DNA of 63,601 nt, filler included, from Octopus bimaculoides (lineage: Eukaryota), in NCBI RefSeq assembly GCF_001194135.2. It is 6 parts of 6 records of this genome, joined end to end, with 100 filler letters (N's around TTAATTAATTAA, not from the genome) between each part and the next. Parts side by side here need not be neighbours in the genome. Positions count along the whole stretch, not along the records: positions 46,272 to 59,013 come from NC_068984.1; 5 more parts are not named here. One strand, written 5' to 3'. Within the stretch, counting starts at the first letter, position 1. Each line of letters begins with the position of its first letter. The position numbers and the translations under genes were made by a program. The notes beneath the pieces are model-generated. The model worked only from the letters and a program-made list of their open reading frames with translations, did not search any database and was not told where the DNA came from. Of this stretch, positions 1 to 63,601 are shown in pieces.

Positions 1-12768: not shown

Positions 12769-13770
12769 GAGAGAGAGTAAATATGTGTATATGTATATAT
12801 GGAGAGAGATGTCCAGATATACATATATGCACAAATGTAGTTATGGTGGCATACACACATAGATGTATGTGCATACATTCACGGGAATATATCATATATA
12901 TGTCTATATGTATACAAATATATGTCAATGTGTATATAAGTATGTGTATGTATGTGTATGTGTGTGTATGTGTGTGCGATTATGTGGGCACAGTATGAGC
13001 AAAAGATTAAGAACTTTCTTTCGCAACCTAGTAGTCGCAGGTTCGAACCCATTGAATGGCATCTAATATAAATGTCGCATTTGATATTCACGCGGTGACG
13101 CATAATTTTTTGTTCAATAAATTAGGAAGTATAACTTTGAATAATGTAAATAGGCTGAAAGTATTTGCCCACTGGAAAGTATCTCCCACTGGAGAGAACG
13201 ACCAGGTCAAAATGCATCCTTTTTTCAATCTGAAATAATAGTTTTGGCCCTTCGGAGCTGACTGGCTGCGCATAAACTACCTCTTACTTAAGCTCTTGTG
13301 CTCCATTTACCTATTCTCTACTCATTATACTACTTGTATCGAACTCTCCAGTCCCCGCACAAATCACTATGTCCAATCGTTCCTCACGAAAACTTCAGCA
13401 CTCTCGAATTCACTCGTTGAGAGGACAAACTTAGCAGCATTACAGGACACCTGAGGAAATCAAAGCACATGGTCGTATGCTATTTATTTATTGGCCCCAA
13501 GCAACGACATACATAGATGAGAATCATGACGCACTTATGACGGTTATTGAGCCCGAAACATGTGTCCACGTCTATCTTCACTCACCTTCAGACTCACCTA
13601 TTTTCTTAAAGGCGTCAGACAGCCTTGTAGAAATCTTGAGTGGATAAGGTTACCGTTTCCTTCTAAAGTGAGTCCAGTTGAATTGCGATTTGGTAATTGT
13701 GGCATATTCTTTACAATAAATGGTAATTTTGCTAAATCAAGAATTGATGTTTTTATGGTATTTCCCATAC

Positions 13771-13824
13771 CTGTATTTGTCCATTTTGTTCAAATGCATA
13801 CCATTTCTCTTATCCTCAACCCAG
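13771..13824 (-). CDS. Candidate 54-nt internal exon (unassigned gene)
   Basis: Minus strand: cttctttttttctttttttttttgcAG|ctgggttgag...aaatacag|GTatgg; one frame is open (WVEDKRNGMHLNKMDKY); length is a multiple of 3. No homology recognised. Confidence 0.3.
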
Positions 13825-14797
13825 CTGCAAAAAAAAAAGAAAAAAAGAAGCAACAAAAACAACCTTCGAAAAAAATGTAGAGAAAGATATCAGGTGTAAA
13901 CCGACACACCGACATTGTTGCCTGGCAAGGCATACTTAAAGCAACAACAACAACAACAACAAAATCTATACAGAATACAAACAACAATGAAATTAATAAC
14001 TAACAATAACAACAAAATATTTGTTATTAATGCATATCATGATTGTATAGAGCTAAAATAAAATATTTTATTAGCAATGTATTACGAATATTATTTTAAG
14101 TTATCGTTCAACATGTTTTTCTTAATGTTATTGTTAATATTGTTGTTTATGTAATTGTTTTTGTTATTTAGCTCCTTCTCAATATTTTGCGAGCGGTTCT
14201 GTGATCAAAGATATCACACATGTGACTATCCATTTTTTTTATCATGATATTTTTTTTTTTACGAACGTTCAGAGCATCCATATCCATGTTTTCCAAGTCC
14301 TTTTATCATATAAGAAGTGCAGCAACGATTTGGAGGGGATTTAGCTGCTAATTCTACCAGGTCAAACGATGAAATAAAGACTTCATTCATTGGCTTCGAA
14401 TAACCTCATGAAAAATAAACAAAGGCTTACACAGATAACAGGTACACATCGAACTCAGCCCAAAAAATATCTGCGTTCAATTTTTCTCATACATCATATT
14501 GTTAAATATGAAACATCGAATCTAAGCAACATCAAACACAATGATTTAAAGGTTGCCAAACGCAGTATCCTTTCAGAAACAAAAGAGAATAAAAGAGAAA
14601 AGTTGAGTAACGAAAACAAAACTACTAAACTCTTTTCTTTGATTTTGTACGTTATACGTTACACGTAGCTGTTTGATGATGGAAGTGTTTGTAAGGCCTA
14701 AGAGAGGAAATCTAAAAGCGGTAAAACTAATACGTATATACACACACATACATACACTCACACACGCACACACTAACGCATATGTATGTATGTATGT

Positions 14798-14829
<32 letters not shown>

Positions 14830-15052
14830 NNNNNNNNNNGTGTGTATACACACACACACACACACATGCACATATATATATATATATATGTATACACACA
14901 CACGCCCATATATATATATATATACATATATACATATATACATATATACACATATATACACATATATACATATATATATACATATATCTATATATCTATA
15001 CATACATATATCTATACATACATGTATATGTGTATGTATATATAGATCTATA

Positions 15053-15113
<61 letters not shown>

Positions 15114-15170
15114 TACATATATACATATTTATACACATATATACACATATATACACATATATACACATAT

Positions 15171-15213
<43 letters not shown>

Positions 15214-15263
15214 TCTATATATATATACATACATGTATATGTGTATGTATATATAGATCTATA

Positions 15264-15348
<85 letters not shown>

Positions 15349-15648
15349 TACTTCAATGTAACTACACGAAACGATACAATTTGCTTATTTTTCGTTTCTC
15401 ATCTTCCTAGTATTAACTTTCATCTTGATACGCAATAATGGATTACATTCAAAGCATCTTAACAAAAGAATTAATAACAATTCGTTTTTCTTCTTCTTCT
15501 TCTTCATATTATAATTATAACTTGTCTTAAAGTGCTGGCGCTTCATATTAGTAATTGTTGTTGTTGTTGTTGATGTTATTTACACGTCTTCTGATCTTAC
15601 ACGTTTCCGAACTTCTTGGGAACTATGAAGAGATTCTAAGACTGAAAT

Positions 15649-15692
<44 letters not shown>

Positions 15693-15764
15693 CACATTCG
15701 TATGCACAAGCACACATTCTTACACACACGTACGCACACACATGTGTAAATATACACATGTATA

Positions 15765-15955
15765 TGTAGGCGCATATATATGATTGCTTCCCATCGACAC
15801 GGTTCTAGGTTCAGTCCCACTGTGTAGCACATTAATGGGCAGTCTGTTATACTTTTGTCCTGAGCTGACCCAGACAATGTACATGATAACACTTCCAATC
15901 AGTTAAGATCAGAGGCCATGAGAGCCAGTACCTGGTAGTGCATCAGGGCATATAA
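15765..15955 (+). mobile_element. SINE with family A-type head and a different tail ending in (TAA)n
   Basis: ttgcttcccatcgacacggttctaggttcagtcccactg head, then acacttccaatcagttaagatcagaggccatgagagcc...gcatcagggca and (TAA)n 15957-16094. Confidence 0.6.
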
Positions 15956-15956
15956 C

Positions 15957-16000
<44 letters not shown>

Positions 16001-16020
16001 TAATAATAATAATAATAATA

Positions 16021-16094
<74 letters not shown>

Positions 16095-16194
16095 NNNNNN
16101 NNNNNNNNNNNNNNNNNNNNNNNNNNNNNNNNNNNNNNTTAATTAATTAANNNNNNNNNNNNNNNNNNNNNNNNNNNNNNNNNNNNNNNNNNNN
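16095..16194. other. Artificial scaffolding linker 44N-TTAATTAATTAA-44N (also 35294-35393, 46172-46271, 59014-59113, 61648-61747)
   Basis: Identical 12-mer with stops in all six frames, centred in exactly 100 bp, five times. Confidence 0.95.
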
Positions 16195-16226
<32 letters not shown>

Positions 16227-16420
16227 GTTAAAAATTGAAAATAAAGTTGGGAAAGATGCAAAGGTATATTCTAGAGAATGTTTAATGTTGTTGTTACAGT
16301 GAGCGATTTAAAATATAACCGGTTTTGATGTATATTTTAAATCACTCACTGTAACAAAAATATCAAACATTCTTTAAAATATACTTTTGTACCTTTCCCA
16401 ACTTTATTTACTTTTTTAAC
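16227..16420. repeat. Foldback palindrome, ~91-bp arms, 13-nt loop (MITE-like)
   Basis: 16227-16317 pairs with 16331-16420; mismatches are mostly transitions. Confidence 0.9.
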
Positions 16421-16461
16421 CATAATTTTTGTTTTGTATAGACTTTTAATCCCTTTTCAAC

Positions 16462-16503
<42 letters not shown>

Positions 16504-17155
16504 ACACTCATATACACACAAACACACACTCATATACACATTCCACAATAAACTCTGGGACCAATAAAAACGGCACACACACACACACACACACACGGAC
16601 ACAAACACACATATATACACACACACATAGAGATGTGCACAAAACCAGTCCCAAAAACCAGTGAACCACGACAGACCAGGTCACAGACCAACCAAAAATA
16701 GATTAAAAAATCCCTTTTAGCCAGTCATACTGTCTCTTAAGACAGCAAAACATTCCCTCAATACACACAAGAGAAAAAAGCCAGGTCAGTTCCTCCTCAA
16801 CCTTTTTCGATTATCAAAAAATATGTATATGTACTTTTCCATATATGTATTTTCATACACTGTTTTTAACATTTTCATCTTATTATCAGAGAATGTGTGA
16901 TAATCAGTATGTAACACTACAAAGTTCATACAAAGCTTTATACTTTAAATATATTTTATCATCAAAGAATGTATATATGCATTTTTATACTTAAACTGTT
17001 TTTTAACATTTTTTATTATTCTCAAAGACTTTTGATAATCTTTTTCTAAAAAAGTGAAACCGGTTAAGTAAATAAATATTTTTAAAATAAGTGCATTTTC
17101 AAACCTTCTTTCATATATATTTCCACTCGTACGGTATTCCACAACTTTACTTTAT

Positions 17156-17189
<34 letters not shown>

Positions 17190-17374
17190 ATACAGGGTAT
17201 CTAAGAGATACCGCCACGCTGAAAAATAGCAGTCAAATCCTGACTCTAAAACCACAATAAATGTCCACATGCTGGCCACTTGATAAAATCAATATTTTAA
17301 ATATCGATCTTATCCTTATTTATAGAAATATATATATATATATGTACACATGCGCACACACACATATATACAGT

Positions 17375-17790
17375 AAGTTTTTTTCAGTTTCCATCTATCA
17401 AATCCACTCTCAAGGCTTTGGTCAGCCTGAGGCCATAGTAAAGTAGACTTATTCTAGGTTCCATGCAGATGGACAGAACCTGAAACCAAGTGTTTGGAAG
17501 TAAAGCCCAATACTTAATTTTTACTTCTTAGCCTGGTGCTTATTTCATCAGTCTCCTGTGCTGAACTGCTATGTTACAGACACATAAGCAAACCAACACC
17601 AGTAGTCAAGTAGTGGTGGGGGACAAAAACACAAATGAAAAGACACACTCATATATATATGTATACATATATATGACAGGATTCTTTCAGTTTCCATCTT
17701 CTAAACCCATTCACAAAGCCTTGGTTGGCCCAGAGCTATAGTAGAAAACACTTACCAAGGCACTATGCTATAGAACTGAACCTGATATAT
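17375..17790 (-). mobile_element. Two adjacent degenerate SINE family A copies
   Basis: tttcagtttccatct...caaggctttggtcagcc motifs at ~17385 and ~17685; the second head is cut by the 42-bp array. Confidence 0.75.
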
Positions 17791-18060
17791 TCCTTTCAAA
17801 CATTGGATCTCATGGAGGCAAAGTGGCTGAATTCCTTTCGAGTGTTGGGCCTCATGCAGGTGAAGTGGCTGAATTCCTTTTGAGCGGGCTACACAGAGGC
17901 AAGGTGGCTGAGTTCCTTTCGAGTGTTGGACCCCATGGAGGCAAAGTGGCCAAGTTCCTGGGCTGCATGGAGGCAAAGTGGCTGAGCTCCTTTCCAGCAT
18001 TGGGTTTCACGGAGGCGAGATGGCTGAGTTCTTTTGAGCGTTGGACCTCATGAAGGGAAA
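17791..18060 (+). repeat. ~42-bp minisatellite, six units plus partials
   Basis: Consensus atggaggcaaagtggctgagttcctttcgagtgttgggcctc; units start at 17812, 17854, 17893, 17935, 17967 and 18009. Confidence 0.9.
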
Positions 18061-18200
18061 GAGGCCAAGCTCCAGTGGCACGTAAAAGCACCCATTATAC
18101 TCTCGGAGTGGTTCGCATTTAGAAGGGCATCAAGCCATAGGAAACCATGCCAAATCAAACACTAAAGGATGATGATGATGAGGATGATGATGATGATGAT
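18060..18200 (+). mobile_element. RTE-type 3' tail ending in (GAT)n
   Basis: gtggcacgtaaaagcacc...agaagggcatcaagccataggaaaccatgccaaatc then (gat)n; same tail at 27830-28130, 30815-30930 and 59250-59452. Confidence 0.7.
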
Positions 18201-18293
18201 GATATATATATATATATATATATATACATAATATAAATAATGTAGATATATGCACATATATATATGTACATACATACACATCTATATATGCAA

Positions 18294-18979
18294 ATATGGG
18301 TACAGGACGTCATGTTGGCACTCTGTCACTTATGACGTCGAGGGTTCCAGTTGATCTGATCAATGGAACACCCTGTTCGTGAAATTAACGTGCAAGTGGC
18401 TGAGCACTCCACAGACACGTGTACCCTTAACGTAGTTCTCGGGGATATTCAGCGTGACACAGTGTGACAAGGCTGAACCTTTGAACTACAGGCGCAGCAG
18501 AAACAGGAAGTAAGAGAAAGTTGTCGTGAAAGAGTAAAGCAGGGTTCGCCACCATCCCCTGCTGGAGCATTGTGGAGCTTTAGGTGTTTTCGCTCAATAA
18601 ACACTCACAACGCCCAGTCTAGGAATCGAAACCGCGATCCTATGAATGGTAGTCCACTGCCCTAACCACTGGGCCATTGCGCCTCCACACAGGACGTCAT
18701 AAACCGTAAGCAACATGAAATACGATAACAAAAGAGTTGAATACATAAATAACAAGAGAAACAAATGGAAACAGGACAAGTAACATAAAGAACGACCCTT
18801 CATCAGGTGTCGGCTGTCTGCTCGAAATGAAGAGTAGATGGACAGCCAACAACTGATGAAGAGTCGTTCTTTATGTTACTTGTCCTGTTTTCCATTTGTT
18901 TCTCTCATTGTTTATATATTCAACTCCTTTGTTTTCATATTTCATGTTCTTTATGATTTGTGATGTCCTGTACCCATAT
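18294..18979. repeat. Foldback element (arms ~140 bp, 22-nt loop) with a SINE inserted in its left arm
   Basis: 18294-18313 plus 18701-18818 pairs with 18841-18979. Confidence 0.85.
18314..18688 (-). mobile_element. SINE family C, full length, 12-bp target-site duplication
   Basis: Head gtggaggcgcaatggcccagtggttagggc...ggtttcgattcc; TSD ACAGGACGTCAT at 18302-18313 and 18689-18700. Confidence 0.92.
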
Positions 18980-19190
18980 ATGCATATATGTATATGTGTA
19001 GGTATGTACATATACATATATATATGCACATATTTTACATACATATAAGAGGGATGACTACTGAGTGGACATCCATAATATAATTTTTCTGAATCTTCAG
19101 ATTTTTTCAATATGCTAGGCCACTGGTTTAAATTGATATTAACCAAATTAGTATTCAATTCTTTACCCTTATTATCTAAATTTATATGCA

Positions 19191-19232
<42 letters not shown>

Positions 19233-20243
19233 NNNNNNNNNNNNNNNNNNNNNNNNNNNNNNNNNNNNNNNNNNNNNNNNNNNNNNNNNNNNNNNNNNNN
19301 NNNNNNNNNNNNNNNNNNNNNNNNNNNNNNNNAAGAGGTTTGTCTGAAGAATATTATATGTACATTCATGCGTTTATACACACATGCACCTACCACAAAC
19401 GCACATATGTATGTACGTACGTACGTATGTATGTATGTATGTATATTACGTATATACGGAAAGTGAACGCACAAAAGCATACACGCACACATGTCTGTAG
19501 ATATACGCTTTAATGTTTTCAGTTGACAAACGTGTCTCAAGGACTGAGAGTTTCGTGCATATCACTTAATGAACATCAAGAGTTTGATAAATGCTACACA
19601 CAAAATTCTTTCTCTCTCTCCTCCCTCTCTCCCTCTCAGTTCGTCTATCTGTTTGCTTGTGTGTATGTGTGTCTGTGTGTGCTTGTGTATTTGTCTTTGT
19701 CTTAGTGGATACATAGTCATATACATTATTCATATCGATGAATATGTGTGTGTTTGAAGAGAAAGCATGCACGAGGGTTTGAAAATATATATCCACACAC
19801 ATACTTACCCACATGTTTGTATACACACACGGCTATACAAACATATACACATGCGTATATATACACACATATATGCATGCATATATAAAGACTCTCAAAC
19901 ATACACGCAAGCACTCACACACATACACACATACACACATACACACATACACATTCGTACGCATATACATAGATGTGTGTCCGTGTTTTGGTTGAGGGTG
20001 TGTAATTATATGTGTCAATGTACTTCGAAAGTGTTTATATATATATCAATGTTTGTATGCACAAGTGTGTGCTTGCGAGTGTTTGTATGTGTGAGCGTGT
20101 GTGTGTGAGCGTGTGTGTGTGAGCGTGTGTGTGTGTGTGTGTGTATATATGCACATGTACATGTTTATATGCACATGTACATGTATATATACTGAAAACT
20201 AATACAATTCATTATCGAAAGTAGAGTATATATAGCTGTAAAA

Positions 20244-20436
20244 TCAGTAGCACATCCGCCTACATGTTGTGTTATCCGTGAGTCCATCAGCAGCATTGTC
20301 CCTGGCTACAGTACCACCACCACCACCTCCACTATTACTACTACTACCACCATTGCTGCTGCTGCAACTGTTGCTGGTGCTGCAACCATCACTACGCCTG
20401 CCAATACTGGAATAGTGGATAGTGCATTCCTCTCTT
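20244..20436 (-). CDS. Candidate Ser/Gly-rich exon (unassigned)
   Basis: Long pyrimidine tract and tttgcAG acceptor at 20437-20440, then open frame REECTIHYSSIGRRSDGCSTSNSCSSSNGGSSSNSGGGGGGTVARDNAADGLTDNTTCRRMCY*. No strong donor seen. Confidence 0.25.
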
Positions 20437-20863
20437 CTGCAAACCGAATAATTGAGAGAGAAAGAGGGAGAGAGAGAGAGGATATTGAGAACAATAGGAT
20501 CAAGGTGAACTGGGAGAGACACAACAGAAAATTGTGGCGAAAAACTACCCGAAAGAGGAAAATATAAACAAGGAAAGCAATCTTAAGCAAGGTAGGAAGC
20601 TGACCATCTTTCTTTTGTTATTTTAAAGAAAGAAAAAAGTAAAGGAGAAATGATTTAAAAGAGAAAAATCTAAATAAGTGCAAAAGAGTATGAGAGAAGA
20701 AGAGAGATAGAGAGAAAAAAAGGAGAGAAAGAAAAAGAAAGTGTAAAGGAGAAAAAAATGTGAAAAAAAAAAGAAAGAGAGAAGGAAGAAGTAAGAGTTG
20801 AGAGCTCTGAATGAGAGAAAAAGTGAGAGAGTGGGGGGATTATAAGAAAGATGAAAAGTGAAA

Positions 20864-20921
<58 letters not shown>

Positions 20922-21658
20922 NNNNNNNNNNNNNNNNNNNNNNNNNNNNNNNNNNNNNNNNNNNNNNNNNNNNNNNNNNNNNNNNNNNNNNNNNNNNNNN
21001 NNNNNNNNNNNNNNNNNNNNNNNNNNNNNNNNNNNNNNNNNNNNNNNNNNNNNNNNNNNNNNNNNNNNNNNNNNNNNNNNNNNNNNNNNNNNNNNNNNNN
21101 NNNNNNNNNNNNNNNNNNNNNNNNNNNNNNNNNNNNNNNNNNNNNNNNNNNNNNNNNNNNNNNNNNNNNNNNNNNNNNNNNNNNNNNNNNNNNNNNNNNN
21201 NNNNNNNNNNNNNNNNNNNNNNNNNNNNNNNNNNNNNNNNNNNNNNNNNNNNNNNNNNNNNNNNNNNNNNNNNNNNNNNNNNNNNNNNNNNNNNNNNNNN
21301 NNNNNNNNNNNNNNNNNNNNNNNNNNNNNNNNNNNNNNNNNNNNNNNNNNNNNNNNNNNNNNNNNNNNNNNNNNNNNNNNNNNNNNNNNNNNNNNNNNNN
21401 NNNNNNNNNNNNNNNNNNNNNNNNNNNNNNNNNNNNNNNNNNNNNNNNNNNNNNNNNNNNNNNNNNNNNNNNNNNNNNNNNNNNNNNNNNNNNNNNNNNN
21501 NNNNNNNNNNNNNNNNNNNNNNNNNNNNNNNNNNNNNNNNNNNNNNNNNNNNNNNNNNNNNNNNNNNNNNNNNNNNNNNNNNNNNNNNNNNNNNNNNNNN
21601 NNNNNNNNNNNNATACATACATACACACATACATACATACATACATATATTCACACGC

Positions 21659-21691
<33 letters not shown>

Positions 21692-21969
21692 TCGACACAT
21701 ATACACACACATACATACCGTTTTACATATATGCATATATACATATATGGAGAAATCTCACGATGCATATATATTTACGTATGTAAATACATATATGTAT
21801 ATAACAAGGACATAACTCTTGAAGCATAGATGTGTATGTGTTTGTGTGTGTGTGTGTTTGTGCACGTGTGTGTGCGTGCGCGCATGTGTGTATATATATG
21901 TATATTCTTTATTTGCTTGGTTACATTGTAAAGTGAATTTGTCTACATGCTAGTCAATATATATTTCAA

Positions 21970-22097
21970 ATATACACCTATCAATGCTTATATAAGCATA
22001 TACAAATTCATATATACACCTATGTACGTTTATATAAAGATATACAAATTCATATATACACCTGTCTATGCTTATGTAAGCATATATAAATGCATAT
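21970..22097. repeat. 42-bp tandem repeat x3
   Basis: Units at 21970, 22012 and 22054; unit 1 contains the palindrome atgcttatataagcat. Confidence 0.85.
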
Positions 22098-22285
22098 GAG
22101 TGTGTGTATGCTGTATCTAATATTGCATGTAAATGTGAACACATACATGCCGTAAATTCTACATAATAAAATTAACAGGAATCTGAAAGAAAGAAGATAT
22201 ACAGCTTATATTTCATTCAAATGTCAATGGTATCAAAACTTTTGCAGTGACATTGGTATATATTTATATGTATGTATGTGTGTGC

Positions 22286-22325
<40 letters not shown>

Positions 22326-23677
22326 NNNNNNNNNNNNNNNNNNNNNNNNNNNNNNNNNNNNNNNNNNNNNNNNNNNNNNNNNNNNNNNNNNNNNNNNNNN
22401 NNNNNNNNNNNNNNNNNNNNNNNNNNNNNNNNNNNNNNNNNNNNNNNNNNNNNNNNNNNNNNNNNNNNNNNNNNNNNNNNNNNNNNNNNNNNNNNNNNNN
22501 NNNNNNNNNNNNNNNNNNNNNNNNNNNNNNNNNNNNNNNNNNNNNNNNNNNNNNNNNNNNNNNNNNNNNNNNNNNNNNNNNNNNNNNNNNNNNNNNNNNN
22601 NNNNNNNNNNNNNNNNNNNNNNNNNNNNNNNNNNNNNNNNNNNNNNNNNNNNNNNNNNNNNNNNNNNNNNNNNNNNNNNNNNNNNNNNNNNNNNNNNNNN
22701 NNNNNNNNNNNNNNNNNNNNNNNNNNNNNNNNNNNNNNNNNNNNNNNNNNNNNNNNNNNNNNNNNNNNNNNNNNNNNNNNNNNNNNNNNNNNNNNNNNNN
22801 NNNNNNNNNNNNNNNNNNNNNNNNNNNNNNNNNNNNNNNNNNNNNNNNNNNNNNNNNNNNNNNNNNNNNNNNNNNNNNNNNNNNNNNNNNNNNNNNNNNN
22901 NNNNNNNNNNNNNNNNNNNNNNNNNNNNNNNNNNNNNNNNNNNNNNNNNNNNNNNNNNNNNNNNNNNNNNNNNNNNNNNNNNNNNNNNNNNNNNNNNNNN
23001 NNNNNNNNNNNNNNNNNNNNNNNNNNNNNNNNNNNNNNNNNNNNNNNNNNNNNNNNNNNNNNNNNNNNNNNNNNNNNNNNNNNNNNNNNNNNNNNNNNNA
23101 TATATATATATATATATATAAACATATACATACATAAATGCATGTCTGTGTGTGAGTATGTATGTATGGTTTTGCTTATGAATATATCCACACAGGTAGA
23201 CATTTCTGCATAACTGTCTTTCTGTGCACATGATCAAACATTAGCATTTTTGTGTTACACTTTAAACAGAATTTAATGATACACTCAGATTGAAAAAAAT
23301 AATTTACTAGAAGGGCTAAAAATAGCACAGGAATATGGAATAGATATATCATTATAATATATTTTTGTATGTATGTAAATGTGTATGTACTTGAGGAGGT
23401 GTATATATATTGGTGAATATGTGGGTGGGTATTAAATATATATAAATTATTGTTGATCTGTTAAAATATTCTTGGATAACTTACAAAATATTCTGAAGGT
23501 AAGTGTACTGGACCATACATACGTACATACATACATACATACATACATTCTGTGCTGTACCTGTATAGATACATACATTCATACATACATATGTGCACGT
23601 ACATATATGCTTATGTGTGTGCACATCTTTATGCCTGGATGTCCTTTTGTATTTGTGAATATATATACATACGCACA

Positions 23678-23732
<55 letters not shown>

Positions 23733-24265
23733 TATGTATGTGTGTATATATAGAGAGATTAATAGATAGATAGATAGATAGATAAATAGACAGACAGACA
23801 GACAAACAGACAGATAGATAAATAGATAGGTAGACAGAGATATACATACACACACATATATATGTATATATTTGCGCGTATGAGTTTATGGTTTACATGT
23901 ATGTGTGTTCATGTATATATCTAAACATGCATGTGTAAGGAGACATTGCATTTACTGGATTGTGAGACTTCTCATGTCTTTTTAATACATACATGTATAC
24001 ATATATATATATTTATGCACAAAGGCACTCACACATGTTTGCACACATATACATGCATGTCCAGTCGATGAATACATACCTACACTTTCAGTCAGATATA
24101 TATTCAATTTAAGTCTATTTATAGTAAACAGAGAAAAAAAATAGAATTAATTAGGCTCTGAAAGTATTTTTAGTGAAACAATCTTTATAATTCGTAAAAT
24201 AGATTTATTATACAATCCAGAATTTCATCTACAATTGTCTTACTATAATATTTTTTGGAAATCAG

Positions 24266-24340
<75 letters not shown>

Positions 24341-25506
24341 AAATCTATCTATCTGTCTTTATTTATCAGTCTATATCATATATAGGTATAGAATATATAT
24401 TTAATTATATATATATATATATATATNNNNNNNNNNNNNNNNNNNNNNNNNNNNNNNNNNNNNNNNNNNNNNNNNNNNNNNNNNNNNNNNNNNNNNNNNN
24501 NNNNNNNNNNNNNNNNNNNNNNNNNNNNNNNNNNNNNNNNNNNNNNNNNNNNNNNNNNNNNNNNNNNNNNNNNNNNNNNNNNNNNNNNNNNNNNNNNNNN
24601 NNNNNNNNNNNNNNNNNNNNNNNNNNNNNNNNNNNNNNNNNNNNNNNNNNNNNNNNNNNNNNNNNNNNNNNNNNNNNNNNNNNNNNNNNNNNNNNNNNNN
24701 NNNNNNNNNNNNNNNNNNNNNNNNNNNNNNNNNNNNNNNNNNNNNNNNNNNNNNNNNNNNNNNNNNNNNNNNNNNNNNNNNNNNNNNNNNNNNNNNNNNN
24801 NNNNNNNNNNNNNNNNNNNNNNNNNNNNNNNNNNNNNNNATATATACACACACACATATATGTGTTTGTTGTGTGTTTGTATATATATACATATATATAC
24901 ATACAAATATATATATATATAAAACTATCTATCTATCTATCTATAATCTACACACACACACACACACACACATATATGATATGTATATGCATTTAATATG
25001 TATATAAATATATAAGTATGTCTGTGTAGGTGTAAATGTATATATATATGAGTGGGTGTCTTTAGGAGAAAAGAGAATTTCAGAGAATAAATAACATGTT
25101 TAAAAACTAATTATATATGCTGTATTCTTTCTGAAATCATAATACTGAGACATTCAATAAAGATTTCATATATTACTAAAATTTGTAAAATGGAATTATT
25201 AGAAGAATATTTTTCCTGTGAGTGGTAGGATTTCAGTGTTATCCAGAGATTTCTACATCACATGGTAATGAAGATATGTTTATATAGGTGTACCTGTAGG
25301 AACACATTTTTATTGGATACACTAGCAGCCTGGTCACTTTGTATAAGAGATAGATAGTTGAAGGTCATTTCTGCTTGCTCAAGTGTCATTCATGTGTACA
25401 GACGTTATATATGCAAACACAGACGCCTGTACGTTATCAGACACACAAGCATGTATGTATATATCTACATCTGTCCGAAAGGCATAAATAAATGTGCAAC
25501 TATCTA

Positions 25507-25561
<55 letters not shown>

Positions 25562-26385
25562 CATCTCTCTCTCTATATCTATATCTATATCTATATATCT
25601 CTCTCTCTCTATATATATATATACATTAAATAGATAGATAGATAGATAGATGCACAGTTATTTATGCATTTATTGATGAATATTTATAGATTAATATGCA
25701 AACATTTATTTGATGCCACACATAAAGAGAGAAATTATACTCCCACACAAAAACGATAAAAAAAGAGGGGGTGGAATAACCCTCGTGCTACTAAGACTAC
25801 TTGTAATTTTTCAATTTTTATATCATCTTTTCTTCAAATTTCTATACTCACATGAATTATATTCATATAACTCATGCTAGTATATATAGCATTTGTAGTT
25901 ACATACTTATATATAACATATATAGTTATATAGTTCAATATAATATATATCGTTATATATTTATATACAATACATAATCCATGCATTTGCAAAAATTGCT
26001 AAAAGTCATGTGATTTATTTTTTCAAAGGATTATTCTTCTTAATTATAAACCCTTATTTACGAAACCAAAATAGCCTATTTTTCCCTCCTGTTCTGTTTC
26101 CTTTGTAAAACTTGTCAAAGGCCATGGCCAATCACTTAATTCTCACTTGTTCCATCCATTCAACTGTAAACGTGTACTATAAATAAGTACATTTTGCCAC
26201 ACTAAGAAGCAGGAATGCATCTTACAATGCTTCTTATAATATATTTCAAGTCATGTTATTGAAATAGTGATAAGCTACACAGGTATCCAATCTCAGACCA
26301 AAGTCTGTAGCCATCTTAGCTGGCCTTGCCATTGAAGCTGTATCTTCATTTTGTTTCTGCTTGTATACATACGTGCATACATCCT

Positions 26386-26443
<58 letters not shown>

Positions 26444-26481
26444 TTAGCATATATTTATNNNNNNNNNNNNNNNNNNNNNNN

Positions 26482-26526
<45 letters not shown>

Positions 26527-26528
26527 CA

Positions 26529-26559
<31 letters not shown>

Positions 26560-26784
26560 GTATGTATGTATATCAAAAAGTTATGCTCAGACAAGAGATA
26601 TGACGGGAATATCTATTATAGAGAGGACTCTGTGAGACCTGAGTGGTGGTGATGGTGGTAGTGAAGATAAACTGAGGAATGAATTAAGTTTAAGAGGGCT
26701 GAAGAGCAGAAAACTTTCTCACATTGGACTTGTCATGCAAGGACATCAAGGGGAAATGGTTGAATGGTCTTCATCATCAACATT

Positions 26785-26960
26785 CAACATCCGTTTTCCA
26801 TGCTGCTGTGGGATGGATGGCCTTACAGGAACTGGCAAAGCCACAGGCTACACCATGTTCCATAGTTTGTTTTGGTTTGGTTTCTGTGACTAGATACCCT
26901 TCCTAACACCAACCACTTTACAAAGTGTACTCAGTGCTTTTTACATGGCACCATTGCCAG
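26785..26960 (-). mobile_element. RTE-type 3' tail
   Basis: ttttccatgctgctgtgggatggatgg...tacccttcctaacaccaaccac...gtgctttttacatggcacc is the reverse complement of the tail family. Confidence 0.7.
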
Positions 26961-27829
26961 TTCTTTTTATGTGGTACCAGCACCCACACCAATACTTTTT
27001 ATGTGACATCTTGGTTTTAGGATCTCAATTCTGCTGTGGTGGTCAAGTATTTCAAATTCACTATAGATGTTTCGTGGTAATTTTGGGTGCACAGATTTCA
27101 TCTAACATTGGCTTGGGAGGACACTCTGCTCAGAAGAATTTTCATTCACGTTGCATCATGAAACAGAAGCTAAGTAGTAGGACTTAAACAACCCTCATAG
27201 AAAAATTTATACGCACATACTTTAAGAACAAAGTTTTAGGGGTATATTTTACTTCAGTATGCATCAAAGCTGTTGAACATATCTTGTGCAAAAGCAGGAT
27301 CCTTATTTATCTCATCACATCTGTATTAAACCCTGTGTGTTTATGCCTGATTTATTCTCTTGTATTTAGAAGAGACAATGAGTTTAAGTTTTGTATAGGT
27401 CCAGAGCATAGTGCTTATAAGAAGGCAGAACCTTAGGTTCTTCTCTCAAGTAATGCTTTGCCTTCATACAAAGCGAAATGTTTTGGGGAAGTATCAAACT
27501 GTCACATTTTGAGTCATTAATCCAGCAGACAAACCTTAGTATTGTTACATTTAGAGGCCCATAATAATTCATCCATGGCACTTGCCACCATCTACCTCTC
27601 TCTTCCTCTACTCTACTATCCCTTTTATATTCTGATCCCCATTCCTTGTGAGTATGCTCCTGCACTTCACCATTGCTCTCCTGTTCTCTCTAGCAGTATT
27701 GTTATTTCTGCCTCTCCCACCTTTTTCTGCTGCTCTGTCTCTCTGCCACTTTTGAACCTTTCACCATCTGACACAAGATCACCTCCTCCAATGACCCCTC
27801 TCCTCTCAAAGGATCTTTGTCTTGCAAGA

Positions 27830-28130
27830 TATTTGGTGACCCTGCTAGTGTTGGTGCCATGTAAAATCATGCAGTCTAGACTGTAAAGTGATCAGTGTTT
27901 GGAAGGGTATTCAGCTGTAAAACTATGCCAAAACTAACCTTGCCTGTGCTTGTACCACATAAAAAGCACCCTGCCCACTCTGTTGGGTGGTTGGTGTTAG
28001 GAAGGCCATCCAGCCATAAAACCCTGCCAAAACACACACAGAAGTTTGGTGCAGTCTCCTGCCTGTCCAGCACCTGTCAAACCATTCAATCGATGCTAAC
28101 ATGGACAGCAGAGGTGAAACAATGATAATG
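27830..28130 (+). mobile_element. RTE-type 3' tail, partly duplicated
   Basis: ttggaagggtattcagctgtaaaac and ttggtgttaggaaggccatccagccataaaacc, ending atgctaacatggac...atgataatga. Confidence 0.7.
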
Positions 28131-28699
28131 ATTTATATATAGTGGAGCCATACATACAATAAAGTAATTCTTGAACATGGAATAACTGTGAAAACAGCTT
28201 AGAATATTGGGCAAATTCCCTTAGAAGAGGGAACAAAGTGGCCAGCAAGCTGCTACAGAGCACTGGACCATGAACTTCTCAAATTCCAGTTGAGCACTCT
28301 GTACCATTAAGTTAAATGACCCCTGACAACATATACCATCTATTATAATACTGCATTATAATTTTATTGGTAGTCACTTTCAAGTTTTGACATGTTTGTG
28401 GATTACTCAAATTGTGTGAAACAATTTGAAGAATCCATCAGCCTGACGAAATTCTAATTTTACTGAATTTCAGTCAAATGGTGACTAGGGAAACACCCCC
28501 CCCCCCCGACACACACACACACGCACACACACACACACACACATACATATACAACAGGCTTTGTCTTGCAAGTTACTTGGTGACCCTGCCAGTGTTAGTG
28601 CCGTGTGTGTGTGTGTGTGCACATGTGTGTGCATTTGTGTGTGTGTAAATGTGATGTGTGTGTGTGTAAATGTGATGTGTGTGTGTGTATATCAAGCTT

Positions 28700-28877
28700 A
28701 GCAAGAGCTGCAGACATGGCTGCATGATTTAGAAGATTGCTTCCTAGTCACATCTTTTCAGGTTCAATCACATTACGTGGCATCTTGGACAAGTGTCTTT
28801 TACTTCAGCCGCAGTCCAACCAAATGCCTGTGAGTGAATTTGGTAGATGGAAACTGAAAGAAGCCTGTTGTATATGT

Positions 28878-28910
<33 letters not shown>

Positions 28911-29125
28911 TGTTTCCCCAGCCACCATCTGACCACTGATGTTGGTTTATTTACTTTACCATAATTTAGCAATTTGGCAATAAAGAGTGATAGAATAATT
29001 ACTAGACACAGGTCTTTGGTCAGCCCAGGGCTATAATAGAAGACACTTGCCCAAGGTGTCATTCAGTGAGACTGAACCTAAAATCATGTGGTTGAGAAGC
29101 AAATTCATTACCACACAGCCATACC
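28700..29125. mobile_element. SINE family A pair in inverted arrangement (plus copy 28700-29010, minus head 29010-29125)
   Basis: ggttcaatcac...ttggacaagtgtcttttact on plus; agaagacacttgcccaagg...gactgaacc on the opposite strand. Confidence 0.7.
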
Positions 29126-29649
29126 TTGTCATCATCATCATCATCATTATCATCATCATCATCATCACCATCATCATCATTGTCATCATCATCGTCACTA
29201 TTGTTTAGTGTCTGCTTTTGATGCTGGCATGGGTTGGACAGTTTGACAGGAGCTGGCAAGCTGGAGAGCTGCTTCAGGCTCCAAGTGTCACCCCTATGTA
29301 CCTCTGACCTAGTTCCTGGCATGGTGCATTTCATGCACACAGCCCCATCACTTCACATCACCTGTGCTGTCTCCTATTGCTTCTACCTTCTCCCCTCCAA
29401 AATCAATTTTCACCATCAAGCATGCCTCCACACTTGTTCACCATTTACTGTATTCACTTCCATTTCAATCTCTATCTGTCTGCTATTCTCCTTTCACAAT
29501 CTCATCAACTTACCCACCCGTTCAACATGTCCAGTCCTCATGTGCACATACACGCACACAGTCAGACACACACACATACACAGTCACACACATACACAAT
29601 CACACACACACACGCAGTCTCACACACGCGCACACACACACACACACAC

Positions 29650-29806
29650 GACAGGCTACTTTCAGTTTCTACCAAATTTACTCACAGGGATTTGGTCAGT
29701 CCAGGGCCATAGTTGAAGACACTTGGCCAAGATACCTCACCATGGGACTGAACCCAAGACCAGATGGATGGAAAACAAGCTTTCAACCACACTGCTATGC
29801 CTACAT
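29650..29806 (-). mobile_element. SINE family A, 5' half
   Basis: tttcagtttctaccaaatttactcacaggg...gggactgaacc. Confidence 0.8.
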
Positions 29807-30358
29807 CTAAAGTAGCATTTATGCTTTATTCATATTACCAGTGAAGTTAATACAGAATGGTTGTAATTGACTAGAGACTATAGATGGAAACTCTCTACAG
29901 GCAAAAGGTAATTCTGTCCTTGCTGCTCAGCTCAGGCAAAGTGTACAGGATGAAGGGTAAATCACTTCAGGTTTACCTGATGATTATATGACAGGGTTTC
30001 CAACATTACAATGAGAAGAACGGTCTGCAATATCTCTAAGTAGCTCTTTCACTTTTTGCATTGGGCAAAGCATCTCTAGTGTTTATTTCATTTGGTATGA
30101 ATTCCTATAGTCAGTGTGGACATTATCATTTATATAGCAAGTTCTCATTGATCAATAAATGGTGTCTGTTTCCTACACACACATACACATGCGCGCGCGC
30201 ATATATATATATATATATANNNNNNNNNNNNNNNNNNNNNNNNNNNNNNNNNNNNNNNNNNNNNNNNNNNNNNNNNNNNNNNNNNNNNNNNNNNNNNNNN
30301 NNNNNNNNNNNNNNNNNNNNNNNNNNNNNNNNNNNNNNNNNNNNNNNNNNNNNNNNNN

Positions 30359-30652
30359 NGAGCATTCCACAGACACGTGTACCCTTAACGTAGTCCTCGG
30401 GGATATTCAGCGTGACACAGTGTGACAAGGCTGACCCTTTGAAATATAGGTACAACACAAACAGGAAGAAAGAGTGAGAGAAAGTTGTGTTGAAAGAGTA
30501 CAGCAGGGTTCACCACCATCCCGTGCAAGAGCCTCATGGAGCCCTAGGTGTTTTCGCTCAATAAACACTCACAACGCCTGGTCTGGGAATCGAAACCGCT
30601 ATCCTATGACCGCAAGTCCGCTGCCCTAACCAATGGGCCATTGCGCCTCCAC
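30359..30652 (-). mobile_element. SINE family C (3' end lost in gap)
   Basis: Collinear with 18400-18688. Confidence 0.9.
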
Positions 30653-30944
30653 AATATATATATATATATATATACACATGTGTGTGTGGGTGCATGTATG
30701 GATGTTACTATTTCATTGTCTTGATATTGCAGGATAGTTGTAAATGAGTGCCTGTATCATGCAAGCAGTGTCGTTCATTTCAAATCTTTCAAAAAAGCAT
30801 ATCTGGCCATGAAGAAATATTACTCGACATGAAAACATGAGAGTTGGCAACAGGAAGGGCATCAAGCTGTAGGAAATCTGCCTCAAAAATTTTTCAATCA
30901 TGCATGGAATAGTGGGCATTTAAATCATGATTGTGATTATGATA

Positions 30945-30978
<34 letters not shown>

Positions 30979-31084
30979 GAGAATATACAAATAATAACAA
31001 CAGACGAGGACAGGTGGTGTAAATAACAAAAGTATATATTAGTATGACGCTCGGGAATATACACGTATATATATAATATACATA

Positions 31085-32143
31085 TTGAGTCATCCCATAA
31101 CTAATGCAGATTTTTCAATTGTAGGAACTAAAAGTCAGAGGGGGACAGGATAAACTACCTGCATCAACTTGCTATGAAAGCAGGCAATAATTTTACCTTG
31201 TACTTATTCTTAGTGCAAGTTTTGAAGAGTGCAGTTTGATTTTAACAGTTTTTTTTTCAAAGCTATAATGGAAGTGACAAAGGAGCATATTTGGCATGTT
31301 TTGCTTTATGAATTCAATAAAGGCAACAATGCAACGGAAAGTGTGAGGAATATTAATGTAGTTTATGGGGACTGGGCAATAAGCATAAGCCAGTGTCACT
31401 GGTGATTCCAGAAATTCTGAGCTGAAAACTACAGCCTAGAAGATGAGACTCATCCTGGAAGAACTATAGAGCTCGACAAGGACATCCTACAAACCTTGGT
31501 GAAACAAAATCCCATTATAACTGTTGAGGAGCTAGCAGAGAAGCTTGGATTTGGCCATTCAACCATTCATTGACACCTGTGTGTCATCGGAAAAGTCAGC
31601 AAATTGGCGTTGTTATCTGTTTGATGGGATATGAAAGGCTTAGTCCATTTTGAACTTTTAAACCCACACCAAACAATTACAAAGATCTACTGCAAGCAGC
31701 TTGAGCAGCTTAAGTCAGCATTAGAAGAAAAACAACCATCTTTGGTTTCAAGACGAAAGGTGTTCTACCAGGATAATGCTTGGCCACATACAGCAAGGAT
31801 GACATTCCAAAGGCTGGAACAGTTTGAATGGGAAACGATGTCCCACACATCATATTCAATAGACATTGCCCCATCTGATTATCATTTATTTGGCAGTCTT
31901 CAAAATCATTTGAATGAATAAAATATGAATTTTGTAGACGAGGTCAGAGCAGCAAAGGAGGAGTATTTTTCATCACGGACAAGTGAATTTTGGAAGAGGG
32001 GCCTTGCAAGTCTACCAGATAGATGGAAGAACATTGTAGAGAATGAAGGAGAGTATATCTTAGATTAAAAAAGAACTTCGTTAATCTTAATTTTGAAAAA
32101 TAAAAGAAGTATAAAAAACCACATTATTTATGGGATGACGCAA
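31085..32143 (+). mobile_element. Mariner (DD34D) transposon relic with both TIRs and an internal deletion
   Basis: TIRs ttgagtcatcccataactaatgc (31085) and acattatttatgggatgacgcaa (to 32143). Transposase from ATG 31268 (MEVTKEHIWHVLLYEFNKG...) has stops; DNAWPH...YSIDIAPSD gives 34 residues between the Ds; the WVPHEL-to-first-D segment is deleted. Confidence 0.93.
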
Positions 32144-32849
32144 GAAAACAAAATTCACAACTTGCAAAATAAACACAGCGATATCACTTGGCACACTACC
32201 TCATGAAGGTCACTGCTTGCTCTCACTGCACATGCAACCATGTGCTGCCATCTGTTGGTGTGCTACAGAACTAGCCCAGAAACATTTTGATACCATCTTG
32301 TATAATAGAGGGATAGAAATAGTTGTCTTACTGTTGAGGAGATACTTGGCTACCCCAGTAGGACAAGGAACGAGAGGAATGTGGGAGAGAATTAGAGACC
32401 GAGATAGAAAATCAGTTAGGATGAGAGAGTGAGAAATAGATGGTATTGGAGATGTATGGGGTATACCAACAGGGAACAATGAGGGTAGTATAAATAATAC
32501 AGAGGGGATAAAGGGGGATGTTCCATAAGAGGGTAATGGGGAAGACATGCCTATAGCAAGTGATAGTAGGAAAAATTGGAGCAGGTGACAACAGGGTATG
32601 GTAGATATGTGAGGGCATGGAGAATGTGCTGATAGTCATGAGAGGGAGAGTGGTGGTGGGACTGCAGCTGGTGAAACACACGAGGGAGAGTGGGGAGGAG
32701 GGGCCTGCAGTGGGTGATGGGGGTCGTTAGAAGATGGGTTGTATGTGTGAGTGTGTGTGTGGGGGGGTGACAGTGGACAGATTATGTGTGTATGTGAGTG
32801 GTGGGTGGATGGCCATATGTGAAATGCCTGTACATATTGATGGCCATGC

Positions 32850-33990
32850 TTAGCTTGACATGTCTTCTCAAGCACAGCAAATCATCGGAATTCTTGGTCT
32901 CTTGTCATCACCATGAAGCTCAACATTGGCAGATCGTTTCCCACCATTTTGTCCCATGTCATCTTGTGTCTACTCCTTCCTCAGATTCTCTACACTATTT
33001 AGAAACTGGTACTTCTTGACACAACTGTCCTCATCCATGCACATCACATGACCATACTAGTGCAGTCTTCTCTTTTGAACACTACGTCTGATGCCTCTTA
33101 TACCTAATTTTTCTCCAAGTCATTTACATACAGTTATATATGCACACTGACATTACCCATCCAGTGAAGAATGCTGGATTCATCTCTTTCAAGTCTTCAT
33201 ATGCCTTCTGTAGTCTCAGAACATGTTTCACTGTTATGTAGCATAGCCGTTGATACACAGGCATCATACAACCTGCCCTCTGCTCTGAGGGAGAGGCCTT
33301 TTGTTACCAGCAAAGGTAGAAGCCCTCTGAACTTTGCCCAGCCTGTTCTTATTCTAGCAACTTTGCTTTCAGAGCATCCTTCTCCACTGTTAACTTGGTC
33401 ACCTAGGTAATGGAGGCTATCTACTACTTCTAAGGATAAATACTTATGAAAAAGTCTATTTCCTGTACATTCTCAGTGTTTATTGTACCTGCGCATCTGC
33501 CTCACAGAAAGACTACTTTCTCTGTTAATCTTCCTGTGATACCGCTGCACCTCTTATGTGTCCATAGTTTTCACTGGGTATGGAATTTCTACCTACACCT
33601 TTTCTACATACAGAGCAGGGCCATCTCCCTGAAGGGATTAGTAACCTGTCTATTTTCCTACTTACTACGACTTGGGTCTTTGCTAAATTTCTAAAGCCCT
33701 TTGATTCCAGACCTTCCTTCCACACTTGAAATTTCTTCTCTAGTTCTGGCAATGATTCAGCTATAAGAACAAAGTCATCAGCATAGAGGAGCTCCCCACC
33801 AAAGGCAGCCAATCTTGAATTCCTCTGTTATGGCCTGGAGGACTATGACAAATACTCCTCGATATAGTTCTCTGCTACCACCACTCATGTACCTATACAG
33901 ACCAAGTTGATTTAATGGGAGGAGTGAACTAATGTACAGCAGAAGCATTTGATCACTAGAAACAAACCATCTGTGCAGGTTATTCACCAA
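32850..33990 (-). mobile_element. RTE-clade LINE, reverse transcriptase and C-terminus, degenerate
   Basis: LQAITEEFKIG...ELLYADDFVLIAESLPELEKKFQVWKEGLESKG (YADD at 33785-33774), RWPCSVCRKGVGRNSI, and terminal EKTCQAK. Confidence 0.88.
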
Positions 33991-34256
33991 AAAATAGTGG
34001 AACTCTCATCTATCACATACATCAGAAGAGTCCACCATGTATATATATATATGTGTGCATATANNNNNNNNNNNNNNNNNNNNNNNNNNNNNNNNNNNNN
34101 NNNNNNNNNNNNNNNNNNNNNNNNNNNNNNNNNNNNNNNNNNNNNNNNNNNNNNATATATGCTTATGTGAGCATCTGCACACATGTGCAGAGATATATAT
34201 ATGTATATTTGTGTGTGTGTGTATGTGTCCTTATTATAATGTTTGTATACAAGTAT

Positions 34257-34315
34257 TTATTAGGAGAAACACCACTTTTAGGTAGTTGCCTGAAGGCTGG
34301 TGTTTCTCCTAGTAA
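34257..34315. other. 59-nt near-perfect hairpin
   Basis: ttattaggagaaacacca pairs with tggtgtttctcctagtaa (18 bp, one G-U); the inner cttttaggt/gcctgaagg adds about 9 more pairs. Confidence 0.85.
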
Positions 34316-34859
34316 TAATAATTATGATAATGGAAGTATCATCTGTGATTTTCCCAGATTTTATAGATATGTGCATATTTGTAGTAATTCCTAACAATAT
34401 TCTTGTTGCAAACATTTCACATTGATATGTCATCAAGAGAGAAAAACAAACAAGGGAATTTTTTCATTGTTGCCTGACCAGCTAGAAATCCCAACCAAAT
34501 CACCTTTAAAGCATATTCTATCATTTTTGATAGGGAAAGACACAAGGGATAAACTGTGTGTAAAAAATAAATGACACAAGAGCCAGTATTGGAATATAAT
34601 TGATCAGAGATCTATTTGATAAAAATAACTGATTGAAGCCTAAACTACTATTACAACAGGAACAAAATACATCAATATAACTGTTTCCAATTTTGGCACA
34701 GAGCCAGAAATTTATATAATTGTTATTTTACTTCTGTATCACAATGTTTCATTCAGGCTACAATGCTCTTCATATATGCATGTATGCATGTATGTATGTG
34801 CGTATTTCCTTTTTGGAACAGTGAAACTTGAAGTAGATAAAACTATAAATAATGGTTTC

Positions 34860-35068
34860 AAAGTTTGGTACAAGGCCTGTAATTTTTTGAGAAGGGCTAA
34901 ATGAATTACGTCAGCCCCATTTCTCAACTGGTACTTATTTCATTGACCCCAAAAGGATGAAAAGTAAAGTCAACACCGGCAGCATTTGAACTCAGAACAA
35001 AAAGTTGGAAAAATATATTGCTAAGCATTTTGTCTGGAACGGTGTTGATTCTGCCATCTCATTGCCTT
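34860..35068 (-). mobile_element. SINE family B, degenerate
   Basis: gaccccaaaaggatgaaaagtaaagtcaacaccggcagcatttgaactcagaac. Confidence 0.75.
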
Positions 35069-35121
35069 AATAAAGCTATAAATAAAAGAATATATACTCA
35101 AATTCATTTCTGTTTCTACTG

Positions 35122-35280
35122 TCTGTTAAGAGTGGCTGTGTGGTAAGAAGCTTGCTTCCCAACCACATGGTTCTTAGTGTAGTCCAACTGTGCAGCACCT
35201 TAGGCAAATGTCTTCTACTATAGCCTTGTGAATGGATTTGGTAGATGAAAACTGAAAGAAGTCCCTCGTATATATATATA
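35122..35280 (+). mobile_element. SINE family A, 5' half
   Basis: gagtggctgtgtggtaagaagcttgcttcccaaccacatggttc...actgaaagaagtccctcg. Confidence 0.85.
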
Positions 35281-35444
35281 TAGATATATATGTNNNNNNN
35301 NNNNNNNNNNNNNNNNNNNNNNNNNNNNNNNNNNNNNTTAATTAATTAANNNNNNNNNNNNNNNNNNNNNNNNNNNNNNNNNNNNNNNNNNNNATATATA
35401 TATATATATATATATACATATATACATATACATATATATTTTAT

Positions 35445-35620
35445 TATTCTTTTATTATTTAATTTTTTTATCTGTTACAGTCATTTGACTGCGGCCATGT
35501 TGGTGCACTGCCTTTGGTCGAACAAACTGACCCCGGGACTTATTCTCTGTAAGCGTAGCGCATATTCTATCGGTTAAATGTTGCCGAACCGCTGAGTTAC
35601 GTTTGCCAAGGATAGTGATG
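35445..35620 (-). mobile_element. SINE family A, 3' half
   Basis: cagtcatttgactgcggccatgttggtgcac...gccgaaccgctgagttacg. Confidence 0.85.
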
Positions 35621-36119
35621 GTAGTGGTAGGGTTTACAAATACACCCACACCCACATATATATACACACACATATATATGCGTTTTGATAGGCTGTTCTA
35701 TTTGTATTTTATTCGTATATATAATTTTACTTTCTTTATTCTTATGCATATGTATACTTTTCTTATATATTTAAAACCGCCAGGTTACATACGTATTTAT
35801 AAACATATACATGTAAATGTGTGCATAATATAAATATATATTTGATATATATGCAAATGTATATACACGGATCATATATAGTATATGTATCTCTGTGTAA
35901 GTGTGTGTATTTATGACTGGGTTTCATTTACTCTATGATGGTATACTTGCATATCGTATGTAATATAATATCACATATATAATATAATATGTATATATAT
36001 ACATTACATATATATATATAAAATGCATTTTTATATTATATATATTATGTAACACACACATATGTTATATAATATACTATATAAATATGAATTTTATATA
36101 TAAGTATATATATATATGT

Positions 36120-36345
36120 TTGTGTGTTTGTGTGTCTGTGTTTGTCCCCCCCCCCCACTATCGCTTGACAACCGATGCTGGGGTGTTTACGTCCCCGTAA
36201 CGTAGCGGTTCGGCAAAAAGAGACCGATAGAATAAGTAGTAGGCTTACAAAGAATAAGTCCTGGGGTCGATTTTCTCGACTAAATGCGGTGCTCCAGCAT
36301 GGCCGCAGTCAAAAATGACTGAAACAAGTACAAGAGTAAAGAGTA
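36120..36345 (+). mobile_element. SINE family A, 3' half
   Basis: atcgcttgacaaccgatgctgg...ggtgctccagcatggccgcagtc. Confidence 0.9.
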
Positions 36346-36984
36346 CATACATATATATCATATATATATATATATATATATATANNNNNNNNNNNNNNNN
36401 NNNNNNNNNNNNNNNNNNNNNNNNNNNNNNNNNNNNNNNNNNNNNNNNNNNNNNNNNNNNNNNNNNNNNNNNNNNNNNNNNNNNNNNNNNNNNNNNNNNN
36501 NNNNNNNNNNNNNNNNNNNNNNNNNNNNNNNNNNNNNNNNNNNNNNNNNNNNNNNNNNNNNNNNNNNNNNNNNNNNNNNNNNNNNNNNNNNNNNNNNNNN
36601 NNNNNNNNNNNNNNNNNNNNNNNNNNNNNNNNNNNNNNNNNNNNNNNNNNNNNNNNNNNNNNNNNNNNNNNNNNNNNNNNNNNNNNNNNNNNNNNNNNNN
36701 NNNNNNNNNNNNNNNNNNNNNNNNNNNNNNNNNNNNNNNNNNNNNNNNNNNNNNNNNNNNNNNNNNNNNNNNNNNNNNNNNNNNNNNNNNNNNNNNNNNN
36801 NNNNNNNNNNNNNNNNNNNNNNNNNNNNNNNNNNNNNNNNNNNNNNNNNNNNNNNNNNNNNNNNNNNNNNNNNNNNNNNNNNNNNNNNNNNNNNNNNNNN
36901 NNNNNNNNNNNNNNNNNNNNNNNNNNNNNNTGTGTGTGCGTCTGTGTGTGTGTATACATACATATATATATGTGTATATGTATG

Positions 36985-37049
<65 letters not shown>

Positions 37050-37293
37050 GTAGCAATGTACTTATCTAATATATATATCTATATTTAATATACATGGGTA
37101 ATTTTTAGGGTATATATATGTACATACACGCGCACTCACAGAACAAATAATAATGTGCATTTAATACACACTTGATTCTGTATGATATTTCTATACGTAT
37201 TAGTTTTTGCGTCTGTATGCATGTGTCTATATATGCACATATATATGTACATACATATATGCATATACATTCATATATATATATGGATGCATA

Positions 37294-37369
<76 letters not shown>

Positions 37370-39552
37370 CATATGCATATATACACTCACGCACATATGC
37401 TCATACATATATATATATATTTAAACATCCATATGCACACATGCATACACATATCCCACCACACATGCACCAATGGATACTGCACTGCTTTCGTCAACCA
37501 AATTAACTCAGAAACTATTTGTGGCCCCTTGAGCTGTAGTAGAAATCTTTCGTTCCAGAGGAACGATCCCTTCTATCTATTACCGCGGGTTTCCGTCTGC
37601 TAGGCCAAGGGTTTACGTGCAAAGGATGCCAATGTAGAAAATACTTGTCATATATGTTACTCCGTGGATCCGAAACCGAAAACAAGCGGTTGCGAAGCGA
37701 TCTCCCTAGCCATACGGTTATGGTGTAGTAAAATATAATTAATAAAGTCAAACCCGACGACCTCCCGTTATTTAATCGGTAACTAAGTAGACACAACATT
37801 TGGAACTTTGAAGATGTGAAGAAGATTGACTTAAAATTCCTGTTGTTGCATTTAGCTTCGTCCTAGGATGGTATGAGACAAGCACAAGCATAAGTATGTA
37901 TGTATATATATAAATATATACGTATATATACATATATATATATACNNNNNNNNNNNNNNNNNNNNNNNNNNNNNNNNNNNNNNNNNNNNNNNNNNNNNNN
38001 NNNNNNNNNNNNNNNNNNNNNNNNNNNNNNNNNNNNNNNNNNNNNNNNNNNNNNNNNNNNNNNNNNNNNNNNNNNNNNNNNNNNNNNNNNNNNNNNNNNN
38101 NNNNNNNNNNNNNNNNNNNNNNNNNNNNNNNNNNNNNNNNNNNNNNNNNNNNNNNNNNNNNNNNNNNNNNNNNNNNNNNNNNNNNNNNNNNNNNNNNNNN
38201 NNNNNNNNNNNNNNNNNNNNNNNNNNNNNNNNNNNNNNNNNNNNNNNNNNNNNNNNNNNNNNNNNNNNNNNNNNNNNNNNNNNNNNNNNNNNNNNNNNNN
38301 NNNNNNNNNNNNNNNNNNNNNNNNNNNNNNNNNNNNNNNNNNNNNNNNNNNNNNNNNNNNNNNNNNNNNNNNNNNNNNNNNNNNNNNNNNNNNNNNNNNN
38401 NNNNNNNNNNNNNNNNNNNNNNNNNNNNNNNNNNNNNNNNNNNNNNNNNNNNNNNNNNNNNNNNNNNNNNNNNNNNNNNNNNNNNNNNNNNNNNNNNNNN
38501 NNNNNNNNNNNATGTATGTATGTATGTATATACATATTTATATTCTGCTGGGGTAGTATTTTGTCATTTACCTTTCGGCTGGTGTGGAGATGGATTAGTT
38601 AAGGCCCAGATCAATTTCAATGGGTGATATAAGTGGTTGTTCTCCTATCAGGCCACACTACATCCACTCAGCGTCTTGTGACCTCGACCGTATGGCAGAT
38701 GATATTGTAAGATGGTAGAGTTGTTAGCGCGTCGCACATATATCCATACGTAATACTTAATGGTATTTCTGGTTCAACAAGACTGCGAGCTGGCAGAATC
38801 GTCAAAATGACTGAAACAAATAGAAGAAGAAAAGAAGAAAAGAAGAAAAGAAGAAAAGAAGAAAAGAACACCCCTAGGCGTCCGATCCTTGGAAACGAGG
38901 CAAACGCGTGAATTCCCGACAGGAAAACGTAGAGACGATCCAGAAAATACAGGACAACGGAAGCTTCACTGCTTCGGGCCGCCAGTTTGGGGTCAATGAC
39001 TCTTCCATTCGTTCCATACATAACATGCATGCAGATGATTCATTTATCACGGTGTCTTGTTGTTTGGAACCAAGTCTCCGTGATAAACGAGTCTAGATAT
39101 TCTAGATTATTCCACTGTGCATTGAAGACGCACGACTGTAGGGTTGTTCGGTTTATCTCGATAAGGTTGTCTGAGAGTAGAATTTTTAGCCGGAGCAGTG
39201 CATTGTACCCTTGAGCAAGATACTTCATTTCACATTGCGCCAGTCCACACCGCCGCGTACTGGTGCCGCTCTATTTCCTTCTGTCTGTCATACTCTGCAG
39301 GTGCTGTTTTGTTGTCGATTTGACTGAGAGTGTTTCTATGTCTGCTCACCACATCATAATCTCCTAAAACAATAAACGAAAGTAGGGTAAATGACATGCG
39401 TTCGCTAATTACTTCAGATGTAAAATGACGGCTGGATGTACTTTATCTAATCTGACCTTTCTTTCAAAGACTGCGAGGAGTTTTTCAATTCTTATCTCTC
39501 TCTCACTCTTCCTATCTCTCTCCTCTCCTTATCATCATCATCATCATCATCA

Positions 39553-39621
<69 letters not shown>

Positions 39622-39622
<1 letters not shown>

Positions 39623-39833
39623 GGTGGTGAGCTGGCAGAATCATTAGCGCGCTGGACGAAATGCTTAGCGGTATTTCACCCGTCGCTACATTCTAAGTTC
39701 AAATTCTGCCGAGGTCGACTTTACCTTTCGTCATTTCGGGGTCGATAAATTAAGCACCAGCTAATCATTGGGGTCAATTCGATCGACTATTCCCCTCCCC
39801 ACAAAATCCAGGCCTTGTGCCTGTAGTAGAAAG
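39622..39833 (+). mobile_element. SINE family B, full length, within an (ATT)n tract
   Basis: aaggtggtgagctggcagaatcattagcgc...gttcaaattctgccgaggtcgac...ggccttgtgcctgtagtagaaag. Confidence 0.9.
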
Positions 39834-39860
39834 AATTGTTATTATTATTATTATTATTAT

Positions 39861-40075
39861 GGTTTAGTAGTTTTATTTTTATAACGTGCTTTCACTTCAC
39901 TACCGAGCGCAGCCCTGTGTGCCTTGGGTATGTACTGTGGTTTGCTGTGATGCTCTTATGGTTACTGTATTGAAAGTGTTTTGCGTAGGATGTGTGCAGT
40001 GCCCAGTAGTGCAATTTTCTGTATGTTATATATATTTGTACGTCCTGGTGTCTTTGTTATGTATTTGCCTGAATC
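39861..40075 (-). mobile_element. 5'-truncated R4/Dong-like LINE (RLE C-terminus plus 3' UTR) flanked by (TAA)n
   Basis: ...KYITKTPGRTNIYNIQKIALLGTAHILRKTLSIQ* resembles the RLE-LINE terminal motif 'lQKavllGta.ilrkvl'; (ATT)n on both sides. Confidence 0.8.
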
Positions 40076-40289
40076 ATTATTATTATCATTATTATTATTA
40101 TTATTTGATTTCATGACACGGTAGATCAAACAAAATTTCTGATGTACTTCGCGTGGAAAATGTTTAAAAAACACGTTTTAGCGATAAAAGTATTTTGGTA
40201 AAAGAAAAGAAAAAAGAGAGTTATTGCTTTTCATATTTGTTTATAACAAAATTATGAGAAAACAAGTTTTTTCAAGACGTTCATCATTA

Positions 40290-40369
40290 TATTTTAAAAT
40301 ATTCCGCTGCACACCCTGATATCTCTCGAGGCACGCACATGCAGTGTGGCACGCTGTTTAAGAACCACT
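40290..40369. mobile_element. Possible hAT/Charlie-type MITE terminus
   Basis: gctgcacaccc...ggcacgctgtttaagaaccactg resembles the Charlie-type end; a similar end lies at ~9222-9263. Partner ends not found. Confidence 0.35.
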
Positions 40370-40481
40370 GCCGTGGGGTGGGATTTGGTTGTTATTTCTA
40401 GTAGGTCGAGTGGTGTATATAACTGAGAGAACAACGAGTAGAGTATTAATATATATATATATATATATATATAGGCGCAAG

Positions 40482-40850
40482 CGTAGCTGTATGGTAAGTA
40501 GCTTGCTTACCAACCACATGCTTCTGGGTTCAGTCCCATTGCATGGCACCTTGAGCAAGTGTCTTCTACTATAGCCTCGGGCTGACCAAAGCCTTGTGAG
40601 TAGATTTGGTAGACGAAGACTGAAAGAAGCCCGTCGTATATGTGTGTGTGTGTATTTGTGTTTCTGTCCCCGCACCATCGCTTGATAACCGATGTTGGTG
40701 TGCTTACGTCCACGTACCTTAGCGGTTCGGCAAAAGAGACCGATAGGATATGTACTAAACTTACAAAGACTAAGTCCTCGGGTCGATTTGTTCGACTAAA
40801 GGTAGTGCTCCAGCATGGCCGCAGCTAAGTGATTGAAACAAATAAAAGAA
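40482..40850 (+). mobile_element. SINE family A, full length (reference copy)
   Basis: ggcgcaagcgtagctgtatggtaag (A box), gggttcagtccc (B box), ccttgagcaagtgtcttc (CORE-like), internal (TG)n, tail gaaacaaataaaagaa. Confidence 0.93.
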
Positions 40851-42466
40851 TATATATATATACAGATATGTGCTGTGTGTAGGGTGTGTGNNNNNNNNNN
40901 NNNNNNNNNNNNNNNNNNNNNNNNNNNNNNNNNNNNNNNNNNNNNNNNNNNNNNNNNNNNNNNNNNNNNNNNNNNNNNNNNNNNNNNNNNNNNNNNNNNN
41001 NNNNNNNNNNNNNNNNNNNNNNNNNNNNNNNNNNNNNNNNNNNNNNNNNNNNNNNNNNNNNNNNNNNNNNNNNNNNNNNNNNNNNNNNNNNNNNNNNNNN
41101 NNNNNNNNNNNNNNNNNNNNNNNNNNNNNNNNNNNNNNNNNNNNNNNNNNNNNNNNNNNNNNNNNNNNNNNNNNNNNNNNNNNNNNNNNNNNNNNNNNNN
41201 NNNNNNNNNNNNNNNNNNNNNNNNNNNNNNNNNNNNNNNNNNNNNNNNNNNNNNNNNNNNNNNNNNNNNNNNNNNNNNNNNNNNNNNNNNNNNNNNNNNN
41301 NNNNNNNNNNNNNNNNNNNNNNNNNNNNNNNNNNNNNNNNNNNNNNNNNNNNNNNNNNNNNNNNNNNNNNNNNNNNNNNNNNNNNNNNNNNNNNNNNNNN
41401 NNNNNNNNNNNNNNNNNNNNNNNNNNNNNNNNNNNNNNNNNNNNNNNNNNNNNNNNNNNNNNNNNNNNNNNNNNNNNNNNNNNNNNNNNNNNNNNNNNNN
41501 NNNNNNNNNNNNNNNNNNNNNNNNNNNNNNNNNNNNNNNNNNNNNNNNNNNNNNNNNNNNNNNNNNNNNNNNNNNNNNNNNNNNNNNNNNNNNNNNNNNN
41601 NNNNNNNNNNNNNNNNNNNNNNNNNNNNNNNNNNNNNNNNNNNNNNNNNNNNNNNNNNNNNNNNNNNNNNNNNNNNNNNNNNNNNNNNNNNNNNNNNNNN
41701 NNNNNNNNNNNNNNNNNNNNNNNNNNNNNNNNNNNNNNNNNNNNNNNNNNNNNNNNNNNNNNNNNNNNNNNNNNNTAAGTATATATATGTGAGTGTATAT
41801 GTATATATATATATATGTATGTATGTATATATATATACATAAGTATATATATGTGAGTGTATATGTATATATATATATATGTATCTATATATATGGAGAG
41901 AAGGAGAAAGGGACAGAGTGAGAGAGATAGATAGATAGATTGATAGATAGATTGATAGAGAGATAGATTAGTTCATAGGTAAATAATACAGCTATGTGTG
42001 TGTATTAATATTTGTATAAAATCAATGTGTCATGCGTATGTAATTTGAACACGTATACACACACACATACTATCACGCATACACTCAAACACATACACAT
42101 GATGTACACAAACGCACAAGCACCCACTCATTCTAGCACACACACACACACACACACACACACAATTTTTGCATTCCTTATCGTCATAATCCATTGTGAC
42201 GATAAGGAATGTATCTGTTATTCGCAAAACAACGAACTGATTAAATATTTTAAATTCAGTATTACACACAAACACGCATTCGCACACACACGCACCCATA
42301 CATACACAAACACACACACACACACACTCTCCTGTATATACACAACATATATATATATATATCTACATGTGTATGTATGTATCTATCTAAATCTACCCGC
42401 GTACAACCGTGTATATATATATATACATACATATATATATATATATATACATACATATATATATAT

Positions 42467-42510
<44 letters not shown>

Positions 42511-42631
42511 GTACCAAAGTCTGTACAAGCATCTATGAATCTATATATATATATATGTGTGTGTGTGCGCACATGTGATATATTCTTCCATACACACATA
42601 CATAAATATACATAAACACACACACACACGC

Positions 42632-42668
<37 letters not shown>

Positions 42669-42824
42669 TACACACACATAACTGATATTCTTTATGGAGG
42701 CATCCGCTATCGGGTTGGTAGCACAATTTGTTTCGTGGAATATGTGGTGCCTTCCAGCTACCTGCACTTTTCTGTAATAAGAAAATACAAATACAAAAAA
42801 AAAAAAACAAAAAAAAATACACGC

Positions 42825-42980
42825 AGTGTGTTTACGTCTCCCTAACTTAGCTGTCCGACTAAAGTGACCGACAGGCTTAAGAAAAAGTTAGCACTGAGGT
42901 CGTTTCGTTTGTTTAAAATTCTTCATGGTGGTGCCCAACATGGTCGCAGTCTAATGACTGAAACAAGTAAAAGTTAAACG
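42825..42980 (+). mobile_element. SINE family A, degenerate 3' half
   Basis: gtgtttacgtctccctaacttagc...ggtgcccaacatggtcgcagtctaatgactgaaacaagtaaaag. Confidence 0.75.
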
Positions 42981-43382
42981 ATTTAGTATGGTGTATATAA
43001 TACGTTGAAGCCACATAAACGCCGTGTTGCTGTAGCAGGACAATATTATTGAAAGATTATGCGTTTGATGTTGTTCTACATGTTAAATTATTTGTTTTTT
43101 TTATTTGAACTTGAATCCATAAGATAACAATTGTCTTTGTAGGAGCGGAGTCTTGTTTATAACAGAACATACAACTTTCAAAGGTGTTCTCGTCTCACAC
43201 GCTACCGACAATACTATTTGAATGAAGTTGCACACTATCTCAAAAATCAAAGCTTCTAGAGAAATATAATTTTATTTGAAAATATGCATTGCATGTTTCA
43301 GTATAAACTTTCAACCATCTTACAATTTCCAAAATTGACTGTGGATAAGTCAATTATGCACAAGCATAATTATGCGCAGATA

Positions 43383-43416
<34 letters not shown>

Positions 43417-43420
43417 TGTA

Positions 43421-44435
43421 TACCAGGTCGAGTTTAAAGTTTTCTTCGTATCCTAAGATATAATTGGTAGTTCAAATTACATACGACATGTGTTTATTCA
43501 TCAAAATCCATTCATCATATTCTGTTGCCTGTTGCCATCGTTGTGCCAGAAGCTCGATTCCATGCTTATACTATTTGGCTGGTTTCAAGGTGAAAATGTC
43601 CCCGCACCCGTTTTCAACCTCATTCACATTGTTGGATTTCCTTCTAAGCAGGAAAAGAATTATGGCTCGAAAAAGGTGATGATCTGACGGTGCAAGGTCT
43701 GAAGTGTAAGCAGGGTGAAGCAGCACTTACAAGCCCTCAAGTACCTCAAGTTTGCGCTTGGTCATAGTAGCAGTGTGCGCTGGGCCATTGTGATCCTGAA
43801 GAGTAGCGTGCGTCTTCCATTGACCAATGCCGGGCAGCGGGCTTTCAAAGCATCATACACTCGATGTTGTTGAGCATAGACGTTAGCATTCACAACATGA
43901 CCATCTGAGATAGACTCACAGTGCAACACCCCCAACCCTGGAAATTCCACCAAACACACAACATGACCTTCTGCTCAAACCGCCCTTGTTTGACAACAAG
44001 TTCTGAAGCCTGGTCCGAACGAATATGCAGATTCCTCATATTAGGATTACAAAAATAGAACCATTTTCATCCCCAGTTACAATTCATCGCCAAAAACGGA
44101 CATCTCGAGGATTTGCCAGCAGTTGTTTGCAAATATTCGTTGAGCCTGGTCATTGGTCAGTTCATGAGGCACTTCTCGCCACCGTCTGTTCACATTAACA
44201 GTTCCTGGGTCTCCGACATTATTAATTTCTCTCGTCGCCGCCTTTGTACTCAGTCCCCACCCCCACAGGTAGCGTAAAATGACTCTAATGGCAATTTTAC
44301 ACCGCTCATCACCAAAACTGTAAAAGAAAGAATGAAACATTCAGTAGCGATTGGACATGTTGCATCAAATTAATAATATAACATGGAGATACAAATTGCC
44401 AAAAATTCCGAAAAGACTGTTGACTCAACCTAGTA
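43421..44435 (-). mobile_element. Mariner relic with both TIRs, TA target duplication and internal deletion
   Basis: TA|taccaggtcgagtttaaag (43421) and ctgttgactcaacctagta|TA (44435). Reconstructed motifs VPHELT, KVMLCVWWNFQG, NGPAHTA, HPAYTSDLAPSDHHLFR, LAQRWQQ; stops and frameshifts present. Confidence 0.92.
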
Positions 44436-44499
44436 TACATACACAGAGAAAACAAGGAACTGACTCGACCAAAATAGAAATAGAAGATAAAAGATGTAC

Positions 44500-44534
<35 letters not shown>

Positions 44535-45993
44535 CANNNNNNNNNNNNNNNNNNNNNNNNNNNNNNNNNNNNNNNNNNNNNNNNNNNNNNNNNNNNNNNN
44601 NNNNNNNNNNNNNNNNNNNNNNNNNNNNNNNNNNNNNNNNNNNNNNNNNNNNNNNNNNNNNNNNNNNNNNNNNNNNNNNNNNNNNNNNNNNNNNNNNNNN
44701 NNNNNNNNNNNNNNNNNNNNNNNNNNNNNNNNNNNNNNNNNNNNNNNNNNNNNNNNNNNNNNNNNNNNNNNNNNNNNNNNNNNNNNNNNNNNNNNNNNNN
44801 NNNNNNNNNNNNNNNNNNNNNNNNNNNNNNNNNNNNNNNNNNNNNNNNNNNNNNNNNNNNNNNNNNNNNNNNNNNNNNNNNNNNNNNNNNNNNNNNNNNN
44901 NNNNNNNNNNNNNNNNNNNNNNNNNNNNNNNNNNNNNNNNNNNNNNNNNNNNNNNNNNNNNNNNNNNNNNNNNNNNNNNNNNNNNNNNNNNNNNNNNNNN
45001 NNTATATATATATATATATATATATGTATATGTATGTGTATGTATATATGTATATATGAATATATGTGTGTATGTGTGTACAGAAGTTAGAGAACGGTCT
45101 TTAGCTGGATGCATTTAGATCTATTTTCAATTATCTTTGAGCTGCAGATGTTGTATTTGCTATCAAATAGTATTTTGTAATATCAATTACGTAAATTATG
45201 AAAGGAATCAATCTGACACAGTCTCTATTAACAACAACAACAACAACAGCCTTCTTTTTTTTCTTTTTTGAGCAAAACATGGCGAAAGTAAGCTCGTCTG
45301 TCAAGTCTTTTTACTACGATCAGATATCACTCCGCCGACCACAGCACAACATCAACAACAACACGCCTTGTGGAAAAACTAAAATAAAAAAAAACAATAA
45401 AAGAAAAAAAAACAAAAGGCAAAGAATGTAGAAAACAAAATTAATGAAAAAGGGCAAAACTGTTTTCACCTTCCGCCATTAATTAATCCGTCCTAATTTG
45501 GCTATTTATTTAAATAATTGAAATAATTAGCAAAGGGCTTAACTTAAATAGGACGTTTAACGAAGCCTGTCATACAAATTTGTTTTCTTTTTTTCTTATT
45601 TACTTTTGAAATTTGTTGTTGTTTGTTTGTTTAAAGAGAAGGTTTTATAAAGAAATTATGAACAGGAGGATGTAAAAACTACCTGAAGATATTTCAGCAT
45701 ATAATATGGAGGGAGAGGCGGAGTGGAGGAAGAGGCAGGGGTTCACTTTCATCTCTCTCTCATTCTCTCTTCTGCTTCTTTCTCATCACTTCCTCCATTG
45801 CTCTATTAATCTACAGCCTCACCTACCCCCCTTTATCATTTCCCATCTCCTTTCATCCTTGCTTTCTTTGTCTCTTACATCATTTATTTCGTGTCCCACA
45901 TTGCTTTCTTTCTTCCTTTCTTTCTTTCTTTATTTCTTTCTTTTTCCTTTCTTTCTTTCTTTCTCTCTATATTTCTGTTTATTGTGTATGCCT

Positions 45994-46043
<50 letters not shown>

Positions 46044-47254
46044 ATCTTTTCTATCTTTCAGTCTTTCTACATATTTTTCTATGTATGTATGTATGTATGT
46101 ATGTATGTATGTATGCATTTATGTATGTATGTATGTACTTATATATATATGTGTATATGTATGAATGTATANNNNNNNNNNNNNNNNNNNNNNNNNNNNN
46201 NNNNNNNNNNNNNNNTTAATTAATTAANNNNNNNNNNNNNNNNNNNNNNNNNNNNNNNNNNNNNNNNNNNNTATATATATATATATATATATATATTCAC
46301 ACACACGCGTATGTATGTATGTATGTATGTATGTATGTATGTATGTATGTATGTATGTACATGTAGTAAATGAGAGAGGATTAAGGAAACCTGGTGGCTA
46401 CGTCTGGCAGCGCATAACGAATACTAATTATCCGAGTGTATAGGGAGGCAAAAATTTCTCTAGAGTTATCATTAGTGTCTCACAATCTGAAAATCCAGAA
46501 AGCTATCTTCAGTGACCGAGCATAAATAGCAAGCGAAGATGAGAGTTGATAGAATTACATTTATTCCACGTTTTACAAGTCCTTCAGTTATGTATCAGTT
46601 GTAAATCATATAAGAGACATGAAGATATGGAATAGGGAAATGATATTGTCATATCGATTATATAATTCATATTATATAATGATTGACCTACAGTCATTTA
46701 GACATTACGCTTGTGAATAAATAAATACAGTTACTGAGTGAATGTGTATACTTATATAAGGCTATCGGGGTGACTTGTCTAGAAGTAATTAATTTGATTA
46801 AATGATTCAGGAAGGAGTTCATTTTACAAGTGTCAACGAAGAAGAAACAGATCGGCACTTTAATTGTGTTTCTTAACGGTATCATTTTACAAGTTCCATT
46901 CATTAATAAGTTCATAGACTCCAACATTTGTCAAATCTAAACGGTAGTGTATCGTAAAATTGTCTTTCTAAGGCACCGACGCCAATAAATTAATAATGAA
47001 ATGAACCGGCTCGACGGGGTCCTAATACACATACACACATATACGCACGTATATATCCACCCACGCCCACCTCCCTCCATCTATACATTACACTTCCTCC
47101 AACTCTCACTGACACACAACCTTCACTTATACATACAAACACATGCACACGTACACATCTATCATTTGTCAAACACATACGAAGGTATATACACTGGCAC
47201 TTTCATTAACACATTTAAACTTTGGGAAAATGTTTTTAGTTCGTAGTTTTGAAT

Positions 47255-47390
<136 letters not shown>

Positions 47391-48724
47391 GTTTCTCTTT
47401 CTCACTCGCTCCTTATATCTCTCCTTTCCACTCGTCGCTCAACTGCTTGACCTCACCTGCCTTTATAACCACATACCCGATTCCCTACCTGTGTATCATC
47501 TCTTCTTTCAAAAAAGAATACTTCTGTTCTTCTCTCTCTTTTTTTTTTTCTGTCAACCATTCTCCATCGTTCAAATGAGTTTCACCTTCATGTATTTCTA
47601 TAATTTTCTCGCACTTTTACCACCATCTTAAGTTTTACCACCTCGAATTTTATATCATAATCTTAACTCGTTTTAACATATCGATCTATGTTTTATTTTC
47701 GCACGCCACTAAATAAATTTCACTGTAATAATGTGTCTTTGTTTACGCACACGCACACTCTGAAATAACTCGTTCGCCGTGCACACACGTTCACCTTTCC
47801 GCAAGATTTAGTTCACACTCACACACAAAACACACACACACACACACACACACGCCCGCACACGCACACGCAATCACACAATCTCACAAACATGCCTTTG
47901 CACCACTCACTCAGCAGTTATATACACCACACCGACCAATACAACATCCACTAATCAACACCACTAAATTTATACAATTACACACATCTGTGCACATTCA
48001 TACACCTTACCAACACGCGCTTAAACCATTCCCTCTTCCAGGCACACAAACACTCTGACTCATGCAGCTATATACCTATGCCAACTCACTTCTTGTCTCC
48101 TTCATGAAACAGTATTCCGTCTTTTAGTTTTTCACCTTCCCCATGTACTCTCTCCTGATAAAATTTTTATAATACATTTTACAATTTTGCTGCTTTTAAA
48201 AGTTTATTCATTTTTTTTTTTTTTTTTTTTTTTTGCTTTGGTTTCAGACACTCTATGCTTTTCTTTCCGCCTCTTTCCTCCTTCCTGAAAAAGGACTAAT
48301 GACCCAATCGTTAAGACTCTCCATATTTATTTCAACTTCTCAAGCGTTAAAATAATAACCTGTTAGTTGTTCTTTTTTTCTTTTTGCGTTCCTAATTTTT
48401 AATGTTTTTTTTTTGCTAAATGATATACATGTGTGTGCTCTGTGAGTCCATGTGTGTCAATATGTATATATAAAATGCTACATGCATACACACAAACACA
48501 TACACACACATACATACATATACATATACACATAGAGGAGCAAACACGAAGACGGAAAGTGTCGCTGAAAAGGTCACAGATGTGTGACGAAAGATTTCCA
48601 GACAATGGAAATGAGTTAGAATAAAAATAGTGCTAAACGAGTGGAGAACGAATGTATAGTGCGTGTGTTTATTTGGCAAAAACAAAATAAAAAGATCATC
48701 CCGAAATACAATATATACATATAT

Positions 48725-48938
48725 ATATTCTTTTATTCTTTTATTTGTTTCACTCATTTGACTGCGATCATGCTGGAGCACCGCCTTGAGTCGAACAAAT
48801 CGCCCCAAGGACTTATTCTTTGTAAGTCTAGTACTTATCCTATCGGTTTCCCCGTCGAACCGCTAAGTTACACGGACGTAGACACACCAGCATTGGTGAT
48901 CAAGCGATGATTGGGGGACAGACACGCGCGCACGCACG

Positions 48939-48976
<38 letters not shown>

Positions 48977-49137
48977 CGACGGCTTCTTTCATTCTCCGCC
49001 GACCAAATTCACTCATAATGCTTTGGTCAGCCCGAGGCTATAGTAGAAGACACCTGCCCAAGATGCCACGCAGTGGGAATGAACCCAAAACCATGTGGTT
49101 GGTAAGCAAGCTACTTACCATACAGCCATGCCTGCGC
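48725..49137 (-). mobile_element. SINE family A, full length
   Basis: Reverse complement of the reference copy; its head abuts the mariner TA at 49141-49144. Confidence 0.92.
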
Positions 49138-49144
49138 CAATATA

Positions 49145-49523
49145 TTCGGTTGTCAAGAAAGTTCTTGCGGAATTTTAAAGTTTGGTTTTAAATGATGTAT
49201 TTTCGAATTAATTTTCGTTAAATTACTTTGACTTTATATACTATTTTAAAGCCCGCTTTTCGCTCTATCGAATCGTGTTACTCTTTTTCTTTTTGAATTA
49301 TTAGACCATTTTTTCCGGAACGTTGAATACAACATGGACAAAAGCAAATTCGCACAATTTTTTTATTCCAGTTCAAGCTAGGACGAAAAGCTGCTGAAAC
49401 AGCTCGCGATATCAACGATGCGTTTGGCCCAGAAACCACTAATGAACGTACAGCACAATGGTGGTTCAAGAAATTGCGTAGCGGTGACGAGAGTCTTGAA
49501 GATGATAAGCATAGTGGTTGACA
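49145..49523 (+). mobile_element. Hsmar1-like (cecropia-type) mariner, 5' fragment
   Basis: TA|ttcggttgtcaagaaagttcttgcgga TIR; with one base restored, ATG 49334 gives MDKKQIRTIFLFQFKLGRKAAETARDINDAFGPETTNERTAQWWFKKLRSGDESLEDDKHSG*. Confidence 0.9.
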
Positions 49524-49714
49524 ACGATCAACTAAGAACCCATGGTATAAACTCAGGTGGAGAAGCCTGGGGTGAAATTCCTGCAGTATTTAGTTATGGT
49601 CTTTTTACTTGCTGAATTCAAATCCCGCCAAGATCGACTTTCGTCTATAAATCTCAGCTGATCTATAAGTATCTGGTTTACAAAAATCCTATACGAATAA
49701 CACTCATCAGCTGG

Positions 49715-50973
49715 ATTGCAAACATCATCTGGAATATGTGGAATAGAAGCAGTATCTGGAATATGTGGAATAGAAGCAGTATCTGGAATAGGAAAATATT
49801 TCGATATAAACACTATCTGAACTATAAATGTCATCTAGACTATAAACATCATTACGAAACAGCTATTTTACAAACACCGTATTGTCAGTAAACAGCATCT
49901 AGAATATTAAAAGCTTCTCGAATATGAACACCATCTGAGCTATAAACATCATCTAGATAATAAACTAAAACACAAACATCATCTCGAATATAAACACCTA
50001 CTGAAATATAAACACCATCTAGATTATAAACACCAACGGAATATAAACACCTTCTCGGATATAAACACCATCTGAACTATAGGCATCATATGGGCTATAA
50101 ACGTCAACTGAACTATAAACATCATTTGGAATATAAACAGCTCCTGAAATATAAATACCATCTAGTTTATAGGCACCAGCTGGTCTGTAAACATCAACCG
50201 GAATGTAAACAGCTCGAATATAAACACCATCTGAGCTATAGGCATCATATGGGCTATAAACGTCAACTGAACTATAAACATCATTTGGAATATAAACAGC
50301 TCCTGAANNNNNNNNNNNNNNNNNNNNNNNNNNNNNNNNNNNNNNNNNNNNNNNNNNNNNNNNNNNNNNNNNNNNNNNNNNNNNNNNNNNNNNNNNNNNN
50401 NNNNNNNNNNNNNNNNNNNNNNNNNNNNNNNNNNNNNNNNNNNNNNNNNNNNNNNNNNNNNACTATAGGCATCATATGGGCTATAAACGTCAACTGAACT
50501 ATAAACATCATTTGGAATATAAACAGCTCCTGAAATATAAATACCATCTAGTTTATAGGCACCAGCTGGTCTGTAAACATCAACTGGAATGTAAACAGCT
50601 CGAATATAAACACCATCTGAGCTATAGGCATCATATGGACTATAAACGTCAACTGAACTATAAACATCATTTGGAATATAAACAGCTCCTGAAATTTAAA
50701 CACCATCTAGATTATAAGTACCAGCTAGTCTGTAAATATCAACTGGAATATAAACATTTAGACAATAAGCAATGTCTGGATATATACATAATCTGAATTT
50801 GAAACACCATCTGGACAATAAAAACCCTTCGGGGATAGAAACATAATCTGAGCTATAAACTGTATCTGCACTGTACTAACACAATCTGAACGATGAACAC
50901 TGTCTGGGCTGTATAAACATCACCGTAAACATTACCTAGACTATAAACACTATCTGGAATATATAAGCACCAT
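49715..50973 (+). repeat. 18-bp minisatellite with 159-bp higher-order repeat; reads as (Y-K-H-H-L-x)n
   Basis: Unit ~tataaacaccatctggaa; HOR copies start at ~50078, 50237, 50463 and 50622; degenerate continuation at 51508-51660. Confidence 0.92.
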
Positions 50974-51500
50974 TCGAGAGAGGCAGATCCCTAGTCTGGA
51001 ACGCGGCGTGCAGTGACACGTTTTCCAGTTACAACCTTGCAGCATCGGCTGCAAACCGGGTNNNNNNNNNNCAACCTTGCAGCATCGGCTGCAAACCGGG
51101 TGTCGTCGCCCGTAATGCAAAAGAGAGGAAAATAAATAAACAGAAGAGCCTCGCCAGCTGCTATCAGTTTGTGCTGGTCGCCGTCGAGACGTCAGGTATT
51201 CTCGGACTCTGCACTGCTGATTTCCTCCGTAAAATTAGGAAAATAGCTGCCTGTCGGAGAAATGAGTCTCGCGAGGTGGAGTGAATGCTGCAGCTAGTGT
51301 CGCTGTCCATTCTCCGGGGCAACGCCATCGCAGTGATGACCACAGGTCGCGGCGGACCATACCATTTGTTCAGGGGTGAGTTCCCCTCCATCTTAAGCCC
51401 TCTTTTTTCTTTCCCTGTTTTTCTTTTATTTTTCTGTTTCTTTGCTTCTTTGCATTTAAATGTTATAATTAACAATGTCATCAGTTGGTTTAAAATAAGA
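50970..51500 (+). mobile_element. 5'-truncated CRE-like non-LTR retrotransposon (RLE domain plus 3' UTR)
   Basis: PFERGRSLVWNAACSDTFSSYNLAASAA / PGVVARNAKERKINKQKSLASCYQFVLVAVETSGILGLCTADFLRKIRKIAACRRNESREVE*MLQLVSLSILRGNAIAVMTT follows the CRE-type RLE pattern (G.slvWDatc.dt...K..KY...f.p.avEt.G..g...Q.ls.ai.rGNa). Confidence 0.8.
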
Positions 51501-51989
51501 GTATCGCTATATTCTACAACTGGAATACATACATCATCTTGACTATAAACACGAATTGGCCTGAATAAACACAGTTTGGGTTATTAACACCATCTCGACA
51601 GTAAGCACCTCAAAACATCGAATCTGCTATAAATACCAATTGGACTATAAACAGCAATATGAGAGAATGGCAACCAAATGTGGGAGAGTGTCAATTATAT
51701 TCCGGAACAAGCACTTACAGTTGTTCTCAGTAACAATTTCCCATCTCTTCCCCCGCTCCAATCTTATTTACATTGACCTCATAATTACTAAATGTTCTTA
51801 TTGTTAAGTCGACTAACCTAATTAAACAGTCACAGCCACATAGAAACATTTCCTTCATCAGCTGCCACCATTAAAACACCGGCGTTTCGAAGAATTAAGG
51901 CAGTACACATCGTTGAAATGATGTATATATACATATATATGTATATAGATATGTCGTGACCAAACAGTCGTGAGTGTATATATATATAT

Positions 51990-52026
<37 letters not shown>

Positions 52027-52399
52027 NNNNNNNNNNNNNNNNNNNNNNNNNNNNNNNNNNNNNNNNNNNNNNNNNNNNNNNNNNNNNNNNNNNNNNNNNN
52101 NNNNNNNNNNNNNNNNNNNNNNNNNNNNNNNNNNNNNNNNNNNNNNNNNNNNNNNNNNNNNNNNNNNNNNNNNNNNNNNNNNNNNNNNNNNNNNNNNNNN
52201 NNNNNNNNNNNNNNNNNNNNNNNNNNNNNNNNNNNNNNNNNNNNNNNNNNNNNNNNNNNNNNNNNNNNNNNNNNNNNNNNNNNNNNNNNNNNNNNNNNNN
52301 NNNNNNNNNNNNNNNNNNNNNNNNNNNNNNNNNNNNNNNNNNNNNNNNNNNNNNNNNNNNNNNNNNNNNNNNNNNNNNNNNNNNNNNNNNTATATATAT

Positions 52400-52503
52400 A
52401 CATACATATATACGACGAGCTTCTTTCAGTTTCCATCTACCAAATCCAGTCACAAGCCTTTGGTCGGCCCGAGGCTAGAGTAGAAGACACTTGCCCAAGG
52501 TAC
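52400..52503 (-). mobile_element. SINE family A fragment; head truncated by the Penelope-like element
   Basis: ttctttcagtttccatctaccaaatcc...agaagacacttgcccaagg, then abrupt loss of homology. Confidence 0.85.
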
Positions 52504-52521
52504 CACTGGTAAAGGCCTGTT

Positions 52522-52584
52522 TATAGGGTTAACTTGGGTTTCTCGCCATAAAGAGTATATTTATGGCGTATCATCAGACCCATA
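52522..52584 (-). ncRNA. Type I hammerhead ribozyme motif (PLE-associated, slightly degenerate)
   Basis: 5'-UAUGGGU CUGAUGA UA CGCCAUAAA uauacuc UUUAUGGCG A GAAA CCCAAGUUA ACCCUAUA-3': core CUGAUGA...GAAA, 9-bp stem II, stem I UAUGGGU/ACCC(U)AUA. Confidence 0.65.

Positions 52585-63601: not shown

What the first reader, a model, noticed from the sequence alone, without database searches (positions are those of the whole stretch)
52522..52584. Hammerhead ribozyme in the inverted pLTR
Seen: intact CUGAUGA and GAAA cores, a 9-bp stem II closed by a 7-nt loop, stem I UAUGGGU/ACCC(U)AUA and a 2-bp stem III (AC-ccaa-GU). It is in the sense orientation of the pLTR. Imperfections: no canonical G10.1-C11.1 pair and an ambiguous cleavage register (GUU versus UUA). 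Established: PLE pLTRs encode type I hammerheads. Inference: the parent family processes its RNA by self-cleavage; this copy may be impaired.
Basis: partly seen in the sequence, partly recalled or inferred. Interest (0 to 1): 0.85.

Follow-up and report, generated by a model that had tools for sequence, protein, structure and literature searches.

The report
Decayed solitary Penelope-type hammerhead ribozyme relic
A 63-base stretch on the minus strand really does have the layout of the small hammerhead ribozymes carried by Penelope-like retrotransposons, but it is a single mutated copy with no such retrotransposon shown around it, so it is an ordinary transposon relic.

Summary
The motif is real. 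None of 1500 dinucleotide shuffles of the 11.6 kb piece gave a hit with a helix II of 9 bp or more, and only 1 gave 7 bp or more.

[quoted passage not shown] It lacks the conserved G10.1-C11.1 pair, and loop 3 is not palindromic. No Rfam hammerhead model matches it, even at E<=10. Predicted folding puts it about 99% in a non-hammerhead rod.

The "inverted pLTR" (Penelope pseudo-LTR) context is not shown. The motif lies 65 nt outside the demonstrable inverted repeat (52649-52833 / 53804-53983, 87% identical). The partner arm is cut off before the place where a second hammerhead would sit. Six-frame Pfam scans of 50462-56290 found no reverse transcriptase or GIY-YIG endonuclease.

Neighbours are a truncated Tc1 transposon and a truncated SINE, both with relatives in Octopus sinensis. 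No other copy of the element could be retrieved.

Verdict: a known kind of element, probably inactive here, of low interest.

The parts
52522..52584 (-). Hammerhead-shaped motif, type I topology (helix I open; helices II and III closed by loops).
   Evidence: Direct reading; descriptor hit; 0 of 1500 shuffles as good.
52571..52577 (-). Core box C3-A9 (CUGAUGA), followed by two unpaired bases UA at 52570-52569.
   Evidence: An extra base between A9 and 10.1 is a hallmark of PLE minimal hammerheads (PMC4209133).
52544..52568 (-). Helix II: a perfect 9 bp stem (CGCCAUAAA/UUUAUGGCG) with the 7-nt loop UAUACUC. An AUG lies in its 3' strand.
   Evidence: This hairpin forms in every predicted structure.
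52539..52543 (-). A at position 11.1 (52543), then G12 A13 A14 A15.1 (GAAA). With A or U at 10.1 this leaves no G10.1-C11.1 pair.
52530..52539 (-). Helix III and loop 3 (A-C-CCAA-G-U) plus the cleavage triplet. The predicted cut is after U52531 (GUU register) or after A52530 (UUA register). ACCCAAGU self-pairs at only 4 of 8 positions.
52522..52529 (-). Helix I 3' strand ACCC(U)AUA. It pairs with UAUGGGU (52578-52584) as 4 contiguous bp plus 3 bp beyond a bulged U.
52585..52648 (-). 64-nt spacer between the left inverted-repeat arm and the motif. It matches nothing else in the piece.
   Evidence: It is not significantly similar to the Tc1 ends.
52649..52833 (-). Left arm of the inverted repeat.
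   Evidence: 158 of 182 aligned positions are identical, with one 5-nt indel; JC distance 0.145.
52834..53803 (.). 970-nt non-repeated centre, largely low-complexity (CAA/CAG/CAC-rich). It holds a 220-aa ORF on the minus strand with no Pfam match.
53804..53983 (+). Right arm of the inverted repeat. It is truncated at its outer end, at least 127 nt short of where a partner hammerhead would lie.
53984..54858 (-). Degenerate Tc1-family transposon that abuts the right arm. It lacks its last ~60 nt, including the 3' terminal inverted repeat (TIR).
   Evidence: Pfam DDE_3 and HTH_Tnp_Tc3_2. 88-94% DNA identity to L004, L005 and Octopus sinensis L006.
52414..52508 (-). 5'-truncated tRNA-derived SINE. 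It begins 13 nt downstream of the motif on the same strand.
   Evidence: Alignment to the full copy at 49145-48700; hits in O. sinensis L006.

Best explanation
This is a solitary, mutated relic of a minimal type I hammerhead ribozyme. PLEs and their non-autonomous derivatives carry this kind of ribozyme near the 3' end of each unit, at the pLTR/ORF junction.

How the parent family is thought to work (from the literature, not shown here):
- Read-through or multimeric transcripts carry the motif.
- Because helix III is almost absent, two copies pair through helix III, or the element's own protein helps folding.
- The RNA then cuts itself after position 17, leaving a 2',3'-cyclic phosphate and a 5'-OH.

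At this locus the copy is most likely dead or nearly so (inferred):
- It has no G10.1-C11.1 pair.
- It has an extra base in the helix I/cleavage-site register.
- Its loop 3 is non-palindromic and cannot support the dimer.
- The helix I strand is predicted to pair elsewhere.

It sits at the outer end of one arm of a head-to-head inverted duplication. PLE insertions often make that geometry, but nothing here shows that the arms are pLTRs.
For: Motif and significance:
- All 11 invariant core bases, the U-H cleavage site and three helices in type I order are present.
- 0 of 1500 shuffles were as good, and there was no comparable hit in 34 kb of real sequence.

Fit to the PLE minimal hammerhead described in PMC4209133:
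- Helix II is longer than usual (9 bp here, 6-8 bp there).
- There are unpaired bases between A9 and helix II.
- Helix I is 4-5 bp and open.
- Helix III is 1-2 bp.
- Most genomic copies are solitary, or occur in opposite-strand pairs 100-700 bp apart.

Decay:
- The arms differ by JC 0.145. If they arose together, that is about 0.07 per site per arm, or 4-5 changes expected in 63 nt. This matches the number of flaws seen.

Geometry:
- The motif's sense points outward from the inverted duplication. PLEs form inverted 5'-truncated copies, and their hammerhead lies just upstream of the unit's 3' end (PMC8557442; PMC11167929).

Host:
- The flanking Tc1 and SINE have relatives in Octopus sinensis. 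Octopus genomes carry many Penelope families (PMC13282606).
Against: - No Rfam hammerhead model matches, even at E<=10 on 85 nt.
- The highly conserved G10.1-C11.1 pair is absent, and loop 3 is not palindromic.
- The predicted ensemble gives helix I about 0.4% occupancy and a competing rod about 99% (-18.3 kcal/mol against -8 to -12.6 for hammerhead folds).
- No RT or GIY-YIG domain was found within 2 kb on either side, or in the ten best open stretches elsewhere in the piece.
- The motif lies outside the demonstrable repeat, and no second copy exists in the piece.
Confidence: 0.62

Rival explanations
1. The two arms are pLTRs of a PLE insertion (an inverted 5'-truncated copy beside a second copy). 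The hammerhead belongs to the left pLTR, and the right arm once had its own.
For: - The arms are head-to-head with the hammerhead pointing outward, the geometry described for PLEs.
- Opposite-strand hammerhead pairs 100-700 bp apart are reported.
- The right arm and the Tc1 copy are both truncated at one junction. A single deletion that removed the right hammerhead would explain this.
Against: - The 970-nt centre should contain the 3' part of a PLE ORF, but it has no RVT or GIY-YIG signal and is largely low-complexity.
- Homology between the arms stops 65 nt short of the motif, so shared ancestry of the hammerhead segment is not shown.
Confidence: 0.3
2. The inverted repeat 52647-53986 is a separate TIR-type or foldback element. 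The hammerhead merely lies in its flank, as part of an older ~90-nt fragment.
For: - ATGG(G) occurs at both outer edges (52643-52647 and 53987-53991), a possible 4-5 bp target-site duplication.
- The arms end symmetrically.
- The centre has no retroelement coding capacity.
Against: - A 4-5 bp match after trying several boundaries has roughly a 2% chance, which is weak evidence.
- If the element had inserted into the Tc1 copy, the left flank should be the missing ~60 nt of Tc1. It is not recognisable as such: alignment p is about 0.1, and 53 of 232 control segments score as well. The rest of that Tc1 copy is ~90% identical to its family.
Confidence: 0.25
3. The motif comes from a different hammerhead carrier. 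One option is a monomer of a non-LTR retrozyme. Another is a SINE-like element or RT template-switch chimera in which the hammerhead segment is fused to the SINE body.
For: - The motif is followed after 13 nt by a 5'-truncated SINE on the same strand, where the tRNA-like head would be.
- Helix III of 2 bp with a tetraloop is the usual form in invertebrate retrozyme hammerheads.
- SINE-like hammerhead carriers exist in schistosomes.
Against: - There is no tandem repeat of 170-400 bp around it.
- Helix II of 9 bp and the extra bases after A9 are PLE traits, not those of canonical retrozyme hammerheads with a 4-bp helix II.
- A type I hammerhead upstream of a SINE body would be cut away from it and so would not be copied with it (inference).
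Confidence: 0.1
4. Chance. An ordinary imperfect 20-bp palindromic hairpin happens to contain CUGAUGA and GAAA.
For: - The predicted minimum-energy fold is a rod, not a hammerhead.
- There is no Rfam hit.
- A second descriptor hit in the same piece is clearly spurious.
Against: - 0 of 1500 shuffles were as good.
- Both core boxes sit directly against a perfect 9-bp hairpin, in the right order.
- A U-H site and a complementary helix I strand are also present at the right distance.
Confidence: 0.08

Closest known systems
Minimal type I hammerheads of metazoan Penelope-like elements (Cervera & De la Pena 2014, PMC4209133)
   Same: - Type I topology.
- Intact CUGAUGA/GAAA/UH core.
- Unusually long helix II.
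- Unpaired base(s) between A9 and helix II.
- Short open helix I.
- Helix III of 1-2 bp.
- Occurs as a solitary genomic copy.
   Different: - A/U at 10.1 and A at 11.1 in place of the highly conserved G-C pair.
- Two extra bases after A9 rather than one.
- Loop 3 (CCAA) is not palindromic.
- No pLTR or PLE ORF is shown next to it.
Hammerhead of the Poseidon element PAc of Anolis carolinensis (PMC11167929)
   Same: - Lacks a proper helix III.
- Lies at the 3' end of the repeat unit.
- A start codon overlaps helix II. Here an AUG lies in the 3' strand of helix II, 19-20 nt before the cut site; in PAc the cut is 26 nt after the start codon.
   Different: - PAc is part of an intact, expressed pLTR-ORF-pLTR unit, and its cleavage was shown to be protein-assisted.
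- Here the reading frame closes after 6 codons, no ORF follows, and nothing was tested.
Type I hammerheads of metazoan non-LTR retrozymes (Cervera & De la Pena 2020, PMC7229834; Li et al. 2026 preprint, 10.64898/2026.07.22.740005)
   Same: - Type I topology.
- 2-bp helix III with a tetraloop.
- Non-coding carrier, probably derived from PLE pLTRs.
   Different: - Retrozymes are tandem repeats of roughly 170-400 bp, each with a hammerhead that has a 4-bp helix II and loop-loop contacts.
- This is a single copy with a 9-bp helix II and no tandem array.
Rfam hammerhead models (Hammerhead_1 RF00163 and the other hammerhead families of release 15)
   Same: Same catalytic core and three-helix junction.
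   Different: None of these models scores the sequence, even at E<=10. The likely reasons are the long helix II, the extra bases next to it and the near-absent helix III. That explanation is an inference and was not tested on bona fide PLE hammerheads.

Membership tests
Hammerhead ribozyme (general) | Conserved core C3 U4 G5 A6 N7 G8 A9 ... G12 A13 A14 A15.1 ... U16.1 H17 | tested here: met
   CUGAUGA at 52577-52571, GAAA at 52542-52539, and UU/UA at 52532-52530.
Hammerhead ribozyme (general) | Three helices around the core, in type I order (helix I open) | tested here: met
   Helix II is 9 bp, helix III is 1-2 bp, and helix I is 4+3 bp with a bulge. The nearest-neighbour ensemble, however, favours a different fold.
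Hammerhead ribozyme (general) | Self-cleavage after position 17 | not testable with these tools
   Needs in vitro transcription or end mapping.
Rfam hammerhead families (release 15) | Covariance-model score at or above gathering score | tested here: not met
   No hammerhead hit at gathering score or at E<=10, even on 85 nt.
PLE minimal hammerhead (PMC4209133) | Long helix II (6-8 bp) with an unpaired base between A9 and 10.1 | tested here: met
   9-bp helix II preceded by unpaired U (and A).
PLE minimal hammerhead (PMC4209133) | Highly conserved G10.1-C11.1 pair | tested here: not met
   The bases flanking helix II are U-A on the 5' side and A on the 3' side. This allows at best a U-A pair with a bulged A, or an A.A mismatch.
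PLE minimal hammerhead (PMC4209133) | Palindromic 15.2-16.2 and loop 3, which allow dimer formation | tested here: inconclusive
   C15.2-G16.2 is complementary, but loop CCAA is not palindromic. ACCCAAGU self-pairs at 4 of 8 positions, and the predicted dimer does not use helix III.
PLE minimal hammerhead (PMC4209133) | Located in the pLTR of an element encoding RT plus GIY-YIG endonuclease | tested here: not met
   No RVT or GIY-YIG domain in six-frame scans of 50462-56290 or in the ten best open stretches elsewhere. This holds for this locus only. Solitary copies from truncated PLEs are the commonest form reported.
PLE minimal hammerhead (PMC4209133) | Belongs to a genomic family of copies with compensatory changes in the helices | not testable with these tools
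   There is no other copy in the piece. The protein, metagenome and exact-ORF look-ups found none, and no eukaryotic DNA collection was searchable.
Metazoan non-LTR retrozyme | Tandem repeats of ~170-400 bp, each with a type I hammerhead | tested here: not met
   No direct repeat of the segment was found.

The most novel reading that the evidence does not exclude
The hammerhead + 13 nt + SINE-body arrangement may not be an accident of two insertions. It could be one unit, of either of two kinds. One is a cephalopod SINE subfamily, or retrozyme-like element, in which a PLE-type hammerhead replaces the tRNA-like head. The other is an RT template-switch chimera that records a discrete hammerhead-containing RNA. 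Under this reading, the variant without G10.1-C11.1 and with a stable alternative rod would be the family's normal, protein-assisted or switchable form.
Probability: 0.06. Interest if true: 0.5.

Novelty: new member of a known kind. Interest (0 to 1): 0.14.

Why it matters
It matters little on its own. Thousands of such solitary PLE-type hammerheads are reported per invertebrate genome, and this one looks dead.

It has two small uses:
- It marks PLE-derived sequence in an octopus-type genome.
- It is a concrete case that all current Rfam hammerhead models miss. A dedicated model for PLE-type minimal hammerheads would therefore improve annotation.

Tried and rejected
- **Rfam.** Searched at gathering score and at E<=10 on 12.7 kb, 409 nt and 85 nt. 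No hammerhead was reported; the only hit was a chance hairpin match to AS-pc01.
- **Other copies via proteins.** A six-frame translation of 52508-52840 was used as one protein query. It drew 3638 word-sharing candidates, none significant.
- **Exact ORF look-up.** The 220-aa ORF in the centre is not on record.
- **Metagenome scan.** The pattern CTGATGANNCGCCATN{8,20}ATGGCGNGAAA gave three unrelated chance matches, L001-L003.
- **Nearby retroelement-like ORF.** The ORF at 50967-51539 was used as a possible PLE lead. It has no homologues and no Pfam match.
- **Hypothesis that the 52508-52648 flank is the 3' end or TIR of the adjacent Tc1.** This would have placed the hammerhead beside or inside a DNA transposon. 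It was rejected for three reasons:
  - There is no significant similarity to this copy's 5' TIR (107 of 1000 shuffles scored as well).
  - There is no significant similarity to the family's 3' end taken from L004-L006 (p about 0.1, and 53 of 232 control segments scored as well).
  - The rest of the Tc1 copy is ~90% identical to its family.
- **Second degenerate hammerhead in the arms.** The word CUGAUGA at 53874-53880 has no GAAA or helix context.
- **tRNA search.** ARAGORN found none.
- **Supplementary sequence files of the key PLE papers.** None are held, and Lunse et al. 2017 is not held.

Full report
**Observation**

The reverse complement of 52522-52584 reads UAUGGGU CUGAUGA UA CGCCAUAAA UAUACUC UUUAUGGCG A GAAA C CCAA G UU A ACCCUAUA.
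- both core boxes;
- a perfect 9-bp helix II with a 7-nt loop;
- a helix I of 4 contiguous pairs plus 3 more beyond a bulged U;
- a 2-bp helix III closed by CCAA.

The bases next to helix II are U-A on one side and A on the other, so there is no G10.1-C11.1 pair. An extra A leaves two possible registers:
- GUU, cut after 52531, with a 2-bp helix III and two bulges in helix I;
- UUA, cut after 52530, with a 1-bp helix III and one bulge.

**Is it more than chance?**

I wrote a deliberately relaxed hammerhead descriptor: CUGAUGA, 0-2 spare bases, helix II of at least 3 bp, 0-1 spare base, GAAA, a U-H site within 45 nt, and helix I of at least 4 bp. In the piece it finds this site and one clearly spurious site with a 3-bp helix II.

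In 1500 dinucleotide-preserving shuffles of the 11.6 kb of real sequence:
- 38 gave any hit;
- 6 had helix II of at least 5 bp;
- 1 had at least 7 bp;
- none had 9 bp.

No hit with helix II of at least 4 bp occurs in another 23 kb of octopus-type DNA fetched later. I therefore take the motif as hammerhead-derived rather than accidental.

Against that, Rfam release 15 reports no hammerhead family at gathering score, at E<=10 on 409 nt, or at E<=10 on 85 nt. I could not score bona fide PLE hammerheads with the same models. My explanation for the miss (long helix II, extra bases, near-absent helix III) is therefore an inference.

**What kind of hammerhead**

Cervera & De la Pena 2014 (PMC4209133) describe the minimal hammerheads of metazoan PLEs with these traits:
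- helix II larger than usual (6-8 bp);
- an unpaired base at the 5' end of helix II;
- a highly conserved G10.1-C11.1 pair;
- a minimal, palindromic helix III;
- low activity in vitro, and then only as dimers.

They also report that most genomic copies are solitary, and that some occur as opposite-strand pairs 100-700 bp apart. The present motif meets the first three traits and the small helix III. It fails G10.1-C11.1, and its loop 3 (CCAA) is not palindromic. Canonical retrozyme hammerheads differ in having a 4-bp helix II and loop-loop contacts.

**Folding**

- The minimum-energy fold of the 78-nt RNA is not a hammerhead. It is a 20-bp interrupted rod of -18.3 kcal/mol (z = -2.7 against shuffles).
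- In that rod the GGG of helix I pairs with the CCC inside the helix III segment, and U2.1-C3-U4 pairs with A11.1-G12-A13.
- Hammerhead-compatible structures score -8 to -12.6 kcal/mol.
- In the ensemble the helix I pairs have about 0.4% probability and the competing pairs about 99%.
- The predicted homodimer is a domain-swapped rod, not a helix III dimer, and ACCCAAGU self-pairs at only 4 of 8 positions.

Nearest-neighbour models ignore the tertiary core. Even so, together with the missing G-C pair, this argues that the copy is inactive or very weak.

**Context**

- **Inverted repeat.** An inverted repeat exists, but it covers only 52649-52833 and 53804-53983. 158 of 182 aligned positions are identical, with one 5-nt indel and a JC distance of 0.145.
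- **Position of the motif.** It lies 65 nt beyond the outer end of the left arm, with its sense pointing outward.
- **Right arm and Tc1.** The right arm stops at 53983, at least 127 nt short of where a partner motif would be. At exactly that point a Tc1-family transposon begins.
- **Tc1 family.** The Tc1 copy is 88-94% identical at the DNA level to two ENA contigs and to a locus on Octopus sinensis chromosome CM016861.1. Those relatives show that the window copy lacks its last ~60 nt, including the 3' terminal inverted repeat (TIR).
- **Centre.** The 970 nt between the arms are largely CAA/CAG/CAC-rich low complexity. The 220-aa ORF there has no Pfam match.
- **SINE.** Thirteen nucleotides downstream of the motif, on the same strand, a 5'-truncated tRNA-derived SINE begins. 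It has relatives in the O. sinensis locus. It then runs into (TA)n and a 364-N gap.
- **No PLE coding sequence.** Six-frame Pfam scans of 52391-54518, 50462-52026 and 54859-56290, plus the ten most complex open stretches elsewhere, gave only DDE_3, HTH_Tnp_Tc3_2 and HTH_48. No reverse transcriptase or GIY-YIG endonuclease was found. The 46272-50307 and 56906-59013 stretches were not scanned in all six frames.

A PLE is therefore not shown at this locus, and neither is membership of the motif in the repeated arms.

**What the context allows**

PLE insertions typically include an inverted 5'-truncated copy, and their hammerhead lies close to the 3' end of the unit. In Poseidon PAc it overlaps the ORF start, just upstream of the internal reverse-transcription start. 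Head-to-head arms with an outward-pointing hammerhead fit that picture.

One deletion spanning the right arm's outer end and the Tc1 3' end would explain the missing partner. If the arms arose together, each has accumulated about 0.07 changes per site. That predicts 4-5 changes in a 63-nt motif, which is about the number of departures from the published consensus. This is inference.

An alternative is that 52647-53986 is a separate TIR-type insertion, since ATGG(G) occurs at both edges, with the motif merely in its flank. I tested the obvious corollary, that the flank would then be the missing Tc1 3' end. I could not support it. Alignment to the family's 3' end and to this copy's own TIR is no better than shuffles or control segments, although the rest of the Tc1 copy is ~90% identical to the family.

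**Search for relatives**

No collection of eukaryotic DNA could be searched. The following found nothing related:
- a six-frame protein query of the arm plus motif;
- an exact look-up of the central ORF;
- a metagenome pattern scan;
- a query with a nearby retroelement-like ORF.

Consensus, covariation and linkage to a PLE ORF therefore remain untested.

**How it most likely works**

For the parent family, from the literature:
- The motif is transcribed within multimeric or read-through RNA.
- It folds as a dimer or with help from the element's protein, and cuts after position 17.
- In PAc the cleavage needs the protein and is not required for insertion in vitro, so its role is still open.

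For this copy, by inference, there is no activity and no function. It is a neutral relic roughly as old as the arm divergence.

**Verdict**

This is a new but degenerate instance of a well-known kind, and its interest is low.

Noticed in passing
53984-54858 (minus strand): Degenerate Tc1-family transposon. Its 5' TIR ends at ~54858, and it has an internal deletion of ~100 aa, frameshifts and an N10 gap. It lacks the last ~60 nt, including the 3' TIR. The same family occurs at 88-94% DNA identity in two ENA contigs and in Octopus sinensis CM016861.1, which points to an octopus-like source genome.
   Followed up: yes
48700-49145 (minus strand) and 52414-52508 (minus strand): A tRNA-derived SINE with an internal (TA)n(CA)n tract: one full copy and one 5'-truncated copy. 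ARAGORN does not call the head as a tRNA. Related copies (73-84% identity) occur in the O. sinensis locus L006.
   Followed up: partly
52515-52592 (minus strand): The hammerhead region is predicted to fold almost entirely (~99%) into a 20-bp interrupted rod. In it, the helix I strand pairs with the helix III segment. One copy cannot show whether this is decay or a built-in inactive conformer.
   Followed up: partly
52643-52647 and 53987-53991: ATGG(G) occurs at both outer edges of the inverted repeat. It could be a 4-5 bp target-site duplication or microhomology at a deletion junction. The right arm and the Tc1 copy are both truncated at this same junction.
   Followed up: partly
49805-50843: Degenerate satellite with an 18-nt period and higher-order units of 72, 143 and 159 nt. 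It is interrupted by a 154-N gap.
   Followed up: partly
50960-51480 (plus strand): 3' fragment of an unidentified retroelement-like sequence, with an ORF (...YQFVLVAVETSGILG...LSILRGNAIAV...). It has no Pfam match and no homologues in the protein collection. A 30-nt stretch is duplicated on either side of the N10 gap at 51062-51071, which looks like an assembly artefact.
   Followed up: partly
49327-49518 (plus strand): Fragment of a Mos1-type mariner transposase (Pfam HTH_48, E = 8e-17).
   Followed up: no
53050-53500: CAA/CAG/CAC-rich low-complexity tract in the centre of the inverted repeat. It is open in several frames, including a 220-aa ORF on the minus strand and a 155-aa Thr/Ala/Pro-rich ORF on the plus strand. 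Its origin is unknown.
   Followed up: no
52544-52552 (minus strand): An AUG lies in the 3' strand of helix II, 19-20 nt before the predicted cut. This recalls Poseidon PAc, whose ORF starts at helix II. Here the frame closes after 6 codons (MARNPS*).
   Followed up: no
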